NCBI GenBank assembly: GCA_023398815.1
Contig: JAEWRW010000028.1
Coordinates: 139,102 to 203,101 of the forward strand
DNA length: 64,000 bases
Direction: 5' to 3'
Source of the DNA: Bacillota bacterium
Lineage (GTDB): Bacteria > Bacillota > Clostridia > Christensenellales > UMGS416
Numbering within the stretch: position 1 is the first letter of the stretch; the number at the start of each line of letters is the position of its first letter. Below are positions 1-64,000 of the stretch, one piece after another. Both the position numbers and the translations under genes were made by a program. Below the pieces are notes generated by a model. The model had not been told where the DNA came from. It saw nothing but the letters and a program-made list of their open reading frames with translations, and made no database searches.

Positions 1-1046
1 GGCGCACGGGTCAGCAAGTCCATGGGGGGCACCCGGTATACCGGCGGCGCGGGATCCGCCGGCGGCTCGTGGGCAGCGGGTGCGGCGGCGACAGGGGCGG
101 ACGCTTCGGCGTGCGCAGGCGCGGCAGCCACCGGCATGGGAATGCTGCTGGGCGGCAGGTCATCGTCAGGCACCACCAGCTCAATGGAAAACGGGAGTTC
201 CCCGTCATCGGGCTCTGGCACCGGGTCTGGCTCGGGTGACCGCTGCAGAGTCTTCAGTTCGTCCAGCGGGTCGAAGAGATCGAAACCCAGAATGGGACGA
301 GCGTCCTCCTTCTCGTCGTGCGGCAGCGTTTCAAACTCCGTGGTGTTGAGGAGCGCGAGATCGGGTTTTTGGCGGTTCTCTTCGAGCTCGTACCCATCCA
401 GCCGGCCGATGAACAGCCGCTGTTGGCTCTGCTGGCTCCGGCGCTCCTGCCGCTCCTGCTGGCGGGCCACCACGGTGTCGGAGAACTCCTTCACATTGGT
501 GCCCAGCGACCGCAGCGACAGGCCGGTGTTTAGGAGCAGAATGGCCACCATGACGCAAGCCGTCACCAGAATGGTGCCGATTTTGCCCAAATACAGATGG
601 ATGGGATAGACGATGGCGCCACCCAGCACCCCGCCGCCTAGCAGCGATTTGCGGCCCCATTCAAAGGAGGAATTGGTAAAATCAATGAAGCTGGAGAGAC
701 TCATCTTCTCCAGATAGAACACATGATAAAGCGCGATGCCGCACAGGACAAACGTGCCCCAGATGAGGATCGCCCACCAATCGAAAGAATCCAACCCCTT
801 GAAAATAACGAAAATGCCCAAGCCCAAGAAGAGAACGGGCATGGCATAGGCCAACACGCCCATGAGACCAAAGAGAAAGAGCTTGACAAACTGGCCGGCA
901 CTGCCCACCGAGTCAGTGAAGATGGCGAACGCCAGAAACACGCCCAACGCCAAAAACAGCAACGCCGCAATCTCTACCCCGTTGCTGTTCTTCCGCCGGG
1001 CGGACTTCTTCCGTTTTTGTTTCTGCTTCGCCTTTGCCGCCGCCAT
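1..1046 (-). CDS. ftsK: DNA translocase FtsK/SpoIIIE, N-terminal membrane and linker part (gene body continues beyond window start)
   Basis: Absent from the ORF track because it has no in-window stop. My own minus-strand translation from the ATG at 1046-1044 stays open to position 1: MAAAKAKQKQKRKKSARRKNSNGVEIAALLFLALGVFLAF... It shows about four hydrophobic helices, a Q/E/P-rich linker and ...PVYRVPPMDLLTRA, the Y-x-x-PP-x-x-LL segment that usually precedes the FtsK motor domain. Confidence 0.75.
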   Translation of the reverse strand, partial: MAAAKAKQKQKRKKSARRKNSNGVEIAALLFLALGVFLAFAIFTDSVGSAGQFVKLFLFGLMGVLAYAMPVLFLGLGIFVIFKGLDSFDWWAILIWGTFVLCGIALYHVFYLEKMSLSSFIDFTNSSFEWGRKSLLGGGVLGGAIVYPIHLYLGKIGTILVTACVMVAILLLNTGLSLRSLGTNVKEFSDTVVARQQERQERRSQQSQQRLFIGRLDGYELEENRQKPDLALLNTTEFETLPHDEKEDARPILGFDLFDPLDELKTLQRSPEPDPVPEPDDGELPFSIELVVPDDDLPPSSIPMPVAAAPAHAEASAPVAAAPAAHEPPADPAPPVYRVPPMDLLTRA

Positions 1047-1115
1047 GCTGCCCTACTCTCCAAATGCAGTATACATACTCTTCCAAGTATACCACATCTG
1101 TCGTCGATGCACAAA

Positions 1116-2087
1116 TCAACCGGTGGGCAAATCGGTGCCGTCCACAATGCGGACCAGCAATTGTTCAATGCCGCCAATGCTGTTCACGGCATTGAGTGCG
1201 CCACGCCAACGGGCGGCCTGCGGGATGCCATGGATGTACCAGGAGAGGTGCTTGCGCATCTCCTGCACGGCAATGCGCTCCCCCTTCTGCCCCAGCAGAG
1301 CCTGCGCGTGGGTCAGCGCGGTTTGCGCCACCTCAGCCAGTGTGGGCGGCACAAAGGAGCGACCATCGGCAAGGGCTGCGATTTCGGCGAAGATCCAGGG
1401 GTTCCCCTGGGCCCCACGGGCCACCATGACGGCGTCGCAGCCGGTATGACCCAGCATGGCCATGGCATCCGCGCCCGAAAACACATCGCCGCTGCCGATA
1501 ACCGGGATGGCGACCTTGCGCTTGACGGCGGCAATGATGTCCCAGTCCGCCTTCCCCGCGTAGAACTGGTCACGGGTGCGTCCATGAACGGCCACGGCGG
1601 CAGCGCCGCTCTGCTCCATGCGCTGAGCAAACTCCACCGCGTTGATGTCGGACGCGTCCCAACCTTTGCGAAACTTCACGGTAACCGGTTGGGACAGGCG
1701 ATCGCTCATCACCCGCACGATGCGCTCGGCCAGTTCCGGTTGGGTCATGAGGGCACTCCCCTGCCCGTTCTTCACAACCTTTGGCACAGGGCACCCCATG
1801 TTGATGTCCACGATGTCATGCCCCTGGCAGTGCTGCAGGGCCATCTCCGCCATGAGCTCGGGCTCGCTGCCAAAGAGCTGCGCGGCGCTGGGGCGCGGGC
1901 CGCCTTCGTTGGTCAGCAGCTCCGCCGAATGCTCGGGCGAATACAGCAGACCCTTGGCGCTGACCATCTCGGTGTAGGTGAGCGCCGCACCTTGGGCCGC
2001 ACACAGCACGCGAAAAGGCAGGTCAGACACCCCGGCCATGGGCGCCAGGAACGCCCTGCCGCCGATGGAAACCGAACCGATGTTCAT
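1116..2087 (-). CDS. dusB: tRNA-dihydrouridine synthase (Dus family)
   Basis: ORF 1116..2087, 323 aa. Dus TIM-barrel motifs are present: LAPMAGVSDLPFR, DINMGCPVPKV, VTVKFRKGWD, AVHGRTRDQ, DAVMVARGAQGNPWIF. The start lies 1 nt after the stop of the upstream gene. Confidence 0.9.
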   Translation of the reverse strand: MNIGSVSIGGRAFLAPMAGVSDLPFRVLCAAQGAALTYTEMVSAKGLLYSPEHSAELLTNEGGPRPSAAQLFGSEPELMAEMALQHCQGHDIVDINMGCPVPKVVKNGQGSALMTQPELAERIVRVMSDRLSQPVTVKFRKGWDASDINAVEFAQRMEQSGAAAVAVHGRTRDQFYAGKADWDIIAAVKRKVAIPVIGSGDVFSGADAMAMLGHTGCDAVMVARGAQGNPWIFAEIAALADGRSFVPPTLAEVAQTALTHAQALLGQKGERIAVQEMRKHLSWYIHGIPQAARWRGALNAVNSIGGIEQLLVRIVDGTDLPTG

Positions 2088-2088
2088 G

Positions 2089-2709
2089 TCAGTCCTTCTT
2101 GGTAGCGGAGGGTGTGGCTGTTACCGTGGCCGTTGGAGTGGCGGTCGGCACCGGCGATGCGGTGATGAACTCCGACGGTTCAGGCGTTGGGGTGGCCTCG
2201 GGCGGCAGAGTCTCCACCTTCTTCACACCCACAATGTGCCACGCATCGTCATTCTTTTTGAGGTTCACCGTGTAACGCGCCCGGGGCCAGGTTGGCGGCT
2301 CCATCGCATCCATCTCTTCCTCGGTCAAATCCGCACTCACGTCATAATCAATCTCGGGCACAGACTCCACCACGGTGACGGTGGCGGTGTTCTTCCAGGG
2401 CTGACACCACAAAGACTCCACACCGATGTTGTAATCGATGTTCGTGATGGTATATTCGTCGCTCTCCACCGGCACCAAGTCGGCGGTAATGCTATCCAAA
2501 TAGGTCTGTCCAAAGTATTTATTAAGATCGGTGTCGGTCTCCTGCAACAGGACCCGGTCGGCCTTGGCCTTCATGCCGTCGGTGACGATAATATAGACGT
2601 TGGCAGAGTCCATCGCCACAAAAAACACCACGGCCAGAATGGCAAACGCCGAAAGGACAACGAGAGCAACCCTCGCCGTGTACCAGATCATTCGCAACGC
2701 TACTTTCAT
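2089..2709 (-). CDS. membrane-anchored protein of unknown function with T/P-rich C-terminal tail
   Basis: ORF 2089..2727. The likely start is [31 protein letters not shown] (one N-terminal TM helix). The tail reads [26 protein letters not shown]. No family recognised; start 2709 versus 2727 is uncertain. Confidence 0.55.
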
Positions 2710-2851
2710 CTCATCACCATGCCCCATGTTGGATTCAATGCAACAGTATACACCATCTTGGACGCAAAATCAGCCTGTCGGTTCCCGATTGGCAGTGGTG
2801 TCCTTGCCGTGGTACAGTGATGGAACATACGACTACAGGAGGTTCGTGCCC

Positions 2852-3876
2852 ATGCAGGCGGTGGAATGGCAGGAAGGCGCATTGATTTTGTTGGATCAAA
2901 GGCTGCTTCCGGGGCAGATTGTTTACCGGGAGTGCCGCACGGCACAGGAGACGGCGGACGCCATCGCCGCCATGGTGGTGCGCGGCGCGCCGGCCATTGG
3001 CGTGGCTGCGGCTTTCGGCGTGGTGCTGGCAGCGGCCGAGTGTGCCCGCGACAGGTTGAACGGTGAAGCCTTTGCAGAGCGTTGTGCGGTCATCCGCGGT
3101 GCGCGGCCCACGGCCGTCAACCTCATGTGGGCGGTGGACCGCATGAGGGCTGTGGCAGACCGGCACACGCACGACGTGGCGCTGGTTGCGCGGCTGGAGC
3201 AGGAAGCGCTGGCCATCCAGCGGGAAGATGTGGAGAGTTGCCGTGCAATTGGGCGGCATGGGAACGCGTTGATTGCGCCCGGTGACGGCATTCTGACCCA
3301 CTGCAACGCAGGGGCACTGGCAACGGCGGGGTACGGCACAGCGCTGGGCGTGGTTCGCGCCGCCTGGGAAGCCGGCAAGAGCATCCACGTCTATGCCGAT
3401 GAGACCCGACCCTACCTGCAGGGCGCGCGGCTCACTGCCACCGAGCTCCACGAAGACGGTATCCCGGTGACGCTACTGTGCGACAACATGGCCGGATGGC
3501 TTATGAAAACCGGCAGCGTGCAAAAAGTGATCGTCGGAGCCGACCGCATTGCCGCCAACGGCGACACGGCCAACAAAGTAGGCACCTACTCACTGGGTAT
3601 TCTGGCAAAACCCACGGCATTCCGCTGCTGGTGGCCGCGCCACTCTCCACGGTGGATTTTTCGCTGCCCAATGGTGAGGATATCCCCATTGAGAATCGCC
3701 CGGCCGACGAGGTGTTCCACGCCATGGGTGTGCGCACCGCACCGGAGGGCATCGCTGCCTACAACCCCGCCTTTGATGTGCTGCCAGCCAGCCTCATCCA
3801 CGCCATTGTGACCGAACGTGGTGTGGCCTTCCCGCCCTTCGCCGATAGCATGGCCGCGCTGCAAAACCATCGTTGA
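2852..3876 (+). pseudogene. mtnA: S-methyl-5-thioribose-1-phosphate isomerase (MtnA / eIF-2B-like), interrupted by a 1-nt frameshift near 3607-3613
   Basis: AGGAGG lies at 2836-2841 and the ATG at 2852: [20 protein letters not shown]...VRGAPAIGV...[10 protein letters not shown]...[15 protein letters not shown]...[25 protein letters not shown]. The reading frame then breaks. The family-typical continuation [30 protein letters not shown]...[22 protein letters not shown] is in the -1 shifted frame (ORF 3478..3876). The joined length is 342 codons including the stop, as expected for MtnA. Confidence 0.8.
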
Positions 3877-3999
3877 TGCATAAGATCGCCTTCTGCTGGA
3901 AAAAGTGTTATTGCATTGGCACCGCCAAACAGAATTTCCCAATCATATTGGCCAGCCAATGGGAAAAAATACGCTCAGAAGGAGGCGAAAAAACGAATT

Positions 4000-4248
4000 A
4001 TGAGCAAGAAGATCCTGATTGTCGTCGCAGTGGTGATGCTGGTGGTGATGTCCTTCGCCGCGTGCCGGCCCAACACCACCACGCCAACCCCCGCTACGAC
4101 CCTGGAAATTACCCTCAGGCCGACCGCGTCGCCCTCACCGGTAGTCTCTCCCTCGTTGAGTCCTGCAGCTACGGTGTCAACGGCAGCGTCAGCCTCTCCG
4201 GCCGGGTCAGCCGCAGCGTCGCCGGGAGCTACCTCGACTACCAAGTAA
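4000..4248 (+). CDS. small S/T/P/A-rich putative lipoprotein
   Basis: This is the inner start of ORF 3916..4248. GAAGGAGG lies at 3978-3985. MSKKILIVVAVVMLVVMSFAAC is a signal peptide with a lipobox-like SFAAC; the remainder is low-complexity T/P/S/A. A hairpin terminator follows. Confidence 0.5.
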   Translation: MSKKILIVVAVVMLVVMSFAACRPNTTTPTPATTLEITLRPTASPSPVVSPSLSPAATVSTAASASPAGSAAASPGATSTTK

Positions 4249-4269
4249 ACAGCAGTCGTTACCGACAGA

Positions 4270-4302
4270 GAAAGACGGTCCATAGAACCGCCTTTCTTTT
4301 TG
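4270..4302. terminator. hairpin terminator between convergent lipoprotein gene and aspS
   Basis: GAAAGACGG-N9-CCGCCTTTC (8 of 9 pairs), followed by TTTTTGTGTTG on the plus strand and TTTCTCTGT on the minus strand. Confidence 0.55.
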
Positions 4303-4319
4303 TGTTGTGTTGATGTTTG

Positions 4320-6104
4320 TCACTCCTGAGGCAAATCGACGCGAATGGAGAGTTCGCGCAGCTGTTTTTCATCCACGGTGTAGGGCGCGTCGGTCATGAG
4401 GCAGGCCGAACTCTGCACTTTCGGGAAGGCGATGACGTCACGGATGCTGTCCACCCCGGCCAGGGTCATGGTCACACGGTCCAGGCCAAAGGCCAGGCCG
4501 CCATGGGGCGGTGCGCCGTATTTGAAGGCGCTGAGCAGGAACCCAAACTTGGCCTGTGCTTCCTCGGGGGTGTAGTTGAGGGCCTTGAAGATGCGCTCCT
4601 GCAGAGCGCGGTCATGAATGCGGATGCTGCCACCGCCGATCTCGTCACCGTTGCACACCATGTCATAGGCCTTGGCACGCACCGCGGCAAGGTTCGTCTC
4701 CAGCAGGGGCAGGTCTTCATCCATGGGGCTGGTGAATGGATGGTGCTTGGCCACAAAGCAGCCATTTTCCTCATCCACCTCCACAAGCGGGAACTCAGTG
4801 ACCCACAGGAGATTGAACGCCTTGGGGTCGATGAGGTTGAGGCGACGGGCAAGCTCCAACCGCAGCTGACCAAGGGCCGTGTAGGTCACATCGGCCTTGT
4901 CTGCCACGATGAACACGGCGTCGCCCGTCTCCATACCGCAGCGCGCGACGATGGCCTGTTGCTCCTCGGGGGTCAGGAACTTGGCAACCGAGGAGCGGAC
5001 ACCGGCCTCCTCCAGGAAGAACCAGACGAGCCCCTTGGCCTTGTAGGTCTTGACGTGCTCGGTCAGCGCGTCAATCTCCTTTCGGGTGAAGCCACCTGCC
5101 GCCCCCTTGGCGTTGACGGCACAGACCTTGCCGCCGCTCGCCAGCGTATCGGCGAATACCTTGAAGGCTGAGGTGGCCACCGCCTCGCCAATGTCGATGA
5201 TCTTCATGTCAAAGCGGGTGTCCGGCTTGTCGGATCCGTAGGCCTCCATCGCCTCCTGGTAGGTCAAGCGCGGCAGAGGCGTTGGCACCTCATACCCCAC
5301 CGCCTGCCGGAACACGTGGGAAATGAGCCCTTCCATGGTGGCAATGACGTCCTCCTGATCGACAAAGGACATCTCCATATCCACCTGCTGAAACTCCGGC
5401 TGGCGGTTGGCACGCAGGTCCTCATCGCGGAAACACTTAACGATCTGGTAATAGCGGTCAAAGCCGGAGACCATGAGAAGCTGCTTGAAAAGCTGGGGCG
5501 ACTGCGGCAGGGCGAAGAACTTACCCGGCATGACGCGGCTGGGCACCAGGTACTCCCGCGCGCCTTCCGGCGTGCTGCGGGTCAGCATAGGCGTCTCCAG
5601 GTCAATGAAGCCGTTGCCATCCAGAAACTCCCGGAAGGCGTGTGTGATGGTATTCTTCAACAGGATGGGACGCTGCACACTTTCCCGCCGCAGGTCAAGG
5701 TACCGGTGCTTCAGGCGCAGCTGCTCCGAGACACTGTCGCTGTCCAGGCTGAAGGGCGGCGTCTCAGAGACGTTGAGGATTTTGAGCTCGTTCACGGCAA
5801 CCTCAATGGCGCCGGTTTTCATGTCGGTGTTGACGTTGCGCTCATCGCGGGCGACGACCGTACCCCGCAGGGCCACGACGTACTCGCTGCGCAGGGTAGC
5901 GGCTTGGTCAAAGAGCTCGCTGTTGATGGATTGGTCAAAGACGGCCTGCACCTGGCCGGTGCGATCCCGGAGCGAAATGAAGATGAGACTGCCCAGGTCG
6001 CGGCGGCGGTGCACCCAGCCCATCAGCGTCACGCTCTGACCAACACTTGCAAGAGAAAGCTCCGCGCAATAGCCGGAGCGTTTCCAGTTCCCAATCGTTT
6101 CCAT
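4320..6104 (-). CDS. aspS: aspartate--tRNA ligase
   Basis: ORF 4320..6347. The plausible start is METIGNWKRSGYCAELS at 6104, giving 594 aa. The longer ORF overlaps hisS. Class II motifs: FYALPQSPQLFKQLLM-like (FFALPQSPQLFKQLLMVSGFDRYYQIVKCFRDEDLRANRQPEFQQVDMEMSF) and GGGSIRIH...PPHGGLAFGLDR. Confidence 0.93.
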   Translation of the reverse strand: METIGNWKRSGYCAELSLASVGQSVTLMGWVHRRRDLGSLIFISLRDRTGQVQAVFDQSINSELFDQAATLRSEYVVALRGTVVARDERNVNTDMKTGAIEVAVNELKILNVSETPPFSLDSDSVSEQLRLKHRYLDLRRESVQRPILLKNTITHAFREFLDGNGFIDLETPMLTRSTPEGAREYLVPSRVMPGKFFALPQSPQLFKQLLMVSGFDRYYQIVKCFRDEDLRANRQPEFQQVDMEMSFVDQEDVIATMEGLISHVFRQAVGYEVPTPLPRLTYQEAMEAYGSDKPDTRFDMKIIDIGEAVATSAFKVFADTLASGGKVCAVNAKGAAGGFTRKEIDALTEHVKTYKAKGLVWFFLEEAGVRSSVAKFLTPEEQQAIVARCGMETGDAVFIVADKADVTYTALGQLRLELARRLNLIDPKAFNLLWVTEFPLVEVDEENGCFVAKHHPFTSPMDEDLPLLETNLAAVRAKAYDMVCNGDEIGGGSIRIHDRALQERIFKALNYTPEEAQAKFGFLLSAFKYGAPPHGGLAFGLDRVTMTLAGVDSIRDVIAFPKVQSSACLMTDAPYTVDEKQLRELSIRVDLPQE

Positions 6105-6112
6105 ATCGAACT

Positions 6113-7375
6113 TCACCCAATTCCTTTCCATTGAGTCAACAGGGATGCGCGCTCGACGGTGCGCTCCTCGCCGGTCGTCATGTCCTTGAGCTTCCACTGG
6201 CCGGTGGCCAGCTCTTGCTCCCCCACGACGACGACCTGGGGGCAACCCAGCTTGCCGGCGTACTTGAATTGCGCCTTCAGGCTGCGACCCATGTGGTCGC
6301 ACTCGGCAGCCACGCCGTTCTGACGTAGTTCCATGGCCAGCTTCCAAGCCGCCAGGCGGGCTTCGTCGCCCATGGCAGCGATGAAAACTGGCCTTGTATC
6401 AAGGTCGGGTGGTAGTTTCCCCTGTGCTTCCAGCACCATCAGCAGCCGCTCCATCCCCATGCCGAAGCCGATGCCCGGCGTCTTCGGGCCGCCGACTTCC
6501 TCAATGAGGCCGTCGTACCGGCCGCCGCCGCACAGCGTGCTCTGCGCGCCCAGGTCGGCGGAGATGATCTCAAACACGGTCTTGGTGTAATAATCCAGCC
6601 CGCGCACGATGAAGGGATTGACGATGTAGTCGACCCCAGCGTCGGTCAGGCAGGTTTTGAGCGTATCAAAGTGATCGTGGCACTCGTCGCAAAGGTGGTC
6701 AATGCTCTTGGGCGCGTCCTTTGCGATGGCGCGGCACCCCTCCTCCTTGCAGTCCAGCACACGAAGGGGGTTGCGCTCAATGCGCTCCGCACAGGTATGG
6801 CAGAGTCCGTCCTTCTTATCTAGCAGGTAGGCAAGGAGTTCCTCGTGGTATTTCGGCCGGCAGATTGGGCACCCAATGTTGTTCAGGTTGACGGTCAGGT
6901 TGGCCAGCCCCAGCTTCTGCAGGATGGTGCATGCCAGCAAGATGACTTCGGCATCCAGCGTTGCCTGCTGCGCGCCAAAGGCTTCTACCCCAAATTGATG
7001 ATGCTCCCGCAGACGCCCGGCCTGGGGCCTCTCGTAGCGGAAGGTGGGGTTGTACAAATAATAGCACTTCAAAGGTAGCGGCTCGTTGTACAGGCTGTGC
7101 TCCACAAAGGCGCGGGCGACACCAGCGGTGCCCTCGGGCTTCAGCGTGATGCTGCGGCCACCCTTGTCCTCAAAGGTGTACATCTCCTTCTGCACGATGT
7201 CGGTGGTGTTGCCCACGCTGCGCAGGAAGAGCTCCGTATGCTCAAAGGTGGGGATGCGGATCTCGCGGTACCCGAAGGCCGCACAGGCCTCCCGGATGAC
7301 GCGTTCCATATACTGCCATTTGGCACTTTCGCCCGGCAGAATGTCCTTGGTTCCCTTTGGCGCGGTCGTCAGCAT
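6113..7375 (-). CDS. hisS: histidine--tRNA ligase
   Basis: ORF 6113..7411. The start is chosen at 7375 (MLTTAPKGTKDILPGE), with GGAGGA 6 nt upstream. The 12 extra ORF codons would overlap the -10 box. HisRS motifs: YYLYNPTFRYERPQAGRLREHHQFGVE and GGGRYDGL. Confidence 0.93.
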   Translation of the reverse strand: MLTTAPKGTKDILPGESAKWQYMERVIREACAAFGYREIRIPTFEHTELFLRSVGNTTDIVQKEMYTFEDKGGRSITLKPEGTAGVARAFVEHSLYNEPLPLKCYYLYNPTFRYERPQAGRLREHHQFGVEAFGAQQATLDAEVILLACTILQKLGLANLTVNLNNIGCPICRPKYHEELLAYLLDKKDGLCHTCAERIERNPLRVLDCKEEGCRAIAKDAPKSIDHLCDECHDHFDTLKTCLTDAGVDYIVNPFIVRGLDYYTKTVFEIISADLGAQSTLCGGGRYDGLIEEVGGPKTPGIGFGMGMERLLMVLEAQGKLPPDLDTRPVFIAAMGDEARLAAWKLAMELRQNGVAAECDHMGRSLKAQFKYAGKLGCPQVVVVGEQELATGQWKLKDMTTGEERTVERASLLTQWKGIG

Positions 7376-7402
7376 GTGCGTTCCTCCGTCAATCGTCCCA
7401 TT

Positions 7403-7431
7403 ATTATACAAGCCGGCCGTGGGGAAGTCAA
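7403..7431 (-). promoter_or_regulatory. sigma-A type promoter of hisS-aspS (TTGACT-17-TATAAT)
   Basis: Minus strand reads TTGACT (7431-7426), a 17-nt spacer and TATAAT (7408-7403). The -10 box is about 27 nt upstream of the hisS ATG and immediately downstream of a U-tailed hairpin. Confidence 0.7.
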
Positions 7432-7443
7432 CGAACGGCGGCC

Positions 7444-7477
7444 ATAGAAAAGGGCGGCCACACCCCTGTGACCGCCC
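7444..7477 (-). terminator. intrinsic terminator hairpin (copy 1 of an identical 28-nt repeat)
   Basis: Minus strand reads GGGCGGTCAC-AGGGGT-GTGGCCGCCC (10-bp stem with one G-U pair), followed by TTTTCTAT. The 28-mer AAGGGCGGCCACACCCCTGTGACCGCCC (plus strand, 7450-7477) recurs identically at 7750-7777. Confidence 0.7.
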
Positions 7478-7749
7478 TCAGGCTGTCGACAAAGTCGACA
7501 GCCTTTCGCGTCTGCCGCTGTGGCGACAGCCGCGATACAAACTGCTTGTTCTCGTTATGGCCAGATCGGTCGCCGCACATGTCGCCGCCCGATCACAAAT
7601 TGCAGCTTTCATGCGGGTTTCTAAGGATACGTTGCGCCTTCGGGCGGAGTTTTTCCTTCTGCTCGCGCTGACCCCGACTTTCCTGCCGCCGAATGAATCG
7701 GCGGCAGGTTCATCTCCCTTTGCCTGTTCTAGGGGGTTATAGACACTCT
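7478..7749 (-). other. unassigned ORF-less, hairpin-dense non-coding segment (candidate sRNA or structured 3' UTR)
   Basis: No ORF of 60 aa or more on the minus strand. Perfect hairpins: CCTGCCGCCGA-TTCAT-TCGGCGGCAGG (7682-7708) and GGCTGTCGAC-TTT-GTCGACAGCC (7481-7503); GATCGG...CCGATC also encloses a GTCGCCGC direct repeat. The segment is bounded by the two identical hairpins. I could not match it to any RNA family by eye. Confidence 0.3.
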
Positions 7750-7777
7750 AAGGGCGGCCACACCCCTGTGACCGCCC
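7750..7777 (-). terminator. hairpin (copy 2 of the identical 28-nt repeat) just downstream of the TIM-barrel gene stop; weak U-tract
   Basis: Same 28-mer as 7450-7477, located 15 nt after the stop at 7792. On the minus strand it is followed by TTAGAGTG (no real U-run), so termination may be partial. Confidence 0.45.
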
Positions 7778-7791
7778 CCACATTTTCTTGC

Positions 7792-8655
7792 TTACAGCGC
7801 TTCCACGAACCGCTTGAGGTTCTTGTATCCCAGCGTGATGCCCACGATCGGATCCTCGATGCCCTCAAACTCTAACGACACGGTGCCGCTGTAACCGGCA
7901 CGCTTCAGGATGGCCAGGCACTGGGGTACCGGAATGACGCCGTGACCCACGACGGCCCCGCGGACGTAGTTGCCGGCACGGGTGGTGAACCATCCCTCGC
8001 CGGGGTTCGGCTCTGTGCCGGGCTTGTAGTGGAAGTCCTTGGCGTGGACGTGGAAGGCATAAGGCGCGGCGATGCCAACGGCCTTGGCCGAGTCTTCATC
8101 GGCGCAGATGAAGTTGCCCATGTCCACCAGCCAGCCGAAGTTCGGGTGGTTGACGGCGTTCATCAACTTCTCTACCCGGTCGCTGTCCTGGGCGAAGAAA
8201 CCGTGATTCTCCACCATGGTGCGGATGCCAAATGTCGCGGCGATCTCGGTGACGGCGCGGCAGCCCTCCGCCAGAGTGGGCAGCACGCGGTCAAAGCTCC
8301 GACCGGCAATGGCGGCCCCTCCCCAGGTGGCGTCGTGGCGCATGCCCGGCGCACCCATCAGGCGCGCAGCCTGGATTTCACCCTTGAGCGCCTCCACCTG
8401 ACCCTTGACTCCCTGGGGGTGGTTGAGGAAATCAGCGGCGATGGTATAGTTGCCCACATCGATGCCAACGCGGGCGGCCTCTTCCTTCACCTTCGGGGCG
8501 AAGGTCAAGGGTGTCTCCCCCTCCGGCAGCACGAAGGTGGAGAACTCGATGACATCAAAGCCGATCTCCTTGGCCTTGGCGATGACGTCGAGCTGGCTCA
8601 TTTTGCCGGCCCGAACCAGGTTGATGAAGCTGTAGGAACTGACGCCGATTTTCAT
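7792..8655 (-). CDS. sugar phosphate isomerase/epimerase (xylose isomerase-like TIM barrel)
   Basis: ORF 7792..8655, 287 aa: MKIGVSSYSF...IGFDVIEFS...VENHGFFAQ...HVHAKDF...LEFEG, the typical AP-endonuclease-2/xylose-isomerase-like TIM pattern. Confidence 0.8.
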   Translation of the reverse strand: MKIGVSSYSFINLVRAGKMSQLDVIAKAKEIGFDVIEFSTFVLPEGETPLTFAPKVKEEAARVGIDVGNYTIAADFLNHPQGVKGQVEALKGEIQAARLMGAPGMRHDATWGGAAIAGRSFDRVLPTLAEGCRAVTEIAATFGIRTMVENHGFFAQDSDRVEKLMNAVNHPNFGWLVDMGNFICADEDSAKAVGIAAPYAFHVHAKDFHYKPGTEPNPGEGWFTTRAGNYVRGAVVGHGVIPVPQCLAILKRAGYSGTVSLEFEGIEDPIVGITLGYKNLKRFVEAL

Positions 8656-8677
8656 GGGATACCTCCTGTTGGTTGAA

Positions 8678-10204
8678 TTAGAGAAGGGCCGCAGTGCGCG
8701 CGAAGCTGGGCTTCAGCGCGGCATACAGCTCCTGATAAACCGGGTAGAAACGCTGGTAGACGGCGGCGCTGGCGGCTTCCGGCCCTTGGCGGCGTACGGT
8801 GCGGATGGTGGCGTCGCAAGCCTCGGGCACGGTAGCGTAGAGCCCCGCGCCTACGCCTGCCAGCAACGCCACGCCCAGGGCCGGGCCTTCGCTGGAGTTG
8901 GTGGTCACGATGTCTGTGCCAAACATGTCGGCCTGAATCTGCCGCCACAGGGGGCTGCGCCCGCCGCCGCCGGAGGCACGCACCTCCCCCGCCTCCACGC
9001 CCATCTCCCGGATGATTGAGAGGCAATCGAGCAGGCTGTAGGATACGCCCTCCAGTACGGCACGGATCATCTCCTGCCGGCGGTGACGCGCCGTCAAGCC
9101 GAAGAACACGCCCTTGGCATTGGGGTCAAGGTGGGGCGTGCGCTCACCCATCAGGTAGGGCAGATATAGGAGACCGTCACACCCAGCTTTCGCCTGGGCG
9201 GCCTCCTGCCCCATCAGCTCGTAGGGGTCGACGCCCATCCGCTCGGCCAGGGTGCGCTCCATGGCTCCGAACTCGTTGCGGAACCACTGCAGCGACAGGC
9301 CGGCCCCCTGGGTCACGCCCATGATGTGCCAAGCACCCGGCACCGCGTGGCAGAAGGTGTGAACCCGGCCCTTGGGGTCGATGGAGACGGTATCGGCATG
9401 GGCAAACACCACGCCGGACGTGCCGATGGTGGAGGAAATGACGCCGGCGCGCACGATGCCGTTGCCCACCGCGCCAGCCGCCTGGTCACCGCCGCCGCCT
9501 ACGACCGGGAGACCTTCCCACAGGCCGGTCAATTCCGCCGCCTGACGTTTCAGCTTGCCGGAGACCTCGCAGCTCTCATAGACGTGCGGCAGCCACTCCA
9601 TGGGAATGCCGAGTTTCTCCAGCACCTCCTGGGACCAACGGCGGCGCGGCACATCCAGAAACTGCATGCCGCTGGCGTCCGACACCTCGGTGGCGTACTC
9701 GCCGGTCAGAAGCAGCCGTACATAATCCTTGGGCAGCAGGATGTGGCGTGTTTTCTCAAAAATCTCCGGCTGGTGGTTCTTCACCCACACGACCTTGGAG
9801 GCGGTGAAGCCCGTGAGCGCCGGGTTGGCGGTGATCTCTATGAGCCGGGCAGCGCCGACCTTGGCGGTGATCTCGTCACACTCGGCTTGGGTACGCTGGT
9901 CGCACCAGATGATCGCCGGGTGCAACACGTTGTTGCTGCCATCCAGCAGCACCATGCCATGCATCTGGCCGGAAAGGCCAAGGCCCTTGATGTCCCGCGG
10001 GTTCACGCCGCTTTTACGCACGACCTCGGCTATGCTGCCGGCCGACGCGCGCCACCAATCCTCGGGGTTCTGCTCCGCCCAGCCAACCTGCGGCTGGCTC
10101 AGCGGATATTCCCAAGTGGCCGACGCCACGGTATTGCCCTGCTCGTCAAAGAGCACGGTTTTGGTGCCCGATGTGCCGATGTCTACGCCCAGAAGGTATG
10201 CCAT
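8678..10204 (-). CDS. xylB: FGGY-family carbohydrate kinase, xylulokinase-like
   Basis: ORF 8678..10255. The start is at 10204, with AGGAGG upstream: MAYLLGVDIGTSGTKTVLFDEQG...WAEQNPEDWW...GGGDQAAGAVGNG...GGGGRSPLWRQIQADMFG. Confidence 0.85.
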   Translation of the reverse strand: MAYLLGVDIGTSGTKTVLFDEQGNTVASATWEYPLSQPQVGWAEQNPEDWWRASAGSIAEVVRKSGVNPRDIKGLGLSGQMHGMVLLDGSNNVLHPAIIWCDQRTQAECDEITAKVGAARLIEITANPALTGFTASKVVWVKNHQPEIFEKTRHILLPKDYVRLLLTGEYATEVSDASGMQFLDVPRRRWSQEVLEKLGIPMEWLPHVYESCEVSGKLKRQAAELTGLWEGLPVVGGGGDQAAGAVGNGIVRAGVISSTIGTSGVVFAHADTVSIDPKGRVHTFCHAVPGAWHIMGVTQGAGLSLQWFRNEFGAMERTLAERMGVDPYELMGQEAAQAKAGCDGLLYLPYLMGERTPHLDPNAKGVFFGLTARHRRQEMIRAVLEGVSYSLLDCLSIIREMGVEAGEVRASGGGGRSPLWRQIQADMFGTDIVTTNSSEGPALGVALLAGVGAGLYATVPEACDATIRTVRRQGPEAASAAVYQRFYPVYQELYAALKPSFARTAALL

Positions 10205-10238
10205 GTGGTTCCTCCTACTTTCCTTAAACAAAAGTGCT

Positions 10239-10676
10239 CTAGTCCATTTCGACAACGGTGATGCAATTCCTTTTTAGAAGTGCGGCCGTCACGCCGTCGC
10301 CGGGGCGCAGCCCACCGGCAAACGACCCATCGTGGATGGTGCCCACGCCGCAGGACGGGCTGCGGCTCTTCAGCCACACCTCTGTGGCGCCATGATGATG
10401 GCAGAGCTCCAACACCTTCTGCGCACCCAGCAGGAACGCTTCGGTCACGTCCTGCCCGGTGCGGCTGAGCACACGGGCACGGCCATCCAGCACATCGGCC
10501 CCGTCACCGCCCACAATCTCCGACGGCTCGCGCGGGATGGGAAGGCCACCCAGACACTCCGGGCAGATGAGCACATGGGGCACACCGTTCAGGCGTTGCC
10601 GCGCGGCGACGCTTTCCTTGCTCTTGCCGTCGTAGCGGACGGGTTTGCCCAGGAGGCAGGCACTGACCAGAATCAT
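10239..10676 (-). CDS. DUF523 family protein (TudS-like)
   Basis: ORF 10239..10676: MILVSACLLGKPVRYDGKSK...CPECLGGLPIPREP...SPSCG. Its RBS, GAGGAGG, overlaps the mutS2 stop. Confidence 0.7.
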   Translation of the reverse strand: MILVSACLLGKPVRYDGKSKESVAARQRLNGVPHVLICPECLGGLPIPREPSEIVGGDGADVLDGRARVLSRTGQDVTEAFLLGAQKVLELCHHHGATEVWLKSRSPSCGVGTIHDGSFAGGLRPGDGVTAALLKRNCITVVEMD

Positions 10677-10686
10677 CGCAGCCTCC

Positions 10687-13044
10687 TCACTGGTTCAGCA
10701 CCACCACGGTGACGCCATCCTCCCCCTCGCCAAAGCGGCCCAGGCGGTAGCTCTTCACATGCGGGTGGTGCCGCAGATGCTCCTGGATGGCACCGCGGAG
10801 CTTTCCCGTGCCCTTGCCGTGGATGAGGAACACCTCAGTCAAGCCCGCCAGCACTGCCTCGTCGAGGTATCGGTCGACCTCCATCAACCCGTCCTCGGCG
10901 TTGTGACCGCGGATGTCCAGTTCCCGCGGCACGTTGCCCACCCGCAGCTTGCTGACGCGTTCGGCGCGCCGCTCGGCCTTGCGTTGGGCGGCGGTGGGGC
11001 GGCGCAGGCTCTCCACGTTGGTGGAAAGCTTCATGATGCCCGCCTGCACCATCAGGTCGCCCTTGTCATCGGGCAGCGTCAGTACCGTCACGCTCTGGTT
11101 GGTGTCGACCAGGATGACCGTCTCCCCCCGCTTCAGATCCTTGGGCGCGGGGGTCAGGCGTTCGGCCTGGGTGCTATCACCCACCTGCTGCTGGGCCTGG
11201 CGCATGCGGTCGCGCAGCTGCTGCACCTCCCGCTCGGTGTTGGCGCTCTGGTTCTTCTTGAGGTCCCGCAATTCGCGGATCATTCCCTCGGTCTCGGTGC
11301 GGGTGCGCTCCAGGAGTTTCCGCGCATCCTCACGAGCGTTGGCCAGGATCTTGTCACGCTGCTGTTCCAACCGCTCCCGCTCCCGGTCAGCGATGCGGTG
11401 CAGGTCGCCAACCTCCCGGCGCAGAATTTCAGCTTCCTCCCGCTCGCGTTGGGCAGCTTCCTTGTGTTTCTCCGCGCTCTGGATGACGTCCTCAAAGCGC
11501 ACAATCTCAGTGGAGAGGTGCTTTCGGGCGTTGTTGATGACGTTTTGGTCGAGCCCCAGCCGCTGGGAAATCTCAAAGGCGTTGGAACGGCCGGGAATGC
11601 CCATCATCAGCCGGTACGTGGGGCGAAGCGACTCCACATCGAACTCCATGGAGGCGTTCTCCACCCCGGCGGTGGCAATGGCATAGGCCTTGAGGTCGCT
11701 GTAGTGGGTGGTGGCCATGGTGCGACACCCCAAGAGGCGCAGCCGCTCCAGAATGGCGATGGCCAGCGCGGATCCCTCGTTGGGGTCAGTGCCGGCACCC
11801 AATTCATCCAGCAGCACCAGCGAACCATTGTCGGCCTCACCCAGGATGGAGACGATGTTGCGCATGTGGCTGGAGAAGGTGGATAGGCTCTGCTCAATGC
11901 TCTGCTCGTCGCCAATGTCGGCGAAGACGCCGGTGAACACCGGCATGGTGCAGCCGTCCTCCGCCGGCAGGAACAGGCCTGCCTGCGTCATCATGGCAAA
12001 GAGGCCCACGGTTTTGAGCGTCACGGTCTTGCCACCGGTGTTAGGACCGGTGATGAGTAGCGTGTCGAAGTGTTGGCCCAGCTCCAGGGTGGTGGGCACC
12101 ACCGTCTCCGCCGCGATGAGGGGATGCCTCCCCTTGCGGATGCGCACATGCCCTTCGCGGTTGAGTTCGGCCGGGCAGGCGTTCATGAGCGCCGCCAAGC
12201 GTGCCTTGGCAAAGGCGAAATCGATCTGCGCCAACGTGTCCTCGGCATAGCCGATGGCCTCGCCATGGGGGGCGAGTTCATTGGTCAGCTCCCGCAGGAT
12301 GCGCTGCACCTCCTCCAACTCGGCCAGTTCCAGCTCCCGCAGCTCGTTGTTGATCTCCACCACTTCCAGCGGCTCCACAAAGAGCGTCGCGCCGCTGCCG
12401 GATTGATCGTGCACCAAGCCGGGCACCTTGCCGCGGTGCTCCTGCCGCACGGGCACGACGTAGCGGCCCGCCCGCTGGGTCACGATGGAGTCCATCAGGG
12501 AGTCCTTGTAGCGCGGGGAGCGCACGATGCTGTCAAGCTTCTGGCGGACGCGCACATGGCAGAGCCCCACCTTGCGGCGGATGGCGGCAAGCTGCGACGA
12601 GGCGGCGTCGGCCACCCGATCCTCCGACTCCATGCTGCGTTCAAAGGTCTCTTCCAGCCCCTTCATAGCGACCAGCGCCACAGCCAGCTCCCGCAGGTGG
12701 GGGCCAGCGGGGCCCTGCTCCTTGGTGAGCTCCGTGCGCACCGCGCGGGAGACCCGCAGGGTATTGGCGACCTTCAGAAACTCCCCCGGTGACAGGATGA
12801 GGCCGATGCGCGCCTTGTGCAGCGCCTCCCGCACGTCGTCAAAGCCGTGCAGCGGCGCGGCCCCGGTGTTGTCCACCCAGGCGACGGCCTCCTGCGTCTC
12901 CCGCAGGCGTTGGGCGACCTCCAGCGGGTTGTCGCTGGGCAGCAGCGCCTCGGCGATTTCCCGGCTCATCACCGACAGGCATTCCTCCGCCAGCCGGCGG
13001 CGAATTTTATCGAACTCCAGAGTTCGTATGGCTTTTTCGTTCAT
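10687..13044 (-). CDS. mutS2: endonuclease MutS2 (MutS domain + C-terminal Smr)
   Basis: 785 aa. Walker A ITGPNTGGKTVTLKTVG, then DELGAGTDPNEGSALA, a long coiled-coil middle region, and a C-terminal Smr domain (ELDIRGHNAEDGLMEVDRYLDEA...IHGKGTGKLR). Confidence 0.93.
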   Translation of the reverse strand: MNEKAIRTLEFDKIRRRLAEECLSVMSREIAEALLPSDNPLEVAQRLRETQEAVAWVDNTGAAPLHGFDDVREALHKARIGLILSPGEFLKVANTLRVSRAVRTELTKEQGPAGPHLRELAVALVAMKGLEETFERSMESEDRVADAASSQLAAIRRKVGLCHVRVRQKLDSIVRSPRYKDSLMDSIVTQRAGRYVVPVRQEHRGKVPGLVHDQSGSGATLFVEPLEVVEINNELRELELAELEEVQRILRELTNELAPHGEAIGYAEDTLAQIDFAFAKARLAALMNACPAELNREGHVRIRKGRHPLIAAETVVPTTLELGQHFDTLLITGPNTGGKTVTLKTVGLFAMMTQAGLFLPAEDGCTMPVFTGVFADIGDEQSIEQSLSTFSSHMRNIVSILGEADNGSLVLLDELGAGTDPNEGSALAIAILERLRLLGCRTMATTHYSDLKAYAIATAGVENASMEFDVESLRPTYRLMMGIPGRSNAFEISQRLGLDQNVINNARKHLSTEIVRFEDVIQSAEKHKEAAQREREEAEILRREVGDLHRIADRERERLEQQRDKILANAREDARKLLERTRTETEGMIRELRDLKKNQSANTEREVQQLRDRMRQAQQQVGDSTQAERLTPAPKDLKRGETVILVDTNQSVTVLTLPDDKGDLMVQAGIMKLSTNVESLRRPTAAQRKAERRAERVSKLRVGNVPRELDIRGHNAEDGLMEVDRYLDEAVLAGLTEVFLIHGKGTGKLRGAIQEHLRHHPHVKSYRLGRFGEGEDGVTVVVLNQ

Positions 13045-13088
13045 CTTTGTTCCGTCCTTCTCTCAATCGATACACACCAATCCATGGC

Positions 13089-13120
13089 ATGAAAACGGGG
13101 CAGCGCTGCCGCTGCCCCGT
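13089..13120 (-). terminator. intrinsic terminator after zapA
   Basis: Minus strand reads ACGGGGCAGCG-GCAG-CGCTGCCCCGT, followed by TTTTCATG. Confidence 0.6.
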
Positions 13121-13137
13121 AAATGTTGGAATGGTGT

Positions 13138-13455
13138 TCAGCCCTTCTTCGCGTCCTTAAAGTTCGCGATATTGCTGCGTACCGGCTGCTGTTGGGGGAG
13201 TTTGCCCGCCTTCTCCCGCTCCATGCGAAGGAAGGCTTCCTTTTCCCCGCGCAGTTCCATCACTTCGTCGGCAATGTTGATGGCGGCCATCACGGCGGCC
13301 ATGGCAGTGCTGAGGTCGTTCCGTTGCCGGGTTACTTCGTTCATCTTCCGGTCGACATAGATCGCGACCTTGTGGACATACTCCTCCGGCAAGGTGGATA
13401 CCAAGGTATATTCGTTGCCGCCAATGCGTACAACGGTCTTGTTTTTCTCCGCCAA
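13138..13455 (-). CDS. zapA: cell division protein ZapA
   Basis: ORF 13138..13536. The best start is the TTG at 13455, which is 7 nt after AGGAGG. (M)AEKNKTVVRIGGNEYTLVS...EEYVHKVAIYVDRKMNEV...LSTAMAAVMAAINIADE has the ZapA signature. Confidence 0.75.
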   Translation of the reverse strand: MAEKNKTVVRIGGNEYTLVSTLPEEYVHKVAIYVDRKMNEVTRQRNDLSTAMAAVMAAINIADEVMELRGEKEAFLRMEREKAGKLPQQQPVRSNIANFKDAKKG

Positions 13456-13548
13456 CCCGACACCTCCTTGTTCAGCATACCCTGATTGTACAGGATGCCA
13501 CCGCAAGGCACAAGGCAATTTTGCCCATTTTTCCACAAATCCCCAGCC

Positions 13549-15984
13549 TTACTTGCGAATTTCCGCCCCAAAGGCTCGGTTCAGGGCATCCACAACGCTC
13601 TGGAAGGCCCGGTTGGCGTCGTCGTCGGTCAGTGTTCGCTCCTGCGCGCGGAACACGAGGGAGAATGCCACGCTCTTCTTCCCCTCACCCACCTGCTTGC
13701 CTTCGTAGAGGTCAAAGAGGGCTGCTGACTCCAGCAGCTTCCCCCCGGCGGTGCGGATGCAGGTGAGCATATCCCCCACGGGGCAGAGGCGATCCACCGT
13801 CACCGCCAGGTCGCGGTCGATGGACGGGAAGCGCGGCAGCGGACGGATGGCGCAATCCTGCCGCTCCAACGCCAGCAGCGTCTCCACATCGAGCTCGGCC
13901 AAGTAAACCCGGTCGCCCTCCAGCTCAAAGGCCGCGGCCACGTCGGGGTGCACCTCGCCAAACTGGCACAGGCGCACATCGCCCACGGTAAGGACAGCAC
14001 TGCGGCCGGGGTGGTAGTAGACATCGGCCCCAGCGGCACACTGGGCACCCGCAATGCCGAAGCGTTCCAGCACCAGCTCCACCAGGCCCTTAAAGGCGAA
14101 GAAGTCCATGCCCTTATCCACCACGCCGACGCAGAGCGTTTCGCGCTCCTCGCAGGGGGTGTCCTGGGTGTAGCCGCCGGCGGCATGGCGCGCCTCCGCC
14201 CCCTCGTTGGGGCCAAAGGTACGGCTGACCTCAAAGAGCGCGACGCGCTCCATCTTGCGGTTGCGGTTGGTGGCCAGCGACCGCAGCATGGCCGGGGCCA
14301 GCGTGGTGCGCATCAGGCTGTAATCCTCACCAATGGGGTTCAAGAGCCGCGTGGCCCGGCGCAGGGGGCTCTCAGCGGGCAAGCCCAGCCGATCCAGCGC
14401 CGACGGCGCCAGGAAGGAATAGCTGACCGCCTCGTTGAGCCCCGCGCCATAGAGCAGGCGGCGCAGCTTGATGAGGTCGTTCTGTCGGCGGGTGCGCCGC
14501 CCCTGCAGCGCCTCCCCAGGGGGTGCAATGGACGGGATGGACCCGTAGCCGTAGAGCCGCTGCACTTCCTCGGCAATGTCGGCATAGCCTTCCACGTCCT
14601 GCCGCCAAAGCGGAACGCCCAGCGTCAGGGTATCGCCATCCTGCTGCACATCGAAGCCTAGCTTGACCAGCAGTTTCACCATCGTGTCCGTCGGGATGGT
14701 CTGCCCCAGCAGCGCTGAGATGCGCCGGGCCGAAACTGCCAGCGTGCGAGCCTGCTGGGGGGCGGCGTTGCAATCCAGCACGCCGGGCACCACCGTGCCG
14801 GCCCCAAGCTCCTGCACCAGGGCCATTGCGCGGTCCAGAGCCGCCTCGGTCAGGTACGTGGGCAGGTTCTTCTCATACCGGGCGGAGGACTCAGTGCGCA
14901 TGCCGTGGCTGCGGGCGGTGAGGCGGGTGGCGCTCCAGTTGAAGTTGGCACTCTCAAAGACGACGGTCGTGGTGTCGTCATAGACGCCGGACTGCATGCC
15001 ACCCATGATACCCGCCAACGCCACCGGGCCTTCGCCATCGGCAATGACAAGGTTGCGCGGGTTGAGGATGCGCTCCTTCTCGTCGAGCGTCTGCAGGCGT
15101 TCGCCCTCACCGGCGCGGCGCACGACGATCTTGCCACCGCGGATGGTGCGGTAATCGAAGGCATGCATGGGCTGGCCCAGCTCCAGCATCACATAGTTGG
15201 TGATGTCCACGATGTTGTTGATGGCCTTGACGCCCGAAGCCGCCAGCGCCTGCCGCAGCCACAGTGGGGATGGGGCGATCTTCACATCCCGCACCACCCG
15301 AGCCATGTACCGGGGGCAGAGGTCCGGCGCTTCCACCGTCACTGCGAGGTAGTAGCCCACGCTGCCGGTCGTCCCCACCGCATACGCGTAGGAAGGCTGG
15401 CGCAGAGGCGTATCCAGCACCACCGAAGCCTCCCGCGCCAGGCCCAGCATGCACATGCAGTCGGCCGCGCGGTTGGCGGTGATTTTGAAGTCCACGATGG
15501 GCTCGGCCAAGCCGAGGATGGGCTTGACGTCAGCCCCCAGCGGGTATTCCTCCTGGAAGATGAGAATGCCGTCCACCGACGCGCCAGGGTACCAGTTGTC
15601 GTCGATGCCCAGTTCTTCCCCTGCGCAGAGCATGCCGTCGCTGGCCACCCCGCGCAGCTTGGAGGCCTTGATGACCACACCGCCATGGAGGTGCGCCCCC
15701 AGTCGCGCCACCGGTACCAGCGCCCCCTCAAAGACATTGGTCGCGCCGGTCACGATCTGCAGGGGGGCACCCTCCCCCACATCCAGCGTGCAGATCTGCA
15801 GTTTGTCGGCGTTGGGGTGCTTGGCAAGCTGGGTGATGCGCCCGACGACGACGTTTGAAATCGCCGCGCCGGGGTCCTCCACACCCTCCACCTCAAAGCC
15901 CGCCATAATCATGCGGCGTTGAAAATCCTCGAGGTCGGTGTTGATGTCCGTATAAGTCTGAAGCCATTGAATCGGTGCTTTCAT
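13549..15984 (-). CDS. pheT: phenylalanine--tRNA ligase beta subunit
   Basis: 811 aa: MKAPIQWLQTYTDINTDLEDF... It has the tRNA-binding, B3/4, B5 and FDX-ACB domain order and sits directly downstream of pheS. Confidence 0.95.
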   Translation of the reverse strand: MKAPIQWLQTYTDINTDLEDFQRRMIMAGFEVEGVEDPGAAISNVVVGRITQLAKHPNADKLQICTLDVGEGAPLQIVTGATNVFEGALVPVARLGAHLHGGVVIKASKLRGVASDGMLCAGEELGIDDNWYPGASVDGILIFQEEYPLGADVKPILGLAEPIVDFKITANRAADCMCMLGLAREASVVLDTPLRQPSYAYAVGTTGSVGYYLAVTVEAPDLCPRYMARVVRDVKIAPSPLWLRQALAASGVKAINNIVDITNYVMLELGQPMHAFDYRTIRGGKIVVRRAGEGERLQTLDEKERILNPRNLVIADGEGPVALAGIMGGMQSGVYDDTTTVVFESANFNWSATRLTARSHGMRTESSARYEKNLPTYLTEAALDRAMALVQELGAGTVVPGVLDCNAAPQQARTLAVSARRISALLGQTIPTDTMVKLLVKLGFDVQQDGDTLTLGVPLWRQDVEGYADIAEEVQRLYGYGSIPSIAPPGEALQGRRTRRQNDLIKLRRLLYGAGLNEAVSYSFLAPSALDRLGLPAESPLRRATRLLNPIGEDYSLMRTTLAPAMLRSLATNRNRKMERVALFEVSRTFGPNEGAEARHAAGGYTQDTPCEERETLCVGVVDKGMDFFAFKGLVELVLERFGIAGAQCAAGADVYYHPGRSAVLTVGDVRLCQFGEVHPDVAAAFELEGDRVYLAELDVETLLALERQDCAIRPLPRFPSIDRDLAVTVDRLCPVGDMLTCIRTAGGKLLESAALFDLYEGKQVGEGKKSVAFSLVFRAQERTLTDDDANRAFQSVVDALNRAFGAEIRK

Positions 15985-15993
15985 GTTCTCACC

Positions 15994-17022
15994 TCACAGA
16001 ATCTGTTCCAGGAACCGCAGGTCGTTCTCAAAGAGCATCCGCAGGTCACTGATGCCGTAGCGACTGACGGTGAGGCGGTCGAGGCCCATACCGAAGGCGA
16101 AGCCTGTGTACTCGTTGGGATCGATGCCGCACATCTCCAGCACGCGGGGGTTGACCATACCGCAGCCCAAAACCTCAATCCATCCGGTGCCGCGGCACAC
16201 CCGGCAGTTCGGGTCCTTGCCGTCGCAGATGTAACAGGAGATGTCCACTTCAGCGCTGGGCTCGGTGAAGGGGAAGAACGAAGGGCGGAACCGAATGCGG
16301 GTCCCCTTGCCGTAGTACTCCTTGGCGAAGATATCAAGCGTACCCTTGAGGTGCCCAAAGTTGATGCCACGGTCCACGACCAACCCCTCCACCTGGTGGA
16401 ACACCGGGGAATGGGTGGCATCCACCTCGTCCATGCGGTACACCCGCCCGGGGCAGATGATGCGAATGGGCGGTTTCTGCCGCAGCATGGTGCGGGCCTG
16501 CACCGGCGAGGTATGGGTGCGCAGCAGCACGTTGTCACTCACATAGAACGAGTCGTGCATGTCCCGCGCCGGGTGGTTGGCCGGCAGGTTGAGGAGCTCA
16601 AAGTTGAAGTGGTCCCACTCCACCTCCGGCCCCTCGGCAATGTCAAAGCCCATGCCGATGAAGATGTTCTCCACTTCCTCCCGCACCAGGCTCAGCGGGT
16701 GGGGGTGCCCCACCGTGGGCTTGCGTCCAGGAATCGTTACATCCAGCCGCTCGGCAGCCAGGCGCTTCGTCTTCTCCTCCCCTTGCAGGGCATTGAGACG
16801 GTCACTGATCTGCTCCTCTAACTCTTTACGCAGGTCGTTGACGAGCTTGCCCATGACGGGGCGCTCCTCGGCCGAAAGGCCGCCCATCATCCGCAGAATC
16901 TGCGTGAGCTCACCTTTCTTGCCCAGCACCTGCACCTGCAGCTCCTCCACCTCACCGGCCGACGTGGCGGCCTGCAACCGCGCCTGTGCCTGCGCGGCAA
17001 TGCGTTGCAATTCCTCCTGCAT
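15994..17022 (-). CDS. pheS: phenylalanine--tRNA ligase alpha subunit
   Basis: ORF 15994..17199. The start is at 17022 (MQEELQRIAAQAQARL), 8 nt after AAAGGA; upstream ORF codons cover the T-box leader. Class II motifs: FRPSFFPFTEPSAEVD and GMVNPRVL...GFAFGMGLDRL. Confidence 0.95.
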   Translation of the reverse strand: MQEELQRIAAQAQARLQAATSAGEVEELQVQVLGKKGELTQILRMMGGLSAEERPVMGKLVNDLRKELEEQISDRLNALQGEEKTKRLAAERLDVTIPGRKPTVGHPHPLSLVREEVENIFIGMGFDIAEGPEVEWDHFNFELLNLPANHPARDMHDSFYVSDNVLLRTHTSPVQARTMLRQKPPIRIICPGRVYRMDEVDATHSPVFHQVEGLVVDRGINFGHLKGTLDIFAKEYYGKGTRIRFRPSFFPFTEPSAEVDISCYICDGKDPNCRVCRGTGWIEVLGCGMVNPRVLEMCGIDPNEYTGFAFGMGLDRLTVSRYGISDLRMLFENDLRFLEQIL

Positions 17023-17042
17023 GGTTCCCATCCTTTCCAATG

Positions 17043-17271
17043 AAAAAGCCTTCGCCCCAGCATGGGACGAAGGCATCGCGGTACCACCCAATTTGCCCGC
17101 CAAAGCGAGCCACTCAACGGCGATAACGGGGCCACCGTCCACGCCTACTCCAAGTTCAGCGCGACACTCCCAAGCGAACTTCCCCCACTTCCACCGCAAT
17201 GGCGCTTGCAGCCGGTGACGCCGTCTCTCTTACCGGGGATGGGCAGGGTACTCCTCTTGTTCCTCGTGTTT
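17043..17271 (-). promoter_or_regulatory. T-box riboswitch leader (Phe, UUC specifier) with terminator
   Basis: Minus strand: canonical T-box AAATTGGGTGGTACCGCG (17094-17077); terminator GCCTTCGTCCCATGCTGGGGCGAAGGC (17074-17048) plus TTTTT; stem I elements GGTAAGAGAGACGG and GCGGTGGAAG; specifier loop GAAG-UUC-G, with UUC at 17179-17177 followed by a purine. Confidence 0.9.
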
Positions 17272-17277
17272 CGTTTT

Positions 17278-17306
17278 AGTATAGCACGGAGATTTGCCGG
17301 TTTCAA
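17278..17306 (-). promoter_or_regulatory. sigma-A type promoter of the pheST T-box leader (TTGAAA-17-TATACT)
   Basis: Minus strand reads TTGAAA (17306-17301), a 17-nt spacer ending in GTGC, and TATACT (17283-17278). Confidence 0.75.
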
Positions 17307-17348
17307 GCCCAGGAATACCGGGTTTTACCCACGATTCATCAATCCGTT

Positions 17349-19109
17349 TCATTCTCGGTAGTACTGGGCTTGCATATGGAACAGTTCACTGTACACCCCG
17401 TTTTGTTCCAGCAGCTCCTCGTGTGTCCCTCGCTCAACGATCTCCCCATTGGCAAACACCGCAATGGTATCACAGAACCGGGCACTAGAAAGCCGATGGG
17501 AAATGTAGACGGCTGTCTTTCCGGCCACCATCTCGTTGAAAGATTCGAGCATGGCAACCTCCGCACGTGGGTCGAGGGCTGCGGTGGGCTCGTCCAGTAT
17601 GACGATGGAGCTTTCCCGGCAAATGGCACGTGCCAGGGCGATCTTCTGCCCCTCACCACCCGAAGGCTCAAACCCCGCCTCGTCAAAGTCCTTGTATACG
17701 CCGGTGTGAATGTCATGTGAAAGCGACCGAAGCTTTTCGCTCATACCGACGCGCTCCAGAACTTCTTCCACGGCCCGGTCGGACACCTCCCGTGACAATG
17801 CAACGTTCTCCTTGAGGAAAAAAGAGAAGAGCTTGAAGTCCTGAAACACCGTCGAAAGCAAACTGACATACGCATCGTAGTCGATGTCTCGAATGTTGAC
17901 ACCGTTGAGCAGAATTTCACCCTCTGTGGGGTCGTAGAGTCGGCAAAGGAGTTTGACGAATGACGTTTTGCCCGCGCCGTTCTCCCCCACGATTGACAGC
18001 TTTTCCCCTTGGCGCAGTGTGAGGTTGACGTTTCGCAGGGCGTAGCTCTCCTGGCCCGGGTATCGAAAGGACACGTTGCGAAACTCAATGGCACAGCCGC
18101 CGGTTGGAACGGACTTGCCCCCGCTCGCGCGCAGGCGTTTGGGTACGTGCAGATATTCGTCGAGGGCGTCAAAGTATACACTGTACGTTCTGATCTCCAC
18201 AATGCTGCCCATCAAGGCCCGCAGCGACGCCGCGAAGGCCGTCACCGCGCCAACATACATAGTGAACCCACCGATGGTGATCGCACCCGACAGCACCCGA
18301 CCGATGAGGTAGGCATAGGCGGCGCACTGCTGCAGGAAGGTCAGTGCCGCGCCAACGATGCCGCTCTTGATGTGGAAATCGTTCTGCCGCTTCAGGTTGG
18401 CAACACAACGTTCCGTGTACATCCGCTCACGGCTCAAAAGCCAGTCCCCCAGGCCGTTCATCCGAATCTCCTTGCCATAGGCAACGTTCTCGAACAGCTC
18501 CCCGTAGTAGCGCCAGCCCCGTTGGTTGCGGACAACCTCCAAAGACAATCGATGAGCGTGTTTGCTCGCCCAGCCCTCCACCCATGCGCCCAGCGCAACA
18601 AGGACAACAAACAACAGGACGATGGGAATACTGAGCGTGGCGATGATTGCACCGATACCAAAGAGCGTGACGCACTGCCCCACAATCGTCAGGGCGCAGT
18701 CGAACAGGTAAGAGAAACCGTGCCAGTCGCAATACAGAAACTTGTTGGCCTTCTCTTTCAAATCCAGAAAGGCCGGGTTCTCCAGATTCTCCCAATCCGC
18801 GTCGGCAAGGTTTTTGTGGAGCATGAGATCAAAGGCCGCCGACACCCTGCACCGGCGGGTGAAGCCATCCCGGAAGAAGTAGGTAGACAAACAGGAAGCC
18901 ACTAGCGTGTACCCGGCAAGAATGCCGACGTAGAAAACGAGATGGGCCATCCGTCGAGCTCCCACCAGCTCGTCGATGATAGAACGTGGCATGATCGTTG
19001 CCACAATTGGGAGAACGGAATTTACAATCTGATGAATCACATTCCAGAGAATATAGCGCTTGTCGGTTTTCCACCCAAAACTGCAAAAGAACCAAAGACC
19101 TTTTAACAT
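17349..19109 (-). CDS. ABC exporter, fused permease/ATP-binding protein (type 1 exporter, half-transporter)
   Basis: ORF 17349..19169. The start is at 19109 (MLKGLWFFCSFGWK), after GGAGGGA. An N-terminal 6-TM domain is followed by Walker A GENGAGKTSFVKLL, signature SGGEGQKIALARA and Walker B IVILDEPTAALD. It is visibly lower in GC than its neighbours, and there is no partner half-transporter gene. Confidence 0.85.
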   Translation of the reverse strand: MLKGLWFFCSFGWKTDKRYILWNVIHQIVNSVLPIVATIMPRSIIDELVGARRMAHLVFYVGILAGYTLVASCLSTYFFRDGFTRRCRVSAAFDLMLHKNLADADWENLENPAFLDLKEKANKFLYCDWHGFSYLFDCALTIVGQCVTLFGIGAIIATLSIPIVLLFVVLVALGAWVEGWASKHAHRLSLEVVRNQRGWRYYGELFENVAYGKEIRMNGLGDWLLSRERMYTERCVANLKRQNDFHIKSGIVGAALTFLQQCAAYAYLIGRVLSGAITIGGFTMYVGAVTAFAASLRALMGSIVEIRTYSVYFDALDEYLHVPKRLRASGGKSVPTGGCAIEFRNVSFRYPGQESYALRNVNLTLRQGEKLSIVGENGAGKTSFVKLLCRLYDPTEGEILLNGVNIRDIDYDAYVSLLSTVFQDFKLFSFFLKENVALSREVSDRAVEEVLERVGMSEKLRSLSHDIHTGVYKDFDEAGFEPSGGEGQKIALARAICRESSIVILDEPTAALDPRAEVAMLESFNEMVAGKTAVYISHRLSSARFCDTIAVFANGEIVERGTHEELLEQNGVYSELFHMQAQYYRE

Positions 19110-19140
19110 AGAAATCCCTCCGCATCGTGTTACTTTTGGG

Positions 19141-19193
19141 CACAAAAATACCGCAAAAAAGCAACACAAACACGAAGGCAGCGCACTGCCTTT
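19141..19193 (-). terminator. hairpin + long U-rich tract inside the ABC exporter leader (candidate attenuator)
   Basis: Minus strand reads AAGGCAG-TGCG-CTGCCTT, followed by CGTGTTTGTGTTGCTTTTTTGCGGTATTTTTGTG. It lies about 30 nt upstream of the exporter RBS and downstream of the separate strong terminator at 19354-19384. Confidence 0.5.
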
Positions 19194-19266
19194 CTGCGCA
19201 AGTGAATGCTCTTTGCGGTTAACCGATCACGAAGGGCTTGTACAAGGAATCCACCTCACTCTTTTG

Positions 19267-19299
19267 CTAATAGTGTACACCATCGAACTCAATGGTCAA
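19267..19299 (-). other. candidate 10-codon leader mini-ORF (TTG start) upstream of the ABC exporter
   Basis: Minus strand reads GAGGAGG-ATTTTC-TTG ACC ATT GAG TTC GAT GGT GTA CAC TAT TAG (MTIEFDGVHY). The SD and spacing are strong. The same bases could instead act as a TTGACC-16-TACACT promoter. Confidence 0.25.
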
Positions 19300-19353
19300 G
19301 AAAATCCTCCTCAGCGTCGCGAGAAGTGGGAGCCGATCATGCTGGTGTAACAG

Positions 19354-19384
19354 AAAAGCAAGGAAGCATTGCTTCCTTGCTTTT
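19354..19384. terminator. strong bidirectional terminator after the 2-oxoacid dehydrogenase operon
   Basis: AAAAGCAAGGAAG-CATTG-CTTCCTTGCTTTT is a perfect 13-bp stem flanked by A- and T-runs, 28 nt after the stop at 19412. Confidence 0.8.
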
Positions 19385-19411
19385 TGGTGTTCCTGGGTGA
19401 TAAATGGGTAC

Positions 19412-21880
19412 CTACACGCCCTTCTTGGCGTTGACAAGCTGAGCCGCGGCGGTGAACTGGCCCTTGGGCGTGTAACCCTGGAGCGGCAACATCTTCTCGT
19501 GCACGGCCTCCACCACCCACCAAGGCTGGGGGAAGAACGCGCTGTCGAGCTCGGTGGCCGGGGTAACCCAGTTGCGGGAGCCGATGACGACCGGCGGCGC
19601 GTCCAGATCGTCAAAAGCCAGCTCGGTGAGGTTGCGTGCCAGGTCGGCCGCGAAGCTGCCGCGCTCGCAGGCCTCGGTGAGCACCACGACCCGTCCGGTC
19701 TTCTTGAGGGACGCAAGCACGGGCTGGTAATCGAAGGGCACCAGTGACCGGGCGTCGATGACCTCGGCCGAGACGCCATACTTGGCCAGTTCGTCGGCGG
19801 CGGCAATGGCGGTGTAGAGTGCCGCACCGATGGAGACGATGGTGAGGTCGCTGCCCACGCGCTTGACATCGGGCAGGCCAATGGGCACCTCGTAATACCC
19901 CTCGGGCACACCGCCCTGGTGGAAGAGCTCGCCCACGTCGTAGAGACGCTGGCTCTCAAAGAACACCACCGGGTCGGTGCCGGAGAGTGCGGCGTTCAAC
20001 AGGCCCTTGGCGTCATAGGGCGTGGCCGGGTAGACGACCTTGAGCCCCGGCATGTGGGCGGCCAGCGCCGTCCAATCCTGGCTGTGCTGGGCGCCGTACT
20101 TCATGCCCACCGACAGGCGCAGCACCACGGGCATCTTGAGCTCGCCCGCGCTCATGGCCTGCCACTTGGCCAGTTGGTTGAAGATCTCATCGCCGGCGCG
20201 GCCCATGAAGTCGGCATACATGAGTTCCACCACCGCACGACCACCGCACATGGCATAGCCCACGGCGGAACCCACAATGGCGGCCTCGCTGATGGGCGAA
20301 TTGAACAGGCGATGATACGGCAGCGCCTCGGTGAGGCCGCGGTACACGGCGAACGCACCGCCCCAGTCGCGGTTGTCCTCGCCATAGGCGATGAGCGTGG
20401 GGTCGGTGTAGAACTTGTCAACGAGGGCCTCAAACAGGCCATCGCGCAGCTGGTACGCCTTCGTCTTGGAGACGGGCTTGCCATTGGCGTCGATGCCGAA
20501 GCGTTCCTTCTTGGCGATGGCCTGCACGCGGGGATTTTCTTCTTTGGGCATCAAAGTCGTGCAGTGGCCGTCCTCCATGGCCATCTCATGGCCGTTGGAA
20601 AACATGAGGTCGGCGATGGCGTCGGGCCGGGCCGACAGGCTCATGTAGGGCGACACTTCGTTGTCGGCCGCGAGTTTGAGCGACTGCAGGATGAGCGCGC
20701 GGGTGCGAGCCCAGATGGCCTCGATGCTCTCGTCTGCGAGGAGGCCAGCCGCCTTCAGCTCCGCCGGGTAGGCGGTCAGCGGGTCAACGGCCTGCCAGGC
20801 CTTGATTTCGTCCTCGGTGCGGTAGGTCGAGCTATCCGACGGGGAGTGGCCACTGTAGCGGTAGGTCACCACATCGAGAAGCGCCGGGCCGCAGCCGCCG
20901 CGCAGAATCTCCTTCTTGCGGGCGACGGCGTCCATCACCGCCAGCGGGTTGAAGCCATCCACACGCTCGGCATGGAGCTGGGTGGGGCTGATGCCCGCGC
21001 CGATGCGCGCCACCATGTTGTAGGCCATCGTCTCGCCCACGGTCTGCCCACCCATGCCATAGTGGTTGTTGAAAATGTTGAAGAGCACCGGCAGGCCGCC
21101 GTTGTGGCCGTCCTCCCACAGCTCAGTGAGCTGATCCATGGCAGCGAAGTTCATGGCCTCCCACACCGGGCCGCAGCCGATGGAACCGTCGCCGATGTTG
21201 GCGATGACGATGCCGTCCTTCCCACGCACACGCTTGTAGAGCGCAGCGCCGGTGGCGATATCCGCCGAGCCACCCACCAGAGCGTTGTTGGGGTAGATGC
21301 CGAAGGGCAAGAAGAACGCGTGCATGGAGCCGCCCAGGCCCTTGTTGAAGCCGGTCTCCTTGGCGAAAATCTCCGACACGGCACCGTAGACGAGGAATGC
21401 CGCTGCCAATTCCTTCACGCTGGCGTAGCTGCCGTTGGCCTCCACCACCGCGAGGATGCGCCCGCCGTTGGCCGCCTTCATGATGCGCATGAGTTCGTCA
21501 TCCGGCAACTTCGCAATGGCCGACAGGCCCTTGGCAAGGATTTCGCCGTGGCTGCGGTGGGAACCGAAGATGAAGTCGTTGGTATCAAGGTGGAAGGCCT
21601 GGCCCACGGCCGATGCCTCCTGCCCCATGGAAAGGTGGGCCGGGCCACCGTAACCACAGGTGAGACCCATGTATTCGCCCGTCCGCTTGATGGAGTTGAT
21701 CATCGACTCAAACTCGCGGATGACCGCCATATGCTCAAAGATGCGCACCAGCGCCGCGTCACCATACCGGGCGCGCTCGTCGGCCATGGTGCCGCTGTAT
21801 TGGTTGACCGGGATGGCGGAAAACTCAATCCAACCGCTGGCGCGGGCCGCCTCGGGGCTTACACTCAATCGCTTTGTCAT
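19412..21880 (-). CDS. 2-oxoacid dehydrogenase E1 component, fused alpha+beta subunits (TPP-dependent)
   Basis: ORF 19412..21907. The start is at 21880, 10 nt after GAGGAG. The N-terminal half is E1-alpha, with TPP motif GDGSIGCGPVWEAMNFAAM...NIFNNHYGMG. The C-terminal half is E1-beta/transketolase-like (LIAYGEDNRDWGGAFAVYRGL...RLFNSPISEAAIVGSAVGYAM...PVVFFESQRLY). It is one continuous 822-aa frame. Confidence 0.85.
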   Translation of the reverse strand: MTKRLSVSPEAARASGWIEFSAIPVNQYSGTMADERARYGDAALVRIFEHMAVIREFESMINSIKRTGEYMGLTCGYGGPAHLSMGQEASAVGQAFHLDTNDFIFGSHRSHGEILAKGLSAIAKLPDDELMRIMKAANGGRILAVVEANGSYASVKELAAAFLVYGAVSEIFAKETGFNKGLGGSMHAFFLPFGIYPNNALVGGSADIATGAALYKRVRGKDGIVIANIGDGSIGCGPVWEAMNFAAMDQLTELWEDGHNGGLPVLFNIFNNHYGMGGQTVGETMAYNMVARIGAGISPTQLHAERVDGFNPLAVMDAVARKKEILRGGCGPALLDVVTYRYSGHSPSDSSTYRTEDEIKAWQAVDPLTAYPAELKAAGLLADESIEAIWARTRALILQSLKLAADNEVSPYMSLSARPDAIADLMFSNGHEMAMEDGHCTTLMPKEENPRVQAIAKKERFGIDANGKPVSKTKAYQLRDGLFEALVDKFYTDPTLIAYGEDNRDWGGAFAVYRGLTEALPYHRLFNSPISEAAIVGSAVGYAMCGGRAVVELMYADFMGRAGDEIFNQLAKWQAMSAGELKMPVVLRLSVGMKYGAQHSQDWTALAAHMPGLKVVYPATPYDAKGLLNAALSGTDPVVFFESQRLYDVGELFHQGGVPEGYYEVPIGLPDVKRVGSDLTIVSIGAALYTAIAAADELAKYGVSAEVIDARSLVPFDYQPVLASLKKTGRVVVLTEACERGSFAADLARNLTELAFDDLDAPPVVIGSRNWVTPATELDSAFFPQPWWVVEAVHEKMLPLQGYTPKGQFTAAAQLVNAKKGV

Positions 21881-21896
21881 CGTTCTTCCACTCCTC

Positions 21897-23264
21897 TCAA
21901 AACTCAAAGGCTGCTTCCCGCAGCACTTCCGACACCGTCGGGTGCGGGAACACGACCTTCTTCATGTCTTCCACACGCATGCGGCGCTCAATCATCATCG
22001 CCGCCCCATAGATCATCTCCGAGGCATAGGGGCCACAGAGCTGCACCCCCAACACCGCACCGGTGCGCCGGTCGGCCACCAGCAGGGCGAAGTCCGCCCC
22101 TGAGGGCTGCTCAGCCAGGTACCGGCCGGAATACCGCATGGAAAGCTCCACCGTTTTCGCGTCGATGCCACGGCGCTGGGCTTCGGCGGCGGTGAGGCCG
22201 ACGCTGGCGACCTCCGGATGGGTGTACAGCACCGAGGGAATGGCGTCGTAGTTCATGGCGTCAGCCTTCCCCAGGATGATGTTGACGCACAACTCGGCCT
22301 CGCGGTAGGCGGTGTGGGCCAGCAGGGATTTGCCGTTGATGTCACCGGCGGCAAAGACGCCGCCCACATTGGTACGGCCACGGTCGTCAGTGACGACGGC
22401 ACCCCGCTCGGTGGCCACGCCGATGCGCTCCAGCCCCAGGCCGTCGCTGACCGGCCGGCGGCCGATGGAGACGAGCACCAGGTCAGGCTGGGAACACTGC
22501 TCGGCACCGTCCACCTCATAGAACACCCTGCCCGGCTCCAGCCGGGTGACCTTGGCAGAGAGGCGGAAGCGAATGCCCGCCTTCTCCAAATCCTTGCGCA
22601 GGTGGTCGGCCAGCTTTTCATCCAGCGGGCCACCCACGCGGGGCAGCATTTCGACCACTTCCACTTCGGCCCCGGCTTCGCGGTAGTAGCTGGCCATCTC
22701 GAGGCCAATGACGCCACCGCCGATGACCAGGAGCTTGCCAGGCACAGTCTGCCGCTCCAGCATGCCGGTGGAGGTGACGGCAAAGCCCGCGTTCAGCGCG
22801 TCCGCCAAGCCCGGGATGGGTGGCAGCAGCGGCGCAGACCCGGCGCACAGAAGCACATAGCGAGCGGTGTAAGTCTCCTCCCCCGCCTTCAGCTGGAAGC
22901 CGCCGTCGGTGCGGCCAAGGATCTCAGCCGCAGCCTTCACCACGGTGACCCCAGCTTTTTTGAGTTTTGCTTCCACCCCGCCCACCAGGGTCTTGACCAC
23001 CCGGGCCTTGTGAGCCATGACGGCGGCGTGATCCAGGGTGATGCCCTCCACCTTCACACCCAGGCGCGCGCCGTCGCGGGCGGCGGCATAGACCTTGGCG
23101 CTGTTCAGCAGTGCCTTGGTGGGGATGCACCCCTCATTGAGGCAGGTACCGCCCACGTTCTTCTTCTCAAAAAGTACAGTCTTCAGGCCGCCTTTGGCTG
23201 CGAGCTCGGCCCCGTGGTACCCGGCTGGGCCGCCGCCGATGATGGCAAGATCAAATTGTTGCAT
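21897..23264 (-). CDS. lpdA: dihydrolipoyl dehydrogenase (E3)
   Basis: 455 aa: MQQFDLAIIGGGPAGYHGA, redox-active disulfide GGTCLNEGCIPTK, NAD site VIGGGVIGLEMA, and C-terminal HPTVSEVLREA. Confidence 0.9.
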   Translation of the reverse strand: MQQFDLAIIGGGPAGYHGAELAAKGGLKTVLFEKKNVGGTCLNEGCIPTKALLNSAKVYAAARDGARLGVKVEGITLDHAAVMAHKARVVKTLVGGVEAKLKKAGVTVVKAAAEILGRTDGGFQLKAGEETYTARYVLLCAGSAPLLPPIPGLADALNAGFAVTSTGMLERQTVPGKLLVIGGGVIGLEMASYYREAGAEVEVVEMLPRVGGPLDEKLADHLRKDLEKAGIRFRLSAKVTRLEPGRVFYEVDGAEQCSQPDLVLVSIGRRPVSDGLGLERIGVATERGAVVTDDRGRTNVGGVFAAGDINGKSLLAHTAYREAELCVNIILGKADAMNYDAIPSVLYTHPEVASVGLTAAEAQRRGIDAKTVELSMRYSGRYLAEQPSGADFALLVADRRTGAVLGVQLCGPYASEMIYGAAMMIERRMRVEDMKKVVFPHPTVSEVLREAAFEF

Positions 23265-23265
23265 G

Positions 23266-24492
23266 TCACGCCTCCCCGTTGTCGCGCAGAATGGTATCGA
23301 GCTGGCCGATGGTGTCGCACAGCTCCTTCAGGAACCGGGAGGCCGGCGCACCGTCCACCGCCCGGTGGTCGTAGGTCAGCGACAGGCCCAAGGCCGGGTA
23401 AATCTGCAGGTAACCGTTCGGATCCCGCCGGGGCCGGTCCACAATGGCGCAGACGCCGAGGATGCCGGTTTGGGGCGGGTTGATGACGGGGGTGAAGAGC
23501 TCCACCCCCAGCGCCCCCAGGTTGCTGACGGTGAAGGTACCGCCAGTCAGCTTGTCAGGGCTGATGGCCCCGCTGCGGCATTCCTCTGCCAAAGCCTTGG
23601 CCTGGGCGGCAATCTCCTCCAGCGACAGGGAATCGGCATGGAAGAGCGTGGGCACCATGAGCCCGCGGTCGGTATCCACCGCCACACCCAGATGCACCCC
23701 GTGGAAGCGGCGCATCTTGCCATCCAACAGGTTGGCGTTGAGGTCGGGGTGATTCTTCAGCACTCGGGACACAGCATAGAGCACCATGTCATTGAGGGTC
23801 ACGTTGACGCCACCGGCAGCGGCCTTGGCCTTGCGCTGGGCGCGCAGCGCAAGGAGTGCGCTGGCGTCGGCCGAGCTATGGTGGGTGAGCTGGGCCATGG
23901 TGGCCAGCGACTGATGCATGCTCTCGGCAATACGCTTGCGGATGTTACTGAGGGGCGTCTCATCGTACCCCATGTCGCCGGTGGGAGCCGTGCGCACCCG
24001 GCCATCAGCCAGGGCGTAGAGGTCGCGCTCGATGACGCGCCCGTGGGGGCCGGTACCGATGGCTTGGGCCGGGTCAAGACCCATCCGCTCCGCCGCGCGT
24101 CGCGCCCGGGGGGAGACTGAGACCTCGCCCGCCGGTTGAGCGGCCATGACCGGTGCAGGCTCAGCAACCTGCGGGGCGCCGCTTTGCTTGGCCGGGGCAG
24201 CGGATGTGTCATCCTTGGGAGCCACCTCCGCCAATAGGGCGGCAATGTCCTCCCCCGCCGTGCCGACGACGCAGACCGGCTCCATGACGGGGATCTCGTC
24301 GCCCTCCTCGCACAGCAGCCGCAGCAGCGTACCGTCGGTTTGGGCGGTCTCTTCAAAGGCCGATTTGTCCGTTTCGTAGGAGAAGAGCACGTCCCCAGCC
24401 GCGATGGTCTGGCCCTCGGCCGCGTGCCACTTGGTCAGGATGCAGCTTTCTACCGTATTGCCCTGTTTGGGCATTTTGATGATGGTCGCCAA
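23266..24492 (-). CDS. dihydrolipoamide acyltransferase (E2)
   Basis: ORF 23266..24501. The preferred TTG start at 24492 is 8 nt after AGGAGG and gives (M)ATIIKMPKQGNTVESCILTKW. It has a lipoyl domain (ETDKSAFE), an A/P-rich linker, a subunit-binding domain (SPRARRAAERMGLDPAQAIGTGPHGRVIERD) and the catalytic motif LTYDHRAVDGAPASRFL. Confidence 0.88.
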   Translation of the reverse strand: MATIIKMPKQGNTVESCILTKWHAAEGQTIAAGDVLFSYETDKSAFEETAQTDGTLLRLLCEEGDEIPVMEPVCVVGTAGEDIAALLAEVAPKDDTSAAPAKQSGAPQVAEPAPVMAAQPAGEVSVSPRARRAAERMGLDPAQAIGTGPHGRVIERDLYALADGRVRTAPTGDMGYDETPLSNIRKRIAESMHQSLATMAQLTHHSSADASALLALRAQRKAKAAAGGVNVTLNDMVLYAVSRVLKNHPDLNANLLDGKMRRFHGVHLGVAVDTDRGLMVPTLFHADSLSLEEIAAQAKALAEECRSGAISPDKLTGGTFTVSNLGALGVELFTPVINPPQTGILGVCAIVDRPRRDPNGYLQIYPALGLSLTYDHRAVDGAPASRFLKELCDTIGQLDTILRDNGEA

Positions 24493-24534
24493 CGGGCGCA
24501 CCTCCTGCTGTTGTTGTCAATTTAGGATGCATAA

Positions 24535-24549
24535 TGTGATTTATTCACA
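24535..24549. promoter_or_regulatory. palindrome TGTGA-N5-TCACA in the AT-rich region upstream of the E2-E3-E1 operon (candidate operator)
   Basis: Plus strand reads TGTGATTTATTCACA; with flanks it reads ATTGTGAATAAATCACAT on the minus strand. It lies about 45 nt upstream of the E2 start in the only AT-rich stretch nearby. Confidence 0.3.
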
Positions 24550-24603
24550 ATGATATGGTACCAATCGGCCAACCATTCGTCAACAGGAATCTGAACAAAA
24601 GGA

Positions 24604-25473
24604 CTACCGAGGCCGTCCCACCAAAAGGAGCCACTCGGCCGTGACCGTGGGCTGGGGGTGGGCAATCAAGCTCACTCGGCGTTCCTCGTCCGCCGGCCAA
24701 GTGAGCGGGGTCATGGCAATGAGGTCGGGCCACAGGGCCGGCGAAATGGGAACGTCCGCCCGTATCATCTTCCGCTCCAACACCTCAAACCCCTGCGCAA
24801 AGTGTTGCAGCACATCGTCGTTGTCGTAGCTCTCCCGGTCGTCGCCGCCGTAGAGCGCCTGCCGCAGCTCACGGAGGTACGCCGCCCCGGGCACGGCCTT
24901 CAGCACCACGCCGCCGGGTGCCAGCACGCGGGAAAACTCCCGGTGGTTGGTGGGCGACAGGATGTTGAGGATGGCGTGGAACGTGCCATCGGCAAAGGGA
25001 AGGTGGGTCAGGTCAGCCACGCACCACAGCGGCCCGGCATAAGCCGACGCCGCTAGACGGATCCCCTCTTTGGAAAGGTCAACGCCGGCGGCTTCCGCTG
25101 CCCTGTCCCCCTCGGCCAACAGGGCCAGAATGGAGTGGAGCGCGCTGCCCTCACCACAGCCGGCGTCAAGCAGGCGGGTCTGGTCTCCGGGCAGAAAGTG
25201 AATCACCGCTTCAGCCAGCGCTGCTTCCAGCGCGTCAAAAAAGCCGCTGCAAGCAATGGCCCGGCGGCTTGTGAGCATGGGACGGTCGTATTTGGAGGGA
25301 GCGGCGGCCTGTGCCAAGGTGAGAGACCCTTTGGCGTTGATGTCAAAACTGTGGCCGACGGCACAACGCACGCTGCCGGCATCTCGTGTGCCCAAAGCAC
25401 CGCCACACACCGGGCAGCACAGCACACCCGCGTTGCGGGCCATCCAGTCGTGCACCTGGGAAGTGCGGTTCAT
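24604..25473 (-). CDS. SAM-dependent methyltransferase with N-terminal zinc ribbon (RlmA/RrmA-like rRNA methyltransferase family)
   Basis: 289 aa: CCPVCGGAL...RCAVGHSFDINAKG, then SAM motif I LLDAGCGEG; the rest has the class I methyltransferase pattern. Confidence 0.65.
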   Translation of the reverse strand: MNRTSQVHDWMARNAGVLCCPVCGGALGTRDAGSVRCAVGHSFDINAKGSLTLAQAAAPSKYDRPMLTSRRAIACSGFFDALEAALAEAVIHFLPGDQTRLLDAGCGEGSALHSILALLAEGDRAAEAAGVDLSKEGIRLAASAYAGPLWCVADLTHLPFADGTFHAILNILSPTNHREFSRVLAPGGVVLKAVPGAAYLRELRQALYGGDDRESYDNDDVLQHFAQGFEVLERKMIRADVPISPALWPDLIAMTPLTWPADEERRVSLIAHPQPTVTAEWLLLVGRPR

Positions 25474-25478
25474 GGTCG

Positions 25479-26639
25479 TCAGCTCCTACCCGCCGGCTGC
25501 TTTTTCAGGAAGCCGCGCTTGGCCTCCATGGCCTTGGCGGGGCAAAGCTCCTGGCAGCAGAAGCAGCGGATACAGGCGTCGTAGTGGATGACGGGCCGGC
25601 GCTCCACCATGGTGATGGCGTGGGGCGGGCAGGCGCGATCGCACTCGCCACAACCCACACAACGGCTGGCATCCAGCACCGGATGGGGATGCAGGGCATC
25701 GACCCAGGTGCGGGGCAGCACATTCTCCAGGTGCCGCACGATCTGGAGGGTGGAGGTCGGCGGCTGGAACGGCCGTTTGTCGTTCTTCATGAGGTCGGCC
25801 ACCGGCGTGCCGACGACCTCAATGTCCTCGAGCTTGGCGGGAAGCAGGCCCCGCTCCCGCGCTAGCGTCAGCAGCAGCACGTCGCTCTGCTTCCAGCCCA
25901 TCAGTTGCACGGCGACGGCATCCAGAGCATAGGGCGAGGCGCTGGCCAGCAGGGCACCGCGTTTACGGGGCGAGCCGGCAGAGGGGCCAGGGCCCTCCAT
26001 CCCCACAATGGCATCCATGACGCTCAAGGCCGGACGCACGGTCTCCGCAATGTCCAGCAGGAAATGGTTGAAGGCCTTGGGCGTGCTGTAGATGGCGTGG
26101 TATTTGGCCTTATCCAGGCCGTAGATGGTACCGTACAGGTTCTTCACCGCGCCCGTCATGGTGCACAGGGCGTGGGTCTTCATCTTGCACAGGTCGATGA
26201 GAACATCGGCCTCCAGCATTTCGGAGACGAGGTCAAAGCTCTTGGCCGAGACACCGTTTGGCACGGGCCTGGTCACCTTGTTGTGGTTGATGACGATTTC
26301 CGCACCCTCCCGGTCAGCCGCGGCCTGAAAGCCACAGACGCGGTAAGCGCGCGCGATTTCCTCACCAAAAAGCCCGGGGCCGCCGGGGCAATCCCCCACC
26401 AGCACGCGGGCAGCACCAGCCTCCCGCGCCAGGCGGATGAAGGCGGCCACGACCTCCGGGTGGGTCGTCTTGGCGTCGCCGGGCGGCGCTTTGACCAACA
26501 TATTTGGCTTGAGGTACACGGTCATGCCGGGCTTGACAAACCGGGACATGCCCCCTAACTCCTCCATCACCCGCCGGGCGGCGTCCAGCACGACAGCGGG
26601 CTCGTAATTGTTGCAGGTTGTCAATGACACTTGCGACAT
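25479..26639 (-). CDS. DUF362 domain protein with C-terminal 2x[4Fe-4S] ferredoxin domain
   Basis: 386 aa: VKPGMTVYLKPNMLV...HPEVVAAFIRLA..., with C-terminal CVGCGECDRACP and CIRCFCCQELCP motifs. Confidence 0.75.
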   Translation of the reverse strand: MSQVSLTTCNNYEPAVVLDAARRVMEELGGMSRFVKPGMTVYLKPNMLVKAPPGDAKTTHPEVVAAFIRLAREAGAARVLVGDCPGGPGLFGEEIARAYRVCGFQAAADREGAEIVINHNKVTRPVPNGVSAKSFDLVSEMLEADVLIDLCKMKTHALCTMTGAVKNLYGTIYGLDKAKYHAIYSTPKAFNHFLLDIAETVRPALSVMDAIVGMEGPGPSAGSPRKRGALLASASPYALDAVAVQLMGWKQSDVLLLTLARERGLLPAKLEDIEVVGTPVADLMKNDKRPFQPPTSTLQIVRHLENVLPRTWVDALHPHPVLDASRCVGCGECDRACPPHAITMVERRPVIHYDACIRCFCCQELCPAKAMEAKRGFLKKQPAGRS

Positions 26640-26660
26640 CTGCTCTATGTCCTTCGATCC

Positions 26661-27836
26661 TTACAGAGTGGACAGGAACTGTTCCAGGCGTTGGAGAGCC
26701 GTCTTCAGCTTCTCCACCGAGTAGGCGTAGCTGATGCGGACATGCCCTTCGCCCGAGGGACCAAAGGCCGTACCCGGCACCACCGCGACCTTGGCTTCGT
26801 ACAGCAGCCGCTCGCAGAACTGCTCACTGGTCATGCCGTAGCGCTTGACGGATGGGAACACATAGAACGCGCCTTTGGGCTCAAAGCACTCCATCCCCAT
26901 GGCGTGCAGTGACTGCAGCATGAAACGCCGGCGGCGGTTGTACTCCCGCTGCATCACGCCCACGTCGGCAAAGCCGTCGTTAAAGCCCTGGCGCAAGCCC
27001 TCTAGCGCGGCCTCCTGCGCCAACACCGGGGCACAGAGCGTAGTGTACTGGTGGATCTTCACCATGCCGGCGAGCGCCTCCACCGGGCCGCAGACATAGC
27101 CCAGGCGCCAACCCGTCATGGCAAAGGCTTTGGAGAACCCGCTCAATACTATGGTGCGCTCCTGCATACCTGGGAGCTCAGCGATGGAAACGTGGCGCTG
27201 CCCTGTGTAGGTCAGCTCCGCATAGATCTCATCGGAAATGACGGCAAGGTTGGTGGGGCGCAGCACTTCGGCCAGCGCCTCCAGATGTTCGCGCTCCATC
27301 ACGCCACCGGTGGGGTTGTTGGGGTACGGCAGCAGAATGGCCCGCGTGCGGGGGGTAATGGCCGCCCGCACGGCGTTGGGCTCCACCCGGAACTCCACCT
27401 CAGCACTCGTCTTGATTCCCACGGGCACGCCGCCGCACAGCGTCACACAAGGCGCATAGGAGACATAGGACGGCTCAGGGATGAGCACCTCGTCGCCCGG
27501 CTCCAGCAGTGTCCGCAGGGTGATGTCGATGCCCTCGCTGCCGCCCACGGTCACCAAAACCTGGTTGCGGGGGTTGTAGGCCAAACCGAAGCGCTTTTGC
27601 ATGTACTCGGCGATGGCCACACGCAATTCCAGCGTGCCCCAGTTGGAGGTGTAGTGCGTCGCACCGTGTTCCAGCGCCCAGATGCCAGCCTCCCGGATGT
27701 TCCAAGGCGTGTCAAAGTCCGGCTCACCCACGCCCAAGGAGATGGCCCCCTCAATCTCCGACACAACGTCAAAGAACTTGCGGATGCCCGAGGGCGGCAG
27801 GTCGCCGACGACCTGATTGACCCATTGAATGCTCAC
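26661..27836 (-). CDS. pyridoxal-phosphate-dependent aminotransferase, class I/II
   Basis: 391 aa: PPSGIRKFFDV...LGVGEPDFDTP...YPNNPTGGVM...SGFSKAFAMTGWRLGY (PLP lysine motif). It has a 4-nt overlap with the upstream AsnC gene. Confidence 0.88.
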   Translation of the reverse strand: MSIQWVNQVVGDLPPSGIRKFFDVVSEIEGAISLGVGEPDFDTPWNIREAGIWALEHGATHYTSNWGTLELRVAIAEYMQKRFGLAYNPRNQVLVTVGGSEGIDITLRTLLEPGDEVLIPEPSYVSYAPCVTLCGGVPVGIKTSAEVEFRVEPNAVRAAITPRTRAILLPYPNNPTGGVMEREHLEALAEVLRPTNLAVISDEIYAELTYTGQRHVSIAELPGMQERTIVLSGFSKAFAMTGWRLGYVCGPVEALAGMVKIHQYTTLCAPVLAQEAALEGLRQGFNDGFADVGVMQREYNRRRRFMLQSLHAMGMECFEPKGAFYVFPSVKRYGMTSEQFCERLLYEAKVAVVPGTAFGPSGEGHVRISYAYSVEKLKTALQRLEQFLSTL

Positions 27837-28324
27837 GGCGACACCACCAATCTGTCGTCAACACGCTCCTCGTCGTCCACGATGACGCCGTTTTCCTTAT
27901 ACTTCTTCAGCACAAAATGGGTGGCGGTGGAGAGCACCCCTTCGATGGTGGAGAGCTTCTCCGCCACGAAGAAGGCAATCTCCCGCATGGAGCGGCCGTC
28001 GACCAAAACCATGAGGTCGTAGGCCCCAGACATGAGGTACACCGAGTGCACCTCCGGGAAGCCGTAGATGCGCCGGGCAATGTCGTCAAAGCCCTTGCCA
28101 CGCTGGGGCGTCACCTTCACCTCGATGAGGGCCTCAACCGTCTCGTCGCCGACCTTCTGCCAGTCGATGATGGTGTTGTACTGCACGATGACGCGGTCAC
28201 GCTCCATCTCCGCGATGGCCTGCTGAACCTCCGCCAGCGACGCGCCCACCATGACAGCAATGTCTTCGGCGCTCGCTCGGGCGTCCCTACCCAAAATCTC
28301 GAGGATCTCTTTCTTCAGCTCCAT
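27833..28324 (-). CDS. Lrp/AsnC family transcriptional regulator
   Basis: ORF 27833..28390. The start is at 28324 (MELKKEILEILGRDARASAEDIAVMVG), after AAGGGAG. It has an HTH plus a RAM/AsnC_trans_reg C-terminal domain. Confidence 0.85.
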   Translation of the reverse strand: MELKKEILEILGRDARASAEDIAVMVGASLAEVQQAIAEMERDRVIVQYNTIIDWQKVGDETVEALIEVKVTPQRGKGFDDIARRIYGFPEVHSVYLMSGAYDLMVLVDGRSMREIAFFVAEKLSTIEGVLSTATHFVLKKYKENGVIVDDEERVDDRLVVSP

Positions 28325-28436
28325 CGCGAAACACTCCCTTCGTCCTAAAAAGAATTTCCTCATTATAACAAGCCGCCTTTGGGTGGTCAAGGCAAGTCAT
28401 ACGGGATGCATTCCCGCTGCCCCTCGCACTTCCCAC

Positions 28437-28465
28437 TTCATTTCAACACCAGTTTGTGCTATACT
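28437..28465 (+). promoter_or_regulatory. extended -10 promoter of the NifU-like/GGGtGRT pair
   Basis: TTCATT (28437-28442), a 17-nt spacer ending TGTGC, and TATACT (28460-28465), which gives TGC-TATACT as an extended -10 element. It lies 45 nt upstream of the ATG at 28510. Confidence 0.55.
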
Positions 28466-28509
28466 ATCTTGGATTTTGTTTTGCCGACAACACAAAAGGA
28501 GGAACTCCC

Positions 28510-29202
28510 ATGGAATATTCAAGAGAAGTGGAAGAAATGGTGTGTGTCGCCAAGGGCCCGCACCATGGCCCGGCGGCCATTCCTGAGGAAGGCAAGTGGG
28601 TCAAGTCCTATGAAATCAAGGACATTTCCGGCTTCACCCACGGCGTGGGCTGGTGCGCCCCGCAGCAGGGTGCCTGCAAGCTCTCCCTCAACGTCAAGGA
28701 CGGCGTCATCCAGGAAGCACTGGTGGAGACGATCGGCTGCAGCGGCATGACCCACTCGGCCGCCATGGCCGCTGAGATTCTGCCCGGCAAGACCGTGCTG
28801 GAGGCCCTGAACACCGACCTGGTGTGTGACGCCATTAACACCGCCATGCGCGAGCTCTTCCTGCAGATCGCCTATGGCCGCACCCAGTCGGCCTTCTCCG
28901 AGGGTGGCCTGCCCATTGGCGCGGGCCTCGAAGACCTGGGCAAGGGCCTGCGCAGCCAGATCGGCACGATGTATGGCACCAAGGCCAAGGGTGTCCGCTT
29001 CATGGAAATGGCCGAGGGTTACGTGCTGGAGATGGGTCTCGATGAAAACAACGAGGTCATCGGCTACAAGTTCGTGAGCCTTGGCAAGATGCTGGAAGCC
29101 ATCCGCAAGGGTGTGGACCCCAAGGAAGCCTTTGAAAAGAACGTGGGCACCTATGGCCGCTTCGCTGAAGCCGTCAAGAAGATTGACCCGCGGCACAACT
29201 GA
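28510..29202 (+). CDS. IscU/NifU-N-like scaffold-type protein with about 110-aa C-terminal extension
   Basis: ORF 28456..29202. The start is at 28510, after AAGGAGG: MEYSREVEEMVCVAKGPHHG...WCAPQQGACKLSLNVKDGVIQEALVETIGCSGMTHSAAMAAEILPGKTVLEAL. This has an IscU-like layout with conserved Cys positions. The C-terminal half was not recognised. Confidence 0.65.
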   Translation: MEYSREVEEMVCVAKGPHHGPAAIPEEGKWVKSYEIKDISGFTHGVGWCAPQQGACKLSLNVKDGVIQEALVETIGCSGMTHSAAMAAEILPGKTVLEALNTDLVCDAINTAMRELFLQIAYGRTQSAFSEGGLPIGAGLEDLGKGLRSQIGTMYGTKAKGVRFMEMAEGYVLEMGLDENNEVIGYKFVSLGKMLEAIRKGVDPKEAFEKNVGTYGRFAEAVKKIDPRHN

Positions 29203-29216
29203 GGAGGGAACGCGAT

Positions 29217-30215
29217 ATGGCGCAGTTTGAGAGCTACGAGAGAAGAATCAAGCAGATTGAGAAGTGCATGGCCGAATACGGCATTCCCTCCCTGGACGAA
29301 GCGAAGGAATACTGCCTGAATAAGGGCGTGGACGTGGAGAAGATCGTCCGCGGCATCCAGATGATCGCCTTCGAGAACGCGGTGTGGGCCTACACGCTGG
29401 GCGCGCGCATCGCCTTTGCCAAGGGTTGCACCACCGCTGCCGAGGCCGCTGAAGCCATCGGCGTGGGCCTGCAGGCCTTCTGCATCCCCGGGTCGGTGGC
29501 GGATAGCCGCCAGGTCGGCCTGGGCCACGGCAACCTGGCCGCCATGCTCCTGCGGGAGGAGACCAAGTGCTTCTGCTTCCTGGCCGGGCACGAGTCCTTC
29601 GCCGCCGCGGAAGGTGCCATCGGCATCGCCCGCACGGCCAACAAGGTGCGCAAGGATCCCCTGCAGGTCGTCCTCAATGGCCTGGGCAAGGACGCCGCCT
29701 ACATCATCAGCCGCATCAACGGCTTCACCTATGTGAAGACCGACTATAACTACTACACCGGCGAGCTGAAGATTGCTGAAGTGAAGCCCTTCAGCGACGG
29801 TGAGAAGGCCAAGGTGCGCGTCTACGGCGCGGACGACGTGAGCGAAGGTGTGGCCATCATGATCCATGAGAAAGTGGACGTATCCATCACCGGCAACTCC
29901 ACCAACCCCACCCGCTTCCAGCACCCGGTCGCCGGCACCTACAAGAAGTGGTCGGTGGACAACGGCAAGAAGTTCTTCTCGGTGGCGTCTGGCGGCGGCA
30001 CGGGCCGTACCCTGCACCCCGACAACATGGCCGCCGGCCCTGCCTCCTACGGCATGACCGACACCATGGGCCGCATGCACAGCGACGCTCAGTTCGCCGG
30101 TTCCTCCTCGGTGCCGGCCCACGTGGAGATGATGGGTCTCATCGGCATGGGCAACAACCCCATGGTCGGTGCGTCCGTCGCCGTGGCCGTGGCCATTGAG
30201 GAAGCTGGGAAGTAA
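29217..30215 (+). CDS. GGGtGRT family protein (conserved, function unknown)
   Basis: 332 aa. The literal motif G-G-G-T-G-R-T is encoded at 29991-30011 (SVASGGGTGRTLHPDN). The size matches the roughly 330-aa family named after this motif. The RBS GAGGAGGG overlaps the stop of the upstream gene. Confidence 0.8.
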   Translation: MAQFESYERRIKQIEKCMAEYGIPSLDEAKEYCLNKGVDVEKIVRGIQMIAFENAVWAYTLGARIAFAKGCTTAAEAAEAIGVGLQAFCIPGSVADSRQVGLGHGNLAAMLLREETKCFCFLAGHESFAAAEGAIGIARTANKVRKDPLQVVLNGLGKDAAYIISRINGFTYVKTDYNYYTGELKIAEVKPFSDGEKAKVRVYGADDVSEGVAIMIHEKVDVSITGNSTNPTRFQHPVAGTYKKWSVDNGKKFFSVASGGGTGRTLHPDNMAAGPASYGMTDTMGRMHSDAQFAGSSSVPAHVEMMGLIGMGNNPMVGASVAVAVAIEEAGK

Positions 30216-30240
30216 GACCCCGCCAATCCACAAGTACAAG

Positions 30241-30274
30241 AAACTCCGCCGGCAACTGTGCCGGCGGAGTTTTC
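30241..30274. terminator. bidirectional terminator between GGGtGRT gene and convergent lipoprotein gene
   Basis: AAACTCCGCCGGCA-ACTG-TGCCGGCGGAGTTT is a perfect 14-bp stem, followed by TCGTTTGG. Confidence 0.8.
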
Positions 30275-30322
30275 GTTTGGTTCTACTGTGTTGCGTATTT
30301 CAGAAGCGCCGTCGCCCGTTCG

Positions 30323-31012
30323 TTATTGATCCTCGTCCTTGCCCACCACCACGGTGTAGTTGACGGTATCCTCCTGCAGGGAGTCGGCGATGTACACCGA
30401 GATGTCTCGTCCATCAAACGTGGCGCGCAGCAGCACCATGCCTGCCTTCTTCTCCTGCCGGAAGCTGTCGCCATCCAGCAGGATGTCCTGATAAGCGGCC
30501 ACCACATCCTGCACGGTGGTGTCGAGCACATAGCCGGAGACGACCAGCACATCGCCCAAGTTGGCGGTGGCTGTCAGGGTGAACCCCTCCATCAGGGGCA
30601 GAAGATCGGAGGGGTACTCGTCGGGCAACACGGCCTTCTCACCGGTGGCCACCACCGCACCGTCGTCGGAGCGATACTCGCTCCCCTTTCCCTCGGTCTC
30701 CAGCACACGGCGCTCGCCGTCGCCATCCACAATCTCAATGCGATCCCCGCGAACCTCTACCGTGCTGTCGCCCTGCTCAATGTCGAGCCCCTCGCTCGTC
30801 AGCGAAAGACCTCCGCTGGGATAGGTGATCTGCAGACCGTCCTTGTCGAGCGATACGCTGGTGAAATGGCCGTCCAGCAGGAATCCGCTCTTATCAATGC
30901 GCACGATGTCCTGTCCGTCATCCTGGATATGGATGCCATTCTCCAACACCGAGCAGCCGGCAAGCATTGCGGCCAGCAGGAAGGCAACCCCCAACACACG
31001 CAGGCGGTTCAT
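30323..31012 (-). CDS. putative lipoprotein of unknown function
   Basis: ORF 30323..31066. The start is at 31012: MNRLRVLGVAFLLAAMLAGCSVLENG (lipobox LAGC). Its ATG overlaps the TGA of the upstream dehydrogenase (ATGA). Confidence 0.6.
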   Translation of the reverse strand: MNRLRVLGVAFLLAAMLAGCSVLENGIHIQDDGQDIVRIDKSGFLLDGHFTSVSLDKDGLQITYPSGGLSLTSEGLDIEQGDSTVEVRGDRIEIVDGDGERRVLETEGKGSEYRSDDGAVVATGEKAVLPDEYPSDLLPLMEGFTLTATANLGDVLVVSGYVLDTTVQDVVAAYQDILLDGDSFRQEKKAGMVLLRATFDGRDISVYIADSLQEDTVNYTVVVGKDEDQ

Positions 31013-32277
31013 CCGGCCAGCTTCTTTCCGTTGGCCAGCAGGTATTGCTCGGCCGCCGGGCACCACAGGCCACCGGCTGCCTCCACAATACGGGCCAACT
31101 CAACAAAGAGCGGGTCGCTCTTCCCCTTGTGAGCAAAATCATCAATGGCGGTCAGCTCCATCTCCAGCTGGGTGTAGATGAGCTTCTTGCCGCCGGAGAT
31201 CTTCGGCAGGTTGAGCGTCGTCTCGGGCACGCAATTGAGCCCGCCGACATGGGTGATCATCGACGACGGGTTGATGCGGCCGTCGGCCATCATGGCCAGA
31301 CTCTCAATCATATCCGCGGTGTTGCCGCCAGAGGTGCCCACCACATGGGTGGAGTTGTAATGCACGTTGTAGAAGTTGAACGTTGCCGAGAGTTTCGGAT
31401 CCGACGGGCCAGCAAAGAAGTTGAGGCAACCGTCGCGCCCCAGGATGGCATCGCCCTGCTCAATGACCGGGCGCACCGGCGCGAACACCAGCACATCGTC
31501 GTATCCCTTCCCGCCATTGAGGCCAAGGAGCGTGGCCACCGCGTCGCCGCTGCCGGTGTTGCAGTAAACGAGCTTCACGCCGTGAGCCGCGGCCTCCTCC
31601 ACCGTGTAGATGGACTGGGCACGATGGAGCCGCGCGTCGTCGATGTCGGTGACGACCAACAGGCCCGGCTTGCGGTCGCAATGGATGGCATAGTCGATGG
31701 CGCCCATGCCCATGGGGCCAGCCCCGGCGAGGATCGCCATACTGCCGCCGGGCACAATGCCCATGTGGTGGTCGTAGCTGCCGTTCACCGTGTGGTACAT
31801 GGCGTGGAAAGTGCCTACGATGCAGCTCATGGGCTCAGCCAGGGAGCCGAAGTAGTAGGCCTCACCGTTGTAATCGAGCAGGCAATTCTGCTCCATCACC
31901 TCGTTGGGGATGACGATGTGGGTGGCGTCGCCGCCAATGTAGCGGTAGGAATAGCCCGGCGCGGCCAACGAACCCTTATAGTTGAGGGCCGGCTGGATGG
32001 CAAACTTGCTGTCCTCGCGGTAGCGGCCCTGCCACTTGCTGCCGACCTTCAGGAGCCTACCGCAGAACTCATGACCGATGATGACCGGGTACTCGGCGAT
32101 GTCGTCGGGCACACGCTTGTGGGCACTGCCCTGCTCGGCGGCCTTCCAGCTGGACATGCAGATGCTGTCAGAGACAATCTCCGCCAGAATTTCATCCTCG
32201 CCAATCTCCGGCAGGGGGAATTCCTCCAGCCGCAGATCCTCTTTGCCATACATGCGAACGGCCTTGGTCGTAATCAT
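31009..32277 (-). CDS. zinc-binding medium-chain dehydrogenase/reductase, long (422-aa) form
   Basis: MITTKAVRMYGKEDLRLEEFPLPEIGEDEILAEIVSDSICMS...IIGHEFCG...ILAGAGPMGMGAIDYA (Rossmann motif). It is longer than typical polyol or alcohol MDRs; the size is reminiscent of ketose-phosphate reductases, but this was not verified. Confidence 0.75.
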   Translation of the reverse strand: MITTKAVRMYGKEDLRLEEFPLPEIGEDEILAEIVSDSICMSSWKAAEQGSAHKRVPDDIAEYPVIIGHEFCGRLLKVGSKWQGRYREDSKFAIQPALNYKGSLAAPGYSYRYIGGDATHIVIPNEVMEQNCLLDYNGEAYYFGSLAEPMSCIVGTFHAMYHTVNGSYDHHMGIVPGGSMAILAGAGPMGMGAIDYAIHCDRKPGLLVVTDIDDARLHRAQSIYTVEEAAAHGVKLVYCNTGSGDAVATLLGLNGGKGYDDVLVFAPVRPVIEQGDAILGRDGCLNFFAGPSDPKLSATFNFYNVHYNSTHVVGTSGGNTADMIESLAMMADGRINPSSMITHVGGLNCVPETTLNLPKISGGKKLIYTQLEMELTAIDDFAHKGKSDPLFVELARIVEAAGGLWCPAAEQYLLANGKKLAG

Positions 32278-33053
32278 TCAGTGCCCTCCTCGGCTATGAT
32301 GACGGTGACGTTGTGGGCCTCTGCCTGCGCCAGCATCTCGGTTGGCAGAGGGGTATCACAGATGAGGGTATCGATTTGATCCATGCAGCCAAAGGTGAAA
32401 GGCAGCACACGGTTGATCTTGCTGTGGTCCATGAGCATGATGCGCGTCTTGGCCTTGCTCAGCACCATGCGTTTGATCTCGCTCTCCTCCACCGAGCCGG
32501 AGGTGAAGCCGTTCTCCACCGAGTAGCCCGACGTCGCCAGGAAAGCCACATCCAGGTTGACGGTGCGCAGCGCTGAGGTCGTCCACTCCCCCGAGACCGA
32601 AAGCGTGTTGTTGCGGATGCGCCCCCCCAGTTGCAGCACGTCAACCCGAGACTTGCCCGCCAGCTCCAGCGCGATATTCGGGCCCGCCGTGATGACCAGA
32701 CAGGTCTCGTCTGGCAGCATCTGCGCGAAGTGCATGAGGGTACTGCCCGAATCGATGAACAACGTGGTATCGGGCGAAAAGAGGCTGAGCGCCGCACGAC
32801 TGATGGACCGCTTGGCCATTACGTCCCGCTGGGCCCGACGGGAAAAGGCATCCTCATAAGGCTTGTTGAGCCGCGAAACCGACAACGCCCCGCCGCGTGT
32901 GCGCCGCACGATGCCGATCTTTTCCAGGTAAATCAAGTCTCTGCGCAATGTCATGGAAGAAATGTCTGGAAAGACTTCCTCCAATTCAGAAAGCAGTACC
33001 TCGCCCTTGGCGGATACCAGTTGCTCTATGGCTCTGCGTCGTTCTTCTGTCAT
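32274..33053 (-). CDS. DeoR/GlpR family transcriptional regulator
   Basis: 259 aa. N-terminal HTH (RRRAIEQLVSAKGEVLLSELEEVFPDISSMTLRRDLIYLEKIGIVRRTRGGA) plus a DeoR C-terminal sugar-phosphate sensor domain. Confidence 0.88.
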   Translation of the reverse strand: MTEERRRAIEQLVSAKGEVLLSELEEVFPDISSMTLRRDLIYLEKIGIVRRTRGGALSVSRLNKPYEDAFSRRAQRDVMAKRSISRAALSLFSPDTTLFIDSGSTLMHFAQMLPDETCLVITAGPNIALELAGKSRVDVLQLGGRIRNNTLSVSGEWTTSALRTVNLDVAFLATSGYSVENGFTSGSVEESEIKRMVLSKAKTRIMLMDHSKINRVLPFTFGCMDQIDTLICDTPLPTEMLAQAEAHNVTVIIAEEGTE

Positions 33054-33129
33054 ATCATCCCCACCCTACTCCTATTATACCGGCTTCATGCCTATGGAAC
33101 AAGCGGAAGGATGCGGTTTCTGGCACAAA

Positions 33130-33162
33130 ACAAACGGCCGGGAATGCCTCCCGACCGTTTGT
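33130..33162 (-). terminator. intrinsic terminator after the Gfo/Idh/MocA gene
   Basis: Minus strand reads ACAAACGGTCGGGA-GGCAT-TCCCGGCCGTTTGT (one mismatch), followed by TTTGTGCC. Confidence 0.6.
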
Positions 33163-33178
33163 GCGTCACAACGAGCGT

Positions 33179-34339
33179 TTACAGACTGGCGACGTCCACC
33201 CAGGCCCGCCGCTCAATGGAGCGATCCACAGCATCTAGAACCTGTGCCACGGCCACGCCGTCCTCAAAACCGGGAGTGGCCGGACGGCCTTGAGCGATGG
33301 CCTGTGCAAACTCATAGAGCTCGTGCACAAAGGTATGCTCAAAGCCGATGACATGGCCGGTGGGCCACCAGTGGTCGGCATAGGGGTGGCCCGGTTCGGT
33401 GGCCTGGATGACGGCGAACCCCTGCTGCCCTGCCGGCGCTGTGGCATCGAAGAACTGCAGTTCGTTCATCCGCTCCAGATAGAAGCGCACCGAACCCTTA
33501 CTGCCGTTGATCTCAAAGCTCATGGCATTCTTGTTGCCCTGGGCGAAGCGCGTCGCCTCAAAGGTTCCCATGGCTCCACTGTCAAACTCGCAGCAGAACA
33601 TGGTGGCGTCGTCCACGGTGACCTCAGCCAAGGGTGCGTCGGCGTCCGCCTTGCCTGAAAGGCCGGTCATGCTGGTCACCACCGGGCGCTGCTTGACAAA
33701 GGTCTTGCTCATGCCGGTGACGGTGTGGATGGAACCCACCAGATAGTGCGCCAGATCGATGACGTGGGCACCAAGGTCGCCGAGCGAGCCGGAGCCGCAG
33801 ATGTCGCGGTTCAAGCGCCATACCATAGGGAACGTCGGGTCGATGATCCAATCCTGCAGGAAGAGCCCGCGGAAGTGGAAGATCTGCCCGAGCCTGCCCT
33901 CGTCAATGAGGCGCTTGGTCAGCTGCACCGCCGGCGCAAACCGGTAGTTGAAGCCAATCTGGTGACGGACACCGGCCTTCTGGGCGGCAGCCAGCATCTC
34001 CCGCGCGTCGGCCAGATTCAAGGCCAGCGGTTTCTCACAGAAGACATGCTTGCCCGCCGCCAGTGCCGCCATCACGATGGGCTTGTGGAAATCGCTGGGC
34101 GCGGTGACGTCCACCGCGTCCACATCCGGGCGGCACACCAAGGCATGGTAGTCAGTCTCGACCTCCTCCCACCCCAGGGTGTGCCGGGCCTGCTCCAATG
34201 CGGCGGCATCCCGCCCGCAGAGCACCCGACGGCGCACGGGCACATCGGTTTCAAAGAACATCGGCAACCGGGCCAAGGCGTTGCTGTGCGCCTTGCCCAT
34301 GAATTTATAGCCGACCAGCGCGACGTTGAGTTCCTTCAT
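33179..34339 (-). CDS. Gfo/Idh/MocA family oxidoreductase
   Basis: ORF 33179..34384. The start is at 34339, after GGAGGG: MKELNVALVGYKFMGKAHSNA...VFCEKPLA..., i.e. an N-terminal Rossmann fold plus a C-terminal alpha/beta domain. Confidence 0.85.
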   Translation of the reverse strand: MKELNVALVGYKFMGKAHSNALARLPMFFETDVPVRRRVLCGRDAAALEQARHTLGWEEVETDYHALVCRPDVDAVDVTAPSDFHKPIVMAALAAGKHVFCEKPLALNLADAREMLAAAQKAGVRHQIGFNYRFAPAVQLTKRLIDEGRLGQIFHFRGLFLQDWIIDPTFPMVWRLNRDICGSGSLGDLGAHVIDLAHYLVGSIHTVTGMSKTFVKQRPVVTSMTGLSGKADADAPLAEVTVDDATMFCCEFDSGAMGTFEATRFAQGNKNAMSFEINGSKGSVRFYLERMNELQFFDATAPAGQQGFAVIQATEPGHPYADHWWPTGHVIGFEHTFVHELYEFAQAIAQGRPATPGFEDGVAVAQVLDAVDRSIERRAWVDVASL

Positions 34340-34364
34340 GGCGCCGCCCTCCATTCGTTTGGCG

Positions 34365-35330
34365 TCAGGCCCACCACATGGCACTGTTCGATTCGGTCAC
34401 CATCGTGTCCTGCAGCATGCTGATGGCCTTGCGCAGGCCCTCATTCTGGGACATCAGGCTGTCCTCATGCTCGATGGAAAGCACGTCGTCGTAGCCGACC
34501 ATGCGCAGGTTGGAGACGATGTCCTTCCAAACCGAGGCATCGTGGCCATAGCCCACCGAGCGGAAGATCCAGGAGCGATTGATCTCGTCGCCATAATGCT
34601 TGGTGTCCAACACGCCGTTTCGGGCGGTGTTGATGGCGTCGATCTTGGTGTCCTTGGCGTGGACATAGAAGATGGCCTCACCCAGATAACGGATGGCGGC
34701 AACCGGCTCAATGCCCTGCCAGAACAGGTGGCTGGGGTCAAAATTGGCACCGATGACGGGGCCGACGGCCTTGCGCAGCTTCAGCAGTGTCTCCGGGTTG
34801 TAGACGCAGAAGCCAGGGTGCATCTCCAGCGCGATACGGGTGACGCCGTGGCTCTTGGCAAAGGCAACGGCCTTCTTCCAATAGGGAATGAGCACCTTAT
34901 TCCACTGGTACTCCAGCGCCTTGGAGAAATCCTCCGGCCAGGGGCAGGTGATCCAGTTCGGGGTCTTATCCTTGGGCGAGCCGCCGGGGCAGCCGGAGAA
35001 GGTGATGATGCGATCGATGCCAAGCTTCTCCGCCAGCAGAACGCAATTCTCAAAATCGGCGTGGTAGGCCGCGGCGATGGCCTTATCGGGGTGGACGGGA
35101 TTGCCGTGCACCGACAGGGCGCTGATGCTAAGCCTAGACTTCTCTATGGTGGACTGGAATTTGGCAAACGCGGCCTCATCGTTCAAAAGCACCGCGGGGT
35201 CGCAGTGGGCCTTGCCCGGGTACCCGCCGCAGCCGATCTCCACCTGCTGGATACCGACGGATTTGAACGTGGCAAGAGCCTCCTCCAGCGGGCGGTTGCC
35301 CAAAAGAACAGCACAAACACCAAGCTTCAT
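34365..35330 (-). CDS. sugar phosphate isomerase/epimerase (xylose isomerase-like TIM barrel)
   Basis: 321 aa: MKLGVCAVLLGNRPLEEALATFKSVGIQQVEIGCGG...IALEMHPG...YVHAKD...SIEHED. Confidence 0.8.
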   Translation of the reverse strand: MKLGVCAVLLGNRPLEEALATFKSVGIQQVEIGCGGYPGKAHCDPAVLLNDEAAFAKFQSTIEKSRLSISALSVHGNPVHPDKAIAAAYHADFENCVLLAEKLGIDRIITFSGCPGGSPKDKTPNWITCPWPEDFSKALEYQWNKVLIPYWKKAVAFAKSHGVTRIALEMHPGFCVYNPETLLKLRKAVGPVIGANFDPSHLFWQGIEPVAAIRYLGEAIFYVHAKDTKIDAINTARNGVLDTKHYGDEINRSWIFRSVGYGHDASVWKDIVSNLRMVGYDDVLSIEHEDSLMSQNEGLRKAISMLQDTMVTESNSAMWWA

Positions 35331-35474
35331 TGGCTGACCTCCTGTTTTGCGTTGATGGAGTCATTATATACCAGTACAGGGCAAAAATCCATTGCCGCGA
35401 GACATTCCAAACAGCATCGGCGCGCGTTTTATGCCGCGAAAAATGGGTAAAAAAGACCACTGACCGGCCTTAGG

Positions 35475-35503
35475 TTTGCGTTTGATGGGCATTGTGCTAT
35501 AAT
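35475..35503 (+). promoter_or_regulatory. extended -10 promoter of the peptidoglycan-binding protein gene
   Basis: TTTGCG, a 17-nt spacer ending TGTGC, and TATAAT (35498-35503), which gives TGC-TATAAT. It is 24 nt upstream of the ATG at 35527, which is preceded by AGGAAGGTGA. Confidence 0.55.
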
Positions 35504-35526
35504 ACAAACATTCTATAGGAAGGTGA

Positions 35527-36303
35527 ATGCGAATGCGCGGAAGATTCGTCCTGTCATTGCTGATGTGTGTGGCGCTGTTGCTTGGCCTCAGCCCCGCTGC
35601 ATTGGCGGCACCGGACAACGAAGGAATTGTCATCCGCAAGGGAGAAACCGGCGACAACGTCATCCTATTGCAGATGCGCCTGCGCGACCTCGGTTACTAC
35701 GACTACAAAACCACCGGCTATTTCGGTGAGTTCACCTATGAAGCTCTTCGCGACTTCCAGAAAAACAACGATCTGTCCTCCGACGGCGTGGCCGGTCAGA
35801 AGACGTTGGATCTGATGTACAGCAACGACGCCAAACGCAAGCCGGTGGAACCGCTGATCAAGCCCGCCGACACCGTTTCAACCAACCATGTCCGGTATGG
35901 TCAGCTCAAGGACTGGGACAAATGGGTTCGCTCGCGCTTCTCGCGGGACACGCGCCTGAAGAAGGCCAAGGTGATCGACTTCAACACCGGCAAGACCTAC
36001 ACGGTCGTCGCCGTTGGCGGCCACAACCATGCTGATGTGGAGCCGGCGACCAAGAACGATACTGCCGTTCTCAAGAGCACCTTTGGCGGCGAATGGAGCT
36101 GGGACCGCCGAGCGGTCATCGTGTACATCAGTGGCATCTGGGTTGCAGGGTCCATCAATGGTATGCCTCACGGGTATGAGACCGTCTCCGGCAACGGAAT
36201 GGACGGACAGGTATGCATCCACTTCCTCAATAGCCGCAACCACATCCACAACATGCGTGACCCAACACACCAAGCCCAGGTGATGCGCGCCGCCGGCAAG
36301 TAG
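35527..36303 (+). CDS. secreted protein with peptidoglycan-binding (PG_binding_1) domain and unrecognised C-terminal domain
   Basis: 258 aa. Signal peptide MRMRGRFVLSLLMCVALLLGLSPAALAA; PGB repeat GETGDNVILLQMRLRDLGYYD...TYEALRDFQKNNDLSSDGVAGQKTL. Confidence 0.7.
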   Translation: MRMRGRFVLSLLMCVALLLGLSPAALAAPDNEGIVIRKGETGDNVILLQMRLRDLGYYDYKTTGYFGEFTYEALRDFQKNNDLSSDGVAGQKTLDLMYSNDAKRKPVEPLIKPADTVSTNHVRYGQLKDWDKWVRSRFSRDTRLKKAKVIDFNTGKTYTVVAVGGHNHADVEPATKNDTAVLKSTFGGEWSWDRRAVIVYISGIWVAGSINGMPHGYETVSGNGMDGQVCIHFLNSRNHIHNMRDPTHQAQVMRAAGK

Positions 36304-36328
36304 CGGAGCACCCAACCAGTAACCAAAT

Positions 36329-36352
36329 AAGGCCGTCCCGATGGGACGGCCT
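36329..36352. terminator. bidirectional terminator between convergent PG-binding gene and tex
   Basis: AAGGCCGTCCC-GAT-GGGACGGCCTT is a perfect 11-bp stem, followed by TTCACTTT. Confidence 0.8.
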
Positions 36353-36430
36353 TTTCACTTTATACCCAATCCCATCGGGCATTGTTTGGGCAGGAACAGC
36401 GCTTCCCGGCAAAGCGGCAATCTTTTGAGG

Positions 36431-38575
36431 TCAGAGCTCCTTCATAGTGAGGGAGATGCGCTTGCGCATGGGGTCGATCTCCAGCACCTTCACACGCACC
36501 ACATCCCCCACCCGCACAGCATCCAGCGGGCTGCGTACAAAGCGGCCCAACTGAGAGACGTGTACCAGGCCATCCTGGTGGACGCCGATGTCCACAAACG
36601 CGCCAAAGTCGGCGACGTTGCGCACCGTGCCCCGCAGCACCATGCCAGGCCGTAGGTCTTTCATCTCCAGCACTTCGCTCGATAGGATCGGCTTGGGCAG
36701 CTCGTCGCGGGGGTCACGGCCGGGCTTGGCCAGCTCCCCAGCAATGTCGAGGAGCGTGGGGACACCCACGCCCACCTGCGCAGCAAGCTCTTCTGCCCCA
36801 CGGGCACGAACTTCCTCCGGCAGGTCGCCCAACTTCCGGGCCGTAACGTCTGCCAGCGACCGCCCGAGCAGGACCAGCAGCCGTTCGGCGGCGGCGTAGG
36901 ATTCGGGGTGCACGCCGGTGTTATCAAGAGGATGGTCGGACCCGGCAATGCGCAGGAACCCCGCACACTGCTCAAAGGCCTTCTCGCCCAGCTTCTTCAC
37001 CTTTTTCAGTTCCCGCCGGCTGCGGATGCGCCCGACTTCAGCGCGGTACGCCACGAGGTTGGCGGCCACCGTTTGGTTGATGCCCGACACATACCGCAGT
37101 AGCGAAGGGGACGCGGTATTGACGTCCACCCCTACGGCGTTGACGCAATCCTCCACCACGCCGCCCAGCGTTTCGTCCAGCCGCTTCTGGTTGAGGTCGT
37201 GCTGGTACTGCCCCACCCCAATGGCCTTAGGATCGATCTTGACCAGCTCAGCCAGCGGGTCTTGCAGGCGGCGGGCGATGGAGACGGCGCTGCGCAGGCT
37301 CACATCAAACTGCGGAAACTCCTGGGCCGCCAGCTCCGACGCCGAGTAGACAGAGGCCCCCGCCTCGCTGACGATGACATAGTACACCTTCTGTGGCAGA
37401 CGACGGATGCAATCGGCCACGAACTGCTCACTCTCTCGGCTGGCGGTGCCATTGCCAATGGCGATGATCTCGATGCCGTAGCGGTTCACAAGGTCGGTCA
37501 CCACCTTGGCAGCTTCCTCGGTGCGGCTTTGGGGCGGTGTGGGGTAAATGACGCCGGTGTACAGGACATTGCCAATCTCATCGACGACGGCCAGCTTGCA
37601 GCCGGTGCGGTAGGCCGGGTCGAACCCCAGCACCGCGTGGGCCTTGACCGGTGGCTGCAGCAGCAAGCCCTTGAGGTTGGTGGCAAACACGCCGATGGCC
37701 TGGTCGGAGGCACGCTCCGTGAGGATGGTGCGAATCTCGTTGGCAATGGAAGGGGCGATGAGACGGGCATAGCTGTCTTCCACCGCCGCCTCCACCACCT
37801 TGGCCATGGCGCAGGAACCCTTGACGACCTTACGCTTGAGGATGCCCAGAATGATGGCTTCGGGCGCTTCCAGCTTCACCTGCAGGAAGCCCTCCCGCTC
37901 GCCCCGGTCCACCGCTGACACCCGGTGGGGCGCGATGCGGCCCACCGTCTCCCGGTAGTCGTAGTACATGCGGTAGGCCGAGTCCTCCTTCTTCTTGGCA
38001 GAGGTGATGAGAATGCCCTCCCGCAGTGTTAAGTCGCGGATGAAGCGACGGTGGTCGGCGTTGTCGGCCACGCCCTCAGCGATGATGTCCTGCGCACCGG
38101 CCAGCGCGTCCTCCACCGTGTTGACGCCCAGGGCGGGGTTGACGAAAGGCAGAGCCTCCTTCTGAGGGCTCTTCTGCGGGCTCTGTTGCAATACAATATC
38201 CGCCAGTGGCTCCAGCCCGCGCTCCCGGGCGATGGAAGCGCGAGTGCGCCGCTTGGGGCGGAATGGACGGTAGATGTCATCAAGCTCGGTCAGCGTCTCC
38301 GCCCCATCCACTGCCGCCGCCACTTCCGGCGTCAACTTCCCCTGCTCGCCAATGAGGCGGTGCACCTCAGCGCGGCGCTCCTCCACCGCCCGCAACGCGA
38401 CCAGCCGCTCATGAAGCCGCCGCAGCACCTGGTCGTCCAGCGACCCGGTCACTTCCTTGCGGTAACGGGCGATGAAGGGGATGGTGTTGCCCTCGTCGAT
38501 GAGGCGCACGGTACTGCGCACCTGTTCGGCCCGCAGTTCAAATTCCTGTTTTAGGATGCTCTCAATGTCGCGCAT
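36431..38575 (-). CDS. tex: Tex-like RNA-binding transcription accessory protein (S1 domain C-terminus)
   Basis: ORF 36431..39286. The real start is at 38575, after GGAGGA: MRDIESILKQEFELRAEQVRSTVRLIDEGNTIPFIARYRKEVTG... (Tex N-terminal signature). It has YqgF-like and HhH regions and a C-terminal S1 domain (GMVLRGTVRNVADFGAFVDIGVHQDGLVHVSQL), 714 aa in all. Confidence 0.9.
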   Translation of the reverse strand: MRDIESILKQEFELRAEQVRSTVRLIDEGNTIPFIARYRKEVTGSLDDQVLRRLHERLVALRAVEERRAEVHRLIGEQGKLTPEVAAAVDGAETLTELDDIYRPFRPKRRTRASIARERGLEPLADIVLQQSPQKSPQKEALPFVNPALGVNTVEDALAGAQDIIAEGVADNADHRRFIRDLTLREGILITSAKKKEDSAYRMYYDYRETVGRIAPHRVSAVDRGEREGFLQVKLEAPEAIILGILKRKVVKGSCAMAKVVEAAVEDSYARLIAPSIANEIRTILTERASDQAIGVFATNLKGLLLQPPVKAHAVLGFDPAYRTGCKLAVVDEIGNVLYTGVIYPTPPQSRTEEAAKVVTDLVNRYGIEIIAIGNGTASRESEQFVADCIRRLPQKVYYVIVSEAGASVYSASELAAQEFPQFDVSLRSAVSIARRLQDPLAELVKIDPKAIGVGQYQHDLNQKRLDETLGGVVEDCVNAVGVDVNTASPSLLRYVSGINQTVAANLVAYRAEVGRIRSRRELKKVKKLGEKAFEQCAGFLRIAGSDHPLDNTGVHPESYAAAERLLVLLGRSLADVTARKLGDLPEEVRARGAEELAAQVGVGVPTLLDIAGELAKPGRDPRDELPKPILSSEVLEMKDLRPGMVLRGTVRNVADFGAFVDIGVHQDGLVHVSQLGRFVRSPLDAVRVGDVVRVKVLEIDPMRKRISLTMKEL

Positions 38576-38604
38576 GGTTCCTCCGCTTGACGTGGTTCGG
38601 ATGC

Positions 38605-38634
38605 AGTATAGCACAAGGTGGGCGCTCTTGTCAG
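38605..38634 (-). promoter_or_regulatory. extended -10 promoter of tex
   Basis: Minus strand reads CTGACA, an 18-nt spacer ending TGTGC, and TATACT (38610-38605). It lies between the ricT terminator and the tex RBS. Confidence 0.55.
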
Positions 38635-38643
38635 GCGGCGTAC

Positions 38644-38684
38644 CCACAAAGAAAGAACCCCGCGCGATGGTTCGCGTGGGGTTC
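38644..38684 (-). terminator. intrinsic terminator after ricT
   Basis: Minus strand reads GAACCCCACGCG-AACCAT-CGCGCGGGGTTC, followed by TTTCTTTGTGG. Confidence 0.75.
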
Positions 38685-38690
38685 GCACAA

Positions 38691-40040
38691 TTACTGCTGG
38701 GGCGCGGGCGCACCGCCGCCCGAGGGGCCGGGTGCTCCACCGGGAGCGCCACCGCCACCGCGGTTGCCGCCGCGATGCCGCCGCCCACCCCTGCGGCGGC
38801 GGCGCTTGGCCGGGGCCTGGGGGTCCGCACCACTGTCGGGTTGCGTCGTTTCCGCTTCTTCGCCGTCGTCATCCTCATCGCCAGGCTCCACCGGCGCGGG
38901 CTTGACCGGTGCAGCCGGTCGTGCTGGTTGGGATTGGCGGCGCTCCTGAGCACGCTTTTCCTTCTCCGCCCGGATGATGGCATCCACCGCCCGGCGGGTC
39001 TCGTCATCGGCGGCATTGGGCGTGGCAGCCGGGGCGGCCACCGTACTTTCCGGCGCGACGGGCTGTTCAGCGGGTTCCGCTGCCGGTTGGGAGGGCGTGA
39101 CAAAGCGGTCGGTGGAGTAGTCAGGGAACTCCTCCTCCTTGTTCTTGGCGCGGTTGAGGTTCTGAATATAGGCAGCCTTGGCCAGCGTGGCCCGCGCCCG
39201 TCCGCCGGACGATTCCCACTCGGCAATGCCACCTTCATTGGTCTCGGTGATTTCCTCCAGCGCATATTCCCGGAATTCCGGTTCATCCCCCCGTAGGCGC
39301 ACCTTGAGCTTCTCCTTTACGATGAGCGCCTCCACCACGGTGGCGGGGCCTTCGGGCGTCATCACCAGCGTGCCGCGCTTGGGGCTGCGCTTGAGCGTTT
39401 CGGCGTAGTGGTTCTGCTCATAATTGAGGCAGCACATCAGCCGGCCGCAAAGGCCGGAAATCTTGGTCGGGTTGAGCGAGAGGTTCTGATCCTTGGCCAT
39501 GCGGATGGAGACGGGGCTGAAGTCCGTCAGGAACGCCTTGCAGCAGGCCTCCCGCCCACAGGGGCCAAGACCACCCAGCATCTTCACTTCATCCCGTACG
39601 CCGATCTGCCGCAACTCAATGCGGGTGCGGAACACGGCGGCCAAGTCACGCACCAGGGCGCGGAAGTCCACCCGTCCATCGGCGGTGAAGTAAAAGATGA
39701 TCTTGCTGCCGTCGAAGGAATACTCGACGTTGACGAGCTTCATCTCCAGGTTGTGCAGGCGCACCTTCTCCTCACACACCTCCAAGGCGTGGCGCTCCTT
39801 GTCGGCACGCTCCCGCACAACGCGCAGATCGTCCTCGGTGGCACGGCGGAGCACCGGCTTGAGCGGCGTGGCAAGCTGGTCGTCGGGCACCTCACGGGGG
39901 GCCTGCATCACCTCGCCGCACTCCTTGCCCTGGGCAGTCTCCACGATGACCCAATCCCCCTGGGCCAGTTCCAACGCGTTGGGGTCAAACGAGTACACTT
40001 TGCCCGCTTCCTTGAAGCGGACGCCTACTATGGTATGCAT
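38691..40040 (-). CDS. ricT: PSP1-domain protein RicT/YaaT with long disordered RGG-rich C-terminal extension
   Basis: 449 aa. The N-terminal roughly 280 aa are PSP1/YaaT-like (MHTIVGVRFKEAGKVYSFDP...GGLGPCGREACCKAFL...GLCGRLMCCLNYE). The C-terminal roughly 170 aa are P/A/E-rich and end KRRRRRGGRRHRGGNRGGGGAPGGAPGPSGGGAPAPQQ. Confidence 0.85.
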   Translation of the reverse strand: MHTIVGVRFKEAGKVYSFDPNALELAQGDWVIVETAQGKECGEVMQAPREVPDDQLATPLKPVLRRATEDDLRVVRERADKERHALEVCEEKVRLHNLEMKLVNVEYSFDGSKIIFYFTADGRVDFRALVRDLAAVFRTRIELRQIGVRDEVKMLGGLGPCGREACCKAFLTDFSPVSIRMAKDQNLSLNPTKISGLCGRLMCCLNYEQNHYAETLKRSPKRGTLVMTPEGPATVVEALIVKEKLKVRLRGDEPEFREYALEEITETNEGGIAEWESSGGRARATLAKAAYIQNLNRAKNKEEEFPDYSTDRFVTPSQPAAEPAEQPVAPESTVAAPAATPNAADDETRRAVDAIIRAEKEKRAQERRQSQPARPAAPVKPAPVEPGDEDDDGEEAETTQPDSGADPQAPAKRRRRRGGRRHRGGNRGGGGAPGGAPGPSGGGAPAPQQ

Positions 40041-40049
40041 ATGCTATTA

Positions 40050-41039
40050 TTATCCTCCTGCCAATTGCAGCAACAAGTGATCGGTTGCAACGGTATACAT
40101 GGCGTTGCCGTCCAAAGCCCGCCGGGCCTGGGCACAGGCCGCCAGCATGGTCTCCAGCCGCGCGCCATCGAGCGTTGGCAAGGCCCTGCCCACCGCGCCG
40201 GTCAGCTTTGGCGCCTGGGCCGAAAGCTGGGCGAGACGCGCGTCCCGCAGGGCGCACTCCCACAGCAGCAGCACATCGCCCACCCGGGCGCGGCGCTCCT
40301 GTAGGAAACGCATGGCCTGGGCCAGGCCGCCGCCGGCGGCCAGCAAATCCAGCGTGCGCAGGGCGTCCTGCCGCAGGGGCCAATAGTCCTCATCCCCCAG
40401 CAGGGCAAGCGCCCGGCCGGGGCTGCCGTCAGCGATGGCGGCGGCGTGCCTCGCCCGCTCGTCGCCATCATGGCCATGCCGCGCCAGCACCGTCAGCACA
40501 TCGGCGGGTGACAGCCGTGCGAGCTTGACCACCGTGCAGCGGGATTGAATCGTGGGCAGCAATGCCGACAGTGAGTCCGTCAGCAGCACAAGCACCACGT
40601 GGGGCGGCGGTTCCTCCAGGGTCTTGAGCAGGGCGTTCTGCGCCTGCACGGTCATATCCTGGGCTTCCTCCACCACCACGACGACGCGGCCACCCTCGTA
40701 GGGTTTCATATCAATCAGCCGTTGCAGCCCCCGGGCGTCCTCAACGCCAAGCGCCTTGCCCGGTTCGGCCGGCCGTATCACGTGCAGGTCAGGGTGGCTC
40801 TGGGCCAGCGCCTTCCGGCACGACGAACAATGGTTGCAGGGTTTGTCAGAAAGGCTCTGGCACAGCAGTGCGCGGGCATAGAGCGCCGCCACCGTGCGCT
40901 TGCCAGAGCCCGATGGCCCCAACACAAGTAGGGCATGGGCAACCGTGCCCCGTGCAAGCGGCGCCAGCAGGCGGGCTTTCAGGGTCGGTTGCCCAATCAA
41001 ATCGTCAAAGGTTATGGGTTGGTCGTTCTGCGCTGCCAA
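40050..41039 (-). CDS. holB: DNA polymerase III delta-prime subunit
   Basis: ORF 40050..41198, which overlaps darA. There is no ATG after the darA stop. I propose the TTG at 41039, giving (M)AAQNDQPITFDDLIGQPTLKARL...AHALLVLGPSGSGKRTVA...LCQSLSDKPCNHCSSCRK (zinc module), 329 aa. Confidence 0.75.
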   Translation of the reverse strand: MAAQNDQPITFDDLIGQPTLKARLLAPLARGTVAHALLVLGPSGSGKRTVAALYARALLCQSLSDKPCNHCSSCRKALAQSHPDLHVIRPAEPGKALGVEDARGLQRLIDMKPYEGGRVVVVVEEAQDMTVQAQNALLKTLEEPPPHVVLVLLTDSLSALLPTIQSRCTVVKLARLSPADVLTVLARHGHDGDERARHAAAIADGSPGRALALLGDEDYWPLRQDALRTLDLLAAGGGLAQAMRFLQERRARVGDVLLLWECALRDARLAQLSAQAPKLTGAVGRALPTLDGARLETMLAACAQARRALDGNAMYTVATDHLLLQLAGG

Positions 41040-41046
41040 CGGATGG

Positions 41047-41376
41047 TTACACCTTCTTGAACTGTTCGACGTCCATGACGAACACGGTGGCGCCGCCGAC
41101 CACGACCTCGACCGGGTAGGGTACATACATGCCGGAGGAGCCCGCCACCGGCGAGGGCGACGTGGCGATCTGCTTGCGGCTCTTGCACACCTTTTCAATG
41201 ACGCCCATGGCGCCCTGCAACTTGTCGTCAGACACGCCGACCAGCAGTGTCGTGTTGCCGGCCCGCAGGAAACCGCCTGTCGTCGCCAGTTTCGTCACGC
41301 CGTAACCGTCGCTCATCAGGGCGCTGACCAGTCTGCCGGAATCCTCGTCCTGTACAATCGCAATGACCAATTTCAT
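41047..41376 (-). CDS. darA: cyclic-di-AMP receptor DarA (PII-like, YaaQ/DUF970)
   Basis: ORF 41047..41484. The start is at 41376, after AAGGAGG: MKLVIAIVQDEDSGRLVSALMSDGYGVTKLATTGGFLRAGNTTLLVGV...YVPYPVEVVVGGATVFVMDVEQF. By eye this closely parallels B. subtilis DarA. Confidence 0.8.
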   Translation of the reverse strand: MKLVIAIVQDEDSGRLVSALMSDGYGVTKLATTGGFLRAGNTTLLVGVSDDKLQGAMGVIEKVCKSRKQIATSPSPVAGSSGMYVPYPVEVVVGGATVFVMDVEQFKKV

Positions 41377-41455
41377 AGGGGTTCCTCCTTTTTGTTGAGA
41401 GGCCATCCTCGTGTTTTGCTTTCGCACCGACGGCACCGCCGTCTGGCTTGTACCT

Positions 41456-41484
41456 ATTATAGCGCAGCGAGTGTGCTTTGGCAA
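41456..41484 (-). promoter_or_regulatory. sigma-A type promoter of darA-holB-ricT (TTGCCA-17-TATAAT)
   Basis: Minus strand reads TTGCCA (41484-41479), a 17-nt spacer and TATAAT (41461-41456), about 80 nt upstream of the darA ATG. Confidence 0.7.
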
Positions 41485-41589
41485 ACCAGAGCGAGCCCAA
41501 ACGGTACTTATATCACAATATTACCATGTATTTCCCTGTTTGCAACGGGGAATTCCGACGGTTTCTGCCGAATGGTGCGAACCACGCCC

Positions 41590-42657
41590 TCAGTAGCGGC
41601 CCACTTCCTTAACCAGGGCGACGATGCGGCGGAAATCAGCAAGCGACACGGTATTGGGGATGGAGTGATCGGAGGAGAAGATGTATCCCCCGTTTTGCTT
41701 CATCAGCGGCACCACGCGGCGGATTTCTTCCTCAATTGCCTCGGGCTTATCCCACAGGACGGCGTTGACCCCGCCGTGGAAGGTCAGCCGGTCGCCATAC
41801 ATTCCCTTGAGCTTGACCGGATCCATGCCAGCCTTAACTTCCACGGGATTGAGGACATCGATGCCGCAATCCAGGATGTCAGGCAGCAGGGGCTCGATGA
41901 ACCCGCAGGAGTGAAGCTCGGCCTTGATGCCGTGGGCATGGGCCCACTCCACCGCCCGCCGGTGGGCCGGCTGCAGAATCGTCCGGTAGGTATTGCGGGA
42001 GAAGAACGGCGTGTGCTTGTAGCCCATGTCGTCGTACCAGAAGATGGAATCGAAGTGATAGCCCCTCTCCCACACCTTGTCAAAGAGGGCGATGGTGGTA
42101 TCGAGGTAGTGGTTGACCATGTCAATGATCCACTCAGGGTCCTCCATCATGCCGATGAGGACCGTCTCCATCCCCGCCATCCAGGAGTGGAGAACGTCGT
42201 AGCCAAACCAGAATGTGCCGGTGATCCAGCGCCCCTCCTGCCGCCAGCGGCGGTAGTTGCGTTCCAGCGCTGCCCAGTCCACCCGGTCCTCGGTGGGCAC
42301 CATGCGGGCTTTGGCCTCCCGCCAGGCGTCGGGGGTGTTGACCTTGTAGCCCAGGAACTCCGGCGTGGAGTCGATGATGCCACGGCGCTCGCGGATCGTC
42401 ACGCCCCAGGGGGTCGTCACAATGCGGTACTCCTCGGTCTCCTCCAGCACCTCTTCGGGGTAGCGGGGGCTGTTGTCGATGCCGATGTTGGCGAAGAGAT
42501 CCACATCGAAGAAGCGGTCCCACTCGGCGTCGGCGGGCATCCCCTCAGCCTGCCAGCGCTGCAATGTGCCCCTCCACGGTGTGTCGGTGATGGGAATGCG
42601 ATCGGCCTCTTTGTGCTCGATCATGCGGAGAACCCGTTCCTGTGTCGTCATGGTCAT
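41590..42657 (-). CDS. uroporphyrinogen decarboxylase (URO-D) family protein, function unknown
   Basis: 355 aa: MTMTTQERVLRMIEHKEADRIPI...FWYDDMGYK...ELHSCGFIEPLLPDILDCGIDVLNPVE...IFSSDHSIP. This is the URO-D/MtaA-like TIM-barrel pattern. No corrinoid protein or heme genes are nearby. Confidence 0.75.
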   Translation of the reverse strand: MTMTTQERVLRMIEHKEADRIPITDTPWRGTLQRWQAEGMPADAEWDRFFDVDLFANIGIDNSPRYPEEVLEETEEYRIVTTPWGVTIRERRGIIDSTPEFLGYKVNTPDAWREAKARMVPTEDRVDWAALERNYRRWRQEGRWITGTFWFGYDVLHSWMAGMETVLIGMMEDPEWIIDMVNHYLDTTIALFDKVWERGYHFDSIFWYDDMGYKHTPFFSRNTYRTILQPAHRRAVEWAHAHGIKAELHSCGFIEPLLPDILDCGIDVLNPVEVKAGMDPVKLKGMYGDRLTFHGGVNAVLWDKPEAIEEEIRRVVPLMKQNGGYIFSSDHSIPNTVSLADFRRIVALVKEVGRY

Positions 42658-42672
42658 CCTCCTGCCCCGCGC

Positions 42673-43800
42673 TCAGCGCTCTTTGAGTTGCTTGCCGTAT
42701 ACCCGACGCCGACGATGCCGCCGGTGTTCAAAGTGCTTCCACTGGGCCTGCACCTGCTCGTTCGTCTCCAACTCCGGCATGGCGATGGCATACCGATACC
42801 CCTGGGCCAGTGCCTCGCGCAGGATGGAGGTCAGCAACAGCGCGTTGACGCCCATGTTCTGGTAGCAGGGGCGCACCGCCACCAGATACAGGTCCAGAAT
42901 GTCATTGTGCCGGATGGCGCGCAGAACCGGAATGAAGCCGAAGGGCAACAGTCGCCCGCCGTTGCGGCGCATGGCCTTGGAGAGGGACGGCAGGCAGATG
43001 CCCACGGCGGCGACGCGGCCTTCCTTATCCAACACCACCTTGATGAAGTGGGGATTGACGAAACCAAAGAACTGATCGATGTATTGCTTCACCTCGTGCT
43101 CGGTCAGCGGCACGTAGCCGTAGAGGTGGCGATAGGCCTCCATGAGGACGTCAAAAATCTCCTTGGCCCAGGGCAGAATCTCCTTGTTGCGGTGGAAATC
43201 GAGGAGACGGAACCCTCCCTTGGCCACCACCATCTGGGCGATGCGCTCGAGGCGCTCGTCTGGCTTCTCCGGCACCTTGATCTCAAGCTCAATCCAGTCG
43301 GCTTCCTTGGCGTAGCCCAAGGCCTCCAGGTGCTGCATGTAGTAGGGATAATTGTAGTAAGTGACAAAGCCGGAAATCTCCTCGAAGCCCTCGATGAGCA
43401 TGCCTTCCTTGTCCATGTCGGTGAAGCCCATGGGGCCGACGATCTCGTTCATCCCCTGCTGGGCAGCCCACTGCTCGGCTTCTGCCAGCAGGGCGGCCGA
43501 TACCTCGGGGTCGTCGATGAAATCCAACCGGGAGAAACGAGCCTGGCGCTTGTTCCAGGCTTTGTTGACGTTGTGATTGACCAGAGCCATGACGCGCCCC
43601 ACCAGCTTACCGTCCTTCCATGCCAGCCACTTGTCGGCCACGCTGTGCTCAAAGGCCGGGTTCTTCTTGGGGTTCAGGCTGTTCTTTTCATCCATGTACA
43701 GGTCGGGGACATACCAGGAGTTGCCAGCATAGAGCTTGTTGGGAAATTGCAGAAAGCGCCGAAGATCTCGCGCGGTGCGAACCGGTGTGATGGTAACCAT
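42673..43800 (-). CDS. conserved 375-aa protein, probable GNAT-fold acyltransferase-like
   Basis: MVTITPVRTARDLRRFLQFPNKLYAGNSWYVPDLYMDEKNSLNPKKNPAFEHS...KLVGRVMALVNHNVN...LYLVAVRPCYQNMGVNALL (the Q/R-x-x-G-x-A/G-like acetyl-CoA motif region). The assignment is from memory of similarly annotated proteins, not from a search. Confidence 0.45.
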   Translation of the reverse strand: MVTITPVRTARDLRRFLQFPNKLYAGNSWYVPDLYMDEKNSLNPKKNPAFEHSVADKWLAWKDGKLVGRVMALVNHNVNKAWNKRQARFSRLDFIDDPEVSAALLAEAEQWAAQQGMNEIVGPMGFTDMDKEGMLIEGFEEISGFVTYYNYPYYMQHLEALGYAKEADWIELEIKVPEKPDERLERIAQMVVAKGGFRLLDFHRNKEILPWAKEIFDVLMEAYRHLYGYVPLTEHEVKQYIDQFFGFVNPHFIKVVLDKEGRVAAVGICLPSLSKAMRRNGGRLLPFGFIPVLRAIRHNDILDLYLVAVRPCYQNMGVNALLLTSILREALAQGYRYAIAMPELETNEQVQAQWKHFEHRRHRRRRVYGKQLKER

Positions 43801-43804
43801 GGAA

Positions 43805-44770
43805 TCACTCCTTTGGCATCAATTCCTGTGTAACGCCCGTGCCAGCCTCCATCGCACGGCGACGGTTCTGGCGTGTCTGCTCCAGCATGTACCACAGCAT
43901 GCCCGCCATGGTGACCAGGCCGCCCATCAGCAGGAAGATGGAAGGGCGGTCGCCCAGCAGGAAGAAGGCCCACGTGCCCGTGATGAGCGGCTGCACCAGC
44001 ATCATGATGGACGCGGTGGACGTGGGGATGTGCCCCAGAGACCAATTGACGATGGTGTGCCCAAAGAACGTGGAGCACACCACAATGACGCCCACATCCA
44101 GGAAGAGCCTGGGTGCGTAGGGCGCGAAGGACCAGCCGGACACCAAGATGAATACGGCCAGCAACACCGCGCTGATGCCGTATACCCCGGTGGTGTAGGT
44201 ATTGACCGTATAACGGGAGCGCATCTCCCGCCCGACGAGCATATAGCCGGAGAAGAGCAGCGCCCCCAGCAGAGCCAGCAGGTCACCGGTGATGTTGCCC
44301 TCCCGCCGCAGGAGCGAATTGGCCCCAACGAGCAGGATACCAAGGAAGCACACCGCCACCCCCATGAGACTGCGGCGCGAGTACCGCACGCCGAAGAGGA
44401 AACGGTCGCCAATGAGGGTGAACACCGGGTGGGCGCAGACCAGCACCATGGAGCCAAAGGTGGAGGTAAACTTGAGCGACTGCACCCACACATAGAAATG
44501 GAGTGCCAGGAACACCCCGGACGTGGCCAGCAGCAGCATGTCCTTGCGGGAGGACACGAGCTGGCGCAGCTCCTGTCTGCCCCGGGCGGAGAATACCACG
44601 AAGGGCAGCGTGCAGAGCGCAGCGGTGCTCAGCCGCCAGAAGTTGATGACAGCCGCCGGCATGCCGCCGGCCATGATGATCTTGTTCATCGGGGCAGAGA
44701 CGCCCATCATCAGGATGCTGAACCCCAGCGCCAGATACACCGGCAGCTTGTTCTGTTCGTCGTGTTTCAT
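43805..44770 (-). CDS. DMT superfamily (EamA-like) transporter
   Basis: ORF 43805..44971. The start is at 44770 (MKHDEQNKLPVYLALGFSILMMGVSAPMNK). It has about 10 hydrophobic helices in two EamA halves. Its ATG overlaps the TGA of the upstream gene (ATGA). Confidence 0.8.
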   Translation of the reverse strand: MKHDEQNKLPVYLALGFSILMMGVSAPMNKIIMAGGMPAAVINFWRLSTAALCTLPFVVFSARGRQELRQLVSSRKDMLLLATSGVFLALHFYVWVQSLKFTSTFGSMVLVCAHPVFTLIGDRFLFGVRYSRRSLMGVAVCFLGILLVGANSLLRREGNITGDLLALLGALLFSGYMLVGREMRSRYTVNTYTTGVYGISAVLLAVFILVSGWSFAPYAPRLFLDVGVIVVCSTFFGHTIVNWSLGHIPTSTASIMMLVQPLITGTWAFFLLGDRPSIFLLMGGLVTMAGMLWYMLEQTRQNRRRAMEAGTGVTQELMPKE

Positions 44771-45777
44771 GGGTGGCTCCTGTCCTGGGTTTGATCGTGC
44801 CAGCTGGAGCGGACGCGCGCGGCCAGCTCGGCGGCGATGTCCTCCAGCGGCAGGGCGCGTACGTCGTTGGGCGCCGCGGCATGGGGCTCGTGCAATACGG
44901 CGTTGCGATCCATCCACACCGACCAACTGCCGTTGCGGGAGAGAGCTTCCAGCCCGTTGCAGCCACCGCACCCCGCGCAGGGCAGCAGCACACCGGCTGC
45001 TGTGCCGCCCGGCAGCGCTGCCAGCGAAAGGAAAAGCTGATCGGCCAGGCAGCAGCGGGCCGGCAGACCCAACTTCAGAACCAAGCCGCCGGAGCCCTCC
45101 AATACCTGGGGGCGGCGGTTGCCGGTGTAGAGGTACACCATGCCAGCTTCCAGTAGCGTGGTCTCATCAATGGCACGCACTGTGCGGCCGCACATCTGCG
45201 ACAGGGTGCGGGCAAAATCAGCGCTGTACGCCCGCGCGTGGTGCTGCAGAATGAGCACCGGCGGTCCTTCCAACGGCAACTGGCGCAGCAGATAGGTCAC
45301 CGCCACCGGCCCGCCTTTGGCCGCCGCAATGGCGACGACGCGAAGTGTTGTATCTTGGGCCGCAACGGGCTGGGGCATCGCCATGGCGGCGATGCGCACG
45401 CGGGAAGCGAGCTCGGTGCCGAATTGGTCAATCTCACTGTCGCTGCCATAGAGCGGCAGATACAGAAAGTCAACCGCACCAGCATCCAGCAACGAAAGCG
45501 CCATGTCATTGGTGGGGCTGATGGCCACAACGGGCAACCGGGGAAAGCGGCTTTGCAGTGTCACCAGGGGCACAGGGCGGCGGTACCGCCCGGCGTCCAG
45601 CACCACGGCATCGGCCATGCGCGCCGCAAGCGCGGTGAGCATCCCCTCCGGCGGGACACACCGGCAATGCAGGGCGTCGCCCCAGCGGTCCAGTTCGGCC
45701 CCCACGATGCGGCGCACGTCCTCATCGCCGCTCACCACCAGCACCTCGATGCTCCAGTTGCGTCCCGGCCCCTCCAT
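44767..45777 (-). CDS. CheB-like protein (receiver-like + methylesterase-like domains), catalytic residues not conserved
   Basis: ORF 44767..45780; the ATG at 45777 overlaps the AraC TGA by 1 nt. The C-terminal domain aligns by eye with CheB: VVAIAAAKGGPVAV versus IGASTGG, LILQHH versus VQHMP, LPCAGCGGC versus LTGMGNDGA. The N-terminal domain is receiver-like (VVLDAG, VVAISP, DFLYLP). Confidence 0.6.
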   Translation of the reverse strand: MEGPGRNWSIEVLVVSGDEDVRRIVGAELDRWGDALHCRCVPPEGMLTALAARMADAVVLDAGRYRRPVPLVTLQSRFPRLPVVAISPTNDMALSLLDAGAVDFLYLPLYGSDSEIDQFGTELASRVRIAAMAMPQPVAAQDTTLRVVAIAAAKGGPVAVTYLLRQLPLEGPPVLILQHHARAYSADFARTLSQMCGRTVRAIDETTLLEAGMVYLYTGNRRPQVLEGSGGLVLKLGLPARCCLADQLFLSLAALPGGTAAGVLLPCAGCGGCNGLEALSRNGSWSVWMDRNAVLHEPHAAAPNDVRALPLEDIAAELAARVRSSWHDQTQDRSHP

Positions 45778-46673
45778 CACTGTCTCCCCACCTGGCGGCG
45801 ATACTTCATGGGGGAGATGCCCACAGACTTGATGAAGAGCTCGTTCATACGGCGCTGGTCACTGAAGCCGGCGGCCATCGCCACGTCCTTGATGCTGCGG
45901 TCGGTGTTCACCAGCATCTCCTGCGCCTTGGCCAGGCGCACCTGCTGCAGGTAGTGCATGGGCGACTGCCCCCATGCCTCCTTGAAGGCGCGAACAAAAT
46001 AGCTGGGGCTGAGGTAGACATAGCCAGCGATCTGGCGAAGGGTCAGGTCTTCGGTGTAGTTCTCCTCAATGTATGCCCGGGCGCTGTGCATGTATTCACT
46101 GATGCGCTGGCCGTGGGGCTCCACCGAACTCTCCCACTGGGCGCGGAGCGCCCGGGAGATGAGCACAAAGAGCTCCAGCACCATGAGGCGAATCATGAAC
46201 TCGTATCCTTCGTTGGCCTGGCGCTGTTCGGTGAGGATTCGGTTGATCTGGCGGGTGACATCGCTCCACAGGCCAGCATTGATGGGCACATACTCGGTGT
46301 CGGAGGGGTTGACCAGATAATTGAGAAAATCCTTGAGGGCCGGGGCGTAAATCTCATTACCAGCGTAGTCGGCAAATTGAAAGCGCATGACGACAATGTC
46401 GCAGCTCCCCTCCCCCAGCACGGTGAAACGGTGCAGCATGCGGGGGCGTATGATCATTAGGTCGCCGGGGCCCATGGGGGCGGTGCGGTCACCGGCAAAG
46501 GTGAACACCGCCTGGCCCTGGCGGATGAACGCCATCTCAAAGCTGTCATGGGTGCTGAAGTCGGTGCTGATGCGGTTGGCGTCGTGCACCCGCTCCACCA
46601 ACTCCACAATGACCGGCACAAGGCCTGCGGTCTGCATTGTCTGTTCCCAAATGATGGGATTCGGTTGGCTCAT
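45777..46673 (-). CDS. AraC family transcriptional regulator (cupin sensor + HTH)
   Basis: ORF 45777..46832. The start is at 46673, 1 nt after the glycerate kinase stop. It has a cupin-like N-terminus (FIRQGQAVFTFAGD...MIIRPRMLHRF) and a C-terminal AraC HTH (LTLRQIAGYVYLSPSYFVRAFKEAWGQSPMHYLQQVRLAKAQEML...GFSDQRRMNELFIKSVGISPMKYR). Confidence 0.85.
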   Translation of the reverse strand: MSQPNPIIWEQTMQTAGLVPVIVELVERVHDANRISTDFSTHDSFEMAFIRQGQAVFTFAGDRTAPMGPGDLMIIRPRMLHRFTVLGEGSCDIVVMRFQFADYAGNEIYAPALKDFLNYLVNPSDTEYVPINAGLWSDVTRQINRILTEQRQANEGYEFMIRLMVLELFVLISRALRAQWESSVEPHGQRISEYMHSARAYIEENYTEDLTLRQIAGYVYLSPSYFVRAFKEAWGQSPMHYLQQVRLAKAQEMLVNTDRSIKDVAMAAGFSDQRRMNELFIKSVGISPMKYRRQVGRQ

Positions 46674-46674
46674 G

Positions 46675-47814
46675 TCAGCGTTCCATCCCCCTGCCAGTTT
46701 GAAGGGCCCGGGCCAGCCGGGCTGTGGCACCCTCGATGAGCGCCGCCGCGTTTGCCATGGATTGCTCCGGCGACAGGGGGCCGTCCGCAATGGCCATGAC
46801 GCAGTGGATTCCCTGTTGATGCACGGCCTCATACCCAGGCCCTAACCGCCCGGCGATGGCCGCCACCGGCAGGCCGCCGGCCCGGCGGGCCACACCCACC
46901 GGTACCTTGCCCAGCGCCGTCTGCTCGTCCAGGCTCCCCTCGCCGGTGAGGAGCAGCGACGCGCCGGAGAGCGCCTCGTCAAAGTGTGCGGCCTCCAGCA
47001 CCACGTCGATGCCGGGGAGCATTTGGGCTCCGCAGTAGCGCATCAGTGCCCAACCCAAGCCACCGGCAGCCCCTGCTCCCGGCTGGTTGGCACAGTCCGC
47101 CCCACCCCGCGCCGCCACGGCAGCCAGGTGGGCAAGGCAGCGCTCCATGTGCGCCACGTCGTCGGGCGTCGCGCCCTTCTGCGGGCCAAAGACCGCAGAC
47201 GCACCCTGGGGGCCGCAGAGCGGGTTGCCCACGTCACTTGCCAACACCATTTCGCAGGCGGCCAGGCGGGCATCGAGGCCGCTCACGTCAATGGCAGCGA
47301 GCCGACACAGATCACCGGGGGCAACAAGCTCGCCCCCCTCGGACAAGAAGCGCACGCCCAGCGCCCGCAGCAGACCCATGCCGCCGTCGTTGGTGGCACT
47401 GCCGCCGATGCCCACGATGAAACGGCGACACCCGGCGTCCAGCGCGGCCCGCACCAGTTCACCGGTGCCATAGGTATCGGCCCGCCGCACATCGCGGCGC
47501 TCGGTCGGCACCAGCGCAAGCCCAGAGGCCCTTGCCATCTCGATGACGGCGGTGTTGTCGGGCAGCAGGAGCCAAGCCGCTTCCACCATGTCGCCCAGCG
47601 GGCCGCGCACGGCACAGCGCTGCCAGCTGCCTCCACAGGCGGCCTGCATCGCTTCCAGTGTTCCCTCGCCGCCATCGGCCACCGGCAGTAACACCAATTC
47701 ATCCCCCGGGCAAACGCGAGCCCACCCCCGCGCCATGGCGCGAGCCACCTCATCGGCGGGGCAAGAGCCTTTGAACTTGTCGGGTACAATCACAACCTTC
47801 ATGCGCAGATCCAT
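46675..47814 (-). CDS. glxK: glycerate kinase
   Basis: 379 aa: MKVVIVPDKFKGSC...LPVADGGEGTLEAM...IVGIGGSATNDGGMGLLRALG...LLLTGEGSLDEQTALGKVPVGVA. Confidence 0.88.
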   Translation of the reverse strand: MDLRMKVVIVPDKFKGSCPADEVARAMARGWARVCPGDELVLLPVADGGEGTLEAMQAACGGSWQRCAVRGPLGDMVEAAWLLLPDNTAVIEMARASGLALVPTERRDVRRADTYGTGELVRAALDAGCRRFIVGIGGSATNDGGMGLLRALGVRFLSEGGELVAPGDLCRLAAIDVSGLDARLAACEMVLASDVGNPLCGPQGASAVFGPQKGATPDDVAHMERCLAHLAAVAARGGADCANQPGAGAAGGLGWALMRYCGAQMLPGIDVVLEAAHFDEALSGASLLLTGEGSLDEQTALGKVPVGVARRAGGLPVAAIAGRLGPGYEAVHQQGIHCVMAIADGPLSPEQSMANAAALIEGATARLARALQTGRGMER

Positions 47815-47892
47815 ACCATCCCTTATGATTCACACACGACAACAGGGCGCGGCGTGAACCGCTCCCCGCTGTTACATAGGTGGTTAACGATC

Positions 47893-47921
47893 AGTATACC
47901 ATTTGCACGATGCCGAGGAAA
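47893..47921 (-). promoter_or_regulatory. candidate extended -10 promoter of the glxK operon
   Basis: Minus strand reads TTTCCT, a 17-nt spacer ending TGG, and TATACT (47898-47893), about 80 nt upstream of the glxK ATG. Confidence 0.45.
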
Positions 47922-47959
47922 GCGGCATCCGTCACATTTTGACACAAATCACCGGTTCC

Positions 47960-48979
47960 TTATGCCCTGCGCGGCCACTGGGCTAGCATTTTCTGAATTT
48001 GAGGAAGCGGTTGCACGCCCTGCCCGCCCAACAAGCAGGCCGCCGCGCCCGCACCCAGGTCCATGGCTGCGGCCACGTCCCACCCGTGATGCAGGCCGTA
48101 GAGCATGCCCGCGCAGAAGGCATCGCCCGCACCCACGGTGGTGCGGATGTACCCCACCGGCAGCTGCAGGCTGGGCCGCACGGCCACCGTGCCATCGGCC
48201 TCAACACACCAGGCACCTTCCGGCGTGTGGATGGCAACCAGCCGCCGCACGCCCAGGCCAAGAAGCGCCCGGCAGATGGCCACAAGGTTGTGGCGCAGCA
48301 GGGTGCCGTTACCGTCCCGCGCGGGGATATCCACAATGCGGGACGCCTCAATCTCGTTGACGATGAGGTAGTCACAATGGGGAAGGCTGGGCCGGACGAT
48401 CGCGGCAAAGCGGTCACCCTCCTCCGATACCACATCCATGGAGGTGACAAAGCCGGCCTCGGTGGCTATGGCCAGTGCCCGAGCCATGCCGGTGCCATAT
48501 TCTGGGTCGGGGGCATCCAGTGCGTCCAGCAGCAGCGCGTAGGCGATGTGAAAGAGCCCGCAGCCCTCATAGGCCGTGAAATCCAGATGCTCCACCCCAA
48601 GGTGGGCATTGGCCCCCCGGGCGTGGAAGAACGTGCGTTCTTTGGTGCCGCTGTCGGTCATCACATCGGTAAAGGCCGTCACATCGTCGCCGAGGCGCGC
48701 TACACCACTCACATCCATACCAACGGCCGCCATCTCGCCCAGCACCCAGTCGCCGTTGGCGTCGTCGCCCACCAGGCCCACGCCCACCACCCGTTGGGTT
48801 GGGTCCATGCGCCGCAGCGTCAGGCCCATGTTGGGCACCGAGCCACCAACCGACCGGCTGACCGAGGAGATGCTGGCGAGCATCCCCGGCCGCGGAAAGC
48901 GATCGATGTGTTTGATAGTGTCCACCACGATGTTGCCGGCCAGCACAATGCCGGCCCGATTGGTTTCTCCCTCTCCCAT
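47960..48979 (-). CDS. PfkB-family carbohydrate kinase (fructokinase/ribokinase-like)
   Basis: ORF 47960..49189. The start is at 48979, after GGAGGA: MGEGETNRAGIVLAGNIVVDTIK... with C-terminal TTVGAGDAFCAGMLYG (PfkB signature 2). Confidence 0.85.
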   Translation of the reverse strand: MGEGETNRAGIVLAGNIVVDTIKHIDRFPRPGMLASISSVSRSVGGSVPNMGLTLRRMDPTQRVVGVGLVGDDANGDWVLGEMAAVGMDVSGVARLGDDVTAFTDVMTDSGTKERTFFHARGANAHLGVEHLDFTAYEGCGLFHIAYALLLDALDAPDPEYGTGMARALAIATEAGFVTSMDVVSEEGDRFAAIVRPSLPHCDYLIVNEIEASRIVDIPARDGNGTLLRHNLVAICRALLGLGVRRLVAIHTPEGAWCVEADGTVAVRPSLQLPVGYIRTTVGAGDAFCAGMLYGLHHGWDVAAAMDLGAGAAACLLGGQGVQPLPQIQKMLAQWPRRA

Positions 48980-49098
48980 ACCATCCTCCAGCCGGCAAGG
49001 CCGGCAGTATAAATCATGAATTGGGCTCACCAGGATGCGACTGCTCCCCCGAGCCACCCAGATATCCCGTTCATCCACACATTCCGTGGGCGGGCGTG

Positions 49099-50484
49099 TC
49101 AACCCAGGCGGTTGACCACGAAATGGTTGAGCACGCACTCTCCGGTGAGCTCCGCGCTCAAGCTGTGGTTCTCCTCCACCGGGTAACACAGGGCCGAGAG
49201 CAACACCCGCCCCTCCTGCAGGGCGATCTCCACGGCGTTATGGTCGACGACGACGCGCAGCCCCACCGGTACCCCCGGCACCAGCGGTGCGGTGAGTGGC
49301 TTCGAGAAGACCGGGTGTTCGCAGGCATTGCGGCCTGGCAGCCGTTCAACCGTGGCCGTCATGGCGGCGGTGTCCACTGTCAGGCGCAGAGCATCGCACA
49401 GGGTCAGCACCCACTGGCCCTGCCCCGTCAACTCGCCCTGCAGCACGGCCACATGGCCCATATCGGCGCAGTGGAGCTGCCGCGTGGCAGCGGCGGCCTC
49501 CCCCGCCCGCACCAGGAGCGTGGTGCGGCGCAGGCCATCGAGCTCCCTGCAGGTCTGCTGGGTCAGCATCGGGCCGTCGGGGCCCTCCACCAGCGCCAGC
49601 TCCCGTGGCAGGCTCATCATGCCGCGCCAGCCCTCCGCTGGGGTGGCGTTGGCATAGACCCAGGAGTTGAGCCAGCCAATCCACACCGTGCGGTCCTCGG
49701 CCCCCTGAAAGGTGATGGGCGCGTAGAAATCGAGCCCCCAGTCTGCCAGCCGGGGCTCGCCCTGTGGTGTGTAGCGGTAACCGTCGAAATCGCCTACGAA
49801 ATACTTGACGCCCTGCACGCCAAGCGGCCCGCCGGTGGTGACGCTCAGGGTGAAGATCCACTTCTGCCCATCCTTCCAGGGCAGCGGGAAGAGGTCAGGG
49901 CACTCCCACACGACATCCCCCAGTGCCGGCACCGGGCCGAACTCGCTGGCAAACTGCCACTTCCGCAGGTTTGGCGAGCGGTAGAGCCGCGCACGATCAC
50001 CACTGGCCACCACCATGACCCAGCTTTGGGTGGGTGCGTGCCAGAAGACGCGTGGGTCGCGGAAGTCCCGAGAAGCAGGCTCGGCCACCACGGGATTGCC
50101 TTGGTACTTCTGCCAGGTCTGGCCACCGTCCACGCTGTAGGCCAGGCTTTGCCGCTCACCGTCGTCGCGGTGGCTGGTGTAGGCCGCCACCAGCGGCGTC
50201 TCCCCCACCGCGCCAAAGCCAGTGGTGTTGGCCTCATCGACCACTGCTGAGCCGGAGAAGCACATGCCCAATTCATCTGGTGCAAGCGCAATGGGCAGGT
50301 GCTCCCACTCCAGCAAATCGCGGCTAACGGCGTGACCCCAATGCATGGGACCCCAAACGACGTCGTCGGGGTAATGCTGATAGAACAGATGGTACTGCCC
50401 GTCGTGAAACAGCGTACCGTTGGGGTCGTTGATCCAACCCTTGAGAGGGGTGAAGTGCAGCAGCGGGCGTTCAATGGCAGACAT
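49099..50484 (-). CDS. glycoside hydrolase family 32 (sucrose-6-phosphate hydrolase / beta-fructofuranosidase-like), no signal peptide
   Basis: ORF 49099..50691. The start is at 50484, after GGGAGG: MSAIERPLLHFTPLKGWINDPNG (nucleophile motif), FRDPRVFW (RDP), WECPDLF (EC). Confidence 0.88.
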   Translation of the reverse strand: MSAIERPLLHFTPLKGWINDPNGTLFHDGQYHLFYQHYPDDVVWGPMHWGHAVSRDLLEWEHLPIALAPDELGMCFSGSAVVDEANTTGFGAVGETPLVAAYTSHRDDGERQSLAYSVDGGQTWQKYQGNPVVAEPASRDFRDPRVFWHAPTQSWVMVVASGDRARLYRSPNLRKWQFASEFGPVPALGDVVWECPDLFPLPWKDGQKWIFTLSVTTGGPLGVQGVKYFVGDFDGYRYTPQGEPRLADWGLDFYAPITFQGAEDRTVWIGWLNSWVYANATPAEGWRGMMSLPRELALVEGPDGPMLTQQTCRELDGLRRTTLLVRAGEAAAATRQLHCADMGHVAVLQGELTGQGQWVLTLCDALRLTVDTAAMTATVERLPGRNACEHPVFSKPLTAPLVPGVPVGLRVVVDHNAVEIALQEGRVLLSALCYPVEENHSLSAELTGECVLNHFVVNRLG

Positions 50485-50524
50485 GGCAACCTCCCAAGTC
50501 GTTGTGGTGGTGACAGCATCGTTT

Positions 50525-51400
50525 CTATAGCAGGTCGTCGAAGGGCGCGGCGACGGTGAAACGCTGGCCCGCCAGCTCGACCAGGGGCGGGTATGCCTCG
50601 GGTGGAAATTCAAACCCCAGGGCACAGGCCCACAGCATCTGCCGGCGGGCCTTATTCTGGCGGTTGAAGGCACGGTCGCCGTATTTGTCATCCCCCAGCA
50701 GCGGGTGGCCCAGGTGGGCCAAGTGGGCGCGGATCTGATGGGTACGGCCGGTGTGCAGGCGCACCTCCAACAGCGACCGGTCGCCAGCGGTGCGCAGCAG
50801 CGTGTACTCGGTCACGGCGGTTTTGGCTCCCCGCCGAGGGGTGTCAGTGACCGATACCTCCGATCGTGCGGCATCCTTGCTGAGGTAGGCTGTGCGCACG
50901 GCGTGGGGCGGCTGAGGCGTTCCCCGCACCACGCAGTGGTAGGTTTTTTCGATGCAGCCGGCCTCCATGGCTGCCCGGGCTGCCTGCTCGGCGGCGACAT
51001 CGCGTGCCAGCAACACCAACCCTCCGGTCTGTACATCCAGCCGGTGGCAGGCCAACGCAAAGGGCTCCTCCCCCCGTGCCGCCAGCCACGCGCTAACCAG
51101 CGTTACCATGTCCACAGAACCTTCCTCCACCGTGGGCACACCGGCGGGCTTTTCCGCCACGACCACCCGGGCAGAGTGATGCAGCACCCGCAGGCGGGCG
51201 GCGTCCAGTACGTCGTCGGGCAGGTAGACGGCCACCTCGTCACCGGGCGAGAGCGGCACATCCTCGCCGGTGCGCTGGCCATTCACCCGCACATCGCGCC
51301 GCTCCAGGAGCTTCCGCAGCCGCCCCGGCGACAGGTTGGGCCAATGCACCGCCAGCAGGCGCCGCAGGGTGCCGGGTTCGGTTGCCGTCAGCGTTCGCAT
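50525..51400 (-). CDS. RluA-family pseudouridine synthase
   Basis: 291 aa. S4-like N-terminus (RLRKLLERRDVRVNGQR), catalytic HRLDVQTGGLVLLA, and TGRTHQIRAHLAHLGHPLLGDDKYG. Confidence 0.85.
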   Translation of the reverse strand: MRTLTATEPGTLRRLLAVHWPNLSPGRLRKLLERRDVRVNGQRTGEDVPLSPGDEVAVYLPDDVLDAARLRVLHHSARVVVAEKPAGVPTVEEGSVDMVTLVSAWLAARGEEPFALACHRLDVQTGGLVLLARDVAAEQAARAAMEAGCIEKTYHCVVRGTPQPPHAVRTAYLSKDAARSEVSVTDTPRRGAKTAVTEYTLLRTAGDRSLLEVRLHTGRTHQIRAHLAHLGHPLLGDDKYGDRAFNRQNKARRQMLWACALGFEFPPEAYPPLVELAGQRFTVAAPFDDLL

Positions 51401-51466
51401 GGCTCCTCCTCGTCAACAGCACTACTCTACCACAGCCGGCCGCTGCGGGAAAGCCATTGCGATACA

Positions 51467-51499
51467 CGAAGGCCCCGGAGCGTCCGTCCGGGGCCTTCG
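51467..51499 (-). terminator. strong hairpin after Gfo/Idh/MocA copy A (poor U-tract)
   Basis: Minus strand reads CGAAGGCCCCGGA-CGGACGC-TCCGGGGCCTTCG (13-bp stem), followed by TGTATCGC. Confidence 0.45.
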
Positions 51500-51508
51500 G
51501 CTGTGTAG

Positions 51509-52615
51509 TTAGTCCAGCTGACCGTCTGCCAGGCCAGTGGGCAGCGGAGCGGGCTGGGCGCAGGTGCTCTCCATCTGGTAGACCCGCCCCTCGCGGCTGG
51601 CGTCGTGGAAGGCCTGCATCAGATCCTGTACGTGGGCAGTCAACTCCACCCCGGCACGGGGCTTCCGACCTAGGCGGATGGCCTTGGCCATGTCAGTCAG
51701 GCCGAGGCCACGGCTGTTCTCAGCATAGCTATGGGTCAGTTCCACATCTTCCCATGCCTTGGTTTCACTCCGGTAGAGCCGCACCGGGCCGCCGAAGGTG
51801 TTGGGGTCGGGGACGCTCAGCGTGCCCAGGCTGCCATAGATTTCGATGCGGGGCAACTCGGCCGCCCAGACGTCAAAGCTCGTGATGATCGTGCCGATCG
51901 CGCCGTTGGCGAAGTTCAGGATGCCCGCTACATGGGTCGGCACCTCAACCTCAATCGTCTGACCATTCTTCTTCTCGCTAGTGATCGTGCGCGTCGGGAA
52001 GCTGATGCGCGCGGAGCCTGCAACGCTGGCAACCGGACCCATCAGGTTCACGAGGGCCGTGAGGTAGTACGGGCCCATATCAAACATCGGGCCGCCTCCG
52101 ACCTTATAGAAGAACTCCGGGTCGGGGTGCCAGCCCTCCGGTCCGTGGCCGGTCATAAAGGCCGTGGCCGCGACCGGCGTGCCGATGGCGCCGTCGTCGA
52201 TGAGCTTGCGGCAGGTCTGTATCCCTGCGCCCAGGAAGGTATCGGGCGCGCCGCCAGCCAACAGGCCCTTCTGCGCGGCCAGCTTCTGTATCTTCCTGCC
52301 GTCCTCCCTCGTGATGGAGAGGGGCTTCTCCACATAGACATGCTTGCCGGCCTCCAGCGCCGCCAGGCACAGTCGCGCGTGGTTTGGCGGCTGGGTGATG
52401 TTCAGGACGAGCTCGATCTCCTCGTCCTTCAAAAGGGTCTCGCCGCTTTCATAGGTCTTGGGGATGCCATATTCGCGGGCCGCCTTCTGCACCCGCTCCG
52501 GAATGAGGTCAGCCACGGCCACGACCTCGATATCCACAAAGCGCTGGGTCAGGTTTTTCAGATAGATTCCACTGATGTTGCCGCAGCCGATGATGCCAAC
52601 CTTTACCTTTTCCAT
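51509..52615 (-). CDS. Gfo/Idh/MocA family oxidoreductase, tandem copy A
   Basis: ORF 51509..52657. The start is at 52615: [22 protein letters not shown]...VYVEKPLSITRED. 368 aa. Confidence 0.85.
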   Translation of the reverse strand: MEKVKVGIIGCGNISGIYLKNLTQRFVDIEVVAVADLIPERVQKAAREYGIPKTYESGETLLKDEEIELVLNITQPPNHARLCLAALEAGKHVYVEKPLSITREDGRKIQKLAAQKGLLAGGAPDTFLGAGIQTCRKLIDDGAIGTPVAATAFMTGHGPEGWHPDPEFFYKVGGGPMFDMGPYYLTALVNLMGPVASVAGSARISFPTRTITSEKKNGQTIEVEVPTHVAGILNFANGAIGTIITSFDVWAAELPRIEIYGSLGTLSVPDPNTFGGPVRLYRSETKAWEDVELTHSYAENSRGLGLTDMAKAIRLGRKPRAGVELTAHVQDLMQAFHDASREGRVYQMESTCAQPAPLPTGLADGQLD

Positions 52616-52640
52616 GTTCTGCTTCTCCATTTTCTCAGCG

Positions 52641-53747
52641 CTAATCCAACATGCCATCCTGCAGGCCGGTGGGCAGCGGCGCGGGTTGGGTGCAGGTGCT
52701 CTCCAGCCGGTAGACCAGCCCCTCGCGGCTGGCGTCGTGGAAGGCCTGCATCAGATCCTGCACGTGGGCAGTCAGCTCCACCCCGGCGCGGGGCTTACGG
52801 CCCAGGCGGATGGCCTTGGCCATGTCGGCCAGGCCCAGGCCCCGGCTGTTTTCGGCATAGCTGTGGGTCAGTTCCACATCCTCCCAGGCCTTTGTCTCAC
52901 TCCGGTAGAGCCGCACAGGGCCGCCGAAGGTGTTGGGGTCCGGCACGCTCAGCGTGCCCAGGCTGCCATAGATTTCGATGCGGGGTAACTCGGCCGCCCA
53001 GACGTCAAAGCTCGTGATGATCGTGCCGATCGCTCCGCTGGCAAAGTTCAGGATGCCCGCCACATGGGTCGGCACCTCGACCTCAATCGTCTGGCCGTAC
53101 TTCCCTTCGCTGGTGATCGTGCGCGTCGGGAAGCTGATGCGCGCGGAGCCTGCGACGCTGGCAACCGGACCCATCAGGTTCACAAGCGCCGTGAGGTAGT
53201 ACGGGCCCATGTCGAACATCGGGCCGCCGCCGACCTTGTAGTAGAACTCCGGGTCGGGGTGCCAGCTCTCGTGCCCGCGGCAGGTCATAAAGGCCGTGGC
53301 GGCGACCGGTGTGCCGATGGCGCCGTCGTCGATGAGCTTACGGCAGGTCTGTATCCCCGCGCCTAGGAAGGTATCGGGCGCGCCGCCAACCAACAGGCCC
53401 TTCTGCGCGGCCAACTTCTGTATCTTCCTGCCATCCTCCCGCGTGATGGCGAGGGGCTTCTCCACATAGACGTGCTTGCCGGCCTCCAGCGCCGCCAGGC
53501 ACAGCCGCGCGTGGTCCGGCGGCGTCGTAATATTCAGCACCAGTTCGATCTCCCCATCCTTCAAAAGCGCCTCGCCGCTTTCATAGGTCTTGGGGATGCC
53601 ATATTCGCGGGCCGCGTTCTGCACCCGCTCCGGGATGAGGTCAGCCACGGCCACGACCTCGACATCCACAAAGCGCTTGGTCAGATTTTTCAGATAAATC
53701 CCACTGATATTGCCGCAGCCAATGATACCAACTTTTACCTTTTCCAT
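52641..53747 (-). CDS. Gfo/Idh/MocA family oxidoreductase, tandem copy B
   Basis: 368 aa, collinear with copy A without gaps, and by eye more than 90 % identical in protein sequence. Confidence 0.85.
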
Positions 53748-53763
53748 TTACCGCGCTACTCCT

Positions 53764-54474
53764 TTATGCCTGCAACGATTTGTAGTCCAGCCCCCGTGCC
53801 ACAGCGATGTCCCGCCCCTCGGCGCACCAGAGGAAGCCGCGGCGCATCATCTCGATGGCCGTGGGGTTTTCAAAGATGTCGTCGTGGTGGCCCAGCGAGT
53901 TGTAGAACACACGGCCGTAGCCCCACAGCTTGGTCCAGCAGACCGGCACGTCGACCTCGCCGTTGGTGCTGTGGTAGCCCTTTGCCACCGGGAAGCGCGT
54001 CGTCGCCAGGACGTTGACCGCCGGGTCGACGTGCACGTAGTACTGCTCGCTGGCAACGTCAAAATCCTCCATCCCCTGGATGAGCGGGCTGGAACTGTTC
54101 TTTTTGAAATTGACCCGGTACGGGGTGCCGTCGTTGCCGGGGTGGGCCACCCACTGGCCGCCGGTCATGAACTGCCACTCGGTATCCTCGCGGAAGCTGT
54201 CACACATGCCGCCGTGGCAGCCTGCCAGCCCCACGCCGGAGGCAACCGCCTCGCACACGGCGCTGCGCTGCTCGCCTGTGATCTTGCCCATCGTCCAGCA
54301 GGACACGATGAGGTGCAGCTTCTTCAGCTTCTCCACATCCAGAAAGGCGTCCAGCGTGTCGGAGACCTCGACCTCAAAGCCCTCCGCCCGCAGCACCGCC
54401 GCGAAACGCTCGGAAACCTTCACGGGCTCATGACCGTCCCAACCGCCCTGAACCACCAATGCCTTCTTCTTCAT
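53764..54474 (-). CDS. ThuA-domain protein (trehalose-utilisation-like, class I glutamine amidotransferase-like fold)
   Basis: ORF 53764..54513. The start is at 54474, after GGAGGA: MKKKALVVQGGWDGHEP...LAGCHGG...VFYNSLGH. Confidence 0.8.
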   Translation of the reverse strand: MKKKALVVQGGWDGHEPVKVSERFAAVLRAEGFEVEVSDTLDAFLDVEKLKKLHLIVSCWTMGKITGEQRSAVCEAVASGVGLAGCHGGMCDSFREDTEWQFMTGGQWVAHPGNDGTPYRVNFKKNSSSPLIQGMEDFDVASEQYYVHVDPAVNVLATTRFPVAKGYHSTNGEVDVPVCWTKLWGYGRVFYNSLGHHDDIFENPTAIEMMRRGFLWCAEGRDIAVARGLDYKSLQA

Positions 54475-54593
54475 CCATACATCCTCCGGATTGATTTCAC
54501 TGACATATACCACGTGGGGGTGCCGCTCTCCTGCCTGGCAGGGGGGAAAGGTGGACGTTGCGCGAAAATGATCATTTGTTGCCAGTTTTCACA

Positions 54594-54625
54594 AGTCACC
54601 GCGCCCCTTGCGGGACGCGGTGACT
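54594..54625 (-). terminator. hairpin after the GH30 gene (weak U-tract)
   Basis: Minus strand reads AGTCACCGCGTCCC-GCAA-GGGGCGCGGTGACT (one mismatch), followed by TGTGAAAAC. Confidence 0.4.
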
Positions 54626-54646
54626 ACCCACCAAAACCTGCGGCGG

Positions 54647-56038
54647 CTACCCTCTCAACACATAGGTGGTGATGGAATGGGGCCGCAACTGGGAATCGGC
54701 CAAACGGCCATGGAGGCGCAGACGCAGCGGCCGCTCCTCCTCCCCGGCGTTCATGGCCACGACGGCGATGGTGCCATCGGGGTTGCGGAAGGCGGTGGCC
54801 TCCAGCTTGTCGGTGTACAGGCTGTGGCCGATACGACGGGCACCACGGCGGATGAACTTGCTGAAATGCCCGGTGTAGGCCCAGGACGATGCGTACTCCA
54901 GCTGGCCGGTGGCACGGTTGAGCTGAATGGGCGACTCCCCCACCCAAATCTTCTTGCCGCCGGTTCCCTCCTGGCGCTGCTCCTCCAGCCAATGGCTGGG
55001 GCCGCCGTCCTCGTTGAGCAGCATATTCCAGTCCACCCAGGCGTTGGACCAGTGGTTGAGGTCGCCAAAGATGTCGTGGGCGTAGCGCTCGCCCGAGGCC
55101 CAGGGGATGCCAGGCGTCTTGCCCACGCAGTGCTCGGTGGAAAGAATGAGCTGCTCCGGGAAGAGGTCGTGGAACACATCGAGCGCCGTGAAGTGGCTGC
55201 CCGAATACCAATGCACCGCGATGCCCGAGGATGCCGCCCGCGCACGGGCATTGAGGAGCGTACGTTGCGCCCGCTCCACCACGCGTTCCTTGTTGTGATC
55301 CCAAAAGAACACCTGCCGGTCGCCCACGCCGGCACGCTCCATCGCCGGGCGCAGATACCCCAGCAGGAAATCCCGCTCCTCATCCGCCGAATAGGTGCAG
55401 GACTCCCAGCCCTGCACGGCCTTGGCCTCGTTCTGTATGGTCAGGCCCCACACCGGCAGGTCCTCACGCTCCATCTCTTGCAGGTAGCGGGCGAGGTACC
55501 TCGCCCAGACTTCGCGGCACTCCTCCCGCAGGGAGCCACCCTTGGCCATTTTGCCGTTGGTCTTCATCCACGCCGGCGGGCTCCAAGGCGAGGCAAACAG
55601 CGTCAGCTCCGGCGAACGCTCCCGCGCCCGGCGTACCATGGGCAGCACGGCGGCCCGGTCGGGGGCCAGGTCAAAGTGCTTCAGATCGAAGTCGCCTTCG
55701 ACATCGTCATAGCTGTAAGGCGCGGCGGAGAAATCACAGCTGTTGATCGTCAGGCGGCAGAAGTTGTAGCCAATGCCGCCTTCCGTGTCGAAGTAGGCCG
55801 ACAGCACCTCCTGGCGCTGCGCCTCGCTGAGGGCGGCAAAGTTGCGGGCTGACGACTCGGTAAACGCGCCTCCAAAACCCAGAATGCTCTGGTACTGCAC
55901 GTCGTCATAAAGGCAGAGCAGGGCACTCTCCTCCCCGTCGGCGTCGGTGCGGTCGTCGTAGAAGGCGATGGGCGCAGCGGCTTTCAGCGCGTGGCCCTCA
56001 GCAGGAACGGTTTCGTAGGGTTGTGCGATCGAATACAT
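54647..56038 (-). CDS. glycoside hydrolase family 30 (glucosylceramidase-like), no signal peptide
   Basis: ORF 54647..56101. The start is at 56038, after AGGAGG: MYSIAQPYE...QSILGFGGAFTES...FASPWSPPAWMKTNG...LTIQNEA (acid/base Glu region)...STEHC (nucleophile Glu region). Confidence 0.85.
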   Translation of the reverse strand: MYSIAQPYETVPAEGHALKAAAPIAFYDDRTDADGEESALLCLYDDVQYQSILGFGGAFTESSARNFAALSEAQRQEVLSAYFDTEGGIGYNFCRLTINSCDFSAAPYSYDDVEGDFDLKHFDLAPDRAAVLPMVRRARERSPELTLFASPWSPPAWMKTNGKMAKGGSLREECREVWARYLARYLQEMEREDLPVWGLTIQNEAKAVQGWESCTYSADEERDFLLGYLRPAMERAGVGDRQVFFWDHNKERVVERAQRTLLNARARAASSGIAVHWYSGSHFTALDVFHDLFPEQLILSTEHCVGKTPGIPWASGERYAHDIFGDLNHWSNAWVDWNMLLNEDGGPSHWLEEQRQEGTGGKKIWVGESPIQLNRATGQLEYASSWAYTGHFSKFIRRGARRIGHSLYTDKLEATAFRNPDGTIAVVAMNAGEEERPLRLRLHGRLADSQLRPHSITTYVLRG

Positions 56039-56305
56039 AACGAGCCTCCTTCCACCATGCAGAACCAGCTCCCCCCTGCCTTGGCGGCAAGATGCCAGCA
56101 AGCTGCCAAGAGGGTTGCGCTCTCCTTGCTTTCTACGGTTTCCTCACCCTGGGTGCCCGGGCATCGCCGGAGCCACAGAAAGCGGTCATTCTTTATTCAA
56201 GATGGTATTCCTCAAGAACGAATCGCACAATGCCAATCTATACAACGAACCAACTCGTAACCTAACTCGATGTGCGCTGTTAACCGCCAACAACATGCCG
56301 GCTGT

Positions 56306-56343
56306 ACAAAAAACAAACACGGCAGGAGAAGCGCCTGCCGTGT
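56306..56343 (-). terminator. intrinsic terminator of the gcv operon
   Basis: Minus strand reads ACACGGCAGG-CGCTTCT-CCTGCCGTGT, followed by TTGTTTTTTGT, 22 nt after the gcvPB stop. Confidence 0.8.
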
Positions 56344-56364
56344 CAGTGGTGAATTTCCAGACCC

Positions 56365-57813
56365 TCACTCGGGCCGCCAGCGCAGGCGAGGCTTGCGGGC
56401 GGCGGTGACTTCATCGAGCCGCCCCACCGGCGTGGTGACCGGCGCGTCGTGCAGCGCCTGGGGATTGGTGCGTGCCTCCTCCACCAGCTGCAGGAGAGCA
56501 TCGGCGGCGGCGTCCAGCGTCTCGCGGCTCTCGCTCTCGGTAGGCTCCAGCATCAGTGCCTCGTGCACGATGAGCGGGAAGTACATCGTCGGCGGGTGCA
56601 TCCCCCGGTCGATGAGGCCCTTGGCCAAGTCCATGGCCGAGACGCCTGTTTCCTTCTTCAACCCCTCCAGCGACAGCACGAACTCGTGCATGCAGGTGCG
56701 GTCAAAGGCCGCGTCCAGCGTGCCGGCCAAGCGCGCCTTCAGGTAGTTGGCGTTGAGCACCGCCGCGCGGGAGGTGGCCAGAAGGCCGTCCCCACCCAGC
56801 GAGAGCAGATACGTCATGGCCCGCACCAGCACGCCGAAGTTGCCGTGGAAGCTGCGCACCCGGCCGATGGACTGAGGACGGTCGTCATCCCAGTAGTAGC
56901 TGCCGTCCGCCCTCTGGGCCGCCACCGGGGCCGGAAGGAAGGGCGTCAGCGCCGCCCGGCAGGCCACCGGGCCGCTGCCCGGGCCGCCACCGCCGTGGGG
57001 CGTGGCAAAGGTCTTGTGGACGTTGAGGTGCATGACGTCAAAGCCCATGTCGCCGGGCCGCGTCACACCCAGGATGGCGTTGAGGTTGGCCCCGTCGTAA
57101 TAGAGCAGGCCGCCCACGCCATGGACGATGTCGGCAATCTCAGCGATGCCCGTCTCAAAGAGCCCCAGAGTGCTGGGGTTGGTGAGCATCAGGGCCGCGG
57201 TGCGCTCGTCGGCCGCCGCCCGCAGGGCGTTGAGGTCGACGTTGCCGTTGGCGTCACTGGCGACCTGCACCACCTCGAACCCCGCCACGGCCGCACTAGC
57301 CGGGTTGGTGCCGTGGGCGGTGTCGGGCACCAGCACGCGGGTACGCCCGTGGTCGCCCCCGGCAGCGTGGTAGGCCTTGATCATCGCCATCCCCGTCCAC
57401 TCGCCATGGGCACCGGCTGCCGGCTGCAGCGTGACGCCATCCATGCCGGTGATCTCCATGAGCCAACGCTGCAGGGTGAATGCCAACTCCAGGCTGCCCT
57501 GAGCAGTGTCGTCGGGCTGCAGGGGGTGCACCTCAGCAAAGCCTGGCAGTGCCGCCATGTCCTCGTCGATCTTGGGGTTGTACTTCATGGTGCAGGAGCC
57601 CAGCGGATAAAAGCCGCTGTCCACACCGAACGCCCGGCGGGAAAGGGTCGTGTAGTGGCGCACCAGGTCGACCTCGGCCACCTCCGGCAGAGCCGGGGGC
57701 GTAGCACGCAGGTAGGCGCTCTCTACCGGGCAGACGCCGGCGGTGTGCGGCAATTGCTCGCTGCCCCTGCCGGGAACGGAGCGTTCAAAGATCAACTTCT
57801 CCACACTACGCAT
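56365..57813 (-). CDS. gcvPB: glycine dehydrogenase (decarboxylating) subunit 2
   Basis: 482 aa with the PLP-lysine region [16 protein letters not shown]. The start overlaps the gcvPA stop (TAATG). Confidence 0.93.
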
Positions 57814-59144
57814 TACCGCACCTCCTTCAGGGCTTCCACCAGCCGGTCAAGATCGGCGGTGGTGTTGCGCTCGGTGCAGCAATACAGCGTGCTGTGAGCG
57901 TATTCCTGCCCCAAGAACCCCAGCGGCAAGCCAGAGAGGATGCCTTGATCAGCCAGGGCCTGTTCGATGCATTCGGGCGCGATGTCGCTGTCAATGACGA
58001 ACTCATGGAAGAACGGCCCAGTAAAGCGCAGGCGCATGCCCGGCAGCACGGCGATACGCTCGGCCGCCTCGTGTGCGCGCTGGGTGCAGAGCATCGCCGC
58101 GTCACCCAAGCCCCGCGGCCCCATGGCGGCCAGGTAAACCGCCGCCGCCAGGGCGTTGAGCGCCTGGTTGGAGCAGATGTTGCTGGAGGCCTTCTCTCGC
58201 CGGATGTGCTGCTCGCGCGCCTGTAACGTCAGCACGAAGCCGCGGTTGCCCTCGCCGTCGGTCGTCTGCCCCACGATACGGCCGGGGAGCTTGCGCTGCA
58301 ATGCCTCCCGACAGGCCATGAAGCCTAAGTAGGGCCCGCCATAGCCAATGGGCGTGCCCAGGGGCTGGCCCTCGCCAATGGCGATGTCGGCCCCCCACTC
58401 ACCGGGGGACTTGAGCGCACCCAGGGAAATGGGGTTGCAGCTCAACACCAGCTTCGCGCCCTGCCCGTGGGCCAAGGGTTCGATGGCAGCCACGTCCTCC
58501 AGCTGGCCGAAGAAGTTCGGCTGCTGCACCAGCACACAGGCCGTGCTGGCATCGATGGCCCCTGCCAGCGCCTCGGGGTCAGTGACGCCGCCCCGCGCGG
58601 GCACGATGACCAGCTCCACCCCCGCCGTGCGGCACCAGGTGGCAGCTACGGCGATGGTGTGCGGGTGGAACGCGCCGCTCATCACGGCCCGGCGGCGTTT
58701 GGCGTCCACGCACATGGCGATGGCCTCGGACGCCGCCGTCGCCCCGTCATAGACCGAGGCGTTGGAGGCATCCATGCCGGTGAGTTCGCAGATCATCGTC
58801 TGATACTCAAAAATGGCCTGCAGTACGCCCTGGCTCATTTCGGCCTGGTAGGGCGTGTAGGCGGTGACAAACTCGCTGCGGCCCACGATGCGCCCCACGG
58901 CAGCGGGGATGTGGTGCCGATAAGCTCCCGCGCCCCGGAAGCACGTGGGGAACACGCGGTTGCGGGCGGCCATGCTCTCCATGGCGGCGCGCACTTCCAG
59001 CTCCGGCAGGCCACCTGGCAGGGCAAGGGGGCGACCCAACAGCGCCGACGCGGGAACGTCCGCAAACAGTTCCTCCGTCCCCTGGAACCCCAGGGTGGCG
59101 AGCATGGCTTGCTCCTCAGCCGGGGTGTGGGGAACGTAGCTCAT
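57813..59144 (-). CDS. gcvPA: glycine dehydrogenase (decarboxylating) subunit 1
   Basis: ORF 57813..59231. The start is at 59144 ([19 protein letters not shown]), in an ATGA overlap with the gcvH stop. 443 aa. Confidence 0.93.
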
Positions 59145-59524
59145 TGGTGCCCTCCCTGCTCCAGCAGTGCCACGTATTCGTCGGCGCTGAGCAGCCCCTC
59201 CACCCGCACATGGTGCAAGCGGAAGATCCACTGTTCGTAGGGCTCACTGTTCAGGAGTTCAGGGCTCTGTTCCAGTTCGGCGTTGACCTCACTGACCTCC
59301 CCGGCCACCGGGGCGAAGATCTCCGACACGGCCTTGACCGATTCCACATTGGCGGCCACATCGCCGGCCTGAAGTTTGGAGCCCGCCTGGGGCAGCTCGA
59401 TGAACACGATGTCGCCCAATTGGCTCTGGGCGAAGTCCGTGATGCCAACGACGGCGGTGCCGTCGCCTTCCAGTTTGACCCACTCGTGGTCAGGGGTGTA
59501 CTGCAGGTTGTAAGGAACGTTCAT
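59141..59524 (-). CDS. gcvH: glycine cleavage system H protein
   Basis: 127 aa: YTPDHEWVKLEG...VESVKAVSEIFAPV (lipoyl-lysine motif). Confidence 0.93.
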   Translation of the reverse strand: MNVPYNLQYTPDHEWVKLEGDGTAVVGITDFAQSQLGDIVFIELPQAGSKLQAGDVAANVESVKAVSEIFAPVAGEVSEVNAELEQSPELLNSEPYEQWIFRLHHVRVEGLLSADEYVALLEQGGHQ

Positions 59525-60618
59525 TTGCTCTCCTCCGCTCTACGATAAAATGGTAGTTTTTTGATTTCAGCATTCAGTTGTTTGCCACGCACCTCCACGG
59601 TCACCTGGGTCCCTACCTGGGCAAGCGAAGGCGGCACATAGGCCATGGCGATGGCCTGCTCCAGCCAGGGGGCCATGGTGCCGGAGGTGACAGCGCCCAC
59701 AACTTCGCCATTGTGCAGCACCGGTGCGCCGTCCCGGGCAATGCCGCGATCCCGCAGCACCAAACCAACCCGGCGGCGGGCCAAACCCGCCTCCTTCTGG
59801 GCAAGCAGGGCGTCCCGGCCGACAAAGGCGTCCTTCTCCAGCCGCACGAAGCGCCCGAGACCCGCCTCCAGCGGCGAAATGGTATCGGTCAGCTCGTGGC
59901 CGTAGAGGGGCATGGCAGCCTCCAGCCGCAAGGTATCGCGCGCGCCCAGGCCCGCCGGAAGCAACCCCAGCGGCTCCCCCGCCGCCAGTAGCGCCTGCCA
60001 CAGGGGCGGCGCGTGTTCAGGCGGCAGGTAGAGTTCAAAGCCGTCCTCCCCCGTGTACCCCGTGCGGGAGACGATCATCGGCGCACCGTGCCACACCGTC
60101 TCCAGAAAGGTGTAATACCGCTCGGGCTGTGGGAGCTCCGGCAGGGCGAGGCGCAGAATCTGCACGGCCCGCGGCCCCTGCAGCGCCACCTGCGCCCACT
60201 GGTCGGAGACGTCCTCAATCGTCACACCCAAGGGGTTGTGGACCGTCATCCAGGCAAAGTCCTTCTGCCGGTTGGCGGCGTTGACGACGACGAGGTAACG
60301 GTCGGCCCGCTGGCGGTAGACGAGCACATCATCCACCGTGCCGCCATCCTCGCGGCACAGGGGGCTGTAGCGGACGTCGCCGTCCTGCATGCGTGTAAAG
60401 TCATTGGGAAGCAGATGCTGCAAGGCCGCCAGGGCCTGCGAGCCAGTAAATAGGATCTCCCCCATGTGGGAGACATCAAAGAGCCCGGCCGCCTGACGCA
60501 CGGCTCGGTGTTCGGCGACGATGCCGGAATACTGCACCGGCAGTGTCCAGCCGGCAAAGTCCACCATGCGCCCGCCCAGGCGCAGGTGTTGGTCGTACAG
60601 GGCCGTTTGTTGTGCCAT
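59521..60618 (-). CDS. gcvT: glycine cleavage system aminomethyltransferase T
   Basis: ORF 59521..60660. The start is at 60618, after GGAGGG: MAQQTALYDQHLRLGGRMVDFAGWTLPVQY...GLFDVSHMGE. 365 aa. Confidence 0.93.
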   Translation of the reverse strand: MAQQTALYDQHLRLGGRMVDFAGWTLPVQYSGIVAEHRAVRQAAGLFDVSHMGEILFTGSQALAALQHLLPNDFTRMQDGDVRYSPLCREDGGTVDDVLVYRQRADRYLVVVNAANRQKDFAWMTVHNPLGVTIEDVSDQWAQVALQGPRAVQILRLALPELPQPERYYTFLETVWHGAPMIVSRTGYTGEDGFELYLPPEHAPPLWQALLAAGEPLGLLPAGLGARDTLRLEAAMPLYGHELTDTISPLEAGLGRFVRLEKDAFVGRDALLAQKEAGLARRRVGLVLRDRGIARDGAPVLHNGEVVGAVTSGTMAPWLEQAIAMAYVPPSLAQVGTQVTVEVRGKQLNAEIKKLPFYRRAEESK

Positions 60619-60636
60619 CTCAATCCCTCCGGAATA

Positions 60637-60670
60637 CAAAAATAGGCGCAGCTTTGCCAAAGCTACGCCT
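60637..60670 (-). terminator. expression-platform terminator of the glycine riboswitch
   Basis: Minus strand reads AGGCGTAGCTT-TGGC-AAGCTGCGCCT (one G-U pair), followed by ATTTTTGTATT, about 20 nt before the gcvT RBS. Confidence 0.75.
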
Positions 60671-60825
60671 CTGTTCCTTCACCTGAGAGATTCTTCCCGA
60701 AGGAATTGCCCCGTTGGTGCCCATGTGGGCTTTCCAGAGATGTGTCGTGGCACGGTCCGGTTTGCCTGAGAGGTTCTGCGCGATTGCTCCTTCGGCGCCG
60801 GCGCGTGGCCGGTCTCTCCCATGCC
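60671..60825 (-). promoter_or_regulatory. tandem glycine riboswitch (two aptamers)
   Basis: Minus strand. Aptamer 1: GGGAGAGACCGGCC...GCGCCGAAGGAGCAA...CTCTCAGGCAAACCGGAC. Aptamer 2: CTCTGGAAAGCCCACATGGGCACCAACGGGGCAA...TCTCTCAGGTGAAGGAACAG. It sits directly upstream of gcvT, the classic context. Confidence 0.88.
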
Positions 60826-60869
60826 AGTCATCCACAACGGATTAAGCCTACCCGATGTGGGGCCATCTG

Positions 60870-61439
60870 TCAATCGACGATTTCCTTCTTTTCCCGTTCG
60901 GCCAGGATGATGTTGATGTAGCCGTACTGCACCATGGAAATGATGTTGAGCGCCACCGCCAGTGCCATGAACCAAGCGTCCCAGGGGGCCACATACTGAT
61001 GCAGGAACAACAGCACCACCGCCAGGAAGTAGGTGAACGCCGCAAACTTGCCAAAGTAGTTGGCCTGTACCACACGCTTGAACACAAAGTAAATGAGTGC
61101 GCCGCCCACGACCATCATAAGTTCCTTGGCCACGATGACGACAAGCAGCCACGTGCTGAAATACCCCTGCACCAACATGCAGATGAGTGCCGCGATCGTC
61201 AAACCCTTGTCGGCAATGGGGTCAAGCACCTTGCCAACGTTGCTGATCTGATGGAAGCGCCGGGCGATGTAGCCATCCACCACGTCGGTGGCCGAAGCCG
61301 TGAGGTACACGACCATGGCGGCAATCGGTCGCTCCAGAATGAAGTAGCGCACCATGACGCCAATGAGCGCCAGGCGCACCAGCGTCAGCAGGTTCGGAAT
61401 GGTCAGTATGCGATTGCTGTTGGCAGTGTTCTCGCTCAT
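60870..61439 (-). CDS. pgsA: CDP-diacylglycerol--glycerol-3-phosphate 3-phosphatidyltransferase
   Basis: 189 aa with the CDP-alcohol phosphatidyltransferase motif DVVDGYIARRFHQISNVGKVLDPIADK and multiple TM helices. Confidence 0.85.
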   Translation of the reverse strand: MSENTANSNRILTIPNLLTLVRLALIGVMVRYFILERPIAAMVVYLTASATDVVDGYIARRFHQISNVGKVLDPIADKGLTIAALICMLVQGYFSTWLLVVIVAKELMMVVGGALIYFVFKRVVQANYFGKFAAFTYFLAVVLLFLHQYVAPWDAWFMALAVALNIISMVQYGYINIILAEREKKEIVD

Positions 61440-61500
61440 ACGGTCTCCCCTTTTCGGCCCTGATTATACACCCGGCCCAACGGCCAAACAAGTGAGGCGA

Positions 61501-62970
61501 TTACGCATTCTCCCCGGTGATGGGGGTGAGACGGAAACTCTCCACATGGCTGCTGCGGCTAGAGAAGATCTCCACGTTCTTCATTTCCCGGGCCATACCG
61601 CTGCGCTCCAGGTAGTCGGCAACCTCCACATTCACCTTGAGCATGTACTTCTCCACAGTCAGGTTGTCACAGGCGCGCTTGTACTGTCGCAACACCTCGA
61701 TGGCCACCGACTGGGGTGTCAGCACCCGTCCGGTGCCGCCGCAGTGGGGGCAGGTCGTGTGCAGGATGGTCGACACCCGCTGGCGGATCTTCTTTCGCGT
61801 CATCTCCACCAGCCCAAGCTGGGTGATGCCCAGCACATTGGTGCGGGTGCGGTCGCGCTTCAGGGCCTCCCGCAGGGTGGCGAGCAGCTCTTCCTTGTTC
61901 TGCTCGGTGTTCATGTCAATGAAGTCAATGAGGATGATGCCGCCGATGTCCCGCAGGCGGATCTGCCGTGCGATCTCCCGTGCGGCTTCCTTGTTGGTGT
62001 GGAGGATCGTCTCCTGCAGGCTGCTGTCGCCCACATACTTGCCGGTGTTGACATCGATGACCGTCAGTGCCTCGGTGTGGTCGATCATCAGGTATCCGCC
62101 AGACTTGAGCCAGCTCTTGCGCTGGAAGGTTTTCTTGATGTCGCTCTCAATGGAGAAGCGGTCAAAGAGGTCGTAGGCGCCGTCGTAGCACTCCAACGCC
62201 GTGGGCTCGATGCCCTGCTCGGTGAGCAGGCCGTGAATGATATCGTAGGTCGCCCGGTCGTTGACGACGTAGCGGCGAACGTCCCGATCGAACATATCGC
62301 GCACGGCGCGCACCGCCAGCCCCTGGTCGCGGTAGAGCTCCTTGGGCGCGGTGGCCTTCTTCTCCCGCTGCTCCAGGTCGTGCCACCAGTCGAGCAGCGC
62401 CGGAATCTCGTCGGCCAGTTCCTCCTCCGACACGCCCTGGGCGGCAGTACGCACGATGATGCCAACCCCCGCCGGGCGCAGGCTCTCAGCCATGCGCTTC
62501 AAACGCATGCGCTCCCCATCGTCCTCTATGCGGCGGGAGACACCCACATATTCCATGTGCGGCATCATCACCATGAGCCGTGAGGGCAGCGTGATGTTGG
62601 TGGTGATGCGTGCGCCTTTGGTACCCGAGGGGTCCTTGAGCACCTGCACGACGATCTCCTGCCCCTCCCGCAGCACCTGGCGGATGAGCCGGGGCTCCAC
62701 CCGCTGGCCGCTCTCCCCACCGAACTGGAAGTCGCTGTTGTCGAGTGCCACATCCCCCAGGTGCAGGAAGGCATTCTTCTCCAGGCCGATGTCTACAAAG
62801 GCCGCCTCCATCCCCGGCAGGATGTTGCGCACCACGCCCTTGTAGATGTTGCCGGCCAATCGCTCCCTGCCCGGGCGCTCCACATAGTATTCGGCTAGGT
62901 CACCATCCTCCAGAAGAGCCACGCGGGTTTGATAGGGAGTCACGTCGGCCAGCAGTATCTTCTCACTCAT
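61501..62970 (-). CDS. rng: ribonuclease G/E family (Rne/Rng) endoribonuclease
   Basis: ORF 61501..62979 (GTG). The ATG at 62970 gives MSEKILLADVTPYQTRVALLEDG. It has an S1 domain (GNIYKGVVRNILPGMEAAFVDIG), a catalytic core (IDHTEALTVIDVNTG...IILIDFIDM) and a Zn-link (CPHCGGTG). Confidence 0.88.
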   Translation of the reverse strand: MSEKILLADVTPYQTRVALLEDGDLAEYYVERPGRERLAGNIYKGVVRNILPGMEAAFVDIGLEKNAFLHLGDVALDNSDFQFGGESGQRVEPRLIRQVLREGQEIVVQVLKDPSGTKGARITTNITLPSRLMVMMPHMEYVGVSRRIEDDGERMRLKRMAESLRPAGVGIIVRTAAQGVSEEELADEIPALLDWWHDLEQREKKATAPKELYRDQGLAVRAVRDMFDRDVRRYVVNDRATYDIIHGLLTEQGIEPTALECYDGAYDLFDRFSIESDIKKTFQRKSWLKSGGYLMIDHTEALTVIDVNTGKYVGDSSLQETILHTNKEAAREIARQIRLRDIGGIILIDFIDMNTEQNKEELLATLREALKRDRTRTNVLGITQLGLVEMTRKKIRQRVSTILHTTCPHCGGTGRVLTPQSVAIEVLRQYKRACDNLTVEKYMLKVNVEVADYLERSGMAREMKNVEIFSSRSSHVESFRLTPITGENA

Positions 62971-63637
62971 CCTCGTCACTTCCGATGCAAATTTGGGAAA
63001 GCGGCGTCAGAGCGCCGTCTCGCTCGGCATACAACTCCAACCGGGTGAAGGTGGCGGCGGCGTCCCGCTCCAACGCGGCGCGCACCACCGTTTCGGGACG
63101 GATGTTCCGCACGCTCCCGGCCGAGAGCAGCAGTTCCACGCCGTCTTCGGCTGGCTCCACCGCCAAGAGACCCGGGCGGATGTCAGTGAGCGTCTCGCCC
63201 TTCTTACCCTGCTTCATCACGGGCACGGTCTCCCGCCCCAGCAGGGCAGCAAAGGCTGCGGTCTGGTCACCTTCCTCGGGCTGCAGGGCCACATGCCAGC
63301 GGGCAGCGGCCACCGAGGCCATGAGGGTGGACGATTCCTCCGCCAGCGCCCACACCCCGGTGGCATGGAGGCCGCTTGGCAGCGCCCCGTTGAGCACGGC
63401 CAGCGCAGATGACAGATCATAGCCGTCGGGCAGAGTGATCTCCATGTATTCGGCGCGGGAGAGATACCCCAGCCCCAGCGCCTGGGCAAAGCTCATGACA
63501 ATATGCGGGTGAAAGCCCTGGGACACCTTGGCCGGCAGCCCCGCGCGGCGGATGGCACGGTGCATGGCACGCATCAGATCCAGGTGAGCAATGTACTGGG
63601 TCGGGCCGTCCTTTTCAAAGCGGAATACCACTCTCAT
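62963..63637 (-). CDS. DUF2344 / TIGR03936-type radical-SAM-associated protein
   Basis: ORF 62963..63730. The start is at 63637 (MRVVFRFEKDGPTQYIAHLDLMRAMHRAIRRAGLP...SQGFHPH), in an ATGA overlap with the upstream radical SAM gene. Confidence 0.8.
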   Translation of the reverse strand: MRVVFRFEKDGPTQYIAHLDLMRAMHRAIRRAGLPAKVSQGFHPHIVMSFAQALGLGYLSRAEYMEITLPDGYDLSSALAVLNGALPSGLHATGVWALAEESSTLMASVAAARWHVALQPEEGDQTAAFAALLGRETVPVMKQGKKGETLTDIRPGLLAVEPAEDGVELLLSAGSVRNIRPETVVRAALERDAAATFTRLELYAERDGALTPLSQICIGSDEDE

Positions 63638-64000
63638 TGCTTGGCACCTCCGCAGCGATCCATGAGTCCGCAGCCCAGGCAGCCATTCCGGCAATCGGGG
63701 GTCAACTCGCCGCGCTGGGCGCGCTCCCACTCCTGCCAGAGGAACTGGGCGTCAATGCCCGAATCGATGTGCGCCCAAGGCAGCACTTCGTCCCGGTCAA
63801 AGGCACGGTTGGCCCAGAAGGTACCCTCCACCCCGCTCACCCGGAACGCCTCGTCCCAACGCTCCTGGCGGAAGTGCTCCCGCCAGCTATCCAGCCGGCA
63901 GCCCTGCCGCCAGGCTTCCTCAATGAGGCGGGAGACCGGCCTGCCACCCCGGGCGATGACGGCCTCCAAGTAGGAAAGCTCGGCGTCATGCCAGCTGTAA
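63634..64000 (-). CDS. C-terminal part of a radical SAM protein (TIGR03960-like partner of DUF2344); gene start lies beyond window end
   Basis: The frame is open from 64000 (my translation reads ...YSWHDAELSYLEAVIARGGRPVSRLIEEAWRQGCRLDSWREHF...CRNGCLGCG...). The identity is inferred mainly from its conserved pairing with the DUF2344 gene; the radical SAM core itself is outside the window. Confidence 0.6.
   Translation of the reverse strand, partial: YSWHDAELSYLEAVIARGGRPVSRLIEEAWRQGCRLDSWREHFRQERWDEAFRVSGVEGTFWANRAFDRDEVLPWAHIDSGIDAQFLWQEWERAQRGELTPDCRNGCLGCGLMDRCGGAKQ

Follow-up and report, generated by a model that had tools for sequence, protein, structure and literature searches.

A probable MITE-like insertion that duplicated a terminator stem-loop in a GC-rich Clostridia lineage

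Introduction

Among the mobile elements of bacteria, two members of the IS30 family duplicate an entire inverted-repeat target upon insertion, namely IS1630 of Mycoplasma fermentans, whose target duplications, unusually long, measure 16–26 bp (PMC2853133, PMC3317919), and ISMhom-1 of M. hominis (PMC7648426). Both are autonomous elements of 1.2–1.4 kb that carry a transposase gene and 27-bp terminal inverted repeats and reside in AT-rich Mollicutes. IS1272, of the IS1182 family, also has structure-dependent targets, which are often stem-loops located just downstream of genes, and the model published for it includes a branch (pathway b) in which the whole stem-loop is duplicated once the 3′ ends of the transposon attack a cruciform at its 5′ feet (PMC5678879). 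At a smaller scale, bacterial MITEs are small, ORF-less, dispersed and strongly folding elements that are mostly intergenic and often found in 3′UTRs (PMC10969869, PMC3184786, PMC7049690).

Here, we analyzed a locus of an uncultured Clostridia lineage with 63% GC, in a 64-kb window (the whole stretch of DNA under study), where two identical hairpins bracket an ORF-less segment between a TIM-barrel gene and hisS. The segment is very probably a copy of a ~270-bp non-autonomous, MITE-like element that inserted at the terminator of the TIM-barrel gene and duplicated its stem-loop. The element resembles IS1630 and ISMhom-1 in inserting at stem-loop, terminator-like targets of variable sequence, a resemblance of function only, and differs from them in its length of 270 bp, its lack of an ORF, its possible, weak 10-bp terminal repeat, its duplications of 26–31 bp and its GC-rich host. 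IS1272 replaces its target stem-loop without duplicating it, whereas here the stem-loop is kept on both sides, and replacement of the IS1182-family, IS1272-like type was rejected on that ground. The element shares the traits of MITEs such as Correia/NEMIS, RUP, BOX, bcr1 and QMITE, and like them may alter the expression of its neighbors; typical MITEs, however, possess clear terminal inverted repeats and duplications of 2–10 bp, while this one has marginal repeats at best and duplicates a complete terminator hairpin of 26–31 bp. As in REP, REPIN and BIME sequences, the palindromes are GC-rich, extragenic and downstream of genes, but in REP the palindrome is itself the dispersed repeat, whereas here the palindrome is unique to its locus and the sequence between its copies is dispersed. 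Finally, as in CRISPR integration by Cas1-Cas2, the insertion is flanked by a duplicated palindrome of ~28–31 bp; in contrast to CRISPR, the insert measures 270 bp rather than 30–40 bp, forms a single unit, has no cas genes and is flanked by a different repeat at each locus. We found no prior description of this element family.

Results

Two identical hairpins bracket the segment

The genes at the locus (FGGY kinase, the TIM-barrel gene, hisS and aspS) are all encoded on the minus strand (Table 1). An exact scan of the window agreed with an earlier note on this DNA in that a 28-mer, AAGGGCGGCCACACCCCTGTGACCGCCC, is present in exactly two copies on the plus strand, at 7450–7477 and 7750–7777, in the same orientation and 300 bp apart from start to start. 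No third match was found in the window even at three mismatches, with 0 expected by chance. The two copies had been described as lacking flanking similarity, which is mostly correct but overlooks that the repeat lengthens to 31 nt if one mismatch is allowed and that an 11-nt partial copy of the hairpin arm lies close by. On the minus strand, each copy folds into a hairpin with a GGGG loop, as had been noticed, although the stem comprises 11–12 bp with one G·U pair and not the 10 bp given previously. The hairpin next to the TIM-barrel gene (copy 1, GGGCGGUCACA-GGGG-UGUGGCCGCCC) begins 14 nt past the stop codon and is followed by UUAGAG, and thus indeed has no U-tract. Read along the minus strand, the TIM-barrel stop and hairpin copy 1 are followed by the 272 nt, by hairpin copy 2 and by the hisS promoter, and both the UUUUCU tail of copy 2 and the promoter directly after it (7431–7403) were seen where the earlier note had placed them. 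This hisS-side copy is probably the working terminator. The partial arm differs from its counterpart in the related contig L086 (HisS 94% identical) at 3 of its 11 bases and therefore evolves fast; it could be what is left of an older terminator, or the footprint of an earlier insertion and excision.

A GGAGG ribosome-binding site precedes hisS, and its promoter, CGTTGAC-17-TGTATAAT, is conserved in four relatives that all lack the element (L087, L088, L153 and L154), so the insertion leaves the hisS promoter undisturbed. The segment is not a hisS leader, since this conserved promoter follows it downstream, and a degenerate T-box leader for hisS was rejected for the same reason. As an observation in its own right, hisS-aspS in this lineage has no T-box leader; instead, it has a short 5′UTR and a strongly conserved promoter, CGTTGAC-17-(TG)TATAAT, which is common to relatives with 72–87% HisS identity. 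In L086, the public HisS call (protein P0001) carries a false 68-residue N-terminal extension (4001–4204) that spans the promoter and some of the element.

The segment has no credible ORF and no known RNA family

The claim that the 272 nt hold no credible ORF stood up to analysis: the interior contains merely short frames devoid of Shine-Dalgarno sequences, and no Pfam match was obtained in six frames. In the 30-codon frame, the substitutions relative to L086 are non-synonymous yet keep the hairpin. A small protein was rejected on these three grounds. The several perfect hairpins reported inside the segment were likewise confirmed and include two perfect 11-bp ones, at 7480–7504 and 7682–7708; four or five local hairpins are conserved among copies of the element.

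A permissive Rfam search of positions 6800–8400 (E up to 10) returned noise, with 11–17 bits against gathering scores of 48–221, while a T-box and a glycine riboswitch were recovered elsewhere in the window with the same library. The T-box leader is located at 17060–17273 (minus strand, 119 bits) and the glycine riboswitch aptamer at 60743–60831 (minus strand, 63 bits), both over their Rfam gathering scores. At the locus itself, known RNA families (T-box, SRP, 6S, RNase P, tmRNA, riboswitches and IS-associated RNAs) were rejected, as none gave a match near its gathering score, which accords with the earlier note for the first five of these.

Table 1. Features of the locus, in window coordinates.
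Feature	Position	Strand	Remarks
Body of the putative mobile element, ORF-less, hairpin-rich	7478–7749		272 nt; 274 nt if AA 7750–7751 is included
Left terminus TCAGGCTGTC	7478–7487	+	Conserved in L086, L156 copy 2 and L157
Right terminus GACACTCT(AA)	7742–7751	+	From the alignment of copies; other copies end CTCTGA
Terminal perfect 11-bp hairpin AGGCTGTCGAC-AAA-GTCGACAGCCT	7480–7504		Conserved in L086, L156 copy 2 and L157
Internal hairpin, 5+7 bp	7507–7534		178-nt insertion in the apical part in L157
Internal hairpin GATCGG...CCGATC	7564–7594		Most conserved core; 265-nt insertion in the apex in L157
Internal perfect 11-bp hairpin CCTGCCGCCGA-ATGAA-TCGGCGGCAGG	7682–7708		Pairing kept in four copies
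Target-site duplication, TIM-barrel-stop side	7750–7777	-	Exact 28-nt repeat and fold; stem-loop 7752–7777
Target-site duplication, hisS side	7450–7477	-	Stem-loop 7452–7477; original U-tract UUUUCU 7446–7451
Partial third copy of the hairpin arm, AACGGCGGCCA, 11 nt	7434–7444		16 nt from the 7450–7477 copy
FGGY kinase	8678–10255	-	
Xylose-isomerase-like TIM-barrel gene, its terminator the target	7792–8655	-	Pfam PF01261, E = 2.9e-28
hisS (histidyl-tRNA synthetase), downstream neighbor	6113–7375	-	Pfam PF13393 and PF03129; ATG at 7375
hisS promoter TTGACT-17-TATAAT, 11/12 match, host sequence	7403–7431	-	Kept in element-free relatives

The interior recurs at unrelated sites

DNA searches with the interior revealed no other copy in the window and none in the hisS loci of 80 GTDB relatives; among GTDB species representatives, mostly Christensenellales-like MAGs, the best HisS identity was 62–66%. 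The exact interior pattern had no match in a metagenome contig collection, four patterns had none in IMG/VR save one chance palindrome, and neither BLAST against plasmids and phages nor a word-indexed protein search with the minus-frame translation yielded a match. The copies were found by phmmer, for which the long stop-free plus-strand frame across the element served as the query against 1.84 billion representative proteins. Three spurious ORFs of 227–233 aa aligned across 50–78 residues; two of them could be placed on contigs, L156 and L157, and the third is P0242.

L156, which originates from the same sample as L001, carries two copies. Copy 1 (5031–5283) is truncated and 91% identical by BLAST to window 7503–7757, and it lacks the 7480–7504 hairpin. 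Copy 2 (8917–9186) is intact, with positions 8919–9183 being 87% identical by BLAST to window 7480–7749. The gene context of both is unrelated to that of the window and includes TetR, HSP20 and esterase genes. A tyrosine integrase gene (387–1571; Phage_int_SAM_3 and Phage_integrase) is located ~3.5 kb from the truncated copy and shows no link to the element. In L157, the conserved blocks of the element are broken up by three large insertions. Pairwise identity among all copies ranges between 80 and 94%, with different copies being 85–92% and orthologs 94% identical. In total, no fewer than five genomic sites carry the element, and their contigs come from several metagenome samples; its copies are in the window and the L086 ortholog, in L156 (two), in L157 and on the contig of P0242. 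In the short-read (Logan) contigs of sample SRR13358363, the TIM-barrel-side contig ends at window position 7617 and the hisS-side contig begins at 7504, leaving a 112-nt conserved core (7505–7616) unassembled between them; a gap inside the element is as expected at a multi-copy repeat.

Aligning the copies yielded the consensus ends (T)CAGGCTGTCGACAAAGTCGACAGCC... to ...GTTCTAGGGGTTATAGACACTCTGA, with the end motifs TCAGGCTGTCGACAAAG... and ...ATAGACACTCTGA. When TCAGGCTGTC is compared with TTAGAGTGTC, 8 of 12 anchored positions match (P about 0.006), and a 1-nt deletion in L086 blurs this match; the ends of the element may at best form a short imperfect terminal inverted repeat. No transposase was seen near any copy, and no full-length parent element with the same ends was found in the window or in ~1.1 Mb of other loci.

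The L157 contig displayed further repeats. The three insertions in its element copy (4585–4762, 4837–5101 and 5215–5536) are each located in the apical part of one element hairpin and leave these hairpins unduplicated. Inverted and direct repeats are common to the first and third, the latter of which also has a three-unit 78-nt tandem repeat; they could be either nested hairpin-preferring repeats or variable stem extensions. Elsewhere on the same contig, a 1.3-kb repeat-filled intergenic stretch (6987–8257) includes a three-unit 115-nt tandem repeat and a ~230-nt duplicated unit, ~417 bp apart, whose copies are 81–100% identical by block and end in a perfect hairpin; motifs of this stretch recall the element core (GCCGCGCATGTCGCCG). 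A 39-nt repeat 417 bp apart in L157 was considered as a hairpin-flanked insertion and rejected, since it belongs to the longer duplicated unit and is not a target duplication.

Flanking hairpins vary among the copies

The intact L156 copy is also flanked by a direct repeat, CGGCAGAG[G/A]GCGATTGGCT[C/T]TCTGCCGGTTT, of 31 nt and 299 bp from start to start. This repeat consists of a hairpin with a 13-bp stem followed by a T-run and is positioned 30 nt downstream of the esterase gene. The flanking sequences of the two intact copies are unlike, reading GGGCGGCCACA... in the window and CGGCAGAGGGCG... in L156, and the element lies in opposite orientations relative to the terminator U-tract at the two sites. 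The truncated L156 copy abuts, at its intact end, a third and different perfect hairpin of 15 bp, and the L157 copy possesses a hairpin at this same end; both of these copies are one-sided. Since each copy has flanking repeats of its own, in the form of local terminator-like hairpins, these repeats derive from the target and not from the element. The hairpin repeats are target-site duplications that cover essentially the whole stem-loop, with a length of 26–31 bp and a target preference that are drawn from two copies with both flanks plus two one-sided ones.

The earlier note had also considered that the 28-mer could be a common REP or terminator sequence. This was not the case, as the 28-mer was not found in IMG/VR and is not dispersed in the window or in metagenomes, while the sequence between its copies is dispersed. 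A search of metagenomes for the hairpin pattern (the stem with any 3–5 nt loop) gave 62 loci, ~48 of which represent one unrelated human-gut locus, and the others are unrelated terminators with differing loops and flanks.

A relative without the element retains a single terminator

The contigs of the same species (L001–L005) show no difference across the region, and L086 contains the segment together with both hairpins. L087 (HisS 87% identical) has the same order of FGGY kinase, TIM-barrel gene and hisS, and its 127-nt spacer between the latter two contains one terminator hairpin, directly followed by the conserved promoter, and no element. In their outer halves, the two window hairpins are similar to the base of this terminator (GGGGGCGG...GGCCGTCC-TTTTC): the 5′ base GGGGGCGG of the 7750–7777 hairpin aligns with the 5′ arm of the L087 terminator, and the 3′ arm and U-tract of the 7450–7477 copy resemble its end, CCGTCCTTTTC. 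This resemblance is what an insertion duplicating an ancestral terminator predicts, with L087 being the only empty site at hand, diverged, and alike in its terminator at the stem base only. The element is absent as well from more distant relatives (L088 and L152–L155, with HisS or TIM-barrel 72–76% identical), all of which have short spacers.

These observations favor one of the possibilities raised in the earlier note, an inserted repeat-flanked element, since the same 270 nt occur elsewhere with their own duplicated hairpins and are missing from the L087 site. In support of a MITE, the element was found to be small and ORF-less, dispersed in unrelated contexts and bordered by a flank duplication that varies by copy.

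Conservation and structure of the element

The window and L086 copies of the element are separated by 17 differences in 272 positions (6.2%), and the divergence drops to 2.5% within 7478–7597. By comparison, the flanking genes diverge by 21–27% at third codon positions (binomial P about 1e-11), and the adjoining 18-nt spacer by 22%. So low a divergence is not what a neutral fixed insertion would lead one to expect, and it reflects either constraint or recent arrival. In addition, at one variable stem position the two hairpin copies of a genome agree with each other, but the window and L086 do not, which calls for gene conversion, parallel change or independent insertion. Three histories are possible: the element is constrained (exapted) and its repeats underwent gene conversion; it arrived after the split, through independent insertions into the same terminator; or it spread between the lineages via recombination.

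The first of these histories bears on the alternative that the element is, or has become, a functional structured RNA, kept by selection as a read-through 3′UTR on the TIM-barrel mRNA or as an sRNA arising from that 3′UTR; its mobile features would then tell only of its origin. We consider this improbable. In its favor, besides the low divergence from L086, the 351-nt fold is very stable compared with shuffled sequences (z = -7.3 on the minus strand and -6.4 on the plus strand), and read-through is plausible past an upstream hairpin without a U-tract. Furthermore, on the minus strand of the window, all of the 11 base pairs of the 7682–7708 hairpin persist in four copies, with one compensatory change (G-C to C-G) and two wobble changes among copies, both of which become C·A mismatches on the plus strand. 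These three substitutions, few as they are, hint at a strand-specific structure, in RNA or in single-stranded DNA. In contrast, the substitutions separating the window from L086, when tested by permutation for preservation of the structure, gave a marginal result (P 0.03–0.08) that was equally good for both strands, and recent spread fits the figures of 85–92% identity among copies and 94% among orthologs as well as constraint does. No promoter was found inside the element, the Rfam search gave no match, and the copies occur in unrelated surroundings and, with respect to the host terminators, in both orientations. Given the missing promoter, the negative Rfam search and the two orientations, an independent small RNA, which the earlier note had put forward, finds no support as the primary reading, and the read-through 3′UTR named beside it is tenable as a possible side effect of the lost U-tract but not as the main explanation. 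The presence of the same element at other hairpins in related bacteria points to a mobile repeat and not to a dedicated small-RNA gene, and the 3′UTR and sRNA readings are at most secondary consequences.

Discussion

Taken as an insertion, the locus has a simple history: the two identical hairpins lie 300 bp apart because the insertion duplicated the whole terminator stem-loop. Before that event, the site between the TIM-barrel gene and hisS would have read TG-GGGGCGGTCACAGGGGTGTGGCCGCCC-TTTTCT, a single terminator. A candidate transposase supplied in trans would recognize the stem-loop or cruciform target, the ends of the element would be joined to the stem at its two feet or close to them, and the repair of the gaps would then copy the stem-loop onto both sides, a mechanism that was proposed for IS1630 and corresponds to pathway b of the IS1272 model. 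The simplest reading would be that a DDE transposase choosing its target by structure mobilizes this MITE. With the U-tract gone from the gene-proximal hairpin, the TIM-barrel transcript would probably read ~300 nt further and end at the distal hairpin copy with UUUUCU, and the hisS promoter would stay insulated.

A bolder reading, to which we assign a slim chance, portrays an ORF-less structured family that is under purifying selection and homes to terminators via a structure-measuring integrase that copies a ~30-bp palindrome on both sides. With similarly small probability, such an integrase would constitute a natural analogue of CRISPR-repeat duplication, or an RNA- or structure-guided mechanism, as opposed to a decaying MITE left by a DDE element.

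A specific Cas1-like or casposase-like integrase that measures ~30 bp across a palindromic target, in place of a DDE transposase, appears very improbable. The duplicated target is palindromic and, at 26–31 bp, of CRISPR-repeat size, and the two repeat spacings, 300 and 299 bp, are almost equal. Nevertheless, no cas1 or candidate integrase was seen near any copy, and the 270-bp insert far exceeds the length of a spacer. Casposons generate duplications of 14–15 bp. DDE transposition, moreover, offers precedent for exactly such an outcome (PMC2853133, PMC5678879).

The wholly different flanks of the copies, together with their occurrence in both orientations, exclude element-borne att sites, terminal hairpins of the IS200/IS605 type and an orientation-dependent 3′UTR module. 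Accordingly, we attach next to no credence to a miniature integrative element that relies on a site-specific recombinase for its movement, in which the 28-mers would be attL and attR cores carried by the element, even though direct repeats of 28–31 bp fall into the size range of att cores and an integrase gene lies ~3.5 kb from one of the L156 copies. An IS200/IS605-type PATE or a REP/REPIN element, with the hairpins as its own subterminal recognition hairpins, has equally little to commend it: two hairpins in the same orientation near the ends of an ORF-less stretch of ~300 nt would suit it, but hairpins owned by the element should be conserved among copies and the flanking ones are not, no further copy of the 28-mer turned up in the rest of the window or in the collections scanned, and IS605-associated RNAs gave no Rfam match. 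A purely local event without mobility, be it replication slippage or a tandem duplication at the terminator, could draw on the partial third arm copy 16 nt away (7434–7444) but has a negligible probability given that the 270-nt interior is present at other loci on other contigs.

The element is probably a MITE with an uncommon yet documented mode of integration, and an odd locus is thereby explained without a new RNA gene. For annotation, such elements mimic repeat-spacer-repeat or sRNA signatures, cause false N-terminal extensions as in P0001 and break short-read assemblies. The very short list of terminator-stem-loop-duplicating elements, so far mainly from the IS30 family in Mycoplasma, gains a miniature, non-autonomous case from GC-rich Clostridia. 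Landing on a terminator amounts to a safe-harbor strategy, as every gene stays intact and a functional terminator is re-formed beyond the insert. Even so, 3′ ends are rewired, and here the TIM-barrel mRNA probably gains a structured 3′UTR of 300 nt; insertions in 3′UTRs are known to change expression (PMC7049690).

What the first reader, a model, noticed from the sequence alone, without database searches (positions are those of the whole stretch)
28437..30274. Stand-alone plus-strand pair: IscU/NifU-like protein + 'GGGtGRT' family protein of unknown function
This two-gene unit runs against the prevailing minus-strand orientation. It has its own extended -10 promoter (TGC-TATACT) and a perfect 14-bp terminator, and the RBS of gene 2 overlaps the stop of gene 1, so co-translation is likely. 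Gene 2 (332 aa) carries the literal GGGTGRT motif at nt 29991-30011 and several conserved-looking Cys/His patches (FCIPGS, KCFCFLAGHE). To my knowledge the family named after that motif has no assigned biochemical function. Gene 1 has an IscU-like core (WCAP, GACK, TIGCSGMTHSAAMAAE..GKTVLEAL) plus an unrecognised roughly 110-aa C-terminal half. A scaffold-like Fe-S or metal-handling protein hard-wired to an uncharacterised enzyme-sized protein suggests a dedicated cofactor-dependent activity. The pair is transcribed divergently from an AsnC regulator/aminotransferase operon, which hints at amino-acid-linked control.
Basis: partly seen in the sequence, partly recalled or inferred. Interest (0 to 1): 0.7.

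Follow-up and report, generated by a model that had tools for sequence, protein, structure and literature searches.

The report
Conserved NifU-like plus GGGtGRT gene pair
This is a real, self-contained two-gene operon for an IscU-like iron-sulfur-type protein and a 'GGGtGRT' protein; anaerobes from about ten phyla keep the pair together and almost unchanged, and papers report members of it as abundant in gut microbes, yet it has no known biochemical function.

Summary
Gene 1 (28510-29202, 230 aa) has an IscU fold but scores below every IscU/NifU/SufU family threshold. Gene 2 (29217-30215, 332 aa) is a full-length PF14057 GGGtGRT protein with no detectable relative among solved structures by sequence or fold.

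In every one of 157 related loci that could be tested, from about ten phyla, the NifU-like gene lies directly upstream on the same strand. No third gene is conserved. Both proteins stay about 64-80% identical between phyla while third-codon-position GC (GC3) ranges from 0.16 to 0.90 and follows the host, so this is strong purifying selection and not recent transfer.

Published data show the pair is abundant in gut and rumen metaproteomes, induced by iron, and still of unknown function.

One new lead emerged. A divergent, mobile-element-borne clade always sits in a cassette with phosphoglycerate-mutase-type genes and phosphatases.

My best reading is an obligate two-subunit metalloenzyme of anaerobic central carbon metabolism, and not an Fe-S assembly scaffold. 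The suggested link to AsnC and amino-acid control is not supported (0 of 160 loci). It is a typical member of a catalogued family that nobody has characterised biochemically.

The parts
28457..28465 (+). Candidate extended -10 promoter element TGcTATACT (weak -35 TTCATT at 28437-28442)
   Evidence: Read from the sequence. The consensus scan did not call it. A TGnTAnnnT element occurs upstream of gene 1 in 39 of 77 related loci. No experimental support.
28496..28503 (+). Shine-Dalgarno sequence AAGGAGGA of gene 1
   Evidence: Sequence; 7 nt before the ATG at 28510.
28510..29202 (+). Gene 1: 230-aa NifU/IscU-like protein, the obligate partner of GGGtGRT
   Evidence: NifU_N 20 bits, below cut-off. 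Foldseek's top 13 hits are all IscU (prob up to 0.99). 72-91% identical homologues lie directly upstream of GGGtGRT in 157 of 157 testable loci. Invariant Cys: C49, C56, C77, C106.
28627..28875 (+). IscU-fold core (about residues 40-122) with the four invariant cysteines
   Evidence: hhalign to E. coli IscU: prob 87.5, residues 56-104 align to IscU 41-93. PDB phmmer hit to A. fulgidus IscU. AF2 and Foldseek.
28882..29199 (+). Orphan C-terminal domain of gene 1 (about residues 125-230)
   Evidence: No Pfam or NCBIfam hit. Conserved full-length in all loci. AF2 pLDDT about 80-90 for residues 171-230, with no convincing fold match.
29201..29207 (+). Shine-Dalgarno sequence GAGGAGG of gene 2, overlapping the TGA stop of gene 1 (translational coupling)
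   Evidence: Sequence. A Shine-Dalgarno-like element precedes gene 2 in 64 of 80 loci; the distance from the end of the gene 1 match to the start of the gene 2 match (which overstates the true gap) is mostly 18-45 nt.
29217..30215 (+). Gene 2: 332-aa GGGtGRT protein (PF14057)
   Evidence: Pfam E 4e-194, full length. Lowest effective number of codons (Nc 30.5) and highest GC3 (0.88) of 47 window ORFs. No PDB relative by sequence or fold.
29886..30173 (+). Most conserved stretch of gene 2 (residues 224-319: ITGNST, SGGGTGRTLHPDN, GMTDTxGRMH, FAGSSSVPAHVEM, GMGNNP); my candidate active site
   Evidence: Nearly every column is invariant even against the 51%-identical clade. AF2 pLDDT is below 50 for residues 227-305.
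29991..30011 (+). Literal GGGTGRT motif (residues 259-265)
   Evidence: Sequence; invariant.
30240..30283 (+). Intrinsic terminator: 15-bp G+C-rich stem, 4-nt loop, T-rich tail
   Evidence: -33.9 kcal/mol, z -4.7. A hairpin plus T-run follows gene 2 in 60 of 67 related loci.

Best explanation
The two genes encode the two subunits of one obligate, abundant metalloprotein complex of anaerobes. It is most likely an enzyme of central carbon metabolism and not an Fe-S assembly machine.

Gene 1 is an IscU-fold protein that has lost the features of a transient scaffold and keeps four invariant cysteines. I infer that it holds a permanent Fe-S cluster (or another metal site).

Gene 2 (GGGtGRT) has no invariant cysteine. 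It has an extremely conserved stretch rich in Gly, Ser, Thr, His, Asp and Arg. I infer that this stretch forms the substrate site, probably for an anionic or phosphorylated small molecule.

From the gene cassette of a divergent clade, the most likely substrate area is the phosphoglycerate node (3-PG, 2-PG, PEP or a close derivative).

Shown: co-transcription and translational coupling, strict co-inheritance, extreme purifying selection, the IscU fold, and the absence of any known homologue for gene 2. Taken from papers: high expression and induction by iron. Inferred: complex formation, cluster binding, catalysis and the substrate class.
For: 1. Gene 1 lies directly upstream of gene 2 on the same strand in 80 of 80 and 77 of 77 testable loci from Bacillota, Bacteroidota, Verrucomicrobiota, Planctomycetota, Elusimicrobiota, Spirochaetota, Melainabacteria and others. 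The pairing also holds in the 51%-identical clade.
2. No third gene recurs. Related loci show a -10-like element upstream (an extended -10 in 39 of 77) and a terminator-like hairpin in 60 of 67.
3. Median pairwise identity is 75% for gene 1 and 80% for gene 2. In the same genome pairs TyrRS is 39%, GlnRS 60%, pyruvate kinase 60% and SecA 70%.
4. GC3 of the pair ranges from 0.16 to 0.90 and tracks the GC of the flanks (r = 0.95), so the conservation reflects selection and not recent transfer. At 50% clustering of about 15 billion proteins, only two intact full-length representatives appear among the 150 best hits.
5. Pairwise distances of the two proteins correlate (r = 0.72).
6. C49, C56, C77 and C106 of gene 1 are invariant in both clades. 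The IscU His105/LPPVK segment is missing.
7. Gene 2 has no invariant Cys but has invariant H104, H125, H267, H288, H302 and many invariant Asp, Glu, Arg, Lys, Ser and Thr residues.
8. Gene 2 has the strongest codon bias in the window.
9. From papers: the pair drops 11-13-fold on iron depletion in B. thetaiotaomicron (BT0173-74; PMC10434189). In C. pasteurianum the two proteins are 7.1-fold and 3.7-fold higher with iron, moving with PFOR and hydrogenase (PMC5395762). The GGGtGRT protein is reported as highly expressed in the chicken gut, where NifU is also listed among expressed proteins (PMC11204068). In the rumen both proteins are more abundant before feeding, in a group that also holds PEPCK, PPDK and GAPDH (PMC7035244). 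NifU homologues are about 1% of spectra in the human gut core metaproteome (PMC3261163).
10. Transposon insertions in BT0173-4 weaken glucose repression of Cur, in the same screen that found pfkA (bioRxiv 10.64898/2026.04.10.717545).
11. In every divergent-clade context with enough flanking DNA, the pair sits in a cassette: HTH regulator, ApgM-type phosphoglycerate mutase (517 bits, cut-off 489), NifU-like, GGGtGRT, an orphan protein of about 320 aa with a hydrophobic N-terminus, and a His_Phos_1 protein. Some copies add a GpmI-type mutase or a HAD phosphatase. The association survives rearrangements.
Against: - No biochemical data exist.
- Four Cys ligands argue against an open-iron, dehydratase-type cluster and could equally bind Zn, as in SufU.
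- The AF2 model of the key stretch of gene 2 has low confidence, so there is no structural support for a substrate site.
- In the 160 main-clade loci no phosphoglycerate-mutase-type gene is nearby. By my rough estimate, the few glycolytic neighbours (pyruvate kinase, PPi-PFK, PduL) are about what chance predicts.
- The cassette is cargo of a mobile element: 100% identical copies occur in three genomes and twice in one genome. Its logic may therefore differ from that of the chromosomal pair.
- The B. thetaiotaomicron phenotype is only 2-fold, and the mutants grow normally on glucose.
Confidence: 0.4

Rival explanations
1. A dedicated Fe-S cluster biogenesis, carrier or repair system. Gene 1 would be a true IscU-type scaffold. 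GGGtGRT would be a novel accessory factor (iron or sulfide donor, chaperone or release factor) serving the many Fe-S enzymes of anaerobes.
For: IscU fold and two aligned Cys ligands. Public annotation as 'iron-sulfur cluster assembly scaffold protein'. Found in the anaerobic gut, rumen and digester lineages sampled here, which are expected to be rich in Fe-S enzymes. Expression follows iron (PMC10434189, PMC5395762); from my own knowledge, ISC expression in E. coli also falls under iron starvation, so this point does not discriminate. The gut metaproteome authors read the abundance this way (PMC3261163).
Against: Scores are far below the IscU/NifU/SufU equivalog cut-offs (25 vs 188, 21 vs 192, 19 vs 92). 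The His105/LPPVK segment is absent and a fourth invariant Cys suggests a non-labile site. No cysteine-desulfurase motif occurs in the 739 flanking ORFs of 80 loci, and no recurrent neighbour exists in 160 loci. The divergent cassette couples the pair to phosphomutases and phosphatases, not to Fe-S biogenesis genes. Coupled translation and an abundance of about 1% of the proteome fit a stoichiometric complex better than a catalytic maturase. B. thetaiotaomicron insertion mutants grow normally (bioRxiv 10.64898/2026.04.10.717545).
Confidence: 0.25
2. A non-catalytic, abundant iron, sulfide or redox buffering or stress-protection protein pair. This would be a store of iron or Fe-S, or an oxidative-stress protectant comparable in role to rubrerythrin.
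For: Very high abundance and induction by iron. Listed alongside rubrerythrins among commonly expressed proteins of gut anaerobes (PMC11204068, PMC3261163). C. pasteurianum rubrerythrin moves in the same direction (PMC5395762). Dispensable in vitro.
Against: Conservation of nearly every residue over about 100 residues of gene 2, including many His, Asp, Arg, Ser and Thr, is typical of a precise active site and not of a storage protein. There is only one small Cys site per 560 residues of complex. The cassette with phosphomutases is unexplained.
Confidence: 0.1
3. A metabolic sensor or regulator. An Fe-S- or metabolite-binding complex would report iron, redox or glycolytic state to regulators such as Cur, without being an enzyme.
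For: The insertion phenotype affects regulation (Roc/Cur) and not growth (bioRxiv 10.64898/2026.04.10.717545). Fe-S proteins often act as sensors.
Against: There is no DNA-binding or signalling domain. Abundance and codon bias are far above those usual for regulators (PMC3261163). The pair occurs in phyla that lack Cur-type regulation.
Confidence: 0.08

Closest known systems
IscU / NifU N-terminal domain Fe-S scaffolds (PF01592; TIGR01999, TIGR03419)
   Same: Same fold for residues about 40-122 of gene 1 (Foldseek prob up to 0.99). Equivalents of E. coli IscU Cys63 (C77) and Cys106 (C106), and a similar GC..A....E...GK..-EAL helix.
   Different: Below Pfam and NCBIfam cut-offs. The first Cys ligand is displaced: C49 and C56 replace the Cys37/Asp39 positions. 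His105 and the LPPVK chaperone-binding segment are absent. There is an extra orphan C-terminal domain of about 105 aa. There are four invariant Cys. It is never next to a cysteine desulfurase and always next to GGGtGRT.
SufU (Zn-dependent sulfur-transfer partner of SufS; TIGR01994)
   Same: An IscU-fold protein whose Cys site binds a permanent metal rather than assembling clusters. This shows that the fold can serve non-scaffold roles (own knowledge).
   Different: 19 bits against a cut-off of 92.5. No SufS neighbour.
PF14057 GGGtGRT family (uncharacterised)
   Same: Gene 2 is a typical full-length member at 644 bits. It is 68-97% identical to members from many phyla.
   Different: Nothing differs. 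The family itself has no known function, structure or relatives.
Two-subunit Fe-S hydro-lyases and iron-dependent isozymes (L-serine dehydratase alpha/beta, tartrate dehydratase TtdAB, FumA versus FumC). This is an analogy of logic only, from my own knowledge.
   Same: Small bicistronic operons of anaerobes encoding an oxygen-sensitive, Fe-S-dependent enzyme that acts on hydroxy-acid intermediates and is expressed when iron is plentiful.
   Different: No sequence or fold similarity was detected. Those enzymes use three Cys ligands plus an open iron, whereas this protein has four invariant Cys. No activity is known.

Membership tests
PF14057 GGGtGRT | Full-length match to the family HMM above the gathering score | tested here: met
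   E 4.1e-194, 644.3 bits against a cut-off of 27; residues 4-330 match profile positions 1-327.
PF14057 GGGtGRT | Literal GGGTGRT motif | tested here: met
   Residues 259-265, nt 29991-30011; invariant in alignments A1 and A4.
IscU/NifU Fe-S assembly scaffold (PF01592, TIGR01999, TIGR03419) | Score at or above the curated family cut-off | tested here: not met
   Pfam 20-21 bits against 22. NCBIfam 25.4 against 187.9 and 21.4 against 192.4.
IscU/NifU Fe-S assembly scaffold | IscU alpha+beta fold | tested here: met
   Foldseek's top 13 PDB hits are all IscU, prob 0.84-0.99, target TM about 0.5. The model has only moderate confidence, pLDDT 65.
IscU/NifU Fe-S assembly scaffold | Three conserved cluster-ligand cysteines (E. 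coli Cys37, Cys63, Cys106) | tested here: inconclusive
   C77 aligns with Cys63. C106 matches Cys106 by local context. No Cys aligns with Cys37; C49 and C56 flank that position. All four are invariant.
IscU/NifU Fe-S assembly scaffold | Labile-site residues Asp39 and His105 and the LPPVK chaperone motif | tested here: not met
   In gene 1, NTDL is followed after two residues by C106. The roughly 11-residue segment carrying LPPVK and His105 is absent, and position 105 is Val.
IscU/NifU Fe-S assembly scaffold | Genomic linkage to a cysteine desulfurase (IscS, NifS or SufS) | tested here: not met
   No SGSAC, GHHC[AT] or S.HK..[GA]P motif in the 739 ORFs flanking 80 loci. No recurrent neighbour family in 160 loci. 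The motif test is approximate.
SufU (TIGR01994) | Score at or above the curated cut-off | tested here: not met
   19.1 bits against 92.5.
Known anti-phage defence systems (PADLOC), considered for the mobile-element cassette of the divergent clade | Match of any cassette protein to a defence-system model | tested here: not met
   0 hits for 9 proteins of L167.
Any Fe-S protein | Bound Fe-S cluster | not testable with these tools
   Needs anaerobic purification with UV-vis, EPR and ICP-MS.

The most novel reading that the evidence does not exclude
The NifU-like/GGGtGRT pair is a previously unrecognised, near-universal core enzyme of anaerobic bacteria. It would have a new fold and use an IscU-derived subunit as a permanent Fe-S cofactor carrier. 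It would catalyse an unassigned or alternative iron-dependent step at the phosphoglycerate/PEP node of glycolysis or gluconeogenesis. If so, the abundant 'NifU' signal in gut metaproteomes, or at least part of it, has been misread since 2009 as Fe-S assembly.
Probability: 0.2. Interest if true: 0.9.

Novelty: new member of a known kind. Interest (0 to 1): 0.65.

Why it matters
The pair is among the most conserved and, according to published proteomics, most abundant proteins of gut, rumen and other anaerobic bacteria, including Bacteroides, Prevotella/Segatella, Clostridia, Akkermansia and Treponema. Nobody knows what it does.

Three things shown here give experimenters a concrete complex to purify, residues to mutate and a short list of substrates to try:
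- It is an obligate two-protein unit under selection stronger than that on tRNA synthetases or SecA.
- Its 'NifU' half is not an ordinary assembly scaffold.
- A mobile variant travels with phosphoglycerate mutases and phosphatases.

If it proves to be a new iron-dependent central-metabolic enzyme, metabolic models of the gut microbiota and the reading of 'NifU' abundance in metaproteomes would both need correcting.

Tried and rejected
1. Remote homology for GGGtGRT found nothing significant. I tried phmmer and a profile search against PDB (best E 4.3 and 0.25). I tried AF2 plus Foldseek against PDB (best E 0.011, TM 0.18, scattered hits to thymidine phosphorylase, AnPRT and dehydrogenase helical domains). 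I tried Pfam and NCBIfam on whole proteins and sub-domains at E up to 10.
2. I looked for natural fusions of the two proteins as evidence of interaction. The long hits (P0121, P0130, P0146, P0189, P0271, P0007, P0034) are chimeras or internal tandem duplications, probably assembly artefacts.
3. AsnC/aminotransferase linkage is rejected: no AsnC homologue near the pair in the 80 loci searched directly, and no recurrent regulator in the clustering of all 160.
4. Recent horizontal transfer as the reason for the high identity is rejected: GC3 follows the host.
5. No shared operator or riboswitch was seen upstream. There is no Rfam hit in the window leader or in 10 diverse loci, and I saw no common palindrome by eye in 150 upstream regions.
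6. Enrichment of glycolytic neighbours in the main clade: the counts are about what chance predicts.
7. The P0150 scan of genome contigs gave only a spurious RmuC hit.
8. Defence-system models against the mobile cassette gave no hit.
9. Motif resemblances recalled from memory (tubulin/FtsZ GGGTGxG, DhaK GGGSGHEP, ASKHA GGGT, pyruvoyl 'GSS' cleavage sites) were considered. None has any support from alignment or fold, and none is claimed.
Full report
**What is in the window.** Two plus-strand ORFs sit among mostly minus-strand genes. Gene 1 runs from the ATG at 28510, which follows the Shine-Dalgarno sequence AAGGAGGA, to the TGA at 29200-29202 (230 aa). Gene 2 runs from 29217 to 30215 (332 aa). 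Its Shine-Dalgarno sequence GAGGAGG (29201-29207) overlaps the stop codon of gene 1, so translational coupling is plausible. A 15-bp G+C-rich hairpin with a T-rich tail follows at 30240-30283 (folding z-score -4.7). The proposed extended -10 (TGcTATACT, 28457-28465) is present, but its -35 is weak and the consensus scan did not call it. No Rfam family matches the leader. A strong divergent sigma-70-type promoter on the minus strand (28390-28362) serves the AsnC-type regulator and aminotransferase operon.

**Family assignment.** Gene 2 is a full-length PF14057 GGGtGRT protein (E 4e-194), and the literal motif lies at nt 29991-30011. NCBIfam has no model for it. Gene 1 gives only sub-threshold matches to NifU_N (20 bits against 22), NifU_clost (25 against 188), IscU (21 against 192) and SufU (19 against 92.5). 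Its residues about 125-230 match nothing.

**Structure and remote homology.** The AF2 model of gene 2 has pLDDT 73 and pTM 0.76. It shows a helical N-terminal domain (residues 7-112) and an alpha/beta domain (118-225). The most conserved stretch, residues 227-305 including GGGTGRT, is modelled with pLDDT below 50. The alignment is shallow in information because the family is so uniform. Foldseek against PDB finds nothing (best E 0.011, TM 0.18). Sequence and profile searches of PDB find nothing either. Gene 1 was modelled at pLDDT 65. Its core hits IscU structures exclusively in the top 13 places (prob up to 0.99).

**How gene 1 differs from IscU.** C106 corresponds to Cys106 by local context. 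The roughly 11-residue segment that carries His105 and the LPPVK chaperone motif is missing. No Cys aligns with Cys37; C49 and C56 flank that position instead. C49, C56, C77 and C106 are invariant, including in the most divergent clade. It does have invariant H104, H125, H267, H288, H302 and many invariant Asp, Glu, Arg, Lys, Ser, Thr and Gly residues.

**The pairing is obligate and the unit is autonomous.** A genome scan with gene 2 returned more than 587 relatives. In the best 80 loci, a full-length homologue of gene 1 (72-91% identical) lies directly upstream on the same strand in 80 of 80. These loci come from Clostridia, Akkermansia and other Verrucomicrobiota, Planctomycetota, Elusimicrobiota, Melainabacteria, Spirochaetota and Bacteroidaceae. 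A second scan seeded with a Bacteroides-type sequence gave 80 more loci: Bacteroides, Phocaeicola, Prevotella/Segatella, Alistipes, Muribaculaceae, Paludibacteraceae, Treponema and Acidaminococcaceae. In that set 76 are adjacent, one has a 492-nt gap, and three have no upstream DNA. Overall that is 157 of 157 testable loci.

Clustering all flanking ORFs finds no third conserved gene in either set. The best other families occur in 7 of 80 and 13 of 80 loci and reflect local synteny. A -10-like hexamer is found upstream in 68 of 77 loci (an extended -10 in 39), Bacteroidota loci show their own TAnnTTTG-type element by eye, and 60 of 67 loci have a terminator-like hairpin. The AsnC regulator is not adjacent in any of the 80 loci searched directly, and the clustering of all 160 finds no recurrent regulator. 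A related aminotransferase appears in only two Akkermansiaceae loci. No cysteine-desulfurase motif occurs in the 739 flanking ORFs.

**Conservation is extraordinary and is not due to recent transfer.** Across 78 sequences from many phyla, pairwise identity has a median of 75% (minimum 64%) for gene 1 and 80% (minimum 72%) for gene 2. For the same genome pairs, neighbouring TyrRS is 39% identical, GlnRS 60%, pyruvate kinase 60% and SecA about 70%. GC3 of the pair ranges from 0.16 to 0.90 and follows the flanking GC (r = 0.95, 72 loci). The genes are therefore fully adapted to each host, and the identity reflects purifying selection. Pairwise distances of the two proteins correlate (r = 0.72). 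In a library of representatives at 50% identity built from about 15 billion proteins, the 150 best hits contain only two intact full-length representatives, P0122 and P0150; the rest are fragments or chimeras. In this window gene 2 has the lowest effective number of codons (30.5) and the highest GC3 (0.88) of 47 ORFs, which fits high expression.

**What papers say.** No paper in the held library assigns a function. A 2025 paper states that the role of the GGGtGRT protein 'remains unclear' (PMC12078515). A 2024 paper calls it poorly characterised but highly expressed in vivo in Bacteroides, Megamonas, Megasphaera, Succinatimonas and Blautia, and it lists NifU as expressed in overlapping taxa (PMC11204068).

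- In B. thetaiotaomicron, BT0173-BT0174 (GGGtGRT, NifU) fall 11-13-fold on iron depletion (PMC10434189).
- In C. pasteurianum, the neighbouring genes F502_05012 and F502_05017 are 7.1-fold and 3.7-fold higher with iron, moving with PFOR and hydrogenase (PMC5395762, Table 2).
- In the rumen, both proteins are more abundant before feeding, and the same group includes PEPCK, PPDK and GAPDH (PMC7035244).
- NifU homologues make up about 1.0% of spectra in the human gut core metaproteome, comparable to GroEL. The authors read this as Fe-S assembly (PMC3261163). Whether those spectra come from this 230-aa type is my inference.
- Transposon insertions in BT0173-4 doubled Roc. This means they weakened glucose-dependent inhibition of the regulator Cur. 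The same screen recovered the phosphofructokinase gene pfkA, and growth on glucose was normal (bioRxiv 10.64898/2026.04.10.717545).

**A new lead from a divergent clade.** P0150 (51% identical to gene 2) and about 18 related clusters are 63-79% identical to P0150. These also keep the NifU-like gene directly upstream, but they sit in a larger conserved cassette. Its order is: HTH_3 regulator; ApgM-type 2,3-bisphosphoglycerate-independent phosphoglycerate mutase (NF003104, 517 bits, cut-off 489; TIGR00306, 431 bits, cut-off 320); NifU-like; GGGtGRT; an orphan protein of about 320 aa with a hydrophobic N-terminus; and a His_Phos_1 protein of the dPGM/phosphatase superfamily. The cassette is present in L083, L167-169, L174, L172 and L176. 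In L172 it is rearranged and carries an additional GpmI-type mutase. In L176 it carries an additional HAD phosphatase.

The ApgM orthologues are 72-85% identical to each other, so they have diverged together with the pair. One version is 100% identical in three genomes and occurs twice in one genome. It lies among transposase, SSB-like and YodL-type genes, which makes it mobile-element cargo. PADLOC finds no defence-system match. None of these partner genes lies near the pair in the 160 main-clade loci. The lead is real but indirect.

**Interpretation.** The data fit one stoichiometric, abundant two-subunit metalloprotein. Gene 1 looks like an IscU-derived subunit that has lost scaffold features and gained a four-Cys site. 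I infer that this site holds a permanent Fe-S cluster, although Zn is not excluded. Gene 2 supplies an ultra-conserved, cysteine-free stretch rich in Gly, His, Asp, Arg, Ser and Thr that looks like a site for an anionic or phosphorylated ligand. The cassette, the pfkA-like phenotype in B. thetaiotaomicron and the co-variation with PEPCK, PPDK and GAPDH point weakly towards the phosphoglycerate/PEP region of central metabolism. I put about 0.4 on 'two-subunit metalloenzyme of central carbon metabolism', and about half of that on the phosphoglycerate node specifically.

The main rival is a dedicated Fe-S assembly, carrier or repair system (0.25). It fits the fold and the public annotation. It does not fit the failed family tests, the missing desulfurase linkage, the stoichiometric abundance or the cassette. 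Storage or stress-protection (0.1) and sensor (0.08) readings are less likely.

**Novelty.** The window's pair is an ordinary member of a catalogued family, and the adjacency is visible in published gene lists such as BT0173-74. It is therefore not a new kind of object. What is open, and valuable, is the function. Gene 2 has no characterised relative by sequence or fold. The strictness of the pairing, the strength of selection, the non-scaffold nature of the 'NifU' half and the phosphoglycerate-mutase cassette are not described in the papers I could search.

Noticed in passing
L083:2046-8580; L167:4006-9606; L172:391-7412; L174:301-5405; L176:842-6141; L178-L181: A divergent NifU-like/GGGtGRT clade travels in a cassette with an HTH regulator, an ApgM-type phosphoglycerate mutase, an orphan protein of about 320 aa with a hydrophobic N-terminus and a His_Phos_1 protein. 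Some copies add GpmI or a HAD phosphatase. One version is 100% identical in three genomes and duplicated within one, next to transposase, SSB-like and YodL genes, so it is mobile-element cargo.
   Followed up: partly
proteins P0271, P0007, P0034, P0121: Several database entries for both families carry exact internal tandem duplications of 50-160 residues. Others (P0130, P0146, P0189) are chimeras with unrelated N-termini. These are most likely assembly or gene-calling artefacts, not real fusions.
   Followed up: partly
window 25479-26639 (-): A 386-aa DUF362 protein with a C-terminal 2x[4Fe-4S] ferredoxin domain lies directly downstream of the aminotransferase on the minus strand. It may belong to the AsnC/aminotransferase operon. 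Its function is unknown.
   Followed up: no
window 27833-28390 (-): The AsnC/Lrp-type regulator (27833-28324) overlaps the start of the class I/II aminotransferase (26661-27836) by 4 nt. It is preceded by a near-consensus sigma-70 promoter (TTGACC-17-TATAAT with TG, 28390-28362), divergent from the pair.
   Followed up: partly
window 30323-31066 (-): A 247-aa protein with a signal-peptide or lipoprotein-like N-terminus has no Pfam or NCBIfam match. Among the 80 related loci a homologue (45% identity) is found only in L001.
   Followed up: partly
window 29151-30239 (-) and similar ORFs in 21 loci: A 362-aa ORF runs antisense to gene 2 and recurs in related loci (cluster 2). It is a by-product of the conserved, GC3-rich sense frame, not a gene.
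   Followed up: partly
L047, L048, L049, L056, L061: about 120 nt upstream of gene 1: Akkermansiaceae loci share a conserved upstream block (AGATTAGTCTTGCCTAAC ... TAcAAT). Their leader carries a GC-rich hairpin whose arms differ between species in an apparently compensatory way. No Rfam match.
   Followed up: no
protein P0492: One main-clade GGGtGRT protein is labelled as coming from a Methanobacteriaceae MAG. The family may therefore extend to gut archaea, or the bin may be contaminated.
   Followed up: no
L048:9572-10633 and L056:8547-9608: Two Akkermansiaceae loci carry a homologue (41-42% identity) of the window's aminotransferase 1.5-2.6 kb downstream of the pair. This is probably coincidence but it is the only recurrence of any window neighbour.
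   Followed up: no

Follow-up and report, generated by a model that had tools for sequence, protein, structure and literature searches.

We analysed a 64,000-nucleotide stretch of DNA from a Bacillota bacterium (the window) and found six genes that, judged from sequence, on balance probably make up a composite operon, in which two modules that evolve independently are physically fused and co-transcribed in the window's lineage. Module A consists of glxK, araC and a cheB-like gene, and module B of EamA, GNAT375 and a URO-D-like gene. The fusion is specific to one small group of gut-type Clostridia, making this a lineage-specific, modestly interesting composite operon. It is unlikely that the six genes encode a single new pathway. 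The features are as follows:

41047..41484, minus strand: darA with its promoter, the downstream boundary; darA starts the conserved darA-holB-ricT unit
41456-41484, minus strand: near-consensus promoter at that boundary (TTGCCA, 17 nt, TATAAT)
41590..42657, minus strand: URO-D-fold enzyme, 355 aa, uncharacterised orthogroup (PF01208)
42673..43800, minus strand: GNAT375, predicted tandem GNAT-fold acyltransferase, uncharacterised widespread orthogroup (PF00583, AlphaFold/Foldseek)
43805..44770, minus strand: EamA/DMT-superfamily permease, 321 aa (PF00892, two repeats)
44767..45777, minus strand: catalytically dead CheB paralog (degenerate receiver and degenerate methylesterase domains)
45777..46673, minus strand: AraC-family regulator, 298 aa (N-terminal cupin/AraC_binding, C-terminal HTH_18)
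46675..47814, minus strand: glxK, class I glycerate kinase, 379 aa (PF02595, TIGR00045)
47893..47921, minus strand: candidate sigma-70 promoter (TTTCCT, 17-nt spacer, extended -10 TGGTATACT, TG-n-TATACT)
47960-48979, minus strand, as the array: upstream PfkB sugar kinase, 145 nt from glxK
49099-50484, minus strand, as the array: upstream GH32 beta-fructosidase

The six open reading frames follow one another head to tail from 41590 to 47814, all on the minus strand. The first-pass annotation had placed six tightly spaced genes on one strand and assigned each protein to a family; every junction was confirmed by reading the sequence, and the Pfam and NCBIfam profile scores bear out all six assignments. 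One nucleotide separates glxK from araC (TGA, c, ATG), araC overlaps cheB-like (TGATG), the stop of cheB-like overlaps the start of EamA (ATGA), and gaps of 4 and 15 nt follow EamA and GNAT375, respectively. A Shine-Dalgarno sequence precedes every start. The cheB-like ATG at 45777 has GGGGAG 6 nt upstream, with a GTG at 45780 as alternative start; glxK has an alternative start at 47802 (MKVVIV), and the second ATG of the URO-D-like gene (42651) is better placed behind AGGAGG and is the likelier start. GC3 is uniform across the array (0.79-0.86), and dN/dS against the relative G003 is 0.02-0.14 for all six genes.

Module A is invariant and module B variable across the genus

Arrangements were compared in the genus relatives G001-G006, L121, L122, L127, L128, L131, L132 and L133, and fall into five types. 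Module A is invariant across the genus. Module B, confined to a sub-clade of the genus, is split off, inverted, partly present or absent. The full six-gene array was found in three species-level lineages only. Its fused type occurs in the window, in G003 and in L131 and L132, metagenome contigs of the third lineage. An opposite-strand small GNAT gene lies between the modules in the split type (L121, L127 and L128), and G002, G004 and G006 are without EamA or the URO-D-like gene. In G001, G005 and L133, GNAT375 is inverted and CheW-MCP intervenes; in L122 the pair is inverted. The distance from GNAT375 to the URO-D-like gene stays at 13-29 nt although the pair can be inverted and its flanking genes turn over, which suggests that the two enzymes probably act on related substrates. 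In all genus members examined, no more than a few kb separate GNAT375 from module A.

The conservation on which the first-pass annotation had made the operon depend holds within these lineages, since the array recurs unchanged in G003, L131 and L132 and is not unique to a strain. Outside the genus, conserved neighbours were found for neither enzyme of module B.

In L121 and L127, a segment of about 750 nt lies ahead of EamA and carries the small GNAT gene on the opposite strand, along with a TATAAT box that is conserved. The junction alignment shows that this segment, with its gene and its box, is missing from the window, and every fused-type locus has the stop of cheB-like overlapping with the start of EamA. 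With the promoter segment missing and the EamA start overlapping the preceding stop, module B would have to use the glxK promoter. We propose that an AraC-controlled glycerate-kinase unit and an acylation/transport module were fused, with the promoter region of module B missing; the change would be either a deletion in the window's lineage or an insertion in sister lineages. Fused and split types are separate branches of a polytomy in the GNAT375 tree, and the type without EamA or the URO-D-like gene is nested inside the split type, which points to loss. Co-regulation of the six genes would reflect history, not a common pathway. Three lineages retain the fused array at saturated dS and with its stop and start codons overlapping, and co-expression itself could have been selected.

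Promoter and transcription unit

The candidate promoter (47893-47921) is identical in G003. In L131, a relative with saturated dS, the pfkB-glxK spacer is shorter and diverged, and the promoter is the one stretch of it that is conserved. Conservation in both relatives favours the single promoter first proposed here, but its score is under the threshold of our consensus scan. That scan gave one weak internal promoter-like site only. It found 8 terminator-like sites against a shuffle expectation of 6.4 +/- 2.7, no excess, and an Rfam scan of 41000-48200 returned no matches, in agreement with the earlier view that the array holds no internal terminators. With a conserved promoter, Shine-Dalgarno sequences at every start, overlapping genes and no terminator, the array looks like the one transcription unit that had been suggested, and on these sequence features alone the six genes are probably read as one message. 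Between the URO-D-like gene and darA no stable hairpin was found (z = 0.8), so that read-through is possible. Upstream of the array, GH32 and PfkB genes occur only in fused-type relatives (G003 and L131); in other relatives an SDR or DUF4846 gene takes their place.

Could the genes be packed by chance in a compact genome, without functional co-transcription? An unrecognised promoter within the 3' end of cheB-like would then drive module B, and the dead CheB would be a decaying remnant. Close spacing is common, as 13 of 25 same-strand junctions in related contigs are at most 15 nt; five consecutive tight junctions look operon-like and are not remarkable by themselves. The cheB-like/darA interval is also a variable spot, with different genes in different relatives, and the cheB-like gene has diverged far more rapidly than the genes around it (45-46% identical to L131 vs 72-91%). 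However, the stop/start overlap recurs in every fused-type locus, the window lacks the TATAAT region found ahead of EamA in L121 and L127, and the consensus scan gave nothing promoter-like for the 3' end of cheB-like. The cheB-like frame is intact in 12 of 12 relatives' loci carrying the gene (the window being additional), and its dN/dS of 0.14 against G003 indicates purifying selection, not a pseudogene. We consider chance packing fairly unlikely and keep to the composite operon.

Glycerate kinase and its regulator

GlxK matches PF02595 with 449 bits over positions 1-371 of 372 and TIGR00045 with 422.9 bits (cut-off 168.45). Its scores against the 2-kinase and 3-kinase equivalogs are below the cut-offs (NF007401, 348.5 vs 625; NF007668, 318.8 vs 686), and at the level of the family it would convert glycerate to 2- or 3-phosphoglycerate. 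The gene (dN/dS 0.11 vs G003) adjoins araC in 11 of 11 relatives' loci that cover this position. AraC carries HTH_18 (81.5 bits, cut-off 33.6), AraC_binding (30.9 bits, cut-off 21.1) and Cupin_2 (29.6 bits, cut-off 27.2). Its gene is the most constrained of the array (dN/dS 0.02), and the protein is 91% identical to that of L131, vs 72-73% for GlxK. With its cupin sensor domain, AraC would bind a small effector and control the promoter just upstream of glxK.

GlxK and GarK of Escherichia coli belong to the same kinase family (PF02595, TIGR00045), and there too a regulator is encoded next to the kinase. The regulator in the window, however, is of the AraC type, unlike those of E. coli, and genes for glyoxylate, glucarate or tartronate-semialdehyde are lacking; relatives show only an SDR gene upstream.

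Transporter, acyltransferase and URO-D-fold enzyme

The permease matches PF00892 with 97.1 bits in two stretches, corresponding to the two repeats that it has in common with the DMT-superfamily exporters EamA (YdeD) and YddG. Its similarity to YddG and to 2A78 carboxylate/amino acid/amine transporters is weak, with equivalog scores far under the cut-offs. Orthologs were seen only in the window's sub-clade, and the metagenome scan gave one short partial match only.

For the other two proteins, the structure-based comparison (Foldseek) upholds the GNAT and URO-D assignments at the level of fold, GNAT375 as a tandem GNAT and the URO-D-like protein as nearest to MtaA, with low identity to both. 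PF00583 matches only the C-terminal half of GNAT375 (28.8 bits, cut-off 20.7, residues 254-348), where the CoA-binding loop YQNMGVN aligns to the family consensus YQGKGVN. Its AlphaFold model (pLDDT 81) finds the tandem-GNAT structures 2wpw, 5kf1, 7q3a, MshD and FemX at TM 0.5-0.67 and 9-14% identity, and phmmer against solved structures found no match to any, tandem GNATs included. Two fused GNAT folds are the plan of 5kf1 (the Clostridium acetobutylicum glucosamine N-acetyltransferase), 2wpw (clavulanate pathway), MshD, FemX and Eis (TM 0.4-0.67), and the C-terminal fold of GNAT375 has the Q-x-x-G-x-(G/A/N) CoA-binding loop of these enzymes, but its length (~375 aa) and invariant motifs are family-specific. 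As predicted from the model, GNAT375 is of the tandem-GNAT fold class and falls outside the characterised subfamilies.

Homologs of GNAT375 number more than 6,600 and are ~50% identical across phyla. In 6 of 17 distant loci the gene directly upstream is DegV, and DegV/FakB precedes GNAT375 at a spacing of -4 to 36 nt in three genera besides this one; elsewhere the surroundings of the orthologs are unrelated. Translational coupling to these fatty-acid-binding proteins would hint at a lipid or acyl substrate, a link that is drawn from other genera and may not hold in the window's lineage.

The URO-D-like protein matches PF01208 with 62.6 bits at model positions 153-345, the C-terminal half only. 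Its AlphaFold model (pLDDT 92) has as best solved structure the methylcobamide:CoM methyltransferase MtaA (4ay7, TM 0.68), followed by HemE structures, all at 13-17% identity. Orthologs, 57-65% identical, occur in about ten phyla and share the invariant motifs LHSCG and SSDHS(I/V)P. The invariant His249-Ser-Cys251 (His-x-Cys) aligns with LHICG of 4ay7. The last Cys of the MtaA zinc motif, its third metal ligand, is not conserved in the protein, which is 16% identical to MtaA; an invariant Asp330-His331 lies in that region, an equivalence by position only, without alignment. It scores 41.7 against TIGR01463 (cut-off 235.4). No corrinoid protein gene was found in the window's locus, and none of the neighbour clusters that recur across the 62 analysed ortholog loci is a corrinoid-protein cluster. 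The single B12-motif (corrinoid) protein of the genome is stand-alone, on another contig (C10), with a PocR-AraC regulator. We speculate that the URO-D-like protein, with its MtaA-like motif, may transfer alkyl or methyl groups in a metal-dependent manner, and that this corrinoid protein is possibly its partner.

HemE was considered and rejected. Its TIM-barrel is shared (TM 0.6-0.69) and PF01208 is above cut-off, but identity is 13-15%, the match covers half of the model, no HemE NCBIfam matched and no tetrapyrrole or haem gene lies nearby. A full-length, much better PF01208 match is found elsewhere in the genome (C36, 196 bits).

The first-pass annotation had suggested that the array could be a single catabolic route for one small molecule; the steps would be import or export by EamA, acylation by GNAT375, decarboxylation or demethylation by the URO-D-like enzyme, phosphorylation of a final glycerate by GlxK, and regulation by AraC and the CheB-like protein. 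The tight, overlapping junctions behind one conserved promoter fit this view, as do purifying selection on an array retained in three lineages and the constant proximity of GNAT375 to module A in the genus. But the modules behave independently: in most relatives module A is unchanged, while module B is missing, inverted or set apart by a gene on the opposite strand together with a promoter of its own. Outside the genus, the URO-D-like ortholog loci have no conserved neighbours; none of 80 such loci, from about ten phyla, carries GNAT375, glxK, an araC ortholog, cheB or EamA, and none of the 17 distant GNAT375 loci carries glxK, an araC ortholog, cheB or EamA. No gene and no chemical logic joins glycerate to the other enzymes. 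We regard the single route as clearly unlikely.

A dead CheB paralog in a chemotactic genome

The CheB-like protein matches PF01339 (CheB_methylest) with 74.9 bits (cut-off 24) at residues 149-319 and is under the NCBIfam CheB cut-offs (NF009206, 94.1 vs 342; NF001965, 84 vs 293). It has the two-domain layout of Salmonella CheB (1a2o; residues 76-292 aligned, E = 3e-20). Unlike CheB, it is encoded behind araC, away from any che operon, and has lost catalytic residues: Ser164 is replaced by Ala and Asp286 by Gly, with His190 kept. In the receiver only the Asp56 equivalent is retained; the DD pair, Ser/Thr87 and Lys109 are replaced by S-G, P and L, and Pfam Response_reg was not detected. The residue table thus agrees with the degeneracy noted at first, and with these losses the usual receptor demethylation and phospho-regulation are not possible for this protein. 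Elsewhere in the genome are a gene for a canonical CheB (G000 C62:39965-41167), 2 CheW genes and no fewer than 12 MCP genes. Dead CheB paralogs find no mention in the literature searched. Being kept by selection, the CheB-like protein would most likely have a binding role, to chemoreceptors or to the regulator.

Such a role would allow a wider reading, which we hold to be clearly improbable: EamA and the GNAT375/URO-D-like pair as a three-part system for modification of small molecules or lipids, tied to a sensing and chemotaxis regulon by the AraC/glxK promoter and a chemoreceptor-binding dead CheB. If true, a FakB-associated tandem GNAT might, for example, transfer an acyl group first, after which an alkyl group would be transferred in a metal- or corrinoid-dependent step, with EamA as the transporter; metabolite sensing, modification and chemotactic adaptation would be coupled in one regulon.

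Least probable is a chemotaxis-linked sensory unit instead of a metabolic one, in which glxK-araC-CheB with CheW-MCP is ancestral, the dead CheB tunes adaptation upon AraC induction and module B is a passenger; this agrees with the chemotactic genome, with the CheW and MCP genes beside cheB-like in G005 and L133 (an MCP fragment in G001) and with the intact Ser-His-Asp triad in these three, but the DD pair and Lys109 are absent from the receiver of all CheB-like members, triad-intact ones included, the window's locus has no CheW or MCP gene, and the literature searched is silent on dead CheB paralogs. The CheB-like clade is narrow and comprises five clusters, after which scores drop from 272 to 150 bits, the level of ordinary CheBs.

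Gene layout and expression signals

Sequence comparison makes it rather likely that the array (41590-47814, minus strand) is a composite operon of two modules that are co-regulated in the window's lineage. Module A (glxK-araC-cheB-like) would be an AraC-regulated glycerate kinase plus a CheB paralog, old within the genus, and module B would be an accessory unit comprising the EamA permease, the 375-aa tandem-GNAT protein (GNAT375) and the 355-aa URO-D-like protein.

Features of the array and its flanks
49099-50484, minus: GH32 gene, 5' end of the same-strand run
47960-48979, minus: pfkB, with a 145-nt spacer before glxK
47893-47921, minus: candidate array promoter (TTTCCT, 17 nt, TGGTATACT)
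46675-47814, minus: glxK
45777-46673, minus: araC
44767-45777, minus: cheB-like
43805-44770, minus: EamA permease gene
42673-43800, minus: GNAT375 gene
41590-42657, minus: URO-D-family gene
41456-41484, minus: darA promoter (TTGCCA, 17 nt, TATAAT), within the 41377-41589 spacer
3' of the URO-D gene, minus: darA-holB-ricT, after a 213-nt spacer with this near-consensus promoter

The five junctions, read from the sequence (1-nt gap, TGATG overlap, ATGA overlap, 4-nt gap and 15-nt gap), match those of the first-pass annotation, and a purine-rich Shine-Dalgarno sequence precedes all six starts. Two starts are corrected: cheB-like begins at the ATG at 45777, not the GTG at 45780, and the second ATG (42651) of the URO-D gene is likelier, with AGGAGG 6 nt upstream. 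The run of tight junctions is operon-like yet not extraordinary, because related contigs with gene calls have about half of their same-strand junctions (13/25) at 15 nt or less. Mere juxtaposition of the six genes without co-transcription is unlikely. Terminator-like matches show no excess over the shuffle expectation (8 against 6.4 +/- 2.7), in keeping with the first claim that internal terminators are lacking. No terminator was found 3' of the URO-D gene either, where there is no significant structure (z = 0.8), so an array transcript could possibly read through into darA-holB-ricT. No Rfam family matched the array region as a riboswitch or leader RNA at E <= 1.

The promoter proposed at 47893-47921 was missed by our consensus scan, its -35 element being too weak. 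Its sequence is identical in the related genome G003, and the pfkB-glxK spacer of the metagenome contig L131, only 71 nt long, has diverged except for the promoter block CCGCTTTyCTC ... TGrTATACT; this conservation supports a real promoter. Upstream of the -35 element, at 47931-47948 (minus), lies TTTGTGTCAAAATGTGAC, with a pair of TGTG(T/A)C-type half-sites spaced by about 10 nt, and L131 shows TTTTGCGGTAATTTTGCTGA at the equivalent position. The AraC protein could use these half-sites as a direct-repeat operator. An inverted repeat of 7 nt around the -35 region was set aside, as it is kept in neither G003 nor L131.

Arrangements in genus relatives

We compared the regions around GNAT375 homologs from 20 relatives (G-numbers) and in metagenome contigs with close homologs (L-numbers). 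Five arrangements were found; related genomes are kin, so the loci counted are not independent observations.

Locus arrangements among the relatives compared
Type I: fused six genes, GH32-pfkB upstream (window, G003, L131, L132)
Type II: cheB-like and EamA-GNAT375-URO-D, separated by a small opposite-strand PF13302 GNAT gene (L121, L127, L128)
Type III: glxK-araC-cheB on one strand, GNAT375-URO-D on the other, without EamA (L122)
Type IV: (SDR-)glxK-araC-cheB-like-GNAT375, without EamA and URO-D (G002, G004, G006)
Type V: inverted GNAT375, set apart from cheB-like by CheW and MCP genes (G005, L133; G001 with an MCP fragment)

The order and integrity of glxK-araC-cheB-like are kept in all loci that cover it, and GNAT375 is never more than a few kb away and adjoins darA-holB-ricT. 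In L121 (2312-3454) the glxK call is broken into two genes (197 and 177 aa), a frameshift or assembly error; the SDR-glxK-araC-cheB-like unit is intact apart from this. The spot between cheB-like and darA repeatedly gathers acyltransferase genes (small GNAT, tandem GNAT and NAT_N/GNAT_C); a NAT_N/GNAT_C gene (PF18082/PF18164) lies between GNAT375 and darA in L022 (9827-11002), L122 (7812-8735) and L133 (7771-8925).

The first-pass annotation had raised a possible catabolic route for a small molecule, encoded by six genes under one promoter. The complete array does recur in G003 (88-98% protein identity to the window), L131 and L132 (both with GNAT375 82%, araC 91% and cheB-like 46% identical), whereas in the other genus relatives it is split, inverted or reduced. 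One dedicated six-gene pathway is quite unlikely; the array is a caution against reading a shared pathway from tight coupling.

In a maximum-likelihood tree of GNAT375, type IV is nested in type II, with L121 as its sister (support 97/99), which means that EamA and URO-D were lost in type IV. The type I sequences form their own well-supported clade, which joins types III and V in a polytomy. The spacing from GNAT375 to URO-D is 13-29 nt in every locus with URO-D, the inverted pair included, and these two genes, the core of module B, are probably functionally linked. In most relatives module B is not linked to module A, because it has its own promoter, lies in opposite orientation or is absent. 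Alignment of the cheB-like/EamA junction shows a segment of about 750 nt that type II has and type I lacks. It carries the small GNAT gene plus a TATAAT box that is conserved in both L121 and L127; the window instead has a cheB-like stop codon that overlaps the start of EamA. With the spacer absent and module B coupled to module A in the window's clade, all six genes would as a consequence probably be co-regulated there. The composite operon would then be lineage-specific, a clean example of two transcription units becoming one where a spacer is absent.

GC3 is uniform across the array genes (0.79-0.86), so nothing points to recent foreign origin; such an origin of module B was ruled out on this ground, its lower overall GC being due to amino-acid composition. 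The five genes other than cheB-like have dN/dS of 0.02-0.11 against G003. GlxK is a clear class I glycerate kinase, and the AraC protein combines a cupin sensor with the usual double HTH. The CheB-paralog, tandem-GNAT and URO-D-fold proteins are uncharacterised and worth attention in their own right; none alone settles a long-standing question.

The CheB-like protein

The CheB-like protein matches Salmonella CheB (E = 3e-20), with Ser164 replaced by Ala, Asp286 by Gly, and His190 retained. Among 13 genus-level sequences, Ser-His-Asp is kept in types III and V, while Ser and usually more is lost in types I, II and IV; the receiver acidic pair and Lys109 are absent in all 13. Across five copies of the paralog (window 44767-45777, L022, L023, L122 and L133), the triad is kept beside CheW-MCP and lost in lineages without CheW-MCP. 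Judged by its sequences, this series within one genus is a stepwise route from enzyme to pseudoenzyme, still under selection and behind an AraC regulator.

The protein changes far faster than those encoded around it (45-46% identity to L131 versus 72-91%), and its clade is very small, with five clusters before the matches drop to ordinary CheBs. A pseudogene is ruled out by dN/dS of 0.14 against G003 and by intact frames in all 12 relatives' loci carrying the gene. In type V loci cheB-like adjoins the CheW-MCP genes; the genome carrying the window (G000) encodes, on another contig (C62), a canonical CheB that retains every signature residue, as well as at least 12 MCP and two CheW genes (tblastn). 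A chemotaxis-centred unit is very unlikely. We found no literature on inactive CheB paralogs; our guess is that the catalytically dead CheB might bind receptors or the regulator.

The URO-D-like protein

The URO-D-like orthogroup is sharply bounded, with 569 relatives in a scan of one genome per species, and spans some ten phyla of anaerobic glycan degraders at about 60% identity. The best 80 of the 569 have 55-65% identity and belong to Bacillota, Planctomycetota, Verrucomicrobiota, Lentisphaerota, Chloroflexota, Armatimonadota, Elusimicrobia and Treponema. None of these 80 loci has a GNAT375, glxK, cheB-like or EamA homolog within 10 kb (tblastn). Clustering the neighbours of 62 loci gave no recurrent partner, bar other URO-D paralogs (the largest cluster, 9 loci) and a few AraC regulators. 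These two screens rule out a conserved GNAT-URO-D pair beyond the genus. A different URO-D paralog (23% identity) downstream of GNAT375 in the distant genome G017 was discounted as a pair, since eight paralogs per genome put it within chance.

Structure comparison, suggested earlier for this protein and GNAT375, placed both in folds, URO-D-like with MtaA/HemE and GNAT375 with tandem GNATs, but at low identity (13-17% for URO-D-like). The confident URO-D-like model (pLDDT 92) fits MtaA (4ay7, TM 0.68) a little more closely than it fits HemE structures. Its invariant LHSCG lines up with LHICG, the zinc-binding motif of MtaA, and an invariant Asp-His stands where the last zinc ligand is expected, a positional match only. 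Many Trp, Asp and Glu residues are also invariant and, speculatively, might suit a sugar-like substrate. No literature was found on bacterial URO-D-like enzymes.

G000 has eight PF01208 matches (C36, C29, C50, C33, C25, two on C26, and C58; L013-L020). Only the C36 match is full-length (196 bits); the others, as is true of the window copy, cover only the C-terminal half of the model. Outside the window, C10 (30963-33055) encodes a 446-aa PocR-AraC regulator and, after it, an MtaC-type corrinoid protein of 210 aa. The latter has B12-binding_2 and B12-binding domains, is the sole G000 ORF with the DxHxxG...SxL...GG motif, and is encoded far away from every one of the eight URO-D paralogs. It could act for them in trans, and the URO-D-like enzyme may have a corrinoid-dependent role.

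GNAT375 and the EamA permease

For EamA, JGI metagenomes gave a single partial ortholog match only. Homologs of GNAT375 number more than 6,600; their identity across phyla is typically 50%, and they are found in unrelated gene contexts. The GNAT375 model is a tandem GNAT fold (pLDDT 81) whose nearest structures are 2wpw, 5kf1, 7q3a, MshD and FemX (TM 0.4-0.67), and no solved structure matched at the sequence level. We found no literature that connects DegV with tandem GNATs. Among 17 distant GNAT375 loci, six from three genera (L032, L033, L034, L035, L036 and L040) have a DegV/FakB family gene directly upstream in the same orientation (-4 to 36 nt), an adjacency that is a hint of an acyl or lipid substrate for these proteins. 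At L040 the GNAT gene is present in two tandem copies.
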